Shown: one piece after another, positions 1 through 64,000 of the stretch
How positions within the stretch are numbered: position 1 is the stretch's first letter
How the letters are laid out: each line of letters starts with the position of its first letter
Assembly: GCA_010405405.1 (NCBI GenBank)
Contig: MU004235.1
Span: 1,564,538-1,628,537 of the forward strand
Direction: 5' to 3'
From: Microthyrium microscopicum
Lineage: Eukaryota
Length of the DNA: 64,000 nucleotides
Translations under genes and position numbers: made by a program
The notes under the pieces: generated by a model
The model's input: the letters and a program-made list of their open reading frames with translations, nothing else
Told to the model about the DNA's origin: nothing
Database searches by the model: none

Positions 1-899
1 CTTCTGTAAGATGCAGTTGACGTATGGCTACGAGCTTTAATCTGATCACTGGCTTCCCATCGGCGGCGAAGGCGACCACGATGTCTTATGACAGAAGTAT
101 ACCTACTTTTCCATCTTAATCATTATATTGAGCGAATACTTATTCACTCGATGAAAACAAAAAACCAATTAGGCGATCGTGGTACATGCATTCCATCCAT
201 TTTTGTCGGTCATGACGAACCCAGGAGTTGCTCATGCTCCAAAGCCGCCAGGATGCGAATCGTTGAAGCGTAGTAGTTAGTAGTGTGTGCCAACACAAGG
301 CGATATTTCAGTCAACTATACTTTGGCTCAAATCCAATTCAGTTTAGTGCTCATCCTCTGCTTGGCCGCCATCAACTTTACTCATGATTAAAATTTTGGC
401 ATTTCAGTTTGCTCGTGCTCAACCCTGTCATTATTCCACGTTTGGGTCCTATTTATACTTAGTATAGAACTTTAGATTAATATTCCAAAGGATGCTGCCA
501 CGGTTTGCTCATATCCGCATGTGACAAATCACTCCTCGTCCTTGTCAGTTGTCTTATTATGTCACTTTATGTGGTCTTTGCAATGTAAAAACTGGATCTA
601 AAAATAGTCCAACGGCTTCGCACCGCACCGTCCCGACGCTTGGAAACGGGACGAGCTTGCAGGCTGTCCGCGAGTCAGGATGCCAATAAAAACGATCGTT
701 CTTATTGGCTATCCCATCGTACCTTTTGCGCCACTGTCTCATCTCGAAAGGCACTGATTTCACGTTACATCTGCCAAGTGCTTGTCATCCTCCTTTCCCC
801 CTCCTGAGCTTTTGAATGGAGCAAGCATGCGATATCACTTTGTAGACAGCTGAAGCAAAGCAAGCGCTTGAGCCATTTGGTGGAGCGACAGACATCAAG

Positions 900-2093
900 A
901 TGACTATTATTCCAAAGAGTCGATTTTACCTCAGCCTGATACTTTACATGTTTGTGTGGTGTCAACGGACCCTGGCACAAAGCGATTGCCCGTCAGAAGA
1001 CCTTCTCGTTTACTCTCCTTTCAAACCATGGTTTTCATTTTATCAAGGATCAAGCCAAAGATGCTGGTCAGCCGCCATATGTTTATTCCAAGCAGCCGAT
1101 GAAGCAAGGAAGCAGCAATTCTCAGCAACTGCACTGATCATGGGACTGCTCCCGTTGACCCTAAAGGATATCGCTTGGCCTGAACGTAGACTTGTTCCAG
1201 TATCCCACCGATTACCAGTGTTGGCCGAGATTTTGGTTCGGGCGCTTAGTCTTGAACCTGTTGAAGTACATGGCAAAAATGAAGCAGAGAAACGGACAAT
1301 GACCGAGAGCTGGTTGACAATACATTCACCCAGCCTGGCTGATTGGGTTTGGAATCTGGAACAGAAGAGAATATTGTTCTACGTGGCGGGATCAACCCTC
1401 TCTCTGCTCCTTACATATGCCGCACTGGTGCTGGTGGAAGTCTATTCGAAACGCTCATCGCTCGGCTGCATATATCCAGCCTTCATTTTGACTTGGTACA
1501 TCGTAGCTCTCTTACCAGCTACAATTCACACACTGCTATCAAAACTGCGACATTCGAAACAGAAAAGAAAAGCCAAAGGCATTTTGGAAGCCAACCTCAA
1601 CATAGTCACTGCAGACACACCAATGACACCACACCCAAACGATGTTGAAAGCGCTGGTGCAATAGTTTCTGTGATCAGCGAGCCAAGTTCATATCCTCGT
1701 AAGACCCATTCAACGCCTCTCGGGGCTCGCGATATCAAGAACCAAAACATCACACTGGCAGATCCAAGGACTTTGAGCCAAAACGGACAAAACAAGAGTC
1801 TCACTCGATCCCAGATAGCATCTGCCGTACAGGGAGCCGAAGAGTGGTGGATAGTCCAGCTCGTGTGGGCGATCTACTATATTGCTGGAACACTTGTTTT
1901 TACTTCCATCATGGCAGTCACGGTCATCGAACTGTTTGTTTGGGTCATGACTGGCTTTGCAGTAACTGGAGCAAGTAAACTGCTGGCGCTCTTGCTTTGT
2001 ATGTCGTTCGAGGTTACCGGAGAGAGTCGACCACGATTCATACAGCAGGAAGGATCTACCAGTCAATTGAAAGACACGATAAATAAAAGGTGA
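900..2093 (+). CDS. Hypothetical multi-pass membrane protein with probable signal peptide
   Basis: 397-aa ORF with a hydrophobic N-terminus (FYLSLILYMFVWCQRTLA) and several TM-like segments. No family recognised. Confidence 0.7.
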   Translation: MTIIPKSRFYLSLILYMFVWCQRTLAQSDCPSEDLLVYSPFKPWFSFYQGSSQRCWSAAICLFQAADEARKQQFSATALIMGLLPLTLKDIAWPERRLVPVSHRLPVLAEILVRALSLEPVEVHGKNEAEKRTMTESWLTIHSPSLADWVWNLEQKRILFYVAGSTLSLLLTYAALVLVEVYSKRSSLGCIYPAFILTWYIVALLPATIHTLLSKLRHSKQKRKAKGILEANLNIVTADTPMTPHPNDVESAGAIVSVISEPSSYPRKTHSTPLGARDIKNQNITLADPRTLSQNGQNKSLTRSQIASAVQGAEEWWIVQLVWAIYYIAGTLVFTSIMAVTVIELFVWVMTGFAVTGASKLLALLLCMSFEVTGESRPRFIQQEGSTSQLKDTINKR

Positions 2094-2586
2094 GGTTGTG
2101 CCAGACCTCGTAAACAGCGAGGCAGAGTGATTGGAGTTATTCCATCAATTCTGGTAGCTGCCACCAATAATGTTAAACAAAAGATGCTTTATTTCCCACT
2201 GGCCTCTATGGTAAACACAGCACTGAATAAAAGATGTTGCGTCCGGGAGCCAACGAGGCTGATGGGAGCTCGCAATTATTTTGTCGACCCTTTGGTCGTC
2301 CTAGGTGCTATTCTACAGGTACCAAACTTTCAAATGTCTTCGCTTTTCTACGAATTTGTGGTACGATGTGTTCCCACTCTACCAAAACATCTGTTCTTTC
2401 CAACAAGTGCCCTTAAAAAGTCAATCTTTCTATCTTAATATCTCATTCCGTCAGTTTTGTTCTGAGCCTTGTTTTAAAATCTGCCAATATCCGGTCTCAC
2501 ACGCGCCGTTCCCTTCCCATTCAAGCTCCCTATAACTTCCTTGACAACAACCTCGCGGTTCATTTGCTCTGACTACCTACTCAGCC

Positions 2587-3669
2587 ATGGCTGCTCGAAC
2601 TAATCCCCATCCCACAAATTATCCTGAATTTCCAACAAATCACGATGACCCACCCTCAGTACTGCCCTGTATCAAACCATCATCTGGCCTTGTACAAGAA
2701 CCCAACAGCAAAAAGCCACAAGGAAATGCCGGTTTTCTGGATTACTTGCCCCTCGAGATGATCCAGATGATACTCCTGCATTTCGATATCCAATCTATCA
2801 CTCATTTCGAGTCTTTCAATCCTCACACCAAAGATCTCGTACAATCTCTCCTAGAATATCGCGCCATAGTCAAACACGCATCCAAAGCACTGCATCAGAT
2901 CCTAGCCATCGAATCCGGCGAGTATATCACATTGCAAACCCTCTACACCAAACTATGCACCGCCAAATGCGAGTCCTGTGGACACTTCGCCAGCAACCTC
3001 TATCTCATCACCTGCAAACGAGTCTGCGACTCCTGCTTCAAATCAAAGACAAAATGGTACCCAAACCCATGCTCATTAGCCGAAGACATACTTGGCCTCA
3101 GCCCAGCCCAAATAGCCACCCTTCCGAAATTTCACAGCCCACAACGTTCCAGCAGATACCAGCTCCGAGCCACAACATTCCAATGGTACGCCGACCGCGA
3201 AGCTGCGTATGATATCGCCATAAAGTCCGGCAAATTTAGCCCACTGTCCCTCAAACCGCCCATATTCGACTCGGTGTATGGGATTGGGATGGAGTACTAT
3301 GTAGCGCCACGATGCCGCACTGCCGGCCGGCGGTTACCAATACGATATGACGCATTAATAGATGTGCCGTGGCTAAATAGGAAGACGAATAAGGGAGAGC
3401 ACGGAATGTACTGTCCGAGATGTAACCGTACCAATGGCCCCAGTGGTTTGGAACTTCGTCGGCTCTTGACTGATTATTATGAAAATAAGGATCTTGGGGT
3501 TGCGCAAGTACGGGTTATTCTACGGGAATCAGAGGAAAAAAGAATCCTGGGACTTTCGCCTAGGTGGCCTCAGTGGCGCAAGTACGCGAAGATGAGTTTG
3601 CTGGATCATCTGTGGGAACACGATGGGCTGGACCGCTTGTCGACGGAAGAGAGAAAGAGAAATGGATGA
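2587..3669 (+). CDS. F-box domain protein with Cys-rich (CxxC) putative Zn-binding segments
   Basis: F-box-like LDYLPLEMIQMILLHFDIQSI followed by CESC..C..VCDSC and CPRC, the layout of a common fungal F-box family. Confidence 0.8.
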   Translation: MAARTNPHPTNYPEFPTNHDDPPSVLPCIKPSSGLVQEPNSKKPQGNAGFLDYLPLEMIQMILLHFDIQSITHFESFNPHTKDLVQSLLEYRAIVKHASKALHQILAIESGEYITLQTLYTKLCTAKCESCGHFASNLYLITCKRVCDSCFKSKTKWYPNPCSLAEDILGLSPAQIATLPKFHSPQRSSRYQLRATTFQWYADREAAYDIAIKSGKFSPLSLKPPIFDSVYGIGMEYYVAPRCRTAGRRLPIRYDALIDVPWLNRKTNKGEHGMYCPRCNRTNGPSGLELRRLLTDYYENKDLGVAQVRVILRESEEKRILGLSPRWPQWRKYAKMSLLDHLWEHDGLDRLSTEERKRNG

Positions 3670-4265
3670 GTGTTTCATTCACGAGCACTATAAGACGACA
3701 GCTCAAACCAATGGATATGATGGATGGCGGGATCCCATTAGCTGCAAGTCCTTTGGCACTAGCTGTCCACGATTTGGTACCAACTGCTTTGTTTCCCATT
3801 AAGTATTACGAAGGAATTGCGGATTATCGACCAAAATGGCAATTTAAAAAAATCGCTTTGGATAAGTTGCGCCGGTTGCTATCGCACTTCATGGGAACGT
3901 AACATTATTTTGTCAAGCAGTGGCTCGTTAGCACCCTCGATACCGTAATCAACAAGGCAAGGTTTGTGACTCGACGCTTATTCTCATCGTAAGGTGCGAT
4001 GGGAATTATCGTAATCGATGAGCCCGCCACCTAACTTCGTCGCCCGTAGACCCTAACTCATGCTATAAAGTCGAATGAATGTTCAGTGCAGAGGATAGGA
4101 AACTCAAGATAAGACAGTTTTAGATATTATATTACGTTCATTACTAACAAATCTAAACGCTCCAAAGCCAAAACGCCATGCCACCCATTCATACAATCAT
4201 CACAATACTCAAGACATTATCACCAACCACCTTTTCAACAGCCTATTTCTCATGCGTTCAATAGC

Positions 4266-6113
4266 TTATTTCGCCGAGAACTTGGATCGCTGGCGCAATG
4301 TACTTCCATAGTACCAGAGTGCATACAATCCAATACAACAGCCCACAATCAACCCGCCCAGCAATGACACACCACGGTCCACTCCTAGATTTCCAAACAA
4401 AGGACGCGAGAAGTGGATGGCACCAGTAGCCAAGCTTGATCGCACAAAATCATTGCCGGCGAAAAGGGAGGCAGCGTATTGTGGATATGTCAATGGCAGG
4501 AAGACAAAAATGCATTGGATGACGATGAATATGCCCACTGTGAATATCGTGATTCCAATCGTCGGCACAATCCAGTGGATATCTTCCCGACTAGTCCAGC
4601 CGAAGATGAATAGGCCAGCGGGACAGAACCAAGTGACGACAAGGGCTGGGATGAGACGTCGTTCGGGGGCTCCGATGCCGTTGGCTTTCATGTCAGGAAC
4701 GACGTACCAGTACAGCCAGGACCAGTATGTGGCGATAGCAATGATGACTCCGACGGTGATGGAGAGGAAGGCGAGGCCAGATTCGCCGAGGTTGAAGCCG
4801 TAAATGTCGTTGTAAACGAGTGGGAAGGCTTCGAAGAAGGAATAGTAGATTCCGTAGATCAGCGCAGTGTAGAGGGCAGTGAAACCGACTGCTGGATCGA
4901 GGAACATCATTTGGAGTGGTCGGTACAAGTTCTCGAGGATGAGGGCGGAGATGCTCATGTTCGCTTGGTCGATCTCGGATTGCGCTTTGAGGTTCTGGTT
5001 GCCTGTTGCAGCGCGGAGGCGGCGCGCGCGGTGGAGCAGGATGGTGGAGGGGTTTGTTTCGGGAAGGAAGAAGAACATTGCGATGAAGACTGGGCCGGCG
5101 AGCCAGAGCATTTCCCACATGGACCAGCGCCAGTTCTCAGCGGCAACGGAGAAGCCGGAGATGATGGGACCAAAGGCTGGTCCGCAGGTTGCGGCGAGGG
5201 CCCAAAGGCAGACGGCGAAGGGGAGATAGAGGAGGCTGTACATGTCTTGGAGAGATGCGCCGCCTGTAGCAAGACATGGCGAGCCGAAGAATCCTTGAAG
5301 AAATCGGAGCACGACCAGACCTGGGAAGTTGTTTACCAATGCGGTTGGGACACAGAGAATGACGAAGATGGCGAATGTGAAAACGTATGGTGGATTACGA
5401 CCGATGGAAGGAATCTCTGAAAGAGGGGACCAGAGCATGGGGCCTAGACCATAGGCCAAAACGTACATTGAGAGACCCATTGAAGCCAATTGAACGTTGA
5501 CGCCAAATTGTTCTATGATGCCTTGTTCTGAAGGAGCATAGATGGAGGATCCCATATACACAGCGGTAGTGTACAAGCAAATGATTAGAGTAACCCAGAG
5601 CTTCTTACTCAGTTTCCAGTTTTGTGGGTTTTCTGGATCGTCTGTCGTATACCAATCCACCAAAATGGTGCCGTCGTCAAGTCGATCCGGGACAATAGGT
5701 CTACTTGGTCCCTTTTCGGCAATGGCGAGAGAGAGTTGCTGTTCTAGATCGCGCTGGGAGCTCGATCGACTGAGAGCAGTTCTACTACCCACTCGTTCGA
5801 TCTGTCCGCGCTGAGTTCGTTGGGTGTGCATTTCTTCTAGGTGAGGGCCTTCTGCCGGTACAGTGACCCTCTTTTCCAAGTCGGTTGGCTCGGACGAGTT
5901 AGTTTCTGCTTCTTCCACAGGCTCTTTGTCGACCTTTTCGGCGTCTCCAGAAACGCTTGGCGAAGGTTCGGAAAATGGGGTATCCATGGCCGATTTGTTG
6001 GAGTAGGTGTGTGGGCATTCAAAATCTGGCTTCTCTTCTGGATATTGAAGAACTTTGTTTTTGGTGAGATAGCGGATGGCCTGGCCGACGGGAGCATCGC
6101 GAATCCACTCCAT
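4266..6113 (-). CDS. MFS multidrug transporter, DHA1 family (Flr1/Mdr1-like)
   Basis: 615-aa intronless ORF with ~12 TM segments and the DHA1 motifs VDWYTTDDPENPQNW, GPMLWSPLSE..GR, RFLQGFFGSPCLATGGAS, LPET and PERRL. Confidence 0.92.
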   Translation of the reverse strand: MEWIRDAPVGQAIRYLTKNKVLQYPEEKPDFECPHTYSNKSAMDTPFSEPSPSVSGDAEKVDKEPVEEAETNSSEPTDLEKRVTVPAEGPHLEEMHTQRTQRGQIERVGSRTALSRSSSQRDLEQQLSLAIAEKGPSRPIVPDRLDDGTILVDWYTTDDPENPQNWKLSKKLWVTLIICLYTTAVYMGSSIYAPSEQGIIEQFGVNVQLASMGLSMYVLAYGLGPMLWSPLSEIPSIGRNPPYVFTFAIFVILCVPTALVNNFPGLVVLRFLQGFFGSPCLATGGASLQDMYSLLYLPFAVCLWALAATCGPAFGPIISGFSVAAENWRWSMWEMLWLAGPVFIAMFFFLPETNPSTILLHRARRLRAATGNQNLKAQSEIDQANMSISALILENLYRPLQMMFLDPAVGFTALYTALIYGIYYSFFEAFPLVYNDIYGFNLGESGLAFLSITVGVIIAIATYWSWLYWYVVPDMKANGIGAPERRLIPALVVTWFCPAGLFIFGWTSREDIHWIVPTIGITIFTVGIFIVIQCIFVFLPLTYPQYAASLFAGNDFVRSSLATGAIHFSRPLFGNLGVDRGVSLLGGLIVGCCIGLYALWYYGSTLRQRSKFSAK

Positions 6114-7957
6114 GGCAAAGGTTTTGAAAAGTGATCAAGCGGTGTGTGATGTGTTGAGATAGAGAGGTGTTGTGGTTGATACTTGGTATGCAGGAAGCCT
6201 TGTTGGTGTTGGCAGATGGTATGAGGAAGGATTGATTGAGTTGAAAACAAGAAGGAGAAAACGAGGCGGGAGCTCAAAAGAGTTTAAATAGTGCAACTGA
6301 TAAAAGGAGCTCCATTGACTACTACTAGCATATCTTCTTTAATAATGCCATAAAGTCCGATTAAGCTACAGGTATGGTGGTGTACCTTTGGGTTAGCTCC
6401 AGGAGCTTGTGAGCTGCAAGCTTGAGCACTCAAATGACAAAAAGAGGGATGACAAATGTTTAGATCCTGGACATGGAGTGGATCGCCAACAATCGCGTTT
6501 TCTAACCATCCGTCCCAAAAGCCCGCCGGACGGCGGGACTTTTCTCACTACTATTTTGCCAAGATGGGATAACCTTGATTCAGAATCTTCCATGATTCTG
6601 ACTGATGCAAATGCGCGTATTTACGCCTTATCCGGGTGGCTCCAAGAGATATTCAGAATGGCTTATGGGCTCATAACGTTAGGTTACGAAAGTTGCCGAC
6701 ATCCATGTCACGGAGAATGTGTGAAAAGCGAGCGAACAGAGGGTGGCCTGTCGTACAAAGGCCATTGATGACTGAATTGAACCCAAATCGATTGTGATCT
6801 TGATTCATGATTCTTGATACCTACGATAGAGAAGTGTGTCGCAGACTCGCAAGTCGCAACAGGGGAAAATGCGACATCAGGGACAAATAATTGACAATGG
6901 GCAGATACGTCACCATCAGTCAGCTTTTCCTGCCTTCTGATTGGTTTCGCTTAGTCTATCCCAATTCCCAAATCCCCAACTGCATGTCTGCAACAAACCG
7001 ACACTGATTTGCAGGAGACTAAACAAACTAAAATCGAAAGAACATGCAACTTGATTGATAAATGAGCCACCAAATAAGCCAAGAACATTTAGTCGGCATA
7101 AAACTGTGTATCGTGCTGCTCTAGTTGATGTCGATGCTCCAAGCCAGTGAAGCCACTATTATTGAAGATTAGGAAACAATCGCGAAGTCCCAATTAGGTC
7201 TAGCTCAGCCGCTGCAAAGACTAAAGTCCATTTATCTCCAGACTGTCCTCCACCTCAAGCTCGTGAGCTCCTCCAACCAACATCAAGATCATCACATCAT
7301 CAAAGTTTTAGCTTTGCCACTAGTACTTGCAACCTCTAGTGGATCTTCAACCAAAATGATTGATAAAGCTCTGCCGATCTGCATGATTGTTGAGAACTTG
7401 AGATTCCCAATGTTCTTTACATTCTACATAGTCGGACGAATGTTTCCCCAGCTCTCATTATCAAGCTTTTCAACAGCTAATATCCGCCTCGCCCATCACC
7501 TCCAGCTACCGGTAGCTCAATCACCTGGACACTTATTAAATGGTACCGACTCCGACTCCGATTCTCATGCTTCGACGTGTGCGATGCCTCTAGACGAGAA
7601 TTATCTGTAGACTTTGTTTTTGTCTTTGATCTTTGCGGTCATCAGATTATTTTCAGAAGTATGAAAAGACCTCAGGAATTCCTATACTATCGCCACAATG
7701 ACAAATGGAAGAAAAGACACCAAAAAGTGGTCTGTGAATTCTTTCTCCGACCAATTTGACCGGATTGTAAGTTATGCATTCTTGCATTTTCTTTTTAAAT
7801 TAAAAATCGAACCAATATACTGGTAATCAGTTTGAATAGAAAGACAACACGCTCCAAGCAAAAAACTTCTCCGTATCATACACTAAAGCACTGAACAGAG
7901 ATATTGAAATACCTTTTTCACACACCAACATGGAACATCATGGTGGCTACCAGGCCA

Positions 7958-9065
7958 TCAGTGATGTCCATGTTCCATATGCTTCATCTCCATATGCTTG
8001 GACTCCGTATTCTTGGAATCCGTATGCTTCATGTTCATGTTCATACCCGTCCTCCCACCAACATGTTTCGGCGCTTTCACCGCCGTACTCCCATTAAATC
8101 TCTCAGTCGCCCAGTCTCTGATCTTCCCCCAGTTCCTACATACATGCGGTCTATTGGTGTCGATATAGCTCATGCCTAAACCCTCAAACCATCTACTAGG
8201 AATAGGCGTCAAGTCCGCATGGCACATGAGTGATTGTCGAATCGCATCAAAGCAGTGGTTGCGATGCAGAATGGGGTCTACGTGTTCGTGGTGCCCGTGT
8301 TTACTGTTCTTGTAGCGATCTGGATGAAGTTCTTGCCGGATGAAGTTGAGACAGTGGAGAAGATGTAACACATCAAGGCCGCCTACGTAGCCGCCATCGC
8401 CATGCTCTTTGAATTGTTGGTAGTTTGGACCCCATGATTCTCGGGCTTCTTGCTCTGTCATTTCAAAGTAACGGCCTGAGGGTGATTGTTAGTCTGGTAT
8501 TTATGATGAAGCCAAGGGAGGGAGCGAAAGCTTCGAGTGCGATGTAACCAAGAGCCAAGTACGAGGGCTTTTGATGCATGGCACGATCATCTTGGAGGAT
8601 TTTACAGGACTTACCTCCAATAGTATCCATCCAATTATCATCAAGCTCATCATTCGCCTCACCAATAAATCTTCTCTCATTGGGATCAAGAATCAGTGAT
8701 CCGACTCCTTCCTTGGTCCAGGTAGGCGTTCCCCAAAACATTTTAGTTTCTATTGAGATTTGTGATCTTGCACCTGCTATTTCCGTCGAGAACCCTTCTT
8801 CAAAAGACCCCAAAGAAGAGGAGGCCGATGAAGAAGCTGCAGATATTGTTTTGGAGACTGTCGGAGTAAAATACAACCAAACAGTTAAGCTGAAGAAAAT
8901 TATGTTTGATATCCAAAGAAATGTCGTTGATTTCCACCACCCCTTTCGCTGTGGTCTGATGACTTGATTTTCGTCATCTTGATTTTTCTCCATCAAGGGA
9001 TCATCTTCCACCTGGCTGTAATTCCATGATTTATACCAGCGAGGGAGTGATGAAAGCATAGCCAT
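7958..9065 (-). CDS. UstYa-family / DUF3328 oxidase (~322 aa; exons 9065-8615 and 8475-7958)
   Basis: N-terminal TM anchor (FLWISNIIFFSLTVWLYF), two HxxHC motifs (DVLHLLHCLNFIRQ; HRNHCFDAIRQSLMCHADLTP) and a distal HVCRNW. A GT..CTAAC..CAG intron at 8614-8476 joins the two listed ORFs in frame. Confidence 0.93.
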
Positions 9066-10581
9066 CAGTTTGTTGAGAAAAATTATCGTACAGCAAGCAA
9101 GTGAGAAGGGAAACAAAAAAAATGGATCAAGTGGAAAAGGAGGACTTGGCCAACTGGTGATGCAGATTATATCACTTGGCCCCCATTATCTGATAGACTT
9201 TTACTTCAATTTCCCGGTAAATGGTACAACTTCTCTGACATTTCGGTAGACCAAGATCACCAACAATCTAGACCGGAATATTTCAATCTGTGTTTTGATG
9301 CATCGGGGTCTTGATTCTTCCGGCTGGTATAATAATATTTTTACTATATTGCTCTGACGATACTCAGCTATAAATAATTGTAATCCAAAGTTCTGGGCAT
9401 GAAAAACTTAGAGTAGTTTGTGGAGATCAAAGTAGTTCGCCATTTGATTAAGAGATGAGAACAGCCTGAACAGGTCAGCCCTCACCGAAATGATCTGGGG
9501 AAGATATAGATTGTAAAGCAAACACATCAAACAATGCCAAGTGAGTTTAATGAGCATTGGCGCCAATCGGCTGCTGGCAAAGCAATATTAGTACGAACTT
9601 TGATATATAATACCTGAAAAAGTTACCTAATATTAAGGTTAAAGATATTTGTCTAAATTCTTAATACGTATTGCCAAGAAAGCCAAGTATCGTAGTTAAA
9701 GTGTAGTAGTGTATGGCCAAGAAAAGCCAAGGGAAAGTAGGGTATTCGATATCAAATAACCGAACTGTCGTTCGTATATGTGTATATGTGCTAAAGGGCA
9801 GAGGTATTCATGGAATGCCCAATGTGCCTATACGTGGCCACACACCAGGCTCGTGGAAAGGAGAAAGCGTTCGTAGGATGATGGAGAATGATGCCAAAAA
9901 AGCTTATACGAACTTTCCAAGTATCACCAGAATGTCCAAGAAAAAGAGGGCTGCTTAGATATAAGTATCAGACATCAGAGTTGGCCCCAATAATGACGGG
10001 TGTTTGGAATGTATTCGCGTCGCCACTCAGACTGGTTATAGCTCAATATAAATTAGTACAACGGGTGATCACCCCTGAGTGACTCTTAAAAGTATGTGAA
10101 CCATATTCAAATGTGTCTCTTTGCAAGCCCTGGGGTCTGTCGCCATCAAGGACCAACCGAGCCGACACCATCCACAGATTAAGAGGCCAAGCCGAGTAAA
10201 AGCTGTCAATTCTCATCAAAATGAGAGTACCAAGACGGAAAAGACGGTACTTATATCATTAAAAATAGAAATAGTTGGTCACAGACTAACTTTGCCATCC
10301 GGAGACCTGTCTCAATCACTGCCTGATTTAGACACAGGTACGAGTACTCATTTCTACGCTAGCATATTGATGTATTCTTCCATGAATCGGTGTTGAGAAT
10401 CATTAATCTATGTGTTGTTTATGACAGTTATGCGAATTTGATGAGGCTTCATCATCATCATTCCGAAAGGTCTCCAAGAACCTCGTGCTCATTGAACGGA
10501 GTGAAGCATAGTAGTCCAAATTACCTCCGTCAGCATTACCTTCACGATATTAAGGCACTGTTTACTAGAACCTCAAAAGCG

Positions 10582-10587
10582 TATAAA
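10582..10587 (+). promoter_or_regulatory. Putative TATA box of the repeat-precursor gene
   Basis: TATAAA ~100 nt upstream of ATG 10684, which sits in a good context (TCAAAATG). Confidence 0.45.
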
Positions 10588-10683
10588 GAGACACATCTTC
10601 CCGCAGGATCATACTTTCTCATCATCACAACTTACAACTTAGTACTTCTATTAAACTTAGTCACTCACTTAACAACCTTCAAA

Positions 10684-11454
10684 ATGCGTTTCACTTCAAT
10701 CATCGTTTCCTCCATCTTGGCCTACTGGTAAGACTTCATCATGCTTGCTTTGCACACGAAAAACTAACCATATATAGCGCCATGGCCTCGCCAGCTGAGC
10801 AGGCCACTGCTGCTGTTGCCGCACCAGCTGCACCAGCTGCCCCAGCCGCACCAGTTGTCGCTGAGTACCGTGATGGCGGACGTGACGGATACCGCCGAGA
10901 TGCTGGTCGCGATGGATACAGACGCGATGTAAGATCTCACCCGCATGCCACATAGACTTCTGTTCGAAACCTCATACTAACCAATTCAGGGCGGCCGTGA
11001 CGGACACCGTGATGGCGGTCGTGATGGACACCGCGATGGCGGCCGAGATGGACACCGTGATGGCGGCCGAGATGGACACCGTGATGGTGGACGGGACGGT
11101 CACCGTGATGGCGGTCGGTAAGTCAACATGAGAATCAACCATCTGATGATTATATACTGACGAATTTTCAGCCGAAACTACAAGCGCGCCGAAGCTGCCG
11201 TAGCTGCTGAGGAGTACCGTGACGGTGGACGTGATGGCGGGTAAGTTTACCTCTTATCAACTGTCTTCCCAACCTAATTAACAACTTCTAGATACCGCCG
11301 CGATGGTGGCCGTGATGGACACCGTGATGGCGGCCGCGATGGTCACCGTGATGGCGGTCGTGATGGACACCGTGATGGTGGACGGGACGGACACCGTGAT
11401 GGCGGACGGGACGGTCACCGTGATGGCGGACGTGATGGACACCGATACTACTAG
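10684..11454 (+). CDS. Secreted repetitive peptide precursor (KEP/RiPP precursor candidate), 184 aa; exons 10684-10727, 10778-10928, 10990-11117, 11172-11240, 11292-11454
   Basis: Four introns, each with a GTAAG donor, a CTAAC/CTGAC/CTAAT-type branch point and a YAG acceptor, splice to a 555-nt open frame: MRFTSIIVSSILAYCAMA-SPAEQATAAVAAPAAPAAPAAPVVAE-YRDGGRDGYRRDAGRDGYR(RDGGRDGH)5RDGGRRNY-KR-AEAAVAAEE-YRDGGRDGGYR(RDGGRDGH)6RYY*. Repeat units vary at synonymous positions in this frame. Confidence 0.92.
10990..11448 (+). repeat. 24-nt-period coding tandem repeat (RDGGRDGH)
   Basis: CGN GAT GGY GGN CGN GAY GGW CAC: 5 copies around exon 3 and 6 in exon 5. Confidence 0.95.
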
Positions 11455-12427
11455 ATTTCTAGCCAGGCGTCTGGTTAGTTTGAGGAGTGCACTTGGGATC
11501 CTCACCTAAAAGAATTATTCACTTCGATACTATTGTAGTATAGCGCTTATTTACCAATATGAAGGATTGTCAATCCACATTACTTATTAAAGCACCGTTC
11601 ACAACAGAAAAGAAACAAGATTGTAGTGAGGAAGTGGTGTGGACTTCACAGAACTTCAAGGGAGGTATGTATGACACATATCAGTCCCTAGATGGAACTT
11701 TGCCTATAAATCTCCATCTCTTTCATTGACTTACCCATGGCATTCAACTGTTGTAAAGCGGATGATTATCAAAGCAAGAACAGTGGAACACGCTGCTCCC
11801 AGGATATGCTTTTAACTTTCCGGAGGTTGTTCCAGTAATTGTAGCACTCTATGGACGAGGAAGGTCAACATAACGATCTCCTACCATGCATACAGGCAAA
11901 AAGGACGGGGACTTTACCCTATGTGAGCATGCCGATGACTTCTTTTTGGAATGCTGACTCCGTTTACATTGCCAATATTCTTCCTTCTGCACAACCGTCA
12001 ATGGCCATGTTGGGAGAGTCGTTGAGCAAGCCAGACCAATTTAGGCGATAAATTCAATGTCCTTGGCGCCTGTGACGTGCCTCTTGTGTTGATGCCTGGA
12101 GAAGAACACTACGAGATCATAGGGATAAGCTTCAGCAATGTATATATGAAATGGAGAGGTGGTTGCGAGTGTTTAGGCTGGTACATACAAATTGGAAGAC
12201 ACCTCTCTTTGCTGAGACATATGCAGAGAACTTGGACGAGATTGATGGGATATCTTGAAATGTGTCATCTCAGAACTTGGAGTATATATGGTAGCTTCTC
12301 TCTATTTCAGTCTAACATTTTTGCTGGAAAACACAAGCAATCTTATGGACAGGATGACTTTGAGAGAAATATGATCATGATACGTTATCAAGTATAGACT
12401 ATGCGGTGAAGTTACGAAGTCATTATA

Positions 12428-14874
12428 CTATATGACTGTGATTACATTGCCAAGATACATCTCGGAGTACTTCTCACCACGTTCCTTTCGGCTTGCATTT
12501 TGTGGGCTAAGAACCCATTTGCCATCCTCGTGATTGTCCAAGAGCTCTGTAGTAGGTTTCTTCGTGATGTATGTGCAGGCTGGGTGTCGCTCCACATCCG
12601 ATGCTTGTTCTGCGGTCAACTTAACAAGCCTCCATTCTACCCCGGAGCTGCGAGAATACCCAGTGCCACTGTCAAATACTTCGAGATTCTCACCAATCTT
12701 GGCGGAAAGTGCTGGATACTCCTCGTGGTCCACTAACAACCAGATCGCAAAGATTCCATGAGAGGGATCTTGCTCATCTTTGTCAAAAGATCGGTAATCT
12801 GAAAGTAATGACACAAATTCATACCCCATTGTTGAAATTATTAACATCCCGATCCTCTTGTATTCTTGCAGATTCATATCAGCGCATTGAAGAACAAGCG
12901 CATAACAGTATTGATGAAAGTCAGCGTTTGGCTCATTGCTGAAGAAGAGCATGAGAATGAAAACCTCTGTGTTGTCCTGCAATTGGTCATCGCCGTGAGC
13001 CGACCAATTGTAATCGCATTTGAGGTCAAGTTTGGGAAAGCTCCATTTTGCTGATCCCTCTTTCCCCACGCTGATGGATGGAATAAATTCGAGGTTTCCA
13101 TCGTCAGAGTAGTCAACATCTGCTCTTATTAGATTACCTCTGATTCGAAGCTTCCCATAGTTCAATTTTCCCTTGGGGTTCGCCTTATCCTGGGGTTCGA
13201 TTTCCACATCAAGGATCTCGCACATGTACTCATTTGTTTTCGTTGAAATTGTGGGATAGTATATCCAGCAGTTTGCAGATGCCCAGGACCAAGTAGGTGC
13301 AAAAGTCAGAGGTCTGATTTTCCCAGGTTGGCGCCCAACAACGTACCAAATCAAATCACCAAGCAACGCATTCTCCCAAAGACCCGCCAAATATCGCCCT
13401 GGAATATCTCTGTGGAACTCTTGAGCAAGACCTGCTATCGCTGGAAGGCGATCGGTGGAGTAGGACAACAAAGTCCTGGAGTATTCTTGAACGACCTCGC
13501 GCCAATGCTGGTGAATATCAGAGTATGTAGCCAGGCCCGTTTCTCTATCCCTAGAAGGTTCCGGTGCGAGACTCCCGCGGGTTTTCCGAGTGACGATATA
13601 CGATATTCTTGCATCATGATAAGGCTGATATCCGCCACACTGACAAGTCTGCTTCTCCATACACTCCCAGATCAATTCGAGTTTGTTGAAATGTACCACT
13701 CGAGGCGACAAAACTCGCTCTTGTAGTACCCATGCTCGCTGGAGAAGGGGATAATCATTGTCGTAGTTTGCGTAGGAGTTTGCGTGGGAGTCCCCAAGAG
13801 AAAAATGTTTCATGAGAGATCTAACATGTACTTCGAAGGTTTCTCCCACATCTCCACGTAAGATGAATGAGTTTCCACCGTTGCGATCATAAAGTAAACC
13901 AGTCTCACTATTCGGAGATGCTGTGGCAGCCAAAGTTAGATGGGAATGCTGATATATCAATGACATATTTGATGCCTCTCTATTCCAATCGTGATCGTCA
14001 TCCTGGATGATGCAAAGAGAATCAATCCAGATGTATTGAATCCCTAGATTCCGCGTGAATACGATAGCATCTTGAAAAGTCTGAGGCAAAGAAGTCCAAG
14101 GTATTTGTTCTTTGAAACTCTCGCGGTTTCCGTTCATCATTCTTATGGGTTGCGAATCGCCCCAGCAGTGACTGAGACAGGTGTACTGGGCAGCCGGTTT
14201 GTTAGTTGCTTCAACAAGTCGGACTGCTGAGTTTGAGCTTCCAACATGTATGACGCGACTTGGAAAGAATGTAGTCGCGGTTGTACATGCCGTGTTGTTT
14301 AATGGTTGCAAACGTGTTGACTCCTGATGTCGCTGATCGCATTCTACATGCTCAGAGATACACGATTTCAGTTGTTGAAGTGTCCATGGTAAGGCTTCCG
14401 TTAGCGCTATGCAAGTCAGCGAATGCAAGTGCCAAAGTGAGCCAGTGTATGAAAATGCCTTCTGCAGATACAACATACATGTGGTCGCTGGACTATCAAA
14501 AAGGCAGAAACTTCGGAGCTCAATGATTCAAAGTTCATAAGGATTTAAAGTGCAAGTCAGTAGGTCTTACCTGACGCATCTAAAAACTCTACACTCATGG
14601 AACCCCGCCACACATATACCACGACCCTCCGATCAACAAATCTCCCTAGATTGAAGTTACTTGGCTGTCCTTCTGTGAACAAGTCAACTCCGCGCTTAAT
14701 CAGCGCGCATGGCTGACAGCCATCTTGTATAGCTTCAATGACTTCTCCTGGCGTGACTATTCGGTGCAAGTTCTTGTCCAGGAGCAGAATCCGAGGCCAC
14801 GCCTGCTCGCGATCACAGCCGCACAGCCAGCATGCATTCTCAAGCTTCGGAAACGACTCCCAGGAGTCATTCAT
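12428..14874 (-). CDS. HET (heterokaryon incompatibility, PF06985-type) domain protein
   Basis: Motifs YTCLSHCWG, LPQTFQDAI..TRNLGIQYIWIDSLCIIQDD..DW..EA..M..IY and PLLQRAWVLQERVLSPR. The first exon (14874-14571) has CxxC motifs and a GTAAG donor; the acceptor is uncertain. Confidence 0.9.
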
Positions 14875-16977
14875 TGGGAGAAATGTTTGTTTCGTTCTGG
14901 GGCACCCGGTTCTCGTTTTCGAGTGATATGTAGGGAAGAGTTAGACAAAAAGTGCCCACCTCCACTGAGACAGAATACAGAAAGCTTTTCGTGAAAGACC
15001 TCCGCCCGGTAAGATACCATCGACGAGAGGGCTGAGGCTTTCTCGCGGCATTTTGGCACAATGCTCGACGACCGGTCAACCTCCGTGGATCGTCAGCCTG
15101 GCCAATAGAGTGTGCATGATGCAAGTTACTCCGCGGCCTCCGCCACTGGTGTGTTTTTGCTCATGAAAAGATACACTGCAAGACTGGTAACATGCTGCGA
15201 GTCCGATTAAAGAAAGAAGAAAAAATTGGATTTAGCCAACCAGGGGCTCAAATGACGTTGTTGAGGTGCCGAAGCGAGTGTGAGAGTAAGAGGTAACATG
15301 GAAGACGTGTTGCGGCGTTCGTGTCGAGGCACTCAAAGTCAGGTTGAAGTCAACAGCCAATATGCCTCAGCTCTTAGTCCTGTATTATATCTCATGATAT
15401 TGAGATGAAGGTCGGCCGAGCGGGTAGGGTAGGCGAATTTCTTTTTGCAACGACATTGAGAGACGAGTAACTTCAGCCCATCGTCATACCAACGCGCCTA
15501 AACTACACGCCTTCTTGCATCTTCCGACCATAGAGCAGCATATTCCGACAAATATGAGAGAGAACAATCATTTAACCGCGAGAATAGAGAAAGCGAGAAG
15601 TCAAGAGGAGAATGGGTATGGCATGTCGTTAATTTTAACTTCCTCCTCCGATCGCACTTTCCTCAAAACAGCCTCCAAAAACGTGGCATTCTGATCTATC
15701 CCAATGAAGAAAGAACGAAAAACAAGTAGCAGAAATCATACAATTAGTACAGATCAAGATTGTCTATCTTCATCCAACACCAGCTACCCCAAATTTTCGC
15801 CGTGACCAAACATCAACACCATAAATATCTATATCCACACCGCGATGACGCCCGCACCACCTCTCTTACCATCTTACCAAATATACCCGTCCGTTTCAAC
15901 CATCCATTACCAGTCCACGACACCCTTACGAGGGCCTTCTTACCCTTGACCAATATCTAGCACAAGCACGCCTCAAAGCGAAGAAGAAGCCGAATCAGTA
16001 AATCAACAAAGTTAATAAACTAAAAAAAGAGCAAAAAAAAGGTCTTCACGCCATCCCGTAACAAAACACAAGCACTAGCAAAAAAACAGCACCGCCCAAA
16101 GTACAAGTTTGTAAGAAAACAGAAAAGGATACAACAAAAGCCTAACAAGCAAACCCATTCATTCTACACACAACGAATATAAAAAAGTTCTTTAGCTTCC
16201 GATACCCCCCCGTCGCTGCTACCACCGAGACTGTGTACTAAACATCCTGGCTGTAGAAAAAGAGCTGGCTTCCGGTATTCTGAGTAGCAACACTGGAAAA
16301 AGGTAACAAGGCTGCTGTCGGCTGGAAGAGATGATCCAAGGTGATGATGATTTGACTGTGCTGCCTTGGGAGATGTTGCTTTTCCGAACCGTTGCGTATT
16401 GAGGAAAGAGGATCGAGGTTGAAATTGGCATTGGTGATCGGAGTTGTCGCAAAACCCCAAAGAAGACAACCAATGAAAAGCAAGATCCTCAATTCCAAAG
16501 CCTGATATTGACGCCGACCCCAAGTCCAACAATTTCTCCCCTCTCGCCGTTTTAAACCCCTATCAAAATAAGTTCCCCATCCCTATCGTCATACCGTTGC
16601 ACATGATGTTGGTGGGTAAAAAAGGTCATGGTGAGAAAGACAAGAAGACCCCGGCAAACAAGCCGAGCAAAGCCACTCGATGTCGCCAGAGTTCGAATAA
16701 GGGTGAATCATTATAAGCAAGTCGAAGAGCCTTTTGATGGAAACAGAAAAAGTATATTCGAGTAACCGGGCGCTCATATCAAAAAAGGTTCTTCATCGAC
16801 GATCCGAAAACAAACGGTGTCGAAAAGGTCCTAGAGCGCCATTACAGGGGTGGGGAATAAGGTGAGTGGATGGTGGTGGTTGTGGTGAAAATCAGACAGC
16901 ATGACATTACACATCTAAGAGGCCCGAGACAGGTTGCTCCGTGATTGGAATAGGAAATCGTGGGACACATGCGGATC

Positions 16978-17775
16978 CTATTGAGCATGTGGCTGAGGTG
17001 CCATGTGAGGAGGCATTGGGTACTGCGTAGCACCGGCTTGGCCGGCACGTAGGTACTGGTTGTATTGGAGAGCCTGCTCGGCGGACATGTTCTGACCCAT
17101 GTTGGGATATTGTTGCATTGGCGCGGCACCCATACCACCGCGTGGAGCTTGGGCGTGTGGGTTCTCTTCGGGGGAGTCAACTTGGGACTCTCCTTCTAGA
17201 CCGTTCTCGTTGGCATTTGCGGGTTCCGGAGCATTCAAGCAAGCCTATGTTTGTTAGCATCGGTGTGGTTGAGCAATGGACGTAGAACATACCTGGATCA
17301 AGTTCTTGCCTTCAGGCTTGGTGACGAGTGGTTGAAGCTTTGGAGTTGTGAAGGTATACACGAGGCCAGTCTCGGAAACGACAAGCAATAAGACTTGAGT
17401 GCCAGTAAGGACGGATAGTTCGTAGGCCTAAAATAATTGATTAGTATTGATGAATTGATCATGTGAGAGGTGTTTTGATGGAACGCGACAAGAGGTTGTG
17501 GATGCAGTGAGGTGTAAGAAGCAACATACTTTCTTCATGATACCGGCTTTGCGTTTTGAGAAGGTTATGTGACGACGCGATTTGTCTGTAATGAACTTGA
17601 TCTCGATTTTGCGACGCTCGCGACCAGTAGCTCCATCTTCATCATCGTCGTCATCTGCAGCAGCTTGACGGGCTCGCTTGACACCACGAGAGTCAGCAAG
17701 GCCGGCGCCATTACCAACACCATCATCGTGAGATGGGGACAACTTGTTGTCTTGATCGGTGATTTCAGAGGCCAT
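16978..17775 (-). CDS. MCM1: MADS-box transcription factor Mcm1 (three exons)
   Basis: RERRKIEIKFITDKSRRHITFSKRKAGIMKK, intron, AYELSVLTGTQVLLLVVSETGLVYTFTTPKLQPLVTKPEGKNLIQ, intron, ACLNAPEP, then a Gln/Pro-rich C-terminus. Confidence 0.95.
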
Positions 17776-20700
17776 GGCTGGCAAAGTTTGGGATGTTGGA
17801 CGGATTAGGTATTGTGTTTGTTCCTAACGGTTTCTGGACTGTGAGGGCGGGGAAATGGAAAGCTGCGGTCGAGTAATTGACGGAATGCAGGTCGGGTTAG
17901 GATGGCAGTAGGATTGGTGGGAGATGGAGGAAAAGGCTAGAGTCGAAGCTATTAAAGCGGGTTAGAGCAAAAAGAATTGGCAGAGTGACAGTGCAATTGC
18001 TTTGGCAGGGACGATGGAGAGGTGCTTGGAGCCTTGGATAGAACGGGTGCAAGATTGGCAAGAACCAGTTGACTTGAAGAGGAAAGGGCACTGGGGGAGA
18101 GAGATTGGGCAAGAGCGTCTTCCTCAAGCGGAATGGTCGGATTAAGTGGCAGGCAAGAACAGGCAAGAACACTGGGGGAGCAGTTGCAGCTGGGCCGAAC
18201 CCTGCCCTGAGCGCCTTCCTTCCAAGCCAATCCTGGTCTTCCCTGCTCTTTCCATTCACGCCAGTCTGTGCTCATTGGCTGGTTCGCACCTTCTGCACCT
18301 CAGTTGCTGCCAACAGTTGAACCTTGACCTCAGAACATTCACTTGATAGCTGTGAACTTCCAGCGCTCAAGATCAATTACTGAGCATTCTTTTGTTTCGC
18401 GCAAGTTGAAGTGTTGAGCAGCTTATCAAAACCTCGAGTAAGATCAAGATGGAAAAGCTGACTAAACAACCCCAATCCGCGCTAGATACGCGTCCGGCAC
18501 CACCCACAGACTGCTGATGATGCAACCCCTCTAGGCTGAGCTTGTCTTAATATGCACAAGACAGATCGCTGCAGCCATCCACATCCCACCAGAAGCTAGG
18601 TGAGGGCCGTGAGGCAGATAGATGCGCCTAGGTATTTTCAATCATCCATCGCCAAATGCGCCTCACCAGACTCGAGCAATCTGCCAGAGATCCAAAGAAG
18701 AGTGCACTGCCGCTATCCTTGTACACTCTTTTACTTTGCACTGGTGTGACCAAGTCTAGCCAGCAGATCTGTTTGGCAAGATGGGAGTGGTGGGGGTAAT
18801 TGGAAATGCGCGCGGGCTGCCGCGGCGGTGCGGAACGTGTGAACTGAACAGGCCCTATGGCTGGTTCCAGGATATGGGTATATCTTGCCATATCTCCATT
18901 GGGAGTTTGCGCTTTGATTGTATACTTTTTGCAAGTAGTTCTCTTTTCTTGCTCTTGCAAAATAGACAACTTGAACAGAATACAAAGCTTCCCAACTGTG
19001 AGAGGCTATGTTTGTACGAGGGAGAGAAAAAGGGCAGAAGATGACAATAGTATGAATGAAGTGAATCAGGCAAAACATACCTCGGTTTGAGAAACCAGTG
19101 TGACCCTGAAAAAGGAAATGTTGAAACGTTGCACAACCTTTGCCGTGCCCAGTTGCAGATGGAACCACACTTGTCGCCGACCCAATTCGAACGTGATTGT
19201 TCTTTTTTGGGAATTGGTGTCTCGGACAGCTGCTTGCTCAAAATGGTTGGTAACAAGGCGGAAATTCTTTCTGGATTTCCTAGAAGCAACGTGGAACATG
19301 TCAGCGTAACTCCAAATATTTCAAGCCAAAAGAGGGATAAATGACAGCATTGTATGAAAATTAAAACAGCACAAAGGTGGAACATGTGGTCTGCCAATTC
19401 ATAGTTGACGTTAGACTTTGCGGTTCGACCCAGAAAGGAATGTAGTTATGAGTGTGGGGTTAATCAGCTGGAGGGCTGACAACAATTCCTCTTCCCTCCA
19501 AAGCATATTGAACGCGCTGGGATAGTCCGTGGGTTGTTTGCTAGCAAGGACCTCGACTTCGACTTGATGATGTCTTGTCCAGCATCGCTCGCATCGCTGC
19601 ACCACCCACAAGCTGTCGTAGGCTTTTTCCAACCACAGACCGCAAAAGATCCTAAAAAAAGAACTCGGATCGGCTATGATCAAGCAAAGGACTTTCGCAG
19701 TCAGATCGGCGTGGATTAGATTGCCAAGTCAGTTTAATTGGTGGAACCTGACCACGAGGGAGTAGCTGGACAAGGCAAAAGCCCTCGACGTGTATATTGG
19801 ATAGACAGGCCATTGCTGGTTCTTGTCGCGCAACGCCGGGTGATGTGGATGGAATTGACAGGGACGTGACAAAGAGCTTCTGTGTCCCGAAACACTGGTC
19901 TTGAATCCAAATTTGGCAGTGCTGTGACAGTCGGGAACGCCGGGAGATTTGATAGAAGAACCGTCATGTCCATGAGTTGAAAACGCGAGAACTCGTTCCA
20001 TGTTGATGAGAGATGGATCCCGATGGGAAAATGGTCGAGTACCGAGAATAAGAAAAGCCAATGCCGCTGAACAGATCCGGGGAAGAAAGGGAAAGACCAA
20101 AGCACCAAACAACGAAGAACGAAATGTCGGCTTACCTTTGAAGTATAGCAAACTATTGCTATATTAGAGCAGGTGGAGTTGGAGTATGTAGAAGTAGTTG
20201 ATCTCAAAGACCCAAGACGGATAAGCGTTCCGTGTAACAGAAGACGAATTGAAATTGGTTGGACGGGACCGCGAAGTAGATGTACGAAAAAGGTTGAAGC
20301 GGGAATAGCGGCAGAATAAAAAGCTTTAAAAGGAACTTGGCTAGCCACATGCTGCAAGGCCAGTAACTCTCAAGTTCAGAGCGGATCAGATCTTAGTCAA
20401 GCTATAACTCATTGCCACCCGATTCGCCGACTCTCAGTCTCACGGACTCTCACCCGCTTTGATCTAAACCTTAGATAGGTTAGCTCCGCGACCATTTATC
20501 AATGAGGAAGTTGCGACAGCAGTTTGCATCCATAGCCCTTCCTTGCGCAGCAGTTGGTATCAAGACTTCAAACTTTTGTAGATATTGATCAGTGTTGCGG
20601 CCCTTCTTACCCTACTTCAAATCAATTCAATCTGCTTGAGCCTTTGAACTTTCGCTGAGCTACTCCGTAGGAAGTACTTATGCAGTAGTCGCAGCTTCAT

Positions 20701-22128
20701 GCTGCTTAACGAGCTGGTTCCAGTCACGAGCTCTTGCAACTGTCCATACTACCTGCAAAATCTAAAGCTCATTCGATAGCAATCACCGGATTTGATGTAT
20801 CTTGAGCATAAAAGAATAGGTATCGCAAACATGAAGATGTCAGTATGTATTAGGACCCAATAATTACTTTTTTGGACTCAACAGTACTGCAGCGATCATC
20901 ATTAGCACACAACTTACAACCACAGAAACCACGTCCTCTTGACCATCGTGGTTCTATCCAATCTTCTCAAGTCATTTGCACTCCTGTTCTCTGAAGCGAC
21001 ATAATACTTTACAATGATGCATTAATCTCATCTCTTCTATCACCGCTATTACTACAACATGTCAACAAAGCCTTTCTTGTTCCGTCAGGACTCAGACTGT
21101 AGCTTTATTATGATCTTATCTCAACCTCATCTCGCTTTTCAACTTTGCAGTGTCTTTAACATTTGATCAGGACGAATTGAAACAGGTTCTTACCAGGGTT
21201 CAAGATGGATAATTCGAACGATTCCGGCATATCCAATCAATCACTGTTTTACAAGATCCACCTCCCAAGATAGGCTTAGCTCCTTGGTTTCAAGCATGCA
21301 ACAAATTCGTGGCCTGGTCAATCATTGGTTGATGGCATGGAACACGCAATGATTTTGGCCGCGCCCCTGCCAAGCATCCAGTCTTTCGTCGAGCTTTCGA
21401 TGGAGAGGCCATCCGTCGGCTCTTGCGTACATCTTTCAACTGCAGAGCCTCATCCTTCAACGCAGTCCTCGCGCTTACAAGACGCTCAACTGCTTCCAGT
21501 GATGTTAGTTCAATGTATGATAGCAGTAGTTTGAGGCCATGTAGTTCAATTCCATCCAAACATACATGTTTAACCGCCAATAATTTTTCCAATTGCCTTG
21601 AGACATCGATCCCATTCAACCAAATTGAAGTTCCACAGACTGGGCACCTAAAGCAACATTTGACGTCGGGGAACAGCGCCACCAATGAGGGGCCCACTCT
21701 CTCCTGATTCTGCAATGTCCTGAAACTCCAACAGTTCGGACAACCTCTCACCCTTCTTTATGCTGCCACTGCTGCCCTTTTGTTTCTTGCCTTTGCTTCC
21801 CTTCTCCTTCGCCCACTGGAATTGACTTCCTCCCATCTTGGCTGTTTCTTGCCACTCTCCTTCGTTCTTGTTCCCTATGCATCTTGCATCTTGAACTTTC
21901 CTTGCCTCCTTTCACAGCGAGAGACGCCGGCGCTCCGTTGATGATTGAGATATTCGGACTGTATCACACCCATTATATTCTTCCAACCACAGTCTGTCTT
22001 TTTTTTATACAACCTTTGCATTCAAGAGTCGATCTCTTGATTTTACGCAAGCCGTCGATCGGCCTTGCTATCAACTCCATTTTCACCAGCATTCCTCGAA
22101 GGACATTTAAGATACCCCTAACGCAATC

Positions 22129-22847
22129 ATGAATAAACTGATGCTCTTCTACCTCGCGGTCAACTTCTTCTTTCTTGCCTGCGGCGGTCTCATTCTCGGC
22201 TTCTCCCTCGTCAGCGAACAACAAGAAAAGGCAACACCCACAGTAGCCAATGTAGCATATACACTACTACTGACGGAATGCCCACTCACCGGTACGTAAA
22301 GTTCCACTCAAGTCAATGTATCACCAGCTAACAATATATCCCAGCCGGCGTTGTCAACTCCATCTTCGTCTTCATAACCTTCCTCCTCTCCCTCCCCGCC
22401 CTCGCAATGCCCAACTCCCGCTCCTGGCTAAAAGTCCAAGCATGGGGCCTTATAGTCTGCTCCATCTTCACACTCGTCCTCGGTCTCGTAATCTGGTTTG
22501 ACACGCTCGAAACACGACGCAACCTCGCAGTAATCTGGGGCCAACAAAGCATGCAAGTGCAAGCTCTTCTCCAAGAACGCTTCCAATGCTGCGGATACCT
22601 CAACTCAGTAACACCGCCCTTTGTGCAAGACGCAATATGTCCAAATGCGCAGGTGGCGGCAACAAAGATGGGCTGTGTGGGCCCATTCAGCAGCTTCGCG
22701 AATATTTATCTGGATTTGATCTTTACGGCGGCATTTGGCATTGTGGGGGTTGATGTGTTGCTGTTGTTGTGTGTGGTTATGGTTATTAAGTATAGGGAGG
22801 AGCAAGAGCGGTATCGCCATATTGATGAGAAGGTCAATGGATTTTAA
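22129..22847 (+). CDS. PLS1: Fungal tetraspanin, Pls1-type (one intron ~22292-22345)
   Basis: Four TM segments. The large extracellular loop has CCGY, CPN and GCVGPFSSFAN, followed by a basic C-tail (ERYRHIDEK). Confidence 0.85.
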
Positions 22848-23124
22848 GGGATGATGTTGTTTTGGTGCGAGTTGATGATTTGTTGGCCGCATGTGTTGAG
22901 CGATTTAACCTTAGAATTGTACAAATTTCACGGGGCACATATGAGATGATGGATATGAGATGTGACCATTACAACTTTGTTTGTCATGTCGTTATGTAGG
23001 TGGTGGTAGTTGATTATTGGCAAACACACCCTGATGTCTCGCCATAACCAGATCAGGTAGAGCAATGTACACTGCACCTATCTCTTCAACGCAACTCTTC
23101 GTGTCTCTTCTAGCATCAAGCTCC

Positions 23125-23991
23125 TCACACATGCCAATCCCAGCCCACCGCCAACTCAGGAGCAGTCTGTTGCAAGTCCAATCCCACAGTAAACAACGTT
23201 TCTCCCGCAGACATATCATGCTCAAAGTGCCCATTATATCCAAACACGTCCGCATAACGCTCTTTCTTATAGAATGTTTCTTCCGTAAAGTAAGGCTCTG
23301 TGTAGGAACATTCGATACCAAGAGCCTCAAGTTTGGACTGGAACCATTTCAAGGTGTGCCAGGGATAGATGAAATGTCTCTGCTCTTTGCTGCCTCTACA
23401 CAGGTATGGTCTCCATGGATTGTATACTATTTCTATCCTTCGGAATTTGTGGTTTGTTTTCGATGCTATAGAGGCGAAGTTGTAGATCCATGGCATGATC
23501 TTTAGATAGAAGTGGTCGAAGGGGACTTTGGCCCATTTTAAATCAATGGTAAACGCGATGGTCGTAAGAGTTGGTGTTATAAGTCTTCCAGCGGCGGCTG
23601 CTGGTGTAGGGAGGTTGTCGTATGGACCTCGGATCATGCAATTTCGATCATCATCGTTCTTAGTCTTCTGTTAGTATATTCAATATAAGTACTGTCCAGT
23701 TCAACATCTCAACGGGACATCAATTCACGCAGGCTTCAAGATGTATTTATCGTGAAATTAGACTTACTAGTGACTCTACTGAGGTCGTTCCATCGTGCCA
23801 ATTTGCCAGCACTTCCCAGGATATGTTTATGATTTTCAGTTGTTCGAAAGATACTAATGGAGCAGGACGCAGTTTCCCAACAGCCGTGAAGCCCTCGATA
23901 AGAGCTAGTTTAGTCAATGATCCACTGTGGTTCCTCAAAAGATCACTTAAGCTGAAAATAACATTCCGTCGCTGACATATGAGAATCCTTC
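23125..23991 (-). pseudogene. 5'-truncated tandem paralogue of the adjacent F-box-like gene
   Basis: Shares GSLTKL..GF, ISWEVL.NW.D, YDNLPTP, IMPWIYNFA, YNPWRPYL and YTEPY.TE..FY with 24312-26238. Only ~320 nt separate it from the upstream copy's stop codon, leaving no room for the N-terminal half. Confidence 0.6.
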
Positions 23992-24311
23992 CTAGAAATT
24001 AGCACGCATAGCACGCATCTATAGGCCCTCGAGTCGACTTTTAAAAGTTCGGCTTGAGCTGGATTTTCTTGGTGGAGGGGAACGATTTGAGTTTTTGATG
24101 TTCTTGATAAGTGTGCATAAACGTCAATATCGTGCAGGTTAATATGAGCTCCAAGAACAGAGCAATTAGTCTGACTGACAACACGAGAAGGATCAAGTCT
24201 TCCTGCGGGTACAGGCAATAGCGTGCCACGTTATTCATGTACTTGGTCTACCCTCTGCCTTAATCCATCACCTGCCCAGCTGGAGAGTTCCGAGAGAATC
24301 TCCCGATACTG

Positions 24312-26238
24312 TCATGACCAGTCGACTGTTGACCACGCAACTGCTAGCTCAGGAGCCATTTCTTCCAGGTGTTTGAAGATATCATCCAGCGAGTTGTCAA
24401 AGCGTTCCCACATCGGATGACCAACAAGTGCATAAGCTTCTTCCATATAAAACTCGTCCTCGGTAAGATAGGGTTCGGTATAAGTAAAAGTGATGCCCAA
24501 AGCATCAATTTTTGTTTTGAACCACTCCAGAGCTCGCCAAGGATACATGAACTCCAGACTTTGTGGCTGCTCTCTAAGGTATGGTCGCCATGGATTGTAC
24601 ATGATGTTCAACCGTAAGCCAGGCTTTCTTTTAGCTGCGTTGGTTGCAAAGTTGTAGATCCATGGCATAATCATTGCACAGAAGTCAGAAAATGGGACCT
24701 TGGCCCTGAAAGTTATCAGTACAAGATAACGATGGTGATAGTGGTTTTGGTTGTCCACTTCCATTAAGAAAAGGGTGAAAGTGCTTGTATCGAGGGATAG
24801 TCTTACCACGTTGTATCAATTGGAATCTCAATAGTCGTGATGGTTGGCGTGATAATTTTCTCCACTACGCTTTCTGGCGTTGGGAGATTATCGTAGGAAC
24901 CCGCAATGTAGCCATATTTGCTATCATCAAATTCAAGCCCCTATGAATGTGGGCCAAGGCAAATATAACGCGTTCACACGCCGGCCCGGGTGCCCGACAA
25001 AATTGGCCATCTCCAATTAAGAATAACGAACCATCGCTTCATGATTTCGCGAGATATTTCAAAGATCTCGGCAAATCATGACGCACGACTAGAAGAAGGT
25101 AGTCAGTCTTACCAGTGATCTTACTGGTGTAAGTTCGTCAGACCAATTGACAAGTACCTCCCAAGATATGATGATGGTGTGCAAACTTTGATAAAAGATT
25201 AGAGGATTTGGGTCAGGCAATAAATCATGGAAGGTTGCGAAACCACCAGCCAAGATCAGTTTTGTTAATGAGCCCTTCTGGCCGCTCACAAGATTCGCAA
25301 TACTCTCGTTCCACGCTCTTATAGTGTTGTCATCAACTCCTGAGTTCTCGCTAGGCCCGGCAAATCCCATCGTGGTACAACCCATAGTGAAATGTTGCAA
25401 CTGATCAAACTTGAGCACATTCATCGCTCTCTGGAGATTCTTAAAGCTTCCAGGAATAAAGCTTTCGCCATACCATATCAAGTCTAGATGCTTAAGCGCG
25501 GGCATAATCCTAGAAGTCGTTAGTGTAAAAACAATGACGAAGCGACGCCGGAACATCTGACTGAGTTTCATAACCCGGAAAAAGATTCTACAATGAGTAC
25601 TTGGATACAAGGCAAACTTACCTGAACATTTGCTCTAGCATCAAACATCCCGTGCGCAAATGTTGTGCGTAAGACTCAGCGTTATTGAAATCAAAATCCC
25701 ACATCACACTCAGGCATTCAAGTCTCTCGAAACTACCCAAGAATTGCAGAAAATGAGCGGCTTCAACGGTTGACAACCTACCATCGCGCTCGAGAGGTTC
25801 TCGAGGAGGACCTGCGTCAAAGTCAAGGCGGAGCACTCGACAAAAGGCGTTCAGACTTGCTAAATTGCATTTTTGCCGGTTGATCCATGCCGGAGCTTGG
25901 AACTCGCCCATGATATGGAATCGAAAGCTGTTGTATATCATTGGAATCGTAAGGCTGTAAAAGCGTTTGCAAACGCGCGCGAGCACGAAAGCCGCGGATT
26001 TTTTATACTTGTCACAGTCACATGTGCGAGTTCTCCAATCACAACTAGTGTGGACATCATCCCAAGAATCCGTAGTTCTTAGAGATCGAGAGGAATTAGA
26101 TGGTGTAGTTGTGACGAATGTAACAATCCAGAGCAGGAGTTCGTCAGGAAGGCGAAAGATCCAGGCATTTGGCGGTTGGGTAGTAGGCCTAGCGATAAGT
26201 TCTTGCGAACCACTGCTCGCCTCGAGATCTTGTGGCAT
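24312..26238 (-). CDS. F-box-like protein (multi-exon)
   Basis: F-box-like start IFRLPDELLLWIVTFV ... LARVCKRFYSLTIPMIY. ORF segments are joined by GT-AG introns, e.g. 24806-24706. Confidence 0.72.
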
Positions 26239-27061
26239 TTTGTACTAGAGGGTACTTCTGATAGCGAAGCTCAATTCTTTTGTTGTGCTGTGGGTTGCGG
26301 GAATCAGCTCAATACAAAGTGCCATTCATATCGGTACAAATATACCCGTACATGTTGCGGTTCAATATTCCGAAATCGTTGTCGTTGTGCACAGATAGAA
26401 GCTGATGGCGAGGTCGCTCGATGCTGATGGAAGTGGGCGATGGCCGGTGGTACTGGACTACTGGTGGGTAAAAGTGTTGCACCTTCCAAGAACAATCATT
26501 GCTCCTGCCATTTACAAATAAACAACATACTAGCGTAAACTTTACTTTAACTCCCTTTGTTAAGACACCTCCCCTCGATCGCAACATTTGTTCCATGGTA
26601 TTACTTTCATTTTTAAGCAGTACTTCTGCACCTACTCAGTTTGCGCAAGAGGTGGATGAATGACCGTCGTGGAGCATTTTGGGTACCTTGAGAAATTGAG
26701 TGCCATGCTTGAGCATTCCAAATTATTCTAGCAAAGGGTAATCAATTGAGCTCCAATAGCTTAAGTGAGAGAAATTTTTACCACCTGCAGAAAAGTGATA
26801 TTGTATAAACAGCTTAGGCAAAAGCGCATTAATTATGTTTGTTTTGTCTATTATAGTAATCAGATTTAGACACTTTCCATATTACCACACCAATTGCTGA
26901 ACCTTCATTCGCCGTCAGCCAAAAGAACCGAAATCTATATGTTAGGCGACATAGCACCATTTTTTGAACAGTCCGGACAATACCAGGACATAAAAATAGA
27001 GCGCCGCTCATGTCAAAACGCCATATTATGCGAGATCAAACGCTCAGAACACGAATCAAAC

Positions 27062-27686
27062 TTAGACAGCCTGCTTGAGATATCCACCCATCTTGCCGTG
27101 CTTGTAGCGCAGAGTAGGTAGTAGGACAGCTGAAGTAGCAAAGAGGATGGTGAGCGCGATGCTGAAGCCCCAGATAGCCTTGGTCTCAAAGCAGTTGCTC
27201 TTGTTCATGCCAGTCCAAGCCTCAAGTGGAAGAAGACTGCCAGGCTTGTTGAGGTTGGAGAAGAGATCTTCTAGCACTTGGCCGTCGGTGGTGCGACCCG
27301 GGAAATAGCAGTTGACATAGGAGAGTGGCTTGCCGACGGTGACGGATACGACGATCCAGGCGAGGAGGATGAAGAAGTCGAGGCCGGCCATGATGTAGAG
27401 ACCCATGTTGGCAATGGCCCAGTAAAAGGCTACGCTGACGAGTGTGTATAGTGTGACGATTGCAGTCTAGAGCAGTCAGTTTGGTTGAATGGAAGAGATA
27501 AGAGAAACATACGATGCTGATAGTTCCAACTATCTCTCTTGAGGGCTCGTGATCAGCCATGACCATTGCATTGATGAAGTTTCCCGTAAGTCCAAGGATG
27601 ACGATCAGGCAGATGAGCTGTAGAACGCGAACACCGAGGAAGGTGGCGCTTAGAGGAGCGGCTCCGTAAGATGGAATGGCAACCAT
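27062..27686 (-). CDS. MARVEL-like four-TM membrane protein (one intron)
   Basis: MVAIPSYGAAPLSATFLGVRVLQLICLIVILGLTGNFI..., DFFILLAWIVVSVTVGKPLSYVNC and CFETKAIWGFSIALTILFATSA. Confidence 0.8.
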
Positions 27687-28951
27687 TTTGGGTGTTGTAG
27701 TAATGAATGAACTGATTTGTGAGGAAACCGATAAAGTTGAATGACCGATTGGATTTGGAAAATGAAGGTATCTGCCGGCAGATATTATGCTGCGATATGC
27801 TTGTAAATAAGGGGAAAAAATGCAGAAAAAAAGACCCAAGACTAAGGAAATGACTCAAGGAAATTCGTGAAAACTTTTGAAGATGTGTATGATTATGGTT
27901 ACGACTGAATGGCAAGATCTTAAACTCTTAAATACCAGATCGTTGATGGCCATTGCTCCCAACACTCTTGCGCTATTGTGCTATCCATCCAGACTTACAA
28001 AAAAAGAAAGAAGGCTGAAACATTCTATTTCTGTACTGTGTTACCTGTCTAAGGTTTCAGCATCTTGAAAATTCTACGTCTCAGAAAATGGATTCCTCCA
28101 ATAACTGCCAGTAACTGGCAGGCAAAGGAAGTCCAAGTCCCTGGGCCGTTGAATGAGGCTGAAGCTGGTGTGGATTTGCTGGCGGCTACAAGATTCGTGG
28201 GACCAAGCGCCGCCCCCTGCAACCACCACTCACCTCTCACCATCATCAAGACAGCGCTGATTCTGGACAAGCTGGCTTGGCGAACTGCAGAGAGGCTCTG
28301 CGTTGTAGGCCTCTTGATGCCACTGGTTCGCAATGCTTGAAGCGATTTGAAGATGGGCTGGCGATCCTACAGCGGGTCGGAAAGGGAAGGCCTTTCCGCT
28401 GCCGCTCGTGGCCAGAAAGACTGGTGCTGAGCTTGGCCATCGTTTGACAGTGGTACCATCGACTGATGAGCTGATGTCATTGCATAAGTTTCTTTGCTCT
28501 CATTAAAGATGACGGAGTCTATTCTTGTGTTGTGGTTGAAGGAAGATGAAGGTCCATCCACTTCACGTTCTAAGGTCATTAGTCAGTCTAAACAGACCAA
28601 TCATATCCTAGCACCGCTCATTTTAGATCAGATTTTACACCAGATCAGATATTACTGTCTGTATACTGGCGCTCTTCCACATCGTTTTTAGAATAGACGA
28701 AAGATGCGGAACAATACCTACAATTCAAGGTCGAATCCATTACTCTGTGCTTCCAAATATTGGAAGTTTGGATTAACAATGGCCCTATCTATGCTTTTTG
28801 TGGCTGAAGATTGGCCAATCCAATGGCACAAAACAAACGGACGCGTTGACCTTCTTGTAAGTTCAGAGAGCAGACTGATTACTCTCATGATGTAAAGCTC
28901 GTCATTGTCATAGAGCAAAGTAAGTCTCGCCTTGAGCAAAGCACAAACACG

Positions 28952-29660
28952 ATGTCCCCTTCACCAGATTCCATCCGCGAGCTCGAGCCTTGCTACCTAG
29001 GCAAAGGTTGCAGTCTCCGCTTGTTCGAAGACGACTCCAAGGAGGGCCCTACGAAGCCAAATGGACCGAGACAGCCTACGATGGCGCTGAGGACTCAGAC
29101 GTGCTCGAAGTGCCCATGCACTTGCACGTCGAGCACGACGAGTACGTGCAGATACTCGAAGGCCGGATGACAGCGACCATCAATGGCAAGGCGACTATTC
29201 TAGATCCCAGTAAGGGTCGCATCACCATACCGAGGAGTGATACGCACGGATTCAAGGTTTTCAAAGGCGAGCAGATGACTGCCAAGGAGTGGTCGTCTCC
29301 GGCTGGTAAATACAAGGAGCTGTATGTTGTAAATTGCCATCGCTTTGATAGAATGATGCTGACAAGAGGTGGATTCTTTCGAGATATGCTGGGAGGCGAG
29401 AGCTTGCCGGGCTTTTGGGGTAGCCTGCGGGCGTTCCTCAGTCATGATGCGTATCCTTCTCTCTGCTTCAAGATGCTTGATCGATTGATGAGTGAGAATG
29501 TCTTTCCTCTCTCGACCTGCTGGGGTGCTTATCGTGCGATAAGTCTCTTACTGTGCCTGGTGGAATCGCAAAGCTGTTCGGTCTTGGGAAGCAGCGTCGG
29601 CCAGGAGCAAAAATGAAAATCTCTGCGGTGCTTGTGTGTGACTGCCTTTGAGCTCCATAT
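28952..29660 (+). pseudogene. Cupin-domain gene with an apparent frameshift near 29045-29050 (pseudogene or sequence error)
   Basis: The ATG-28952 frame (MSPSPD...KEGP) continues only in another frame, which carries the cupin motif PMHLHVEHDEYVQILEGRM...IPRSDTHGF. The downstream intron acceptor also looks damaged. The 3' end is approximate. Confidence 0.6.
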
Positions 29661-29877
29661 GCTTCAGCTGATCGTAGATCGATCCGTCTCAAGAGATGGT
29701 TTTCGTCACTATGGCTCAGTCTGAGAATAAACCAACTTGAACACATTACCTTCCTACACCACTACTTTGTTATTCTTGGATAGCAGTGAACCTGAAATAG
29801 ACCTCAGAAGTCGACTTCAAGGTTTCGTAACATATGGTGGTTAATCATCAAACCACTGGTCAATACCAAGCAAAAGC

Positions 29878-32003
29878 TCAAGCAATAGTACTGTAAAGCA
29901 ATACCTCAGCGCATGCCGTCAGGAAATGTTTATGGCTCATTACAAACTCCCACAAAGAAGTCTCCGACTTGGTCAACAGCTCGTACGACAGATCATCTTG
30001 ATCTATTGTAGCATCTGTCATAGAACCTAGATCTTTCTGATCTCGGCGAAATAGAATTTGATCGTCATGTTCATCGTACTTCTCATCAGGAAAGTGTCCG
30101 CGGGCATAAACTTGCAGACTGGGCAGTCCGGACGAACTGAACGCCCAGTCGATTATGTCGACCTCGTCTTCCAAATCATTAGGTCGACCGTAGACCCTCG
30201 GTGGTCTATGATGAAGAATCTTGAGCTTGTGGAGAGACTTGTGATTTTGATGGCAGATAACTTCCTAAAGCCAGTTACCATTAGTAAATGCATGGGAGAG
30301 GTTATATGTACTTACCAGTGTTGGTATTTCGCAGCAAAGACCCAGAAGCTCAATGTTGTCAAGCCGATTTCCCGATAGCCCTAAACAAATCGCATCATCA
30401 TTCCCCATTTCCCAGCATTGCGGCCGATCAAGGATGAGCGATTTCAAGGTTGAACGGTGATGAAACACTGAATCCCAGAATTCTTGCCTAGGTGTGATAG
30501 CATGGGATACAAAGAGTTCTTTCAGCCCAGAGAATGACTTCAAAAAGCGTATTAGGGGTCGATCGGTTTCATCAAGTGTAAGTTCTCCTGGCAGCGTCAA
30601 CTCCAGGGAGGTTAGCCTTACAGGTAATCCTGAAGATGCTAGGAAGTCCAGTAATGCGAGGCTTCCCAAACAGTTCAGTAGTTTCAAGCTTTGCAATTGG
30701 CATATGGAAAATGTAGGAACGACATTTTTAACATCTTTGAACCAAGGAGCTGAGGAGAGAGACAGCTTCCGGAGTGCCGGAAATTCCAGCGGAGTCTCAG
30801 GTGTAATCTGTAATGTTCTCAGGAGAAATTCATTGTCTGTGCTGCTGAGCAGACCAGCTTGGACATGATCAACCGCCAGGGTATTGCAATGAAGAGCTAG
30901 CTCTATTTCTTCAAGTTTCCTTGCGCTGGACCTTAATATCTGCGAGACGGTCTTTGAAAGCCTTTGGTCATCTGAGGTCCATGAAATATATCGAAGCTGG
31001 CTCAAACCTCCGAGTTGATGAAGATCCGGTAGATCTGGATCTCTACAAAGTCCATCTACTAATATGGTCAGGGAGCTGAGTTGTCCCTGCCTGCTAGAAA
31101 TATTTTGTACGACTTTAGGAGGTATGCAGGTACGCCACACCCAGCTATGTTCTGCATTAGTCAAAGCTCACATTATCAAAAGGAGAGACAAACCTGAACG
31201 TGTGGAGCTGGTTCTCTGGAATAAAGTCAAGGAGAGGAGATATCATAGCGTTTAAATCCTCAAGAAAAGCTTCGTGGATGTTGGCTGACAGGCCCGCAAG
31301 TCTTCTATTTCTGTACGTAATTTGAGCAAGACCAAGATCTTCTTCGAATCCCTCATATGCGTCGTTCTCTTCTTCCTCGTAATTTTCGTCCGAGCGGCCA
31401 AATATCCAGTGGGCCGGTTCATCATCCCCATGGTCTTGAACTTGTCGACCACAGGGACAGCGGGGTCTGCTCGTATCCTCTGGCGCGAGTGACGCCACAA
31501 AACTCAAGCGTTTGACGTGGATTAAGTTCCTTCTACTTTCATCGAAGATTGAAAGCCCCAATGACACAGGGTTATTCTCATATGGATATGCAGGACGTAT
31601 GGTTACCGCAGTATATAACCTGGGTATCACAAGCTCACTGAAGCGTCGCGAAGTCAGAGCTATAGCTATCACCTCCTCCCTTTCTTGAATCTGGATTGAT
31701 TGTTAGTTTAGTGTCCTCTTCCAAAGTTGCTTTCAGCTGTTGTGCGATATATCTGGCGTGCTCCCATCGGGTATGATATTCTATCGTGCTTTAGCGCAAT
31801 TAGTCACTAGCCTCTAGCCTCCCGACGCCTTCAGGCTCGTCTTTGGTAGCCGAGTACTCGATCATAGCATGCGATATGCCCAGACGCAGATATCGCTATG
31901 CGAGCACGCCGGATACGTCGTCAACCAGTCCAAAGCATTGACGTACGTCTTGGAAGATCTCTAGCAGGATCTCTGGTGGAAGTGACAGTATCGACGTAGG
32001 CAT
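29878..32003 (-). CDS. F-box / leucine-rich-repeat-like protein (multi-exon)
   Basis: First exon MPTSILSLPPEILLEIFQD with a GTACGT donor, then IALTSRRFSELVIPRLY and LxxLxL repeats (LRKLSLS, LQSLKLLNC, LTSLELT, LKELFVS). Confidence 0.78.
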
Positions 32004-34583
32004 GATGGATGTTGGTGGAAGTCAAGATCAATTGCGAATAAGTCGACGAAGTAGAACTAGAGAGAACTTGAAAGGAGTCAAAACTGGCGACATAATTCCT
32101 GCTTTGAAAGACGTTAGTTGAGAGTGCAGGGGCTACAGAAAGCTCCGTGCATCTTGCTGTCTAGGGGCTGGTTGAAGCTGAACAGTCAGTTAAAGGTAAA
32201 CTTCACGTCTTCTGACTTCTCTTGACTCTTCCCTTGCAAGTTTCATCCCATGATTGCATCAGAGAGACAAATTTTTTCTCTCTCCACATATATCCTACAG
32301 GTCACAATACTTAAGACTTGTTTGGTAAGCAGATTATCTTTATGCTAACTCTGCACCTGCACTCGACTCAAGAACAACAATTGCTCTGCAAAACCAGCTG
32401 CAATAAGGTTCTTACGGAACCTGAAAGAGAAAATCCGGTGATAGGTATGGTGTTGAGGAAGATCCGCGAGCGTGTGGCGTAACCTCAAAATATGCAGGTG
32501 GACCCAGCAAATTCGCTCTGCAGCCACGCGCGCATCCGCCGCTGTTGACTCCAGAGTCCATACGAAGCTAGAGAGATGAACATGCGAATCCTTCCTTTAC
32601 AGTACTGGACTAAAATACTCATTGATTTAGAAGTGTTAACTAAGGCAATCATTAGGCACTCGTAATGTATCATGTAACAGCAGAGGCTATTCATTCTTAA
32701 ATTATTCAGCATCAAGCCTTCCTGCCGTTGATGTTACAAACTTTCTTTGAAAGCCAACCAGTGGATAATCAACTGGTGCCCCCATCAACTTAGAGGCTCT
32801 CATGAACACTGCTAAACAAAAGATGCTGTATTTTCCATCGCGTTCGATAAACTATGCTAGTAAGAACGCCCTTTATGGGAAATAAAGCACTCGATAGCAA
32901 ATCGTGTCATGTGGAAGCCATCGAGCTCGATGGGAGCACACCAGTTATTTTGTCCTTAGCTTGAAAGCTAAGCACTTCGACTCGTGATGAGCCTCGGGCT
33001 CGCTAGTGGAGAGGGTCGGCAGGCCATTTGGAGTACCTTCGGATCGCGATCTAAGGGTACTTAGAAGGCGTTTTTACTCCTTAAATAGGAATAGCACGTA
33101 AAAGAATAAAAGTTATTTTTACTAAGTAAAATTAACTTATACTCTACTTTTATTTCTTATCCTAACTTATAATTAACCTATTTTAGAATAGCGCTAAAGT
33201 TAAGTTAATATTAAGTTATTATAGATATTATAAATATTAAAGGACTATATATTTCTATTCTTTTAAATATAATAATATTATCCTATTTAAATTTATATCT
33301 TCTATTAGTAAAGATACTAAGAACCTAAATTATTTAATCTCTATATATATATTTAATAGCTTATACTAATATTAATTCTATATTAATAGAGTTATTAATA
33401 GAATTAATATTATTCCCTTTATTACTACTAGAATCTTTTAAGGAATCTTAGAGTAATATAGTAATAGCTAATATATAAATTTAAGAATCTTAAGGCTAAG
33501 AATAAACTTAGGATTACCTATAGTATACTTAGAATTAATAAGTTAAGGAATCTTAGCTTTTTAAAGATTAGTATTAAGAACTACTTTAGAAATTAGTATT
33601 AATAAGTAATTATCTAGGTACTCTAATACTAATAGCTTAATTCTACTTTTATTAGTATCTTATTACTTAAAATACGTATATATTACTTCTTAATATAAAA
33701 TATATTTTAGTTATATCTAGTACTTTAACTATAAGTTAAAGATATAAAATTAAATAAATAAAAGATAATCTTTATATAGTAGTAAATTATACTTTTTAGA
33801 ACTATAATATTTATAGTAGTACTAGTAGTAATTAATTATTTAATTAGATAAGTAGATTTTAGGTTTAAACTACTTTAGCTTTCTATACTATAATTAGTAT
33901 TTAGCTTAATAAAGAACTCTTTTAGGGTACCTTAAAGCATACTATTAATAAGGCTATAAAGTAATAGTAAGATAAAGTTACTAATAAATACTTAAGCTAT
34001 ACTATTCTATATAATAAAACTTAATAAGCTTTAAATAGCTTTATTAAGGTATAGAATAGTTATAAAGTATATTTAAAGAAGAAAGAAGCTATTAAAGAGA
34101 AATTTAAAGTAGGTTATTTAGAATCTTTATAGATAAAGGACGCTTTAGTAATAGAGATAGGTAAGAAGAAGCGCTTCTTAGCTACTCCTACTAATATTCT
34201 TATTATTATTAATAAGGACAATATAGTAGAAGTAGAGTCTACTAACGAATTAGTTATTAATCTTAATAGTCTTAAGGAAGAATAAACTAATTAGGCTAAA
34301 GATATAGCTTAGTCTAATAAAGATATTAAAGAAATTCCTTCTCTAGCATAAATATCTACCTTACTAGTAATTCTTAGACTTATAATTATTACTAATAATG
34401 TAGTAGTAGTAGTAAAGACTTATAATTAATTAGTTTAAGTCTATAAAACCTAAAATTACTCTATAAAGAAGAAGACTATAATAGATATTATATTTTTAGC
34501 TATAGATATATTAGCTAATATTAATAAAAAGATTAGGTAAAGAGATAATATTAAATAGCGTATTATAAATAATAATAATATTA

Positions 34584-34616
34584 GTAATAGTAGTAGTAGT
34601 AGTAGTAGTAGTAGTA
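34584..34616 (+). repeat. (TAG)n microsatellite inside the RIP block
   Basis: tagtaatagtagtagtagtagtagtagtagtagtaa. Confidence 0.8.
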
Positions 34617-34984
34617 AAGAAGGTAAAGTTATAGGCCTAAAGGAAGAGGTAAATAGATTATACTTAGAAATAATAAAGATAAAGGAGTTATTAAAGAGTC
34701 TTATAGATAATAGACGTTAGTAAGAGTATTCTAGTATTCTTTATATAATTTAGTAGTAGTATTAGAATATAGTTTTTATATAAATCTTATAATAGATACT
34801 AAAAGCTTTAAAAGTATATAAAAAGGTTAAATAATTAGCTAACTCTATTTTATTAACTTCTTCTCTTTTAGTAAGAATATCTAACTTTACTCTATAATTT
34901 TAATATCTTTAATAAATACTATAACTATTCTATACTATTTAAACTATACTCTTCTAGATAATATATAAGTAGTATAATACTATT

Positions 34985-35610
34985 AAGATATAAATATTAA
35001 TATACTATTAGTAAATTAATTTTAAATTATATACTAATAACGTTTCTATAAAAATAGGTTATATAGTTAATAAGTAAGAATAATACTATTATATATACTC
35101 TAACTAGTATTAATCTTATCTATAAACTAAAATAATAATTAGAGATACTTCTCTTAAATAAATCCTTTATTCTACTAAAATATTACTTAATTAATACTTA
35201 CTTTTTAGTAGCTATTTTATTAAAATCTCTTTAGTATAGTAGAAGGTTTCCTTAGTATAGACTTATTATTAGCTTATTTAAAAGATAAGTAGCATTACTA
35301 TAAAGCATATATTTCTAGTAGTTACTAAATATCTATATTCTAGATTAATATATTATAATAACTTTATAGTTTTATAACTTTAACTAACTATTTAAATATA
35401 ATTTAATAAGTCTAATTAAATTAACATTTTAGGATTATTTACTATACTAAGATAAGGACTATTAATAATAAGTATTATTCTATTAAGGAAATAAACTACT
35501 TAGAACTTTAAATTATATTTCCTTTTATATCTTCTATATAAATATTTTTAAATCTAATCCTCTAGCTTTAAAATATTAATATAGGTACTATTAATATAAT
35601 CCTAAAAGAT
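34985..35610 (-). pseudogene. Catalytic core of a RIP-mutated Harbinger-type (DDE_Tnp_4) transposase
   Basis: The minus strand reads F*DYINST, Y..YKRKYNLKF*VVYFLNRI, LYSNATY, FNKIA.KK*VLIK*YFSRI and LLINYITYFYRN. Reversing C>T/G>A changes gives WGYIDGT, HDLKFQAV.FPDG, LYGDAAY, RVSIEQYFG and LLTNCITCF.GN, in the order expected for a DDE core. Confidence 0.85.
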
Positions 35611-37199
35611 ATCCTAATCGTTATTATAATAGATTATTTTAGAATACTATTAGTAGTACTTAGGTATAATTAAGGAATAGAATTTTAGGTACTTAAAATA
35701 TCTAAAGTTAAGATATTTAATAATTCTATTAAAGTAATCCTTTAGGTATATTATACTTCTACTAAAGCGTTTATAAATATTAAAATAATAGTAATTCTAG
35801 GATAGCTATATTAGGACTAAATATAATAAGAAGTAACCTTTCTTTAGAGGATTATATTACTTTAGTAACTCTAGATTATTAAGATTTATTAGGTAAGATA
35901 ATATTTTAATTTTATACTTTAAAAAGCTATTATATACTAATTAGTACTATAGGTATTTTTTAATACTAATTCCTAGTATATTAATATTATAACTATATCT
36001 TAAACTCTAATATATTTTTAAAACTCTAATTAAACTTTATATATTTAATAAAGAGCTTAGATATATATTAGTATAAGAATTTTACTATAGCGTAATACTT
36101 TAATACTAAGATTAGTATTATTACTACTCTTATAGTTAGAACCTCCTTATTAGTATCTATTTTAGGCTATTTTTAGCTTTAGGGCGTAGATTATTAATAA
36201 AAATACTATAAAGTTATAGCACAAAAACGTTTATAGGGGTAATTACTATAAGGGTAGTTTCTACGATTTAATATTAGAAGATGTTAGGGGCTAGGCTAAT
36301 TCTAGCGTAGATCTATAGTCAAAATCTGTAGTAAATGTAGAGTCGAAATCATAGGAATTCACCTGCCGACCCTCTCCAGTGTCTGAGGCGCAAATATTCA
36401 AGGTATGGAGATGAGGCAAAGGGAGGGAGAGCTCGATTGCAGCCTTTTTCAGGGGCATGAGATAGGGGCTAGATGGCGACGCCCCATCAAATAAAGTATT
36501 GAGAATTAGCAGTTGGCAGTTGCTCAATCACTGCATTGCGAACAATCTTCCTACTACCCTACTTTCCAACTTTATATTTCTTTACACTTTCATCTTCAGC
36601 GGGAATGCCAAGCGACATCATAATCGAAGTTGGGTTAAACGTGAGTGTTATGGTCGATTATTGTGCTTACAGTCGTAACTTGGCAATGCTTAATCGATTT
36701 TAGCTTTGAGTCTAGACAACTCTATTTCACATTTGACGCAACGAGCAACCGCGCTTTCCTGACCGTACTGAGGCGCACTCCCACGCGGTAACCCCGAAGG
36801 CGCCTCTTTCAATAAGACACGCTTCAGTATTTGTTTTTCAAGAGCTCAAGAGTCGATACCAACTTCCGCATAACCGAGTGGTCTCTGAAGTTCGACCCAC
36901 GATTGGTCTATAGGGACCTTCAGCTCCTTAAACATGTACTCTTTGTACGCTACAAAGTTGAGCCATGCATCAAGATCACGATCAATTGGACAATCATTGA
37001 GCGGTCTCTCAGCCTTGCTGAAAACCGCGTGGCAGCCTGGCTCGTGGCAGGTGCAATGTCTGAGGTCGCAAGAGACTTATCCATCTCTCATTCCTTCTTA
37101 AGAGCTAAATAATTCTAGTGAAGTACTACTCGTTACATCTCTTTCGAAATCGCTGATGCCGCTCTTCGCCGTTAGCTTTTCACATTCGTTCATTTCATT

Positions 37200-39790
37200 A
37201 TGCGTTCATTACTGGCTGGTTTAGCTGCCGCCTTGCCATTCGTTCAAGCGTACACGGTCAACTTACAACAAAGAGATGCTCTAAAACGCGCCACGGTATG
37301 TGGAATACTTGCTTATGATGAGAATACCAAGGCGTATTTCTACTCGGAGAGCACGTCTCTTGCTACTGAAGCAGGGTGCGGAGCTCACTGTTTGGCCGAT
37401 ACTAGCTGTAAATCATTTGCTGTTGGGAGTGGTGCGTGTCTGCACTACACTGTTGCCGTGTAAGTACCTACTCCAAAAGCTTCGAAGCCGACGAGATCAG
37501 TTCGCTGCCGTACTATGTGACCCTGATATCGATCTGTTCACTTCGAAAACAACATTTTATCTGTTGATTTATTAAGGAGATCTCCTCTAAGGCTCAAACT
37601 TGCTTAGTGAATGAAGAACGAAAAGCTAATCAATCATAGAACTGGTAATATCAATGCGAATAGCAACAGTCCATATGCGTTTTATGATCGGGCCTGCGTT
37701 TCCGCGACGACCTCTTCCCATTCCTCATCCTCGTCATCCAGCTCAGCTCGCTCTTCAGCAACCTCAGCTGCTACTCAGTCCTCGGGTAGATCGTCCAGCA
37801 CTTCCAGCGCTTCCTTATTGACAAGCTCATCTCGCTCTTCGTCTGTAGCAGGAAGTTCAATCCAGTCCTCGACGACGTCCAGCTCTATACCATCCACCTC
37901 TGCCTCTTGTGGACTTGCAGGTTATGACAACAACAATCCGGTGTCTTACACTGATTCCAGCAACGCGGCCTATCGAAGTCTTTCAGGATGTGCAACGTAT
38001 TGTCGTTCACAGTCCGGAAAATGTTTATCATTTGCTTGGAGCAGCACGACTTGCTTACTCTATGCCAAGGTAGTGGCTGGCAACTTCAAGGCTAACGCGA
38101 AATCTCCGTACTCTTTCTACGATCTGGCTTGCATTGCTCCAGCGTCTTCATCAATGAGTAGCTCGTCAATCGCCATTAGTACAGCTGCCTCCAGCAGTAC
38201 AAGTTCGGTTTCTTCATCGTCTTCGGTGCCTCCATTTACTTCGAGTTCTACATCGTCAGTAGCAAATGACTCGACTACATCGACATCTTCGACTATGAGC
38301 TCCTCGGAAGTTCCAAGTTCTTCACCAACAAGTATATCCAGTGTACCAACTTCCAGCTCAGCGTTTTCAGCGTCATCATCCAGCTCCAGCGCCTCATCTA
38401 GCCTTCCAAGCTGCACACCAGCGCCAAGCCCTTGCAATGCTATTACTACTCCACCGGATACACTTTACACTAGCACCTGCACTTCTGGATGCACTTCCGG
38501 CTACGTTGTGCAGTGTGGAGCCGGACCTGGACCTGTAAGTTTTATCCGTGTGACATCAAGTTTTGCCTTGACGACAAAACAAAAATGCTTTCGCATTAAG
38601 TGGTGGCCATCAGACGTTATGGAAGCTACTTAGTGCGATGGCACGTTGTTATGGACGTCTTTTGTGAACTTTTTCAAGCATTTCCAAAACAACACATTGT
38701 TAGAATTTCATACTAATAAAGTCAGGGGAGCATCGCTGGAGGTACCTATCTGGGCGATGTCATATCGGGTGAGTTTTGTCAGTCGACTTGCGACAGCCTG
38801 TCAAAATGCGCTGGTTTTGTATTCGGGACGGTAGCCAATGACGTTGGGGAATGCTATCTTTACGACTATATCAATAGCTGGCAGCCCGGTGATCTTGTTT
38901 TGTACACGAAGATCTGCGCCCCATCAGCTGTATCGTCAAACAGCTCCATCATCTCAGCGACCAGCAGCAGCACCATCAGCTTGATACCTTCGACTGCTAG
39001 CTCCTCGGATATCTCCAGCTCGGTTCCATCGGTTGAGTCCTCTTCCACGTCTACAACCTCAAGTGATATGAGCATTCCTCCCGACTCTTCCCCTACGGTC
39101 GCATCCAGCACTCTTACATCTAGCATGGCTGTGAGCTCCGATGCGTCTAGCTCTACTTCAAGTCCTCCTTCCGCCAGCTCGGATACCTCCAGTTTCGCAA
39201 CAAGCACCTCGGTTTCCAGCTCTGTACCAAGCTCCATCGCCTCTTCTGTCACCTCAAGCTCTAGCTCCACCCCATCCGCTTCAGCATCCGCCATAAACAT
39301 CATCCAGGTTCCCGATCTGACAGCAGACCCCAGCGAAGATGGCGTAATGCAATGGGGATACCAAATCGAATACAACTATGCGCCAGCTCCATGGACGTTT
39401 TCCACCGGTTGCTTTTCCGGATATGCGCAAGGCTATTACTATTCACAATGCACCCACGACACCCGTACATTCTCCTGCATCGAGATTCAGGCAAGTGACT
39501 GCTATGTCTATCTATCACAAACCCTTACCACTGTACCGAACGCTGTGTATAACTTTTCGTTCCTTTACGCATCGATGCAAAATCTAGTCGATGGTGAATT
39601 TACCTGTACCGCGGGTGCTTCAACCATGGATCAGAGATTTTATGATCAGAGCGTTGCAGTGGGATGGAATCAATACAGCTCTTCTTTCACAGCTACAAGT
39701 TCGTCTACAGTTTTGAGTTGTGCTTTCTATGGCGGAGGAGATGGAATGGATGTCCAGTTTACTGAATTTTCTGCAAGCATTAGCGCTTAG
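37200..39790 (+). CDS. Secreted Ser/Thr-rich protein with PAN/apple-like Cys domains and a C-terminal beta-rich (CBM-like) domain
   Basis: Signal peptide MRSLLAGLAAALPFVQA. Two similar CG...YD...C...C.....C.SF......C..Y...Y.FYD.AC units, a third Cys unit and long Ser/Thr linkers. Introns at ~37460-37630 and ~38535-38725 join the ORFs. Confidence 0.8.
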
Positions 39791-40569
39791 GAGACATTAT
39801 GCGAGGTTCTTGAAACTAACAGTCTCTGCGATAGTTGTAGTATAGTGTCTATTTTTATGAGCTCAAGAGTGTGGCCGTTAGCTGCATTCAGTTCTTTCAA
39901 CTATTAATCCTACATATTCTATAATCATATTTTTTCTAAATCGTTGAGCATTCCTGGCATCCTTGTTTCATTGTGCAACGACCAGCTTTGATCATGTCTC
40001 TGTCTTTCTAAAGATTCTCAAATTCATACTGATGTTTTAAACTTGGCCATGAAGAGATATGATAGGTTATGATATATCGTAGCCCAGACCTCGTTACAGA
40101 GTATTGCAGTCCTAGGCGCTGCCCTCTCCTAAGGCTATCTCCTCATAATTGCGAAAACATCGCCCTTGTAAAACCAATATCTATTGAGTTCATGATCAAC
40201 GAGCTTCTCTAATGATACAAAATAGAATAGGGTACTACGCATCTGGTATGAACGTTATATCTCTGTCTTCGAAAGAAGTTGTTTACAATGTATTTATACC
40301 TAAGTCGTTATCTTTGGGGCAAGGGGGCAGGCCGTGTTCCTGATCCACAACGATGACAGTTAATATAGATCGTGCACACACAGAGCCCCATACATACCCT
40401 AAGTGAATCATAATACAATCTATCGCACTGACCATTCAGGTCGGGATGTCCTGGTTTTTAATAGGTATTAGTCGCGGGGAAAGGTGTCTTTTTTTGTTTG
40501 GAGAAGAATTCAGATCTACGGTCACTCAACTTCATCTTTCAAGTGCATATTTCCCGTAGTGTGTTCAAC

Positions 40570-42532
40570 ATGAGGATATCGAAACCGCTCCTCCTCGGAG
40601 CATTCGCACTCCTCCCAAGTACAGCATGGGCCAAGAACACTGACTCCCAAACCGTCCTACAAGATACAGCAGCCAAGAAAGCTCCATCACCACAGAGCTC
40701 TGGATGTGATACAGAATTCAGCTTCGTAGCCTCACCCGGCGGCGAAACCAAACGACTGAAATTCGGGAAAGAGCGCCATTTTCGCATCTCCCTGCCATCT
40801 AGATATGTCCACGGCACGCCCGCGCCCGTCATAATCGCCATACACGACGCCAACATGACCGCCAAAGATTTCGAGACCACCACCCTCCTCAGCTCACCAG
40901 CCTACAACAAAGATGCCATTGTCATATACCCCGAAGCAAAAACAGATGTCCGCTCATACACCCCCTACCTCCCCATTTTGTACACGTACTGATACAAATA
41001 ATAGGGAATATGGATGTCCGACCACCGCTCCTCCGGCGCCAACGACATAACCTTCATAAACAGCCTCCTAAATAAGTTGTCAACGAAACTCTGCCTCGAC
41101 AACGACAGAGTCTACGCCACCGGACTCGGAACAGGCGGCGGTCTAGTCCACCTGCTCGCCTGCAACGCCGAGACATCCACCCGCATCGCCGCCTTCGCTA
41201 TCGTAAACGGCAACATCCTCCAAGGTTTGAGGGGAGACGGACGCAAACAAGTCAAAGATCCCACAAAACTTCTCTGGACTACCTGCCACGCATCGCGCAA
41301 ACCCTTGAGGATGCAAGTGATCCACACCGAAAACAATACAGTGTTCGACTACTGGGGGGAGCGCAGCGCAGGCGATATCAAGCGCGTTCCGACAGTGCAG
41401 AACCTGGTCGATTGGGCTAATAGGAATGGGTGTGGAGGCGGATTGAGTATGCCTGTTCAGTGGAGGGGGGAGAAAGATCTGGTGCATAAGACGTTGTTGG
41501 AGGGCGGGTATATTTTTGAAGGATTTGTGGATAGTGCTGCAGTCAGGGCAACGTATCATTGCTGGCCGGGTGATGTGGGGAAGTTGCCGGAGGGGGAGAC
41601 ATTGGAGGTTGAAGATACGAGTGAGGCAGTCAGGAAAGGATTGGAGGATGTTGGGTTGGGGGATCAATACGTTGAAGAGGAGAAGGTCGAAAAGGAGGTT
41701 AAGAAGGAGGAGGAGGGTGAGGAGGAGATGGAACAGCCGAAATTGAAAGTTGATCCTAGATCGAAGGAGGAGAGGGTAAGTACATGCCGCGATGAACATC
41801 TGGTGTAGCTGACATCTTGGTAGTTGGCATCCCTCGTGAACTCTCTCGAAAAGAACATCATCCACGAGCACTTCTTTATCCGCAGTCTAGACCACGGATG
41901 GCATAGAGTGGTAAAAGTACCCAACGAAGCCGACGAGGAGCGAAAAGCCAAGAACATTGCGCCAAATCTATCTCACCCAGGTCCGAAATGGACGCCAATG
42001 CCAGAAGTGCCAGACTTTGAACTGGACCTCAACCTCAACAATAACGTCACCAACTTCCATTTTGGCTATACAGCCGTCGACAAGCCGGAGAATCCTTTCA
42101 AGTTCGATACCACCGAGAGAGTACTCCAGTTCCTTCGAATGTTCCGCCTGTCAGATCCTAATCCTGTTGGAGATCGTGATGTTAAGTAAGTTTGGATCTT
42201 GCTTTCCCTTGGAGGGTGGTCGGGGAGGGAGGTGGCCTTGTTAAATCTCATACTAATCGTTCCCAGTGGTCTGACAGAATCAGAACAAAAGATCGTCGAT
42301 GATCTAGTAGGAGTAAGTCCCTAACCTTGCCACTACATCATTCACCACGTAGCATATTACTGACTCATTGTAGCAAGTGGAAAGCACCATAGAGCAGCAT
42401 GAAGCCAAGGAAGCAGAGGCCGAAAAGGCCAAGTATATGAAAAGTGCAGCAGCAGAGATGTCTCAGCCGTTGGAGGAGGATGGAAGAAAAGCCAGCGAGG
42501 ACGGCAAGGAGCATGTGAAAGATGAATTGTGA
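40570..42532 (+). CDS. CE1 feruloyl-esterase/PHB-depolymerase-like alpha/beta-hydrolase homologue with a degenerate active site and C-terminal KDEL
   Basis: Signal peptide, then R.F.ISLPS.Y....P.PVIIAIH, DITFI..LL......LCLD..RVYATGLGTGGG and LDHGW. The spliced last exons end ...GKEHVKDEL*. Confidence 0.8.
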
Positions 42533-42860
42533 TGTATTGCCAAGAAGATCGGGGGATGTGGAGGATATAAAGACATTATTCTTAGAGCGTATTCTGTTTT
42601 GTTAGTATAAACGTTGAGCATGGAGGAATTGGGCAGAAGGATGGATCGTAATGTAAGGATGGCTTACCAAGTGCGTGCTCAAATAAAGGTCGTTTCTCTT
42701 ACCTAGGTACACAAAGCTACCTGTATATCGCGGAAAAGTAGAGAGCCGAAGGATGAAGTCAAATATGTCATAATTGATTGGGTATAAAGAACACTGTACA
42801 ATTAGATCGAGCCAAGTGTCAACTCCACTTCAACCGGAGGATCGAAGCGTCTGATATCCA

Positions 42861-45813
42861 TCATATCTCCCACTCATCGCGATTATCGTCCGCCGCAATG
42901 AACGGACTATCAATCTGCTTAATAGCCAGATCACTGCAAAGCAAACAGCTCGCGCCAACAACACCATCCAACTCCGCGATCTTATTTTCTCTCGTCTTGC
43001 CACTGCTTTTCTGTACCTCACCCTGCAGTTCCCTAATCTTTCGGCCTTTCGAAGGTCCAGTGAGTTCAATGACTCTTGTCCCTAAGCATTCGCTGTGGAA
43101 CGCATGCTGGCAGGGAAACACGAAAAACTGCTTCATTAGCAACGGAAGCTTGCAGATCCAGCAACGTTCGCCTGGTTCAACGATTGCATATCGCTGATCA
43201 AGAGCCTTGATTTCCAATTTGATGTTGGAGGCAGTGATCGCAGCCTCATCCATATCGCGCTTTAGCGCATCGATGGAGCGTGAATATTCTTCCAGTGCGG
43301 TGCAGATTTCCTCTTTAAAATCATCAATGATGACAAAATCTGGGAAGAAGGGGATCAAATCTTCGATACGTAATAGTTCGCACCGTTTGAGGAAATCAAT
43401 GGCCGTTTTGACGTTGCCCGGACTGTTGGCGATCACAGTTTTGGCGATCTTGAGCCAGAGTTTCTTTCGTAGTGCTGCGTCGCCGGTGGACTGGTCGGCG
43501 ACGGTGGAGGCGAGGTCTACTTCGTTGTGTTTTAATGCCAAGTCTACGGCGCGAGAGTATTGGGACATGGATGTGTATATGTGGACACAGGATTGGACGC
43601 GATCATGTTGGATGCAGAGGCGGAGGGCGAAATCGGCGTCGTAGCTTGGTTCTGGGAGGTAGGACTGATTGCGGAGATATGTTAGGAGGGCGGATTCGTC
43701 CGATGATGGAGATGCGGCGAGTATTGAGATTAGAGTGTTGTGTATGGATGGATCTGTGGAGACGAGGTTATTGATTACAAAGTTGAGATATCGAATGGCT
43801 TGGTTGGGAGTTGGGGATGGTGATTGTGCTGATGCGATTTTATTGTAGTTGAGAAGAGCTGGTATTAGTCTTGTAGGATCAAGATTTGATTGTCGCATGA
43901 GTATGTCGACGAGCTCTCCGGGTGCGTTTGCGATGAGAACGGATGCATATTTGTAGAAGATTTCGGGGTCAGACTGTTTCTTTAGAACAGTAAGCGATTC
44001 ATCCCATCTGTCTCTTTGGATCCAGTAGGCGAGAACATAGCTGTAGTCGTCTACTATGCCCGCAAAATACAGCAGCTCTTCCTCTCTTCCATGACTACTA
44101 ATGATCTCGTAGGTGGTTTTTACATCAAGATCTGTCTTGTATTTCTTTGCAAATGCCTGATACTCCGCCCTGATGGTTGAGAGCTGGTCTTTGCTTTGAG
44201 CTGTATTCATGTCTTCTGTCAATTCCGCTTTTGTTGTTATTGTGTCGTCGAGCATATTGAGTTTCGCCATAAAGAGCTCAATCAGCCAAGTGGCAACCAT
44301 CATCCTCTGCATGACGGCCTTTTTGCCAAGCGTGGAGAGTTTGGTCAACAGATATTTGCGAAGTGCATCATGCTCGCTATTGTCCACAAAAGTAAGAGCT
44401 ACTTCTTCAAATGGCTTGGTACTTCGACCATACACAGCAGCTGCCTCCATGAAATGCTTGGTGCTAACCAGATAGTCACCAGACGCTGTTGCCACGGCGT
44501 CTTTTTGCTCTGCAGTTTTGGCAAATTGTGAAGCAGCGTCGAATTGCTGTGATTTGAGGAGAATCTTCCAGATGTCCCTCGTTTCTTCCTCAGCTCGAAT
44601 CTCGAAAAGCTCATCAGCTGTGACTAGCCAAAAGGTGTCTTTCTTGGAATCCGAAAACAGTCCCAGTGACTTTTGCCCGGGCTCAAGAACTTGTTGATCC
44701 ATGACAACAGTATCATCCAGTCTGTTAGAAGCGACAATTCTGCCTTCGACGAGTTGAATGACATGCCACTGACTCAAAATGAGAGATGCAGATGGTTCCT
44801 GAGCTATCTTCGGCCGGCCATTGGAGGATATAGAAGGCGGAACCTGAGATCGTTTGTATAATTTTGCTTCTGATAGTAGAATCTCCCCCAGATCAGAACT
44901 CTCCGGTGAAGTGAGCAATTTGCCATGAAATACGCCTTCCGCGCAAAGCCAAGCAAATGTACGATCAGCAATGGGATTCCCAGAGTCTACATCCTGAGCC
45001 TCTGGAGAGACTACCATGGCTGAGGCAGATGCCGAAGGATTTGGTATATCATGAACCGCCGGATTCTCCCCATCAAACAGCTTCGAGAAAATGGACCCGC
45101 TTCCTTCGTGGCCGCTCTGTCCAGATCTTCCAACCCAGTGCATCAAGCGTGTGGGCGTTGCCGCCAGAACTCGTCGAAAGGCTCCATTGTCCAATGTATC
45201 GGCCCAGATTCCGACGACTGGCCCATCTTTTGTTTTGAACACGTTCTTAACGTATTTCTCCTCTCTGCGATAAAATTCTGGCTGTGGCTCGATAAAAGTC
45301 TCGTATATGTTTCCGTCTGAGCTGCCAACTAGGATCTCTCTAGTTGATGCAGTAGGTTGTGAAGGGTTCCAGGCAACGCTCGATATCGACACACCTTTTA
45401 GACGCGACAGATGTTTTGGAGCTTTGGATTGTGAGTGAAGGTAGAAGTTTTCGCCGAGAGAGGTAGTGACGAGGAGATGGGAGGCGGTGGGATCGAGGAA
45501 CAGCTGGCGGATTGTACCAATCTCGGTTGGTTTCTTAGGAAGATCAATGTCTAAATGCGATCAGCGGTGGTTCGAATGCAATGAAATGCGCCGGACCTTC
45601 AATCTCCCCAGCATCTTCCAGATCTATTCGTAATATTCTCCCAGTCGAAAAGGCGAGGACTATAGTGTTGTTTGAGACTTGCGCCGCCGCAAAGTCAGAT
45701 GGCCTGGGGAATTGCAGTTGGACTCTCTCGACGTTGAAGATGGGTAACTCTCCGGCATCCTCGGGAGGTAGCTCGGAAGGAGGGATATAGCCTCCTAGAG
45801 GATCAAAAGACAT
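42861..45813 (-). CDS. VPS18: Vacuolar protein sorting protein Vps18/Pep3 (HOPS/CORVET subunit)
   Basis: Pep3-type N-terminus (LFLDPTASHLL...GENFYLH), helical clathrin-like repeat region, LLRIEDLIPFFPDFV.IDDFK and a C-terminal RING (CWIC...FPCQHAFHSECL...CLLC). One intron near 45552-45597. Confidence 0.95.
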
Positions 45814-46045
45814 TTCGAGATGATATTTGATTATCCATGTATGAATGCAACAGTGAGGAAGAGGGATGGGAGCGCTGGAACATTGAAGGCTACAAGTTAC
45901 AACACGAAGTTGGAGCTGCCGCACGGACCCCTGGCAGCTCGACATCAAATGCGATCATCGAGTCGCGATCAATTTCATCCAGTCTGTGTTCTCACTCTTC
46001 CACTGTCACTTTCACAGCTTATTTAAAGGTATCGCAGAAAATGAA

Positions 46046-47395
46046 ATGATTAACAGACTATGTCGGTCGGTGGCGCACACGACTGTAAGGTGCGCTGTAA
46101 CTGGAACGCGTCATTTCTCTTCTTCGCTCGCGCATCGTGAGATTCGAAGCATTCGTGAATTACCAGATAGAGTATTTGCGACTTTCGATGGTTGGTTGAA
46201 CTTAGCCACGAGCAGTTCGAAAGACATCTAACTGTGGTATACAGAAACCAAAACTCATGAGCTTCTAGCTCTACACTGGCCAACTCCACCACGCAATGTC
46301 TTGATCACCAAGAAGGAAAGAAGTCCAGAGATAACAAGCTCTCTGACGGAACTGGCAAAACACATCTCCTCAACATATCCATCCATAGGTCTTATTCTGG
46401 AATCTGAAGTTGCAGCAGAACTCCATGAGCAACTTCCATTCCCTGTCTACACTATACAGGATGAAAACGTTGCCGACTATGCCGAGAAAGTCGATCTTGT
46501 AGCAACTCTAGGCGGAGACGGTACAATTCTCCACGCTTCCGCGTTATTCGCAACCTGCCAAAATGTACCGCCCGTATTGTCATTCAGTATGGGCACCCTC
46601 GGATTCCTAGGCGAATGGCGTTTCGACGAATACAAGCGCGCATTTCGAGAAGTCTACATGTCTGGAGCCGGAGTCCGATACGGCAGCAATCTGTTCGATG
46701 AACTACCAGCCAACGAGACTCAACAAGCTCAATCAAAGCAAGACATATCTCAAGATCTTCCTCCAGAATGGGCATCATTACGAGGAAAATCCATGGGCCA
46801 AGGACGATCAGCAAGGATTCTTCTTCGAAATAGGCTAAAGTGTCAGATCAGGAGTGCAGATGGAGCACCAACTTCTCCCGCTCCTACGTACGCGATGAAT
46901 GAAGTCATAATTCATCGAGGTCTTTCACCGCATCTTGCAGTTGTAGACGTCCTCATTGGAGGAAAGTTCCTTACTTCTGCCGTGGCTGATGGAATGATAG
47001 TCTCCACACCAACTGGCAGTACAGCATATAGTTTGTCAAGTGGCGGCTCTATAGTTCACCCTCTAGTATCTTCGTTGTTACTTACACCAATTTGTCCAAG
47101 AAGTCTGAGTTTCCGGCCGTTAGTCTTGCCGGCTCATGTTCCAATATCGTTGAGGTTGAGCACGCATAATCGAGCCAAAGAGATTGATGTCAGTATCGAT
47201 GGCATTCGCCAAAATCATGGACTTCAACAGGGGATGGAGGTTCATGTATGGGGAGAAGGCGTTCGTGATCGAGATGGAGTCTGGAGGGGAGGTGTACCCA
47301 GTGTTGTTCGAGGCAACAGAGACGGCACTGAGGACCACTGGGTCGGCGGGTTGAATGGCCTTCTCAAATTCAACTACCCTTTTGGGCAAGCCTGA
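46046..47395 (+). CDS. POS5: Mitochondrial NADH kinase (Pos5-type)
   Basis: Arg-rich presequence MINRLCRS...RHFSSS and the NAD kinase motifs TLGGDGTILH, SMGTLGFL, AMNEV and DGMIVSTPTGSTAYSLSSGG. One intron at ~46190-46243. Confidence 0.9.
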
Positions 47396-47879
47396 ACTCT
47401 GATACCGAAACATAAGGCCACGGTTGAAAGTCAGTCTACCGGCGAGCACCTCGCTATCAACCAACAAACAACCTACAGTGTTCATACATTACTCCTGAAC
47501 ACGACGCATCCCGTTAACAGCACCTGGTACTGAAATTGATCATTTGCTGTACGAAGACATTAACAAGGCCCTTATGACAAAGAACGATGCCACTCTCTAG
47601 CAATCGAGGTATTTGAGACGTCAACATCAGGGTTAACAAAGAAAACTTCTATGAAAGCCTTTGTTTCAAAACTGAGTACATACTTCTCAACTGCATAGGA
47701 CATCATCACCGTACAAGATGCTATGGCTTCGCATACTTCAAGAGGAGTGTGGTAAACCGATGCTATATAAGGAAATTTGCCCATATTCTCTTCAATCATC
47801 TTGTTTCGACCATATCACCACATTTCCCTACTTGGAAAAGACCAAAACCAATACCGCGCACCATAGAGAAACGGAACCA

Positions 47880-48689
47880 ATGGCTTTTAACTCTACTCCT
47901 TCGGGTGCTTATGCACCACTCAACATGGAGCGCGTTGGCTCTTTTCAAGATGCTACTCCAGCTGCTAGTTCGGCGTATTCTTCGGCATACTCGCAGCCAA
48001 CTCCAACCCGGGTTCCTGGCCTCGCTTCTCTGGGAAGAGACATTGTATACTGGGATCGTGTTTCCACTCAAGGAGAAGATGAATCCATCTCCACTGAACG
48101 AGCCACCCAAGATGGAGCATCTGATCGTCATGTCTACACTAATTCCCGTGAACAAATACACCAGGTCTTCGGGTTTGAGCCGGAGGAAGAGGAGGAAGAA
48201 GACGGCGAGGATGGGTTTCTGGGCATGCCATCAATCGATTCCGTGCTTGGAACTTTTCCAGCTACCTCTTCTTCCGTTACTGCTCCTACCCACAGCTCGG
48301 GGGCATCTCTTCATGTCCGTCCCTTGGCTATTCGTCGTCGCCATGCCATTTCTCCGATCGCTCTTACAGAGTCATCACCACCCTTGCGACCACAACCAGT
48401 TATCTCCACAAATGGCATATCCAACGGCTGTCAGACGGGATTCGGAAAATGCTCAAACAGCTCTGAGGCATCCCCAACACCAGCACCACAGCCAGGAAGT
48501 TCTAGTAAACTAAGCGACAAGGCTATCATTTCAATAGCGTGTGTCGGCGGAGCCATACTAGTCACCGGAATAGTCGGAGTTGTATTCTGCTGTATGCAGA
48601 AACGAGCTTACAAGCATCAGAGCAAAATGACTGATAAAATTCTCGACAAGATCGCACGACCCGAAAATAATTCTGCACCTGACAAATGA
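47880..48689 (+). CDS. Hypothetical single-pass membrane protein with a remnant hevein-like motif
   Basis: Low-complexity N-terminus, VISTNGISNGCQTGFGKCS, then LSDKAIISIACVGGAILVTGIVGVVFCC (TM) and a basic tail. The start is uncertain. Confidence 0.55.
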   Translation: MAFNSTPSGAYAPLNMERVGSFQDATPAASSAYSSAYSQPTPTRVPGLASLGRDIVYWDRVSTQGEDESISTERATQDGASDRHVYTNSREQIHQVFGFEPEEEEEEDGEDGFLGMPSIDSVLGTFPATSSSVTAPTHSSGASLHVRPLAIRRRHAISPIALTESSPPLRPQPVISTNGISNGCQTGFGKCSNSSEASPTPAPQPGSSSKLSDKAIISIACVGGAILVTGIVGVVFCCMQKRAYKHQSKMTDKILDKIARPENNSAPDK

Positions 48690-48981
48690 ACCGTTCACTT
48701 CGTATTATGATTGTTGTCCATAATTTGGGCACCAAGTGTTTGAATAGAGAGTTGATTGTTTTATATCAGGAGCAGAGTAAAAGGAGATGCTATGGCAAAA
48801 TACACTTTGATTGAGCAGATCAAGTAGCGCCTGGAGAATACCATAACCTCCCCCTACTTTAAGAAATGACTACAAAGCTACTTTTGTGGGCCCAAGAATG
48901 AACGATATATGGGAAATGAAAGAAATGATTGTTTTCCAGTGCGATGTTACCCACAACCTACACCAAATGAATCAACTAGAT

Positions 48982-49002
48982 TACCTACCTACCTACCTAC
49001 CT
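48982..49002 (+). repeat. (TACC)5 microsatellite
   Basis: tacctacctacctacctacct. Confidence 0.8.
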
Positions 49003-49138
49003 GGTACTCATTGCATTTCATGACTTTCTGGATCTTGCACATACCTGAAGTATACAAAGTGCTTAATGAAAGCATGTTCAAAGAGAATTGGAACATTCCA
49101 TGGGACTATTGTAGTTGTTTTGACCCACAGTTGTAGTT

Positions 49139-51025
49139 TCATGTCTCTGATCTCTGCACGCTTGTCGACCTGTCCTCTGAACGAAGATCTCCTATCATAA
49201 CCATCTTGCCCAAAACCATACTACCTCTTCTAGTCCCATCGTAAATTCTTCTAGCCTCGAAACGCCACTCATTTGTCTTCTCCCTGTTTGCAAAAACAAC
49301 AACTAGTTTCTCCATCGGGGAGGAAGGGTTGTGCAATTGAATGACTTCTAAGAGCTTGACCACCTCATTTCGAGCAATTTCTTCATGGAATTCTGTGATG
49401 TAAAAGTCCTCTTGCTCGGTGTATATGTCATCACCTACTCTATAGTATACAATCAGCGTGTGAAGGTGCATAAAACTAGCAAGCGCGAGGTGGCAACTTT
49501 CGCTCTAAAACCAACTAGTGAGTGTAAGGCTACACACGTTCTTGAAAGCATTAAACTCACCCATTCTCTCAATCCACCGTTGTGATCATAAGGAGGGAAG
49601 TGTACTTCAAGTGTAAGGTGTTCTATCCTTGGTGCTTTGTTACTGAGTCTCCAAATCATTCCCTCATTCCACCCTCCCCACCAGGTCGTTTCGTGCGAAA
49701 TGCTAAGTTTACGAAGAGTCGGGCCATGCTGGTCCAGTATCGAAAGCCAGAGACGAGGTTTCTCGGCCAATGATTCTACCCCAGTTGGATTGTCCAGTTC
49801 GTCCGAACTACGAATATACCCGTGCCAATTATGATTGTCAGGCTCGGGTACCATCATTCCTGAGTTGTCCCAGCTTCGAATACACATTTCTTCTAGACCT
49901 TGAATACTGAGAAAGAATGTCTTTACGATATTTGCGTAAACGGGAGTTCCCCACGGTTGCGATCTGGGGCCCCAAATGCTTTGCAAACCCCAAGAAAATA
50001 CTTTTAGCCCAGGTACCTCCCCAGTGATGGCTTTTAGAAATGGATGCGGTGCGTAATGACCTACGTCTAGTCGCTGCAATGCTTGCCAGTTCATTCTGTT
50101 CTTCCAGCAGATACTGTAATCTGTGTCAAGATTATAGCTACTTGGTCCCGGAATTCGAAGCTCTTCTAGAGCCGGGAGACTGTTTGCTGTCGCTTCAAGC
50201 CATAGGCGAGTTGGTCCAGTATCCTTGCCGTCAAGGTCTGCAATTGCCATCTGGGAATTTTGGTTCATTAGTTTTAGGACTCGCAGTCCTGAACTGTTCA
50301 TGATGATATCTGTTAGCCGCCGGTACTCGGTGTAGACTCTCTCTAGCCATTCATGTGATAAGACAGTGATGCTCAAAGTGTATAGCTGGGGGCTGTTTAG
50401 GAGGGTCGTATCCAAAGTCTGGTCTGGGTGACGATCAAGTAAAGTCGCGTGTAATCTAGCGCGAGGCCAAGCATCGTGAAATATGTGCAGCACCGGCAAA
50501 GGGATAGGGTTTGAAGTCGTCCATCTGAGACTCACTTAGCTCGATCTTTGCGTTGAATGACGAAGCTTACCGGAAAACCTCCAGATGATGGAGGTTTCTC
50601 AAAACCTTGACTAGAGTCTCTTCTGAGATACTGCTAAATAGCTCTTGCGTCATGGGCCCAATTTCCAGATCGCGTACATAACGAGAAATGGAATCTTTGG
50701 TGTCTGCCAGCCTCAAAACGATCCCTTGAGTAACAGCTAACGATGCATTCGGCAGAGGGGATTTGATAAGATTGTACTGGCCAAGGAAAGCGGGTGCTTC
50801 GAGTTCATCCTCAATATGAAGAGCCTCATTGCGTAAAGCGATTTTTCGGTAAAAGCAAGGTTCCGCAGCTTCTGCAGCTTGCTTCGACGCCAGTCGAAAC
50901 GATTCAAGAGACATTGGATTGTCGTTATAAAGCTACCATTTATTAGTTCATGGCTGAGCAACGTCTACAGCACCAACCTCAAACATAACGCAATTCAGCG
51001 TCTCGGCTGGAAGTGAAAATAGCAT
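49139..51025 (-). CDS. F-box / LRR-like protein (multi-exon)
   Basis: First exon MLFSLPAETLNCVMFE, then LESFRLASKQ...AEPCFYRKI and LxxLxL repeats (LEELRI, LQRLDV, LRKLSI, IEHLTL). Confidence 0.72.
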
Positions 51026-52108
51026 TGTTGCGATTGTTAATTTTTTGAACGCTTTCGGATCGTCAGACCATCAGATAGGGTTTTGATTAGGACTAAGCTT
51101 GGTAACAGAAATTATGATGCATGCAGCAGAGTTACGGCGCCGCCAGATATTGCGACTCTCAAGATGCCGAGTGAGCAATATATGTATCGAATCAATCCCC
51201 TGGGGCCTTGACCGGCAAAGCTGGGCCCCTCCATCAAATAATGCCCGATCCAGGGCACGCATCGTACGACAAGGCTGACTCCAAATATTTTCATGAGCTG
51301 CTGGATGGGATATGGATTGGAGGTACACTTTTGATAGACCCTTATAATACAAAATAATTAGTCTCTTTATGTGTAGCATACCTTGGGTACCTACCTACTA
51401 TACTGCGCGGTGGGGTGTATAGGTCGTGCTCTCTGGGTACTGTCCGTCAGGAAGGAATGTCTACATCACTGATGTATAAACCACTTCCCTACATATCAAC
51501 ATTATGTCAACTTTGACAGTAATATTAGAAACATGTCAACAAGTTGTCAAATAACAGAAGTGGAGTCCCTAATCTGTTACTGAAGTCAGTATCCAGGAAG
51601 CATGTCTCCTGAGGTCCCTTCGGTCCTACTATGACGGCTCATAACCTGTGCTAGTAATTGTAATTTTCTGCCAAGCTACGTTACCTCGAGGTAGAAACTA
51701 AACGATAACAAATCGCCTCGAACTCAAGTTCAAAAGCAACAGTGGCCAACCATGTTTCGCGTCGAAGGTAATAAAGGTACTGTGGCATAGAGCGAGAAAT
51801 ACTGCAATAGCCAAACCTTAGGCGCACTCAGCCATGACTCGAGTTGCCCAACACGCCGCAGCTCACCACTTAACTTCAGGGAACCTTCGATTGATTCTTA
51901 TTTTGTTCTAGCGAGCTAAAGTCGAAGCGGGTGGAGGAAAGATGATTCACCAATCATTTCCTTTCTTCTCCTTCGAGCCAGCTCATGCAGAGTGGCGCAG
52001 CGAAGAAGTCTTTCGTCAGGCTGGACCTCGAGCAACCTCACCACTCCTCCGTCGTTGCCAAAACCTAGCAATGAACACCATCTTTGCCAGTATCAACACA
52101 TCTCAAAA

Positions 52109-54046
52109 ATGCCGCTGTTCGGGAAAGCTAACGAAACCGCTCAGTGGCATCCCGAGTCCAATTATCGAGGAACATACAGCCTCCTGTCATCATGTCTTAT
52201 CACGATGAGCTTGTGCGTATGGACTTCGGTGCATCTCAACTTGCCTGAGCACAATAAAGCTTACCAGCAAAAATGGAGAAAAGTAAAATGGCTAGTAATA
52301 GCGTTGTTTGCTCCGGAAGTGGTCGCTTGGATAGCCTTTGAGCAAAATCAAGAGGCTAAGAGACTCCGGCGTAAAGTAAGAGAAGCACTAGGCCAACCGC
52401 AAGCCCGATCGACTGTTGAAATTTTACGCAGCTGGACGAAAAAGGTGCTGATATTTGGCCACACCGACACCTGTCACGACCAGGAAGCCAAGGCTGGCGA
52501 TGAATCTACTTCTACGAAGAGACACCTATGGAGCTTAACACACAGCCACTTCGCCATCATGGGCGGATTCGCTTTTGATACCAGTCGCAGCGAAGCGAAC
52601 TTCCTGCCAGATGGACGCACCCGACTCCCGCTGACAAGCCTTGGTATCCATCAACTCACTGAAGCAGCACCATCACTTCTGCCGGATCTTTCGGAGTCTG
52701 AAATCAAAGACAAGAGCAAGGCGAACGGTCTAGGCAAGACAATCGTATGCTCTCAGGCTCTCTGGTTTTGCTTGCAATGCATTTCGCGACTCGCGCATGG
52801 CTCCGCAATAAGTCTGCTGGAGTTGAACACTTTTGCTCATGCGCTATGCACCCTGCTGACTTACATTCTCTGGTGGAATAAACCTTTTGACGTGGAGGAA
52901 CCTATCGTCATTCGGGGCTTAGATGCAGATATATTGTGCGCTGGAATGTGTATGAGAAGTTCAATTGGAACCATCCGGAAAGCGGCAGGTTTCCAGCCTG
53001 ATAAGTACTTGAAGGGACATATCTGGTTCGAGAGACATGGCGAGATTGCTTCAATTGACTTCGGATTACTGGAAGCCTTGATACTTCACGTGCAACCGAA
53101 TCCTGATGCAAACGCACGCGGACTGCCAATCTACGCAGATGCTTCATGTCATTGGCAGGGTCGTCTACTTCAACATGACGACCGAAACCAGCCTGAACTG
53201 TCATCTGTAAAATTCAATGTAACGCCAGCAATTAAAGTTGGTCATGATGGAGGACTGAAGCTTCAACTTTACATGGGACAAAGCCTGTTCGGTTTTGGAT
53301 TTCGGCGAGACAAACATGATTACTTCATTCCCACTTCCATTGCCAATCTTTTCGCCGGCCTCTTTCTGGATCCAACTGCTGCGAGTTTAGGGATATTGAC
53401 TATGCGTAGGCCATATGTTGAGCTTAACTCCGACGACATTCTCTGCTTCAAGCTTGCAGCTAGTTGTTACGGCAAATACATGAGCGTCTGCCGTTGCCCT
53501 TCCCCGGGGTCAACCTACAAGCACAATCCGGCACATGATCATCGTAAGTGGTGGCTTAGAGAGTATATGATTCCACGCGTGTCAAACTGGCCAAACCCTT
53601 CCATAAACGTCGATGCCGATGATAGCTTCTGGTTAGCAATGTTGAGCTTTACATTCGCTGGACTGGCCTACGGCTCTCTTCACTTGCTAGCCTGGCATGC
53701 GCCACTGCTCACTCGGACCGAAGTTTACATGTGGCGAATTTCGGGCCTCTTTTTAGCTGCGTATGGAGGAGCCTTCGTAATGTTCGTCATGGCGTTGGGC
53801 TTGCCGTTTGCGTATCTAGGGAGATCAAAATGGGGGCAATCATTGCCCAGGCAGTTGCAAGATCGCCTCAAAGTGATTTTAGGTTATTTGCTCATGATAC
53901 CTTTGCTTGTCATCGGAGCGGGTGGCTTACTGTACGTCTTTGCCCGAGTTTTTCTGGTGGTTGAATGCTTTATTAGTATTCCTCATCTGCCAGACTCCGT
54001 TTTCGAGGTCCCGCAATGGACACAGTTCTTTCCACACGTTATATGA
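52109..54046 (+). CDS. Fungal multi-pass membrane protein of unknown function
   Basis: Intronless ORF with motifs of a widespread uncharacterised fungal family: RGTYSLLSSCLITMSLCVWTSVHLNLP, WSLTHSHFAIMGGF, EIKDKSKANGLGK and ISLLELNTFAH. Confidence 0.8.
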   Translation: MPLFGKANETAQWHPESNYRGTYSLLSSCLITMSLCVWTSVHLNLPEHNKAYQQKWRKVKWLVIALFAPEVVAWIAFEQNQEAKRLRRKVREALGQPQARSTVEILRSWTKKVLIFGHTDTCHDQEAKAGDESTSTKRHLWSLTHSHFAIMGGFAFDTSRSEANFLPDGRTRLPLTSLGIHQLTEAAPSLLPDLSESEIKDKSKANGLGKTIVCSQALWFCLQCISRLAHGSAISLLELNTFAHALCTLLTYILWWNKPFDVEEPIVIRGLDADILCAGMCMRSSIGTIRKAAGFQPDKYLKGHIWFERHGEIASIDFGLLEALILHVQPNPDANARGLPIYADASCHWQGRLLQHDDRNQPELSSVKFNVTPAIKVGHDGGLKLQLYMGQSLFGFGFRRDKHDYFIPTSIANLFAGLFLDPTAASLGILTMRRPYVELNSDDILCFKLAASCYGKYMSVCRCPSPGSTYKHNPAHDHRKWWLREYMIPRVSNWPNPSINVDADDSFWLAMLSFTFAGLAYGSLHLLAWHAPLLTRTEVYMWRISGLFLAAYGGAFVMFVMALGLPFAYLGRSKWGQSLPRQLQDRLKVILGYLLMIPLLVIGAGGLLYVFARVFLVVECFISIPHLPDSVFEVPQWTQFFPHVI

Positions 54047-54511
54047 ATACCGGTGAATATCACCATACATATTGCACTTTTGGAGGACATTACAGACAGC
54101 CCACGTATTAGTAACCTCAAATTAGATATTTGGACGACGTTGGCAGCAGGAACATACCTGCCTTCCAGGCAGATCGATGGTAGTAGACATCACTGTTCAT
54201 ACGCAACACATAGAACCCCAAATAATATGTAATGGATGCGAATCCTCGTTGCTCATATATCGTCCCAAATGCCATCCTCCAGTACTTCGAGGACCTTTCG
54301 AGTCTCATGTCGTCGTTAAATGATTAAGAATATGCCAATCGCTCAAACTTGTCCTGGGAGACCAGTTATACATCTACGCCATGTATACAAAACGCATGAA
54401 ATGGCCTATGAGATGAAGACTCCGGGAGATGAAGGCTCCGACTTTCCAAATCCATCGCTATGCCACCGGTAACATTCAAGATATTGACCCATAATATCGT
54501 TCACACCATCA

Positions 54512-55756
54512 CTAAGACTGACTGGACGCCGGTTTCCGTCCAATAACTACGTAACTACCTTCAAATTAGCTTCGACCTCTTCGTTTCTCTTCAGGGATCC
54601 ACTTACAAAGGAATATAGCTATGCATCTTATTACTCGGCAACTCCTTCTTCAGCCTCATAATCGCCATCTCCAACTCCTCCAACGTCAACCCACATTCCT
54701 TCGTCCACCCCCTCATCATAAAACCCCTCGCGCCTTCTAGCACATTCATCAATTCGTATGCGCCTATCCTCTTCATTCTCGGATCTTTCGGCCACGGGCT
54801 ACTCGGCACTTTCAATACATATTCCTCCACCGCCTCAAAGCCCGCCTCCACAAACCACTGCTTGAAGCGTTTGGCGGAGTCGGGCTCACAGTTTATTAGA
54901 GCGCCAGCTTTTTCCCACACGTCTGCTAGTTGCATGTACGCGGAGGTGGGGTCGAGGGTATTATCGTCTGTTGCAGGCTGCGGGTGGATTGCGCAGAATT
55001 CTACGTAGCCGCCGGGCTTGACGTGGGTGAAGGCTTGGGAGACTAGTTTGGGCCAGTCGCGGATTGCTTGGTAGAGGTCGCGGAGATGGATGTAGTCGAA
55101 GTGGTTTTCTTGGAATGTCCAGTCCAGTTCCGCATCGTCAATCTGAAAGTTGCAGTTTGGTGGCACCCATTGTGGTTGCACAGGCGCAATATCTGTGCCG
55201 ATTACAGAGCAGGAGGGATATTTGTCAGCGAAATCGATGGCCCAGATACCCGTACCGCAGCCGATGTCGAGGGCGTTTTGGGGGTCTTCGGGGAGGGGTG
55301 CGAGGAAGTGCTTGTTTTGCATTAGGAGGTAGTATTTTGTGTGATTTAAATCTAGGCGGTCTAATTCTTCGTCGTCGATGGGGAGGAGATACTCTAATAC
55401 GAACTTAGTCGAGGTTATTGGGAAAATATTGGTAGTTGGTTGGTGTCAGGGGCATATAAGGAAGTCACGATGGGCATGGTGTTGAGTTCTTGGAAGAGGC
55501 GCTTACCGTGTTTGCCGTAGTTGGCATACATGCGGCCATTTTCTATGTGACCTTGCCGTATTTCCGAGGCGATGCTGGATAGTAAACTTGACGTTGAACT
55601 CTCTTGGTATCCTTCATCGTCTGGATTGTCATTGTCTGCTTCAAGGGGGCCAGCATGATGTGTTGTCGCAATGTCGTCTTGTGTGGTGGTGGTTGGAAGA
55701 GCAGTAGTAGCAGCGGAAGGTCCAGAACCAGAACCGCTAGCAGACGCGTCGGCCAT
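54512..55756 (-). CDS. SAM-dependent methyltransferase, LaeA-like family
   Basis: ENGRMY, PIDDEELDRLDLNH, ALDIGCGTGIWAIDFAD and PVQPQWVPPNCNFQIDDAE. The spliced end reads ...IPF|YVVIGRKPASSQS*. Confidence 0.9.
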
Positions 55757-58700
55757 GAAAAAGCGGTAACCCAACGCGGTGTCACCGGCGGATGATTAAG
55801 CGGGGATATCTAGTAGTTCTGCAGGGTGCAATTAACAATTCTACACTTACAAGTAGTATACTTAGTGAGAAGAAGAAAGTGTGATTCAAGGCGAGCTGCA
55901 GAAAGAGGGGATTTGAGAAGGAAGAAGTACCGGTAAAGATGGATGCAACTCTTAGATATTGATTGAGATGGTAAAGCGTGGGATTCCAAAGTGCGTGGAG
56001 CAAAGAAAAGGCTTGTAGAAAGGGTGAAGATCCAATTCATTCAGGAGAGGCTCAAAGCCGAGTGGCTGCAGAATGCAGAATGCAGGACTGCAGAGGCAGA
56101 TCAGCTACTCTAAACAAGGCAAACAGGGAAGGCGGATGTGATTTTAACGGTAGACGTTGAAAGCTGAATTGGAAAAGACGATACTAATGCAAGACTAAGA
56201 CAAAAGAGCAGCAGTAGAGACGATCAGGCTTAGAATAGCACTCAAGGAGGCACAGCAGTGTGTGAAAAGTCGCGATGTTTGACAGCTGTGGTCAAAAGTC
56301 GTCAAAACACCAAGATGCGGATGACAGTTCGGGCGGCGATCACGAATACCTAAATACCTGACTGAGAATGACGAGCTGAAACTCGGCAAGACGACGAAAA
56401 CGACAGAATGGAGAGGAACGGAGAGACTTCTGACCACATGCCGAGAATAATTCCAGCAGTATGGCTCTTGTATTAAAGGCGCAAAAACTGGCCGCCAAAA
56501 ATGCTTCAAGCAATGCAAATCCCCAATCCTACCCTCTCTCCTGGGTTTCTGCAACCTCTTACCGTTGATGGGATACTGGAATGACTTGGCCTTGAATGCA
56601 ACATGAAAATGAGCAAGTCATTTGACGTAAAAGGTTTGATCGCTCTTGGACCCGACAGCCTAAGTTTGCATTTATCAACGGCAGCAAATCTGATGAACAA
56701 TGGAGATATCTCACACTTTATATACGACAATACGAGGGGTAGACTTGGGCACACGCTGCTATTTTTGATTGGTATTTTAGCCTCAACCTCCTCTCTTCAG
56801 AAATGCCAGTAGTACTCGCAAGTACCCTAACTCTTACTCCACGACTTCATTATCAAGACTCAAGTGATCAGCCTCCACGATCCGCGAAGCACAATTCGCG
56901 CAACAAGCAGGCAACTTTGTACTCCGTGTCCAGACCAATTGATCAACATATCAACTCCCCAAACTGATCACCATCACCGCGTTACAAACTTACAAAAGAG
57001 CCGACTTGGCCCCACTTTTTATCCTTGTCTGCATCTTGTACCTATCCTTCCTTTGTCCAACCGCTTCACCACTTCAACCGCCAACCGCCAACTGCCAACC
57101 GCCAACTTTTGTCATCTTTCAACTAATCCCACCAATCTCACTTGCAGAGCACAAAACCTGTGGCCCCGCTACTGAAGAAGAAAATAGTACATCAGCAGTA
57201 CGGCGGCATGTAACTTTCTCGCGCTCTCGAGCACAATGGATAAGCTTTTCGTCCGTCCTGCATAGAGTAGAGTAGCGAAACCGCAACTTTTCTCTCTAGG
57301 TAAGAATACCCGTCGTGTAGTTTTCTCCCTGGTTCAATCACGATTTCTCCATACTTCGGTTCGGGAGCCTCCCGGCCTGGGTGCAAACCGTAAAATAACC
57401 AATTACCACCAACTCGACCACTCTTAGCTCGGCTCACTGCATCTTTACCACTCGGTCCACTCCTCAAATCCATATCCTAGATCTATCCCAGCTGCCCCCA
57501 GCACGCCCAGTTCCATTGAGAACGAGATCATTGCCCAAATCAACAGGTACTACTTCATCAACCATGTCAAAAATCATCGGGAGCCAGCAGCTTTACCCGA
57601 CGGCATGGCCCGTAGCCTACATACATAGCGTCTCTACCCGAACTTCCCCGCTGCAACTTATCTAAGCCTTGACTTGTTTCTAGAAATACTAGGCCAGCGA
57701 GACTTGCGTTTAAAGCGGTTGTCGGAGTGAGCTAAGGGGTAGTTTGCTGCCAAAATAATGCGGAAAATTAGGCCATTGATGGACTAAACTTGGGACTAAA
57801 GTCGACGTGCATGATTCGTGCGTAGGCGCGTTGTCGCATCAACTGCAAGAAGTAGATATTGTACCAAAGGTTTATGTGAAAACTGCATCTTTTTCGCTAG
57901 AAAGTAGGCACTTAGGTATACTACAGTTGTGGCGACGTATTTGGGCACCTCCCCAGGTATAAGAAAGTGCAGCATATGCTGGCGCTGCGGCGCATTATCG
58001 ATTTTGTACGACACCAGTTTACAAGCTATGCCTTTTATACTAGTGATTGTGACCGAAATGTTGCGCAGACGAAGGTAGAGGAGACGAATATATTGATTTG
58101 GGTCTTGCAGAAGCTTTTATTGGTATACCGCAGCCTTTCCGAGCTCTGAACAACCTCTTTCTCTCTCTCAGAATCGTTTTGTCAACACAGCTTGGTATAG
58201 AAAATTGTTCGAGCTTTCGGACGCTGGGGTTCGGTGAGCATCCTAATGGTGGTAGTATCAAATTTCTAACTCTACACGCCACGTACAATGAATCGCGCGC
58301 AGGGCCTAGTCAAAACTGATATCAAAAGCTGAGATCGTATGTGTCCGTCTAGTCTGTAAAGAAGCTCTTTCTTACGTGTAGAAACTCCGAAGTACAGAGT
58401 TAGATATCTGACATATCATGCACTGGCCAACGTCGCCCTGCATACCGTTCAAGCTGAGGTCGCAGGTACTACTAAGTATGTAAAGAGAGAGCTCTCGAGT
58501 AATCTGTAGACAGGTTGTCGAAGATTGAACAGCTCAGAAAGCATTTCAGGTTTGGAAGAACAGACCACAATATTGCCCAAACCCCTTGGAGCAAACAGGC
58601 ATGACATATCCCCAAGTCATATACAAGATGGTGATGGATCTATCCAGCGCCTATTAGTATGAAATGGAGACCTTTGCTCTTTTAACAAAAAAATTTAGCC

Positions 58701-58982
58701 GATCTACCAAAACCCTCTAGGCACAGCTTGCAAACACCACAGCCTGACCACCAAGAATTGCTAGATACATTAGCTTCCAAGTCAGGTCTTCTTGTAACAC
58801 CCCACCTCCCAACAACCTACAAACTGCTTGACTGCTCATCATGCTTCCTACTCGCCCGTGCTCGTACACCCTTTTCGACCATACCTCTGGGCCTTCTTCA
58901 TTGCTGATCTGGCATTCTTGACTCCTCCTCGTACTTCTATTTGTGCTTTGAACCCCTACGTGTCTTAGCATCTTACACTTCA

Positions 58983-60743
58983 ATGGCTGCTTCCCTTGGA
59001 TCAGAGCTCGACACACTCGTAGCTGACCTTACTGGCGCAGTAAGCGAGTACAAAGCTGCAGCGGCCAACGAAGATCAGCTAGGTGGAGATTTGGCGACGC
59101 GGATGAAGGTTATTACCACCGCGCAGAAGATAGTGCATGCAACAAAGAAGCCAGAGGAGCAGTGGTATGATCAATCCGTTTGGGTAAGTTTAATAGATTT
59201 TGTACTATTTTTTCCCAAGTACTGTTGAATGTTTGAAATATATTTTCCACAGCGAGTTCTTTTGCTATACACAGAATGTTCAAGCATATGGCGTGGAAGT
59301 AGGCTGGAGAAACTATACTGCAGTGATAGCAGCGGCTAGTGGTAAGAATAAGTCAATTGTTGTTGGCACGTCTCACCAGATTTTTACTCCGTTTAGTATA
59401 CTATAAGGTTTGAGATTTTCGATGCTACCTGACACGGGCATCCTCGAGTGTAGAGTCAAAAGAGCCTAGAGAAACACTGGCATGGCAGAGATTTTAAAGG
59501 GTAGGATAGAAACGACACTGGTTGTTCTTTATGTTTTTCCATGACATCTTTCTTGAATCACAGGGTAACCAAGCCACCGATCGTCACTGACCGTTGACCA
59601 CAACACTAGATGGCAGATCTGACTGCGACACGGATTTTCAAGAAATGGGAAGCATTTGCTGCCATTCCAGCAGTCGGTGAAGGCAGCATCTCCTACGAAG
59701 ATCTCGCCAAAAAGCTTGACGCTGATACCTCACTCGTCCGTATGAACTACCACTCCGCCACTCACTGACCAAACTGACGTTTTACACAGGACGTATCGCC
59801 TGGGTCCTAGTATCAACTGGCACACTGAAGCAAATCGGCACCGACAAAGTCGAAAACACCACAAAATCCATGGTCTACGTCAACAACGACTCCAACGGCA
59901 TGATGTTCCAGATCATGTACGACGAAGCTCTCCGCCCCTACGTATTCATGTCTGAGTATTTCGAGAAGTATGGCCGCCGAGAGCCCAGCGGCCAGACTGA
60001 TAATCCTTATTCTTTCGGTTACCAGCAGCCTGAGAAAACCGCTTGGGAGATCATGGCGGCGGAGCCGGCGAGGGTGGATGCTTTTATGCGGAGCATGGAT
60101 ACTATGGAGCAACATTTGCCTATTACGGGCTACTATGATTTCAGCTGGGTCAAGGAGAAGCTTGAGGCAGAAACAGAGAGGACTGCGTTAGTTGATGTTG
60201 GTGGGAGTAGAGGGCATGCGATCAAAGCCATTTGTGCAGAGACTGAGTACATCAAGGGTGCACAATGTGTGTTGGAGGATTTGCCGCAGGTCATAGAGCA
60301 AGTGAAGACAAATGGCGATGAGGCCCTCAAAAACGTGAAGCTTCAAGTGCATGACTTCTTTACTGAGCAACCTATCAAGGGTACTTCGAAACCTCATGGC
60401 CACTTACCATTTCTCTTTCACTTATTGACATTTTCCAGGCGCCCTAATCTACTGGATTCGCCGCGTTCTACACGACCACAACGACACCGACTGCGCTAAA
60501 ATCCTCACTCACCTGGCTGACGCCATGGCTCCAGATAGCCGCGTGCTGATCGTCGATCAAATCATGGAGAATCCGCCTCCTCCACTGGTCGCACAGACGG
60601 ATTTCTGCATGTTGACGATCTCAGGTAAGGAGAGGACCAGAGAGATGTTTGAGGAGCTGGTTGGGCGGGCCGGGTTGAAGGTTTTGGAGGTGCATTTGGC
60701 CAAGGGGACGCCAGTGGGTGTTGTGGAGTGTATTAAGATTTGA
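58983..60743 (+). CDS. O-methyltransferase (Methyltransf_2, fungal secondary-metabolite type)
   Basis: N-terminal dimerisation region, LVDVGGSRGH, LEDLPQVI, HDFFTEQPIKGA..YWIRRVLHD and GKERT. Three introns, the first unusually long (~59184-59610). Confidence 0.9.
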
Positions 60744-61620
60744 TGGGTTGGTGTCATAGGCGGAAGCATGCTCGAAACTAGGATTAAGCGATGAGCAGGA
60801 ACGAGAAGATCAGGCTACTGGATCATTTGGTACATGTCTTACAGACGTTAAGTACATGATAATGGGAGCAAAAATCCAAAAAATCCATGCTTGTCATAAA
60901 AATATACCTAGTATCACAGTGAAGAAGCATAATCTCTACAGACGTCTCACATATGCGGCGTTATTGTCCCACATCTCACCATGATAGCGACCTTAGTGTG
61001 CAAGGTCTGAACGTGGAGACATGATAAGCACATAATCTCGTACATTGATCTCACCGACTTCATTGTGTAAGGCTGAGAATTTTCCATAATACTTGTGTAA
61101 TGTGTTTAAACTGGTCAGTGACACCGTTGAACTAACATAGAACTTCGCATCAGACCCTGCATATTTAATGGATAGTAAAGTCGCACGCTTGTTTTTAGTA
61201 CTACGGAAGTATACCATGCGCATAATCGAAGCATAATAGCGATCTAGGGATTGGGTAGAGCATGAGTAGGGGAAGGGCGACTAAACGGCGAGTTAAGCGG
61301 TGTGATCGTCTTCAACTGAGTACACCAGCGAGAAGCTATCCCGTAAGGACGTGGATGATATAGGAAAGGCGTCGTACACCAAGTCGGGACTTCTTGATAT
61401 GATTAAGGTATTGTCCAGTATCACTATTCAATATCTATATTACTCAAATTAGAATTCAGAAACGGATCCCGCGGGATTTTATGATCAACAGAGGATATAG
61501 ATGTAATGACATAATACAGCGCAATCATATCAAAACTTGAGAAAACCAGAACATTGCACAATACAGTATACTTCGGATCAGATTGGATCAAGAAAACTAT
61601 CCTACGCGACATGATCGTCG

Positions 61621-62058
61621 CTACTTGCCCCAGTCTAAAGCTCTACCTTTACCTTTCTCCATCGGATCACACTGTACTTCCGGTCCCTTCACTGAAAGAT
61701 CCTGCGGTCCTCTAACGTGCAGAACACGCTGAACATCAGCATCATACTCAACATCTACTGGAGAATGGTTCACCGCTGGAGCAACTCGAGGACGAGTCTG
61801 ACTTGGACCAGCTACACACCATGACCCGCGAATCGAATAATCAAGTCCGGAGTGAACGTGAGCTAGCTTGCGAGGGACTTTGAGGTTATTGACGGGGTAT
61901 CTAGTAGGAGGACGGTGAGCACATTTCGTTCTGCGCGGGTAAGCCTTCACAGCAGTGCTCTTCGCGGTAGAAGATTTCTTGGGGGTGAATATCTTCTTGA
62001 AGTAATTCTTGACTCGCTGGAATCGACTTACCTTCTCTAGTTGCTCAGCTCGTGACAT
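61621..62058 (-). CDS. Small basic hypothetical protein
   Basis: 145-aa ATG ORF in good context (CAAAAATG). No recognisable motif. Confidence 0.45.
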   Translation of the reverse strand: MSRAEQLEKVSRFQRVKNYFKKIFTPKKSSTAKSTAVKAYPRRTKCAHRPPTRYPVNNLKVPRKLAHVHSGLDYSIRGSWCVAGPSQTRPRVAPAVNHSPVDVEYDADVQRVLHVRGPQDLSVKGPEVQCDPMEKGKGRALDWGK

Positions 62059-62675
62059 TTTTGGGACAGAGAATGAGGTGCTAAGAGGTACGGCTTTGCG
62101 TAGTGGCCGTGGGGAATAGCTTGGCTCAATTGAGATTCTTGCTTCTTGTTTGTAGCTGTGCTAATTTGTGGCTACGGCTTAGTGGTGAGTGGTATTCCTG
62201 AGGAAGTTTGGTCATATGGATATCCAATGGATTTGACCGAGAGCATACAAAAGTCTTATTTACAATCGACCTACCAGAACAAATGCTCCTCTAGTGGGTT
62301 ACAAGGATGTCATAACAAAGCGATTGCAGAATAGGTCTTTGTTGGCTGTATACATATCCATTGTTCTATCGTGATATTCTTTGTCCGTAATTACTTCATC
62401 CTTAGATTTCCAGTAGACAATGGCATTGTGCAGCATGGCTGTGCCATCATCGAGGTTTGGTCTGATGGGTGATCAGCTATGTTGCATTAGCCATCGACGA
62501 CTCGAGACACTGTAAGAGTCCTTTGGTGAGGTACCTTTAAACGATATTTAGCAGCGAGCATTCATATCCGACACCTTCTTGATTTCTTGATTATTGTACA
62601 CGAATAGTGATATCCAATATTTTCATGAACGCTGATGCTCTCGCTATGCAAATACACTACTCTCCCTAATCAGAT

Positions 62676-63930
62676 TCAGTCGCTTTTCAGGCCCAGGAAG
62701 TCAAAGAACATGTAGTAATCCAGACATGCCCAGAACTTCCAGTACATGCTTGCCCTATCCCAATCGAAGCTGCCATCGTCTTTTCGGGGAAGTTCACTGC
62801 CTATCATGTCTTGACTTGGTCCACCTAGGAAGAAGCCGATGATCGGCCATGAACCGAATGTTTGTTGCCAGCGGGAGTTGGTTGGGAGGAGAGCCAGTTC
62901 GGCGGGCTGGAGAACGGCGCGTGACGCACCACGGAGAAGAACTGCACGAGGACGTTCGGTAGCGGGCGTCGAAGTTGAAGGCGCCTGGAAACTAGTGCTC
63001 TGACCTAGCGGACTTGGATTTGTAGGTTGATTCCCCGGTGTGAGCCCTTGAGCCGTCGCTGAAGAGGAGAATGTCGCGGTCGCAGAGGAATTGCTGGAAT
63101 TACCAGGCTGTATGGTTGAGCTTGTGCTCTGCGAGGGTGAAGCAGTGAGACTTGCTATCCGATCTGCAGTTGCAGGTATCGCTTCGTCCCGATTAGGGCC
63201 TTCGCCTCGATACCGCTCAGCATAAATGATATGGCCGTGGAGTTGATGTGGTGAACGGTAGCACGCACGGTCTGCAGATTCCGTTGAGTTAAACGTAACC
63301 TTGATCCAGTGCTCGCCGCCGTGATATGCATTGACTTTTGGAAGAGCGGCAGGCGGTATGGGTCCGCGCCGGCTTGTTGTGTTGCGGCTGAGGGTCATGT
63401 CGAATTTGGTGTTGGAGGGATACCGTTCGTAGTCTTCGTATATTACACCAGCAGAAACTCGCTCGTAGAACTCGATGGCTGCGAATTGGTAGATTTCTGG
63501 AAAGCCGTATAGAATGACTTCGGTTGGTACTCCTGCGGGTATATCGGTAACATTTTGCGAGGATTGGTCTTGGTTTATTCTAGTACTCGGTGTATTCTTT
63601 TTTGCGCGCGAAAATATGTCGTCGATGGCTTTCCAGTTTTCTACATTGTCTTGGTCTTGTCTTGCGGGAGTTTGTGTTCTCGTTGTTCTTGATGCGCCAC
63701 GGCGGGTTGTAGGACGGCCGAAAGGGCCTCGTTCTTCGGGAGCGCGTCGACTGTTTTTGTCCGCACTAATAGAATTGTTAGTGGTTGACAATGAATATTA
63801 AGTAGGCTACATACTCTGCATATTCGTAGCCCCAGGGAAGCTTTTGATTTGGGTTTGCTGGATCGGTTGCTCGTTCGCTTTCTGGCACGGCGTGGACTTG
63901 CATGCCCCCTCCGCGACGCGGTATATTCAT
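62676..63930 (-). CDS. Nup53/Nup40-like nucleoporin with RRM-like domain (one intron; start 63930 or 63903)
   Basis: EVILYGFP...AAIEFYE...G.IYEDY and GGEHWIKVTF.S.E.A.RA...SPH.L.G..IYAE.YRG. First exon ...KLPWGYEYA followed by a GT donor. Confidence 0.72.
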
Positions 63931-64000
63931 GATGAAGTGATGACGGGAGTTTAGAAGCTGCCGATGGTGAGATGAGAGAAAGCTCAAGTGTTGAAAGTAC

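Follow-up and report, generated by a model that had tools for sequence, protein, structure and literature searches.

A divergently arranged UstYa/DUF3328 oxidase gene and secreted octarepeat gene in Microthyrium microscopicum, with part of the features of a dikaritin cluster

The locus at positions 4266-11454 of a 64,000-nt window from Microthyrium microscopicum (GCA_010405405.1 MU004235.1:1564538-1628537; the window is the whole stretch of DNA analysed) contains three genuine genes, encoding a repeat protein, a UstYa oxidase and an MFS transporter. The initial annotation had described them as a compact RiPP cluster of the dikaritin type. This was supported only in part: the UstYa gene is genuine and is divergent from a repeat gene that is both spliced and under selection, but a precursor with multiple site-flanked cores and the tailoring genes were lacking, and no dikaritin cluster is demonstrated. 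The most likely reading, although we rate it slightly below an even chance, is that the oxidase does not act on the repeat protein, the two genes being no more than neighbours, and that the repeat gene encodes an orphan secreted His-repeat polypeptide. The locus is a moderately interesting lead.

The three genes and their arrangement

The features of the locus are as follows.

4269-6113, minus strand (stop codon 4266-4268): MFS transporter, one exon, 615 aa; uninterrupted ORF, Pfam MFS_1 at 1.5e-32
7958-8475, minus strand: UstYa exon 2 including the stop, with both HxxHC motifs and a Met/His-rich C-terminal tail; PF11807 at 6e-36
8476-8614, minus strand: UstYa intron, 139 nt, GTAAGT..CAG with a branch-site motif; junction placed by the P0003 alignment
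8615-9065, minus strand: UstYa exon 1, encoding a short N-terminal region, the membrane helix and the initial half of the lumenal domain; 49% identical to P0003 residues 1-151 (E 4e-50)
9066-10683, no strand: divergent intergenic region between the repeat-gene and UstYa ATGs, 1618 bp
10684-10727, plus strand: repeat-gene exon 1 (signal peptide), with the ATG, hydrophobic residues 3-18 and a GTAAGA donor; without RNA cover
10778-10928, plus strand: repeat-gene exon 2, with the end of the signal peptide, an Ala/Pro-rich stretch and Tyr-bearing GRDGYRR motifs; donor at 10929 seen in a contig of run X1
10990-11117, plus strand: repeat-gene exon 3, the first block of five GGRDGHRD units; both borders in the X1 contig, Tandem Repeats Finder array
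11172-11240, plus strand: repeat-gene exon 4, with RR, NYKR (the only KR), the second Ala-rich stretch and a Tyr motif; acceptor in the X1 contig
11292-11454, plus strand: repeat-gene exon 5, with YRR, the second GGRDGHRD block, a C-terminal Tyr-Tyr and the stop; Tandem Repeats Finder array, intron 4 without RNA cover

The repeat gene (plus strand) and the UstYa gene (minus strand) are arranged head to head, their ATGs being separated by 1618 bp, and the MFS gene lies downstream of the oxidase. The layout originally described, with the divergent pair 1.6 kb apart, therefore holds, as do the coordinates and features of all three genes. Within the intergenic region, a TATAAA is located ~95 nt upstream of the repeat-gene ATG, and an X1 contig terminates at 9432 in sequencing adapter, a position that may correspond to the UstYa transcript start. 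Scanning the region for bacterial promoters and terminators returned 5 sites against 3.8 expected, a result that is uninformative for a fungus. The expression data comprise one run, X1, of unrecorded kind and kept as contigs; contig cover is lacking at 7114-7410, at 9433-10023, over much of 10247-10910 and at repeat-gene exon 1 and intron 4, and these gaps are uninformative.

From its ATG at 10684 to its stop at 11452-11454, the repeat gene has five exons that splice to 555 nt, encoding 184 aa. All four of its introns are 50-61 nt long; their donors are GTAAGA or GTAAGT, their acceptors YAG, and each has a CTRAY branch site. One X1 contig omits 10929-10989 and 11117-11170, coinciding exactly with introns 2 and 3, and introns 1 and 4 lie outside the RNA support. 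Tandem Repeats Finder reported 24-bp arrays at 10990-11114 (5.2 copies, score 180) and at 11298-11444 (6.1 copies, score 203).

The UstYa gene encodes 322 aa in two minus-strand exons (9065-8615 and 8475-7961, stop at 7958) separated by the intron at 8614-8476. Exon 1 aligns to residues 1-151 of P0003, a full-length relative of 299 aa, and exon 2 from residue 153; relative P0002 carries a read-through insert at the intron position. Counting against the intron, the sole X1 contig that spans it (7411-9432) retains it. The suggested PF11807 search succeeded far above the gathering score with exon 2 (124.8 bits, cut-off 25; E 6e-36; profile positions 112-220 of 220); exon 1 alone had no Pfam match. 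Both HxxHC motifs attributed to this gene were recovered, as HLLHC at residue 188 and HRNHC at residue 221, 28 residues apart, and both, including all six His/Cys, are invariant across 13 aligned UstYa sequences. A Kyte-Doolittle window identified one hydrophobic segment (residues 48-67), corresponding to a single N-terminal membrane anchor, and by analogy with CctR (PMC12435403) the domain would face the lumen. The last 35 residues contain 6 Met and 7 His, a tail absent from the closest relatives, P0001, P0003 and P0004. A PDB sequence search with the UstYa profile gave no relevant relative, the best match (E 0.17) being an unrelated protein. By sequence, the protein belongs to the UstYa/DUF3328 (PF11807) copper-oxidase family and is predicted to bind copper and to be active. 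DUF3328 enzymes are binuclear-copper oxidases that hold two Cu per monomer via HxxHC(x)nHxxHC, with chemistry that includes hydroxylation, halogenation and macrocyclisation (PMC12435403).

The top NCBIfam match of the MFS protein was TIGR00880 (2_A_01_02) at 7.5e-35, its 120 bits being under the 131-bit cut-off, and Bcr/CflA (4.5e-20) scored ahead of DHA2 EmrB (3.6e-9). TC 2.A.1.2 denotes DHA1, and Bcr/CflA is of DHA1 type; the transporter appears closest to drug:H+ antiporter-1 models. A crude hydropathy scan showed 10 partly overlapping segments, not a clean 12, and an X1 contig with 100% identity covers the gene. Since MFS genes were unenriched around precursor genes in Umemura 2020 (PMC7329392), this gene contributes little to the case for a RiPP cluster. 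Elsewhere in the window, the scan of 37 long ORFs yielded no tyrosinase, peptidase, P450, NRPS or PKS, there was no methyltransferase or second UstYa nearby and no other tailoring gene within the 64 kb, and the UstYa copy number over this distance was one.

Design of the repeat protein and its dibasic sites

The repeat protein bears a predicted ER signal peptide, as expected of a precursor, called heuristically from a hydrophobic stretch at residues 3-18 and the small-x-small site after it. The initial description of the gene as a four-intron, plus-strand gene at 10684-11454 encoding a secreted protein with a KR site was borne out in its coordinates and its signal-peptide call. The mature protein has 166 aa, a net charge of +3, 11 His and no long hydrophobic stretch (repeat-protein composition G44 R37 D29 A22 H11 Y9). 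It consists of two similar halves, each with an Ala-rich stretch, then GRDG(G)YRR Tyr motifs, then five perfect GGRDGHRD units. The ten units are identical at the peptide level and show 22 nucleotide differences from their consensus, all of them third-position and all synonymous, where 25% would be expected for random single changes. As the units vary only synonymously, the peptide is under selection, with purifying selection maintaining the octapeptide exactly.

The octarepeat has neither Tyr nor any aliphatic residue, in agreement with the initial remark that its Arg/Asp/Gly/His core differs from the known Tyr cores. Tyr is confined to the flanking motifs, and the aliphatic residues nearest to it are those in the Ala-rich stretches. 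The octarepeat would accordingly offer no aromatic residue for cross-linking to an aliphatic side chain, as occurs in dikaritin cores.

Five dibasic sites are present, one KR (residue 112) and four RR (residues 54, 63, 108 and 133), and Tyr stands directly before four of them. In-silico cutting at KR and RR yielded six fragments of 37, 9, 45, 4, 21 and 50 aa, three of which end alike, in GRDG(G)YRR, and none of the ten octarepeats has dibasic flanks. The Umemura 2020 rule for precursors calls for at least three tandem repeats, each of at least 8 aa, between Kex2 sites (PMC7329392), and that of Le Marquer 2019 for a pattern present in at least three Kex2 fragments (PMC6339444). By these rules, the repeat protein falls outside the first and is borderline under the second, because three fragments share the GRDG(G)YRR end. 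The main octarepeat does not form the three or more tandem cores, each bounded by Kex2 sites, of a dikaritin. The claim of a dikaritin-type precursor was therefore not upheld: the protein is not multi-core, and its 8-aa repeat lacks both dibasic flanks and Tyr.

Sequence searches recovered no true homologue of the repeat protein, nor did the ESM Atlas (no usable match) or Pfam (no family for three of the exons). Exon 5 had 9 matches at E<=0.1 among 6726 candidate proteins of 31-100 aa, all of them low-complexity GGRDG/GGREG look-alikes that lacked both His periodicity and a signal peptide, and 9 among 8000 scored longer proteins, all bacterial or other low-complexity tails. An exhaustive HMMER search with exon 2 against 1.84 billion representatives gave 4 matches at E<=0.001, all unrelated repeat proteins. 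A literature match to octarepeat strings was false, the letters there denoting D-arginine, and there was no other. A metagenome scan with UstYa detected relatives at 47-51% identity only, the closer relatives (60-81% identity) being outside the scanned collection. Among three distinct distant UstYa loci, L001 and L002 had no repeat gene on the DNA examined; a weak tblastn match of the repeat protein in L001 (831-1058) lay in a different frame of a 752-aa ORF and was dismissed. The related metagenome locus L005 has, at 2377-2712, a classic precursor in which a 24-aa repeat bearing a KK/KR site occurs four times, with the core ALYASWGLPD.

Relation between the oxidase and the repeat protein

If the two genes are neighbours only, the repeat protein would enter the ER and be cut by Golgi Kex2 at the single KR between its halves, probably also at the Tyr-preceded RR sites, and the exported products would be two octarepeat polypeptides of ~45-50 aa, both containing His, together with short peptides that end in Tyr. 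Its regularly spaced, Asp-flanked His might then bind divalent metal or form a pH-sensitive polyampholyte, a step that we consider unlikely. The membrane-anchored, lumen-facing UstYa would act on another, unlinked substrate, and the MFS protein would be an ordinary drug:H+ antiporter-type neighbour. This is consistent with the unflanked octarepeats and the KR/RR fragment sizes, given that both published definitions require at least three site-flanked repeats (PMC7329392, PMC6339444); with an octarepeat composition unlike the characterised cores and the L005 precursor; with the single UstYa copy and the lack of tyrosinase, peptidase, P450, NRPS and PKS among the long ORFs scanned; and with the two of three distant UstYa loci that have no repeat gene. 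In addition, 68% of 9399 DUF3328 genes are more than 15 genes from such a precursor (PMC7329392). The mean word depths in X1 (678 for the UstYa-region contig and 2.6 for the spliced repeat-gene contig) are a weak hint in the same direction, as contig depths cannot rank genes.

Arguing against unrelated neighbours, immediate divergent adjacency is improbable by chance, as only ~1% of genes would adjoin a secreted tandem-repeat gene, a figure obtained by arithmetic on the Umemura counts (69,264 of 14,491,621 proteins; PMC7329392), and DUF3328 frequency peaks at the position adjoining precursor genes (PMC7329392). Both proteins appear bound for the secretory lumen, given the signal peptide, the anchor and the lumenal topology of CctR (PMC12435403). 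The Tyr before four of five dibasic sites and the three shared fragment ends resemble a processing design, Tyr occurs in 65.6% of DUF3328-linked precursor repeats (PMC7329392), and precursor cores also show perfect conservation of the repeated peptide. These observations also suggest a reading that we hold more tentatively, in which the repeat protein is a non-canonical ribosomal peptide that UstYa modifies within the lumen of the Golgi or vacuole. The targets of the oxidase would be either the Tyr motifs adjoining the dibasic sites or the His/Arg/Asp/Gly octarepeat, and Kex2 (and Kex1) would subsequently free peptides mostly ending in Tyr; such modifications would be chemically distinct from the Tyr-aliphatic ether links that known dikaritins carry. 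It is possible, at the same tentative level, that the octarepeat protein represents a new type of DUF3328 substrate, with charged Gly/Arg/Asp/His or Tyr-Arg-Arg units modified instead of hydrophobic Tyr cores, by chemistry (e.g., on Tyr, His or Arg side chains) so far unseen in fungal RiPPs. The strong selection on the repeat peptide, the varied chemistry of DUF3328 (PMC12435403) and the shared ends, with which the Le Marquer pipeline might accept the protein (PMC6339444), point the same way. Against it, the main repeat has no cleavage flanks, Tyr or aliphatic partner, there is only a single KR, the absence of detected homologues leaves it without synteny support, and other tailoring genes are absent from the 64 kb. 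X1 represents both genes without a sign of co-expression, which is weak evidence, coming from a single run whose depths are not rankable and whose UstYa contig is intron-retaining.

A copper-handling pair was also considered; for comparison, the His-bearing octarepeats of mammalian prion protein bind Cu(II). The secreted His/Asp octarepeat would bind copper in the secretory lumen or extracellularly, serving or buffering the binuclear-copper UstYa. In its favour are the one Asp-flanked His per eight residues in ten exact copies, the Met and His residues of the UstYa tail, the divergent promoter region common to both genes and the two Cu per monomer of DUF3328 enzymes (PMC12435403). We regard this as improbable, since the tail is not common to the closest UstYa relatives and no accessory copper protein is reported for DUF3328 systems in the literature examined. 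Least probable of all, and very much so, is a canonical cluster of the ustiloxin/phomopsin kind, with many short cores excised at Kex2 sites and macrocyclised through Tyr. The UstYa with both motifs, the signal peptide, the repeats, the KR site and the nearby MFS gene agree with it, but the anatomy disfavours it: the main repeat proved not to have a site-flanked multi-core architecture, tyrosinase and a second UstYa are absent, and the cores are unlike any of the characterised ones given in Umemura 2020 (PMC7329392).

The recognition of DUF3328 proteins as binuclear-copper oxidases is recent, and the majority of their thousands of genes have no known substrate. If the oxidase does act on its neighbour, the substrates of DUF3328 enzymes would come to include highly charged peptides bearing His, and the locus would provide a compact two-gene study system. 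If it does not, a UstYa gene plus a secreted repeat gene would not by themselves signify a dikaritin cluster, and genome-mining rules would need a test for site-flanked multiple cores. In both cases, the octarepeat protein is an orphan on which selection is unusually strict.

Comparison with known systems

As in the dikaritin clusters for ustiloxin, phomopsin and asperipin-2a, one UstYa with HxxHC(x)nHxxHC adjoins a signal-peptide tandem-repeat gene with dibasic sites, and an MFS gene is nearby; asperipin-2a likewise relies on a single DUF3328 gene (PMC7329392). Unlike dikaritin precursors, the dominant 8-aa repeat (ten copies) has neither Kex2 flanks nor Tyr and the protein has only one KR; it is a duplicated, two-half protein rather than a string of at least three cores, and it is extremely hydrophilic (Gly/Arg/Asp/His). 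Tyrosinase, methyltransferase and peptidase are absent. The textbook precursor of L005 provides a clear contrast with the repeat protein. Compared with Kex2-processed repeat proteins (KEPs; Le Marquer 2019, Umemura 2020), the repeat protein differs in falling outside the Umemura rule and being borderline under that of Le Marquer (PMC7329392, PMC6339444). It resembles them in being secreted and repetitive, with KR/RR sites giving six fragments, three with the GRDG(G)YRR end, and 2560 of 7878 KEPs also had no homologues (PMC7329392). With respect to the CctR/DUF3328 binuclear-copper enzymes (PMC12435403), the present locus differs in having no NRPS or other backbone gene in the 64 kb and an extra Met/His-rich tail on the oxidase. 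In common with these enzymes, the UstYa protein has an N-terminal membrane helix, a predicted lumenal helical domain, HxxHC motifs 28 residues apart and conserved Cys residues.

Repeat gene and its product

The span 4266-11454 holds three genes, which are listed here with the domain-bearing ORFs discussed below.

Features of the window (coordinates, strand, description)
6113-4269, minus: MFS gene, uninterrupted 615-codon ORF (Pfam MFS_1, 1.5e-32)
9065-8615 and 8475-7961, minus: UstYa gene, two exons, 322 aa (PF11807)
10684-11454, plus: repeat gene, five exons, 555 nt spliced, 184 aa
12431-14527, minus: HET (heterokaryon incompatibility) ORF, 699 aa (E value of 7.1e-32), directly downstream of the repeat gene
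54606-55445, minus: methyltransferase-domain ORF (Methyltransf_23, 3.7e-27)
59726-60496, plus: methyltransferase-domain ORF (O-methyltransferase Methyltransf_2, 8.3e-5)

The repeat gene is real on four independent grounds, namely, its introns, a spliced contig, a signal-type N-terminus, and synonymous-only variation. All four introns measure 50-61 nt and exhibit GTAAGA/GTAAGT donors, YAG acceptors, and a CTRAY branch motif. In X1, the only public sequencing run with the locus, a contig 100% identical to the window joined 10928 to 10990 and 11116/7 to 11171/2, corresponding exactly to removal of introns 2 and 3 (introns 1 and 4 lie outside its cover), and processed RNA of this gene therefore exists. 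The protein is hydrophobic over residues 3-18, ending in a small-x-small site. The 10 GGRDGHRD units are identical in protein sequence and carry 22 nucleotide differences from their consensus, all third-position and all synonymous; these fall in six variable columns and require at least nine independent changes. Of random single changes, only 25% would be silent. Such silent-only variation establishes the reading frame and demonstrates that the exact octapeptide is under strong selection. Gene conversion was rejected as the cause of the identical octapeptides, since silent sites would have been homogenized too. Two 24-bp arrays were detected in the gene by Tandem Repeats Finder (scores of 180 and 203). 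The secreted, spliced gene with four introns described in the initial annotation was thus borne out.

The protein (G44, R37, D29, A22, H11, and Y9) comprises two similar halves; RR-NYKR lies between them and contains the only KR of the protein. Each half contains an Ala(/Pro)-rich stretch closing with Glu-Tyr, GRDG(G)YRR Tyr motifs, and five exact GGRDGHRD units. Dibasic sites are present at RR54, RR63, RR108, KR112, and RR133, and in silico cleavage at every KR/RR produced fragments of 37, 9, 45, 4, 21, and 50 aa. With Tyr immediately before four of the five sites (residues 53, 62, 111, and 132) and Tyr-Tyr at the C-terminus, most fragments would end in Tyr after Kex2/Kex1-type trimming. For the mature protein, the net charge is +3 and the pI is 9.4; there is no hydrophobic stretch and, by eye, no N-glycosylation sequon. 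No real homologs were found with exon 5 in word-indexed searches at near and longer lengths or with exon 2 in an exhaustive HMMER search, and the ESM Atlas gave no usable match. Because the homolog searches were run with single exons and intron-rich genes are often uncalled in the source assemblies, this absence is weak evidence.

Oxidase, transporter, and surrounding genes

Exon 2 of the UstYa gene matched PF11807 (6e-36, profile positions 112-220 of 220), and the protein exhibits HLLHC at residue 188 and HRNHC at residue 221, in agreement with the UstYa/DUF3328 oxidase with both HxxHC motifs that had been proposed. All six motif His and Cys residues were invariant in an alignment of the window protein with 12 database relatives. 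Both exons aligned to P0003, a full-length relative of 299 aa, exon 1 over residues 1-151 and exon 2 from residue 153, indicating that the 139-nt intron is correctly placed; another close relative, P0002, has a read-through insert at this position. One hydrophobic helix (residues 48-67) is consistent with the membrane anchor of the family. The C-terminal tail (7961-8065, minus strand) is Met/His-rich (the final 35 aa include 6 Met and 7 His) and is absent from the closest relatives P0001, P0003, and P0004. We take this tail to resemble copper-binding Met/His motifs, and it would fit the copper dependence of the family.

The best NCBIfam match of the MFS protein was TIGR00880 '2_A_01_02' (7.5e-35; 120 bits, below the curated 131 bits), followed by Bcr/CflA (4.5e-20), and both outscored the DHA2 model EmrB (3.6e-9). 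The earlier assignment as a DHA1 transporter, placed beside these scores, appears to be the best reading of a secure MFS protein, at a level below the curated threshold. The oxidase and the transporter each add a new member to a known family.

The window is fungal in character: its introns are short and of the GT-AG type, and it carries Vps18, NAD-kinase, and HET-domain genes. Only one UstYa copy was found in the 64 kb by tblastn. Pfam was used to scan 37 long ORFs, an ORF-based approach that short or intron-rich genes could escape. Matches were obtained for three of the nine ORFs in the first set (MFS_1, UstYa, and HET) and for 6 of the 28 in the second, four at the cutoff (Vps18, NAD kinase, and two methyltransferases) and two weak and subthreshold. 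No tyrosinase, peptidase, P450, NRPS, or PKS was identified among these 37 ORFs. The trio is flanked by the HET gene and two ORFs without a family. Long ORFs between 14500 and 42000 had no Pfam family except for weak, subthreshold DUF7730 and PAN_4 matches, and this is a gene-poor or lineage-specific stretch adjoining the locus. The two methyltransferase ORFs, more than 43 kb away, are too distant to belong to the locus without further evidence.

The library kind of X1 is unrecorded, and its spliced sequence indicates that RNA or cDNA was present. Mean word depth was 1283 for the contig at ~800-7113, which includes the MFS gene, 678 for the contig at 7411-9432, which includes the UstYa gene, and 2.6 for the 192-nt spliced fragment from the repeat gene; since contig depths cannot rank genes, these values gave no sign of co-expression and do not amount to a refutation of it. 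The UstYa contig is colinear with the genome and retains the 139-nt intron, whose splicing is called for by homology, and intron retention may occur in the dominant transcript. At 9432 this contig, the only one over UstYa, runs straight into sequencing adapter without poly(A), suggesting that 9432, 367 nt upstream of the ATG, is a possible transcript start. The MFS contig continues 1 kb upstream of the ATG (6114-7113) without a convincing ORF, and this stretch may represent a long 5' UTR or else an unannotated transcript lying between MFS and UstYa.

Relationship between the repeat gene and the oxidase

Close UstYa relatives of the window protein were 60-81% identical to it, and a metagenome scan returned only relatives at 47-51%. 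The metagenome relatives represent three distinct loci, with L003, L004, and L005 apparently being one, and a classic precursor was present at one of the three (L003-L005). No precursor was found at L001 or L002 on the DNA available for those loci.

The arrangement seen in the initial annotation was confirmed, and its interpretation as a compact dikaritin-type RiPP cluster was partly supported. We put the possibility that the repeat gene and the oxidase are unrelated neighbors at slightly under an even chance. In PMC7329392, 68% of DUF3328 genes lie away from such precursors, and the pair is without synteny support, tailoring genes, or a co-expression signal in the single run. The locus was also picked as a striking coincidence, which raises the share of chance neighbors among such picks. 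A functional tie is favored by the Umemura counts in the same paper, where secreted tandem-repeat proteins make up 0.48% of proteins, so that by our arithmetic a direct secreted-repeat neighbor would be expected by chance for ~1% of genes, and where DUF3328 gene frequency peaks directly beside precursor genes. The UstYa protein, judged by the topology of CctR (PMC12435403), and the signal-bearing repeat protein would share the secretory lumen, and the Tyr-dibasic pattern looks designed. That the repeat protein is a noncanonical UstYa substrate is a tentative possibility, held back by its atypical architecture and composition.

A copper-handling partnership with the oxidase was considered because the DUF3328 family has a binuclear copper site (PMC12435403), the UstYa tail is Met/His-rich, and each octarepeat contains one His, and we regard it as improbable. 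A canonical dikaritin cluster is even less probable, with other explanations accounting for the remainder. For heterologous co-expression the locus makes a fair candidate, but it falls short of a near-certain new RiPP class.

Comparison with dikaritin and KEP precursors

Dikaritin precursors are described in reviews as repetitive, with multiple core copies, release by Kex2, and Tyr cyclization by UstYa-type enzymes (PMC9233826 and PMC7329392). [quoted passage not shown] The proposed dikaritin-type precursor does have repeats and dibasic sites, and a GRDG(G)YRR end common to three fragments makes it borderline under the Le Marquer wording; its dominant octarepeat, however, is not bounded by dibasic sites and has no Tyr, which places it outside the Umemura wording. 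The repeat protein, an orphan, departs from the architecture by which such precursors are defined.

The metagenome locus L005 provided a textbook control. Positions 1-10607 (also represented by L003 and L004) contain five or more UstYa-like stretches along with a multicore precursor, in what looks like an uncharacterized dikaritin-type cluster.

2377-2712 of L005, minus: classic multicore precursor, four 24-aa repeats, KK/KR sites

The precursor lies between several UstYa paralogs, 47% identical to the window UstYa, and each of its repeats includes the hydrophobic core ALYASWGLPD and terminates in a KK/KR site. In contrast to this series of site-flanked hydrophobic core repeats, the repeat protein of the window is of a quite different design.

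Follow-up and report, generated by a model that had tools for sequence, protein, structure and literature searches.

A DUF3328-paired gene with Tyr- and His-ended RDG repeats in Microthyrium microscopicum probably encodes a precursor for a new modified peptide

In the published surveys, a KEP (KEX2-processed repeat protein) is recognised by three or more similar fragments, each 8-100 aa long, lying between KR, KK, RK or RR sites (PMC7329392, PMC6339444). These surveys report that 22% of KEPs have DUF3328 nearby, mostly as the immediate neighbour, that Tyr is enriched in the DUF3328-linked KEPs, with His-His types without Tyr existing as well (PMC7329392), that 77 of 1193 KEPs carry two motif types (PMC6339444), and that precursors with several repeat or product types occur (PMC7329392). 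Cuts after single Arg residues have been observed in KEP peptidomics (PMC9769878), Kex2 is mainly, not exclusively, dibasic-specific (PMC6624476), and it favours an acidic residue at P1' (PMC2515848). A tyrosinase, a methyltransferase and a peptidase belong to an older definition of the dikaritins, to which exceptions are known (PMC12048977). DUF3328 proteins have lately been shown to be dicopper oxidases, with a chemistry known for few Tyr-containing cores, and a good number of the precursors linked to DUF3328 contain His but lack Tyr. Plant BURP cyclases cross-link His in moroidin. These cyclases share a four-His dicopper site with DUF3328, of which CctR is described as a dicopper enzyme with two HxxHC motifs and a membrane segment; DUF3328 proteins also take non-ribosomal substrates (PMC12435403). 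The literature searched on dikaritins and histidine gave no fungal example of iterative His cross-linking by DUF3328.

In a window of 64,000 nucleotides (the whole stretch of DNA analysed) from the 37.1-Mb genome of Microthyrium microscopicum, which has 58 contigs, the gene at 10684-11454 is real, spliced and part of a fungal genome. Its product has a signal-like start and an Ala/Pro spacer, then two modules that resemble each other and are linked by a single KR. The next gene upstream encodes a DUF3328 protein and is divergent, the two start codons lying 1618 bp apart. The features of the locus are the following.

10684-10727, 10778-10928, 10990-11117, 11172-11240, 11292-11454, plus strand: candidate precursor gene, five exons, 184 aa (spliced model, RNA-contig joints)
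10684..10787, plus strand: residues 1-18, an N-terminus resembling a signal peptide and interrupted by intron 1 (hydropathy, -3/-1 residues)
10788..10865, plus strand: residues 19-44, the module 1 spacer, rich in Ala and Pro, last residue Glu (translation)
10866..10925, plus strand: the two module 1 units that end in Tyr, YRDGGRDGY-RR and DAGRDGY-RR (translation)
10923..11103, plus strand: His array 1, RDGGRDGH x5, residues 64-103, across intron 2 (translation)
11182..11187, plus strand: single KR between the modules, preceded by RR-NY (translation)
11188..11301, plus strand: module 2 spacer AEAAVAAEE and Tyr unit YRDGGRDGGY-RR, across intron 4 (translation)
11299..11451, plus strand: His array 2, RDGGRDGH x6, residues 134-181 (11299-11442), ending RYY (translation)
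9066..10683, no strand: divergent promoter of 1618 bp between the precursor and DUF3328 genes (motif counts)
7958..9065 (exons 9065-8615, 8475-7958), minus strand: DUF3328/UstYa gene, 322 aa (PF11807, E=3.4e-36)
4266..6134, minus strand: MFS transporter gene adjoining the DUF3328 gene, putative cluster member (PF07690, E=1.3e-32)
12428-14527: HET-domain gene on the other side of the precursor (Pfam)

The gene model was compared with contigs (not reads) over 7800-11800 from public runs of two studies, one presumed to be RNA (X1) and the other a soil metatranscriptome (X2). All four introns are GT-AG, measure 50, 61, 54 and 51 nt and contain a branch site. The joints of intron 2 (10928-10990) and intron 3 (about 11116-11171) are seen in RNA contigs of both runs; introns 1 and 4 have no RNA joint in these contigs, and one contig breaks off at 11240, where the donor of intron 4 is predicted. 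No in-frame alternative acceptor that would change the dibasic pattern was found within 110 nt. The N-terminus has a basic residue 2, a 7-residue hydropathy of up to 2.8 and Ala at -3 and -1, and removing residues 1-18 leaves a calculated 17.7 kDa, in line with the ~17 kDa of a preliminary description of this DNA. That description had placed the start at 10864, and the spliced model moves it 180 bases further upstream, to 10684.

The spliced translation confirms several earlier remarks on the repeat: dibasic sites occur only at the YRR/GRR junctions and at one KR, the modules open with units that have Tyr instead of His, and they end in RNY and RYY. The count of 11 RDGGRDGH octamers also stands, but the octamers are not contiguous, forming instead two arrays (of five and six) that lie 30 residues apart. 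The dibasic sites are RR54, RR63, RR108, KR112 and RR133 only; four of the five are RR, and three of these four read RR|D. Between them lie fragments of 9, 45, 21 and 50 aa with the RDG frame, the last reaching the C-terminus, and by this count, made outside the survey authors' pipelines, the protein has the fragments by which KEPs are recognised. Ala-rich spacers of 26 residues (module 1) and 9 residues (module 2) stand on the N-side of YRDGGRDG(G)Y. The His arrays account for half of the protein; their compositions (R10/D11/H5 in array 1, R12/D12/H6 in array 2) are those of near-neutral polyampholytes, and every array Arg except the last precedes Asp. Tyr is present in the three short units and at both module ends, and His in 11 of the 14 units. 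RR follows every Tyr-ending unit (3/3) and none of the His-ending ones (0/11), a coupling consistent with selection for the release of Tyr-ended pieces. At the DNA level, a 9-bp tandem repeat lies inside the module 1 spacer (10821-10854).

Tandem Repeats Finder scores the two arrays at 180 and 203. The 11 units exist in 10 distinct DNA versions, all six variable columns (6/6) are at third positions, and pairwise comparisons give 179 synonymous against 0 non-synonymous codon differences, among units that are related by duplication and whose differences are not independent events. By this measure the repeat is under purifying selection. A slipped DNA microsatellite is excluded because only third positions vary. 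A genome-wide pattern search for RDGGRDG placed 12 of 12 matches within this gene, which has no paralogue in its own genome and is single-copy.

Signs of a relative come from the soil metatranscriptome. Beside near-identical contigs, one X2 contig (depth 6.7, read by eye) retains the array and is ~88% identical along array 1 (9 differences in 78 bases), the three listed differences (3/3) being synonymous; its loose end reads in frame GRRNW-stop where the precursor reads GRRNYKR. Judging from this contig, there is probably at least one relative with a single module and a Trp end. Further X2 fragments, which carry repeats of a similar kind, may be of bacterial origin and were left out of the evidence. 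The searches for homologues of the precursor are all weak, the query being of low complexity. Exon 5 gave six matches to longer proteins, the four inspected being unrelated low-complexity stretches, and a four-exon profile gave 15 matches at E<=1, with no name or Pfam assignment pointing to a fungus; both searches covered the top 8000 candidates and proteins of 94-2000 aa, and support absence weakly. Exon 2 gave four matches among 1.84 billion representative proteins, all unrelated repeat proteins, the ESM Atlas gave no usable match for either exon searched, and exons 2 and 5 have no Pfam match. RDGGRDGH is unmentioned in the literature searched and absent from the supplement text of PMC7329392 (accession tables) and PMC6339444, whose logos and picture tables may hold a matching KEP; Microthyrium microscopicum is absent from the supplements of both surveys. 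As far as sequence comparison goes, the novelty lies in the sequence type, a Tyr/His RDG frame, with homologues found only as soil metatranscriptome fragments.

The preliminary description saw an unusual grammar in long arrays lacking dibasic sites between units, but within the genome itself such a grammar is less unusual than that. We inspected 10 kb around each of the 11 other DUF3328 loci and found repeat-bearing frames at five of them, three of which (L044, L039 and L045) have units with no KR or RR between them. L044 (6477-7350+; contig C12, about 497.5-498.4 kb) is a secreted-type precursor divergent from a DUF3328 gene and has a matching layout: a KR-bounded KSKVGD x9 array precedes eight or more KR-flanked cores, which fall into several types and often contain Tyr or Trp, so that it is a multi-product precursor. 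L045 (7190-7960+; C9) stands beside two DUF3328 genes and has Lys/Ala-rich, Tyr-free His-His units (DPHHAAAKG...) that contain KK and are split by single-Arg (AR) sites; it may be a member of the published His-His KEP types. L039 (C8, about 230 kb) repeats a 32-aa Trp/Tyr/Pro unit three times, with single-Arg sites only. The remaining two are L037 (C15), canonical with KR after each of five units and placed among at least three DUF3328 genes, and L046 (C7), a longer protein whose end has four Tyr units, each preceded by RKR. Likewise, that one gene may give two product types is a possible layout but not new in kind, as multi-product precursors are among those published (PMC6339444, PMC7329392). 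Because of these other loci, the KEP surveys and the data on monobasic cutting, neither the missing dibasic sites nor the two product types are new in kind.

The DUF3328 gene has one canonical intron (8614-8476, 139 nt). Its product has an intact HxxHC pair (HLLHC at 188, HRNHC at 221), whose His and Cys are invariant in 12 aligned DUF3328 rows, and a single hydrophobic segment near residues 49-67 (19-residue hydropathy 1.62 at residue 49). Close relatives in the database (58-81% identity) are intact and spliced at the matching intron position; a profile search found no solved DUF3328 structure. Five His lie between the motifs, and the tail is rich in His and Met. Database relatives have 3-7 linker His in 9 of 27 cases and 0-2 in the other 18, and the His-linker group, 10 of the 28 tree rows, falls on one side of a weakly supported branch (65/81). 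The His/Met-rich tail corresponds to a 15-bp tandem repeat at 7974-8029 and could bind copper. In run X1, a 2-kb contig over the gene (7800-9432, with adapter at its 9432 end) retains the intron and no spliced transcript was seen; the contig cannot tell intron retention from antisense RNA or DNA. The genome has at least 22 exon-level UstYa matches at 12 loci, and with 12 loci in 37.1 Mb a DUF3328 neighbour within a few kb has a chance of ~0.2% (12 x 5 kb / 37,121 kb), so that a chance association is unlikely. The idea of a secreted-type repeat precursor beside DUF3328 is supported, an intact enzyme gene being directly divergent from it. In metagenomes, no RDG repeat was found beside DUF3328 at nine loci with distant enzymes (34-47% identity), four of which (4/9) are adjoined by ordinary KR/KK-type precursors. 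On metagenome contigs, canonical KK/KR precursors with Tyr cores were observed beside DUF3328 pairs (L029:8030-8360, L032-L034).

Among 79 open frames over ~31 kb (from 10 kb before the window to 21000, frames of 85 aa or more), none encodes a tyrosinase, a methyltransferase or a peptidase, and no metal transporter adjoins the precursor. Several other observations concern the window. Broken frames at 11780-12250 (plus strand) have no Pfam match and no BLAST similarity to the HET gene at 12428-14527; their end resembles the C-terminus of HET-type proteins. Two adjacent frames on the minus strand (23125-23670 and 24312-24815) have IMPWIYNFA in common and look like tandem paralogues without a Pfam match. 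The 3 kb at 33000-36000 have 17-21% G+C and short tandem repeats between flanks of 45-48%, and resemble a repeat eroded by RIP. A Ser/Thr-rich surface-type protein at 37611-39790 (plus strand) has Cys-spaced PAN-like units, with a weak PF14295 match below the cut-off.

The shared promoter contains eight GCCAAG sites (9145, 9175, 9536, 9673, 9682, 9716, 9726, 10186), with two close pairs among them. The PacC consensus is given as GCCARG (PMC3618310). None of 1000 dinucleotide shuffles reached eight sites (mean 0.96), and among 109 genome bins one reached eight GCCARG, four of its sites being supplied by a coding repeat. GCCAAG ranks first of all 6-mers when compared with 180 kb of genome background (Poisson 3.5e-5), an excess that is borderline after correction for 2080 6-mer classes (p about 0.07). 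The PacC motif was one of five chosen before testing, and the other four gave nothing; copper-, iron- and zinc-regulator and Zn2Cys6 motifs are not enriched in this promoter.

Taken together, the gene probably codes for the precursor of a modified peptide that is new but falls into a fungal class already known. Our best reading, to which we give an even chance, is a DUF3328-paired KEP, that is, a RiPP precursor of the dikaritin type, whose sequence type is new and which has two duplicated modules. Each module would consist of an acidic, Ala-containing spacer, one or more Tyr-ended RDG units, a His-ended RDG array and an aromatic end. The shared promoter would drive both genes, with PacC as the probable regulator when the pH is neutral to alkaline. 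The precursor would enter the ER and meet the membrane-anchored dicopper DUF3328 protein in the Golgi lumen. There the enzyme would read the RDGGRDG frame and oxidise or cross-link the aromatic residue at position 8, likeliest Tyr and possibly His; one enzyme reading RDGGRDG-X is the simplest model because His and Tyr occupy the matching position of the frame. Kex2 (one kexin-type gene is present in the genome, by P-domain match only) would then cut at KR and RR|D, and Kex1 would trim, giving Tyr-ended pieces of 7-19 residues and His arrays of 43 residues (65-107, without Tyr) and 50 residues (135-184, ending RYY). Removal of the Ala spacers would fall to other peptidases, which may also cut within the arrays, at single Arg|Asp sites, and the His arrays would be products rather than filler.

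This scheme retains parts of the processing proposed in the preliminary description. Release of Tyr-bounded peptides by Kex2 remains plausible for DAGRDGY (and NY), which would get both ends, but YRDGGRDG(G)Y needs another protease on its N-side, where the Ala-rich spacer lies. Two His polypeptides of ~45-50 aa are predicted at 43 and 50 aa, but they need not stay whole because monobasic Arg cleavage of KEPs has been reported (PMC9769878).

A narrower reading, unlikely but credible, takes only the short Tyr-ended pieces as cores and the His arrays as discarded spacers or enzyme-recognition repeats. Each Tyr unit has its own RR, Tyr is described as required in the characterised dikaritins (PMC7329392), and the KSKVGD x9 array among the Tyr/Trp cores of L044 shows that arrays can expand in such genes. 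Yet the arrays are half of the protein and invariant at the protein level despite 10 DNA versions in 11 units, the diverged X2 relative retains the His unit, and array 2 itself ends in RYY.

The His residues could also serve to scavenge metals, which we regard as rather improbable. Arrays cut after Arg would give DGHR x11 or longer DGH-ended pieces with ATCUN sites for Cu(II) and Ni(II); in a variant of the same reading, uncut arrays would bind Zn or Cu through regularly spaced His and Asp, PacC switching the genes on when metals are poorly soluble. Complete cutting after basic residues is computed to give DGHR x11 and DGGR x14, and the ATCUN end is NH2-Xaa-Xaa-His, as in Asp-Ala-His-Lys of albumin (PMC8775498). 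Array Arg is followed by Asp, a favoured P1' residue (PMC2515848), and monobasic cuts by Kex2 or yapsins are documented (PMC9769878, PMC6624476). The PacC-consensus sites also recall the zincophore pairs PRA1-ZRT1 and aspf2-zrfC, with their divergent promoter under PacC/Rim101 control (PMC3386192), and the DUF3328 neighbour belongs to the weakly supported His-linker group. On the other hand, dibasic cuts give fragments starting with DGG or DAG rather than Xaa-Xaa-His, so that the 11 ATCUN ends depend on single-Arg cuts. Yeast Kex2 works poorly with Gly or His at P2. Furthermore, the locus has no adjacent metal transporter, the promoter has no ZafA- or Mac1-type sites or excess of GATA-type sites, and the Tyr units and the DUF3328 gene would have no explanation.

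Equally improbable, in our estimate, is a secreted, disordered, charge-balanced Gly-rich protein of the wall, of a matrix or for adhesion, cut little or not at all, beside a DUF3328 enzyme that has another substrate or is a leftover. The near-neutral polyampholyte arrays would suit such a protein, as would a single-sequence AlphaFold run of array 2 that gave no fold (pLDDT 57.6, pTM 0.11) and is itself uninformative; there is a single canonical KR, unmodified structural KEP products are known (Rep1), and X1 has no spliced DUF3328 transcript. Against this stand the divergent DUF3328 neighbour, unlikely by chance, the strict Tyr-RR coupling, and the spliced and intact DUF3328 relatives.

Most doubtful is a bolder form in which the locus makes either a fungal ribosomal metallophore, with 11 stored ATCUN DGHR released under alkaline, PacC-controlled conditions, or a polycyclic peptide of 43-50 residues whose His are cross-linked iteratively by DUF3328.

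Returning to the dikaritin-type reading, the locus can be set beside the known systems. Alpha-type pheromone precursors differ in having XA/XP dipeptides for Ste13, absent here (KR is followed by AE-AA-VA, and RR by DG, DA-GR or NY), and in having no DUF3328 nearby, whereas one adjoins this gene. ATCUN peptides and the Pra1/Aspf2 zincophore are alike in that DGHR fits Xaa-Xaa-His, in a secreted-type His product and in a divergent PacC-type promoter; they differ in that the precursor needs a cut before Asp-Gly-His and has an oxidase rather than a metal transporter as partner, and we claim no homology to Pra1. KEP types G-3 and G-8 (Umemura 2020), which are DUF3328-associated, Tyr-free and His-His, also offer His; compared by text, their logos being figures, they differ from a precursor with a single His every eight residues, no HH and no Pro. 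Within the genome, L044 shares a KR-bounded hexamer array x9 with KR-flanked Tyr/Trp cores, and L045 and L039 separate their units by single-Arg sites, all in unrelated sequences. The closest systems are the dikaritin/ust-RiPS precursors (ustiloxin, asperipin-2a, phomopsin, epichloecyclin), whose published descriptions (PMC7329392, PMC6339444, PMC10540207) agree with this one in the signal-like start, the repeats, the dibasic sites and the Tyr pieces. An adjacent DUF3328 gene with two HxxHC motifs is likewise common to both, here in a minimal cluster of one DUF3328 gene and a nearby MFS transporter gene. Such a two-gene unit offers a clean way to ask if DUF3328 proteins modify His and act iteratively on long uncut arrays, and if fungi cut such precursors at single Arg sites. 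The differences lie in the lack of tyrosinase, methyltransferase and peptidase genes, in His replacing Tyr in 11 of 14 units of a frame made of Asp, Gly and Arg only, in RR at four of five sites, and in Asp/Gly-rich units unlike the cores of ustiloxin, phomopsin and epichloecyclin. Whereas each ustiloxin unit has its own dibasic site, none of the 11 His units does, most units lying inside the 43- and 50-aa fragments rather than each beside a KR; KEP-mining rules that need a dibasic site per unit would misread such cores, of which the genome has three more.
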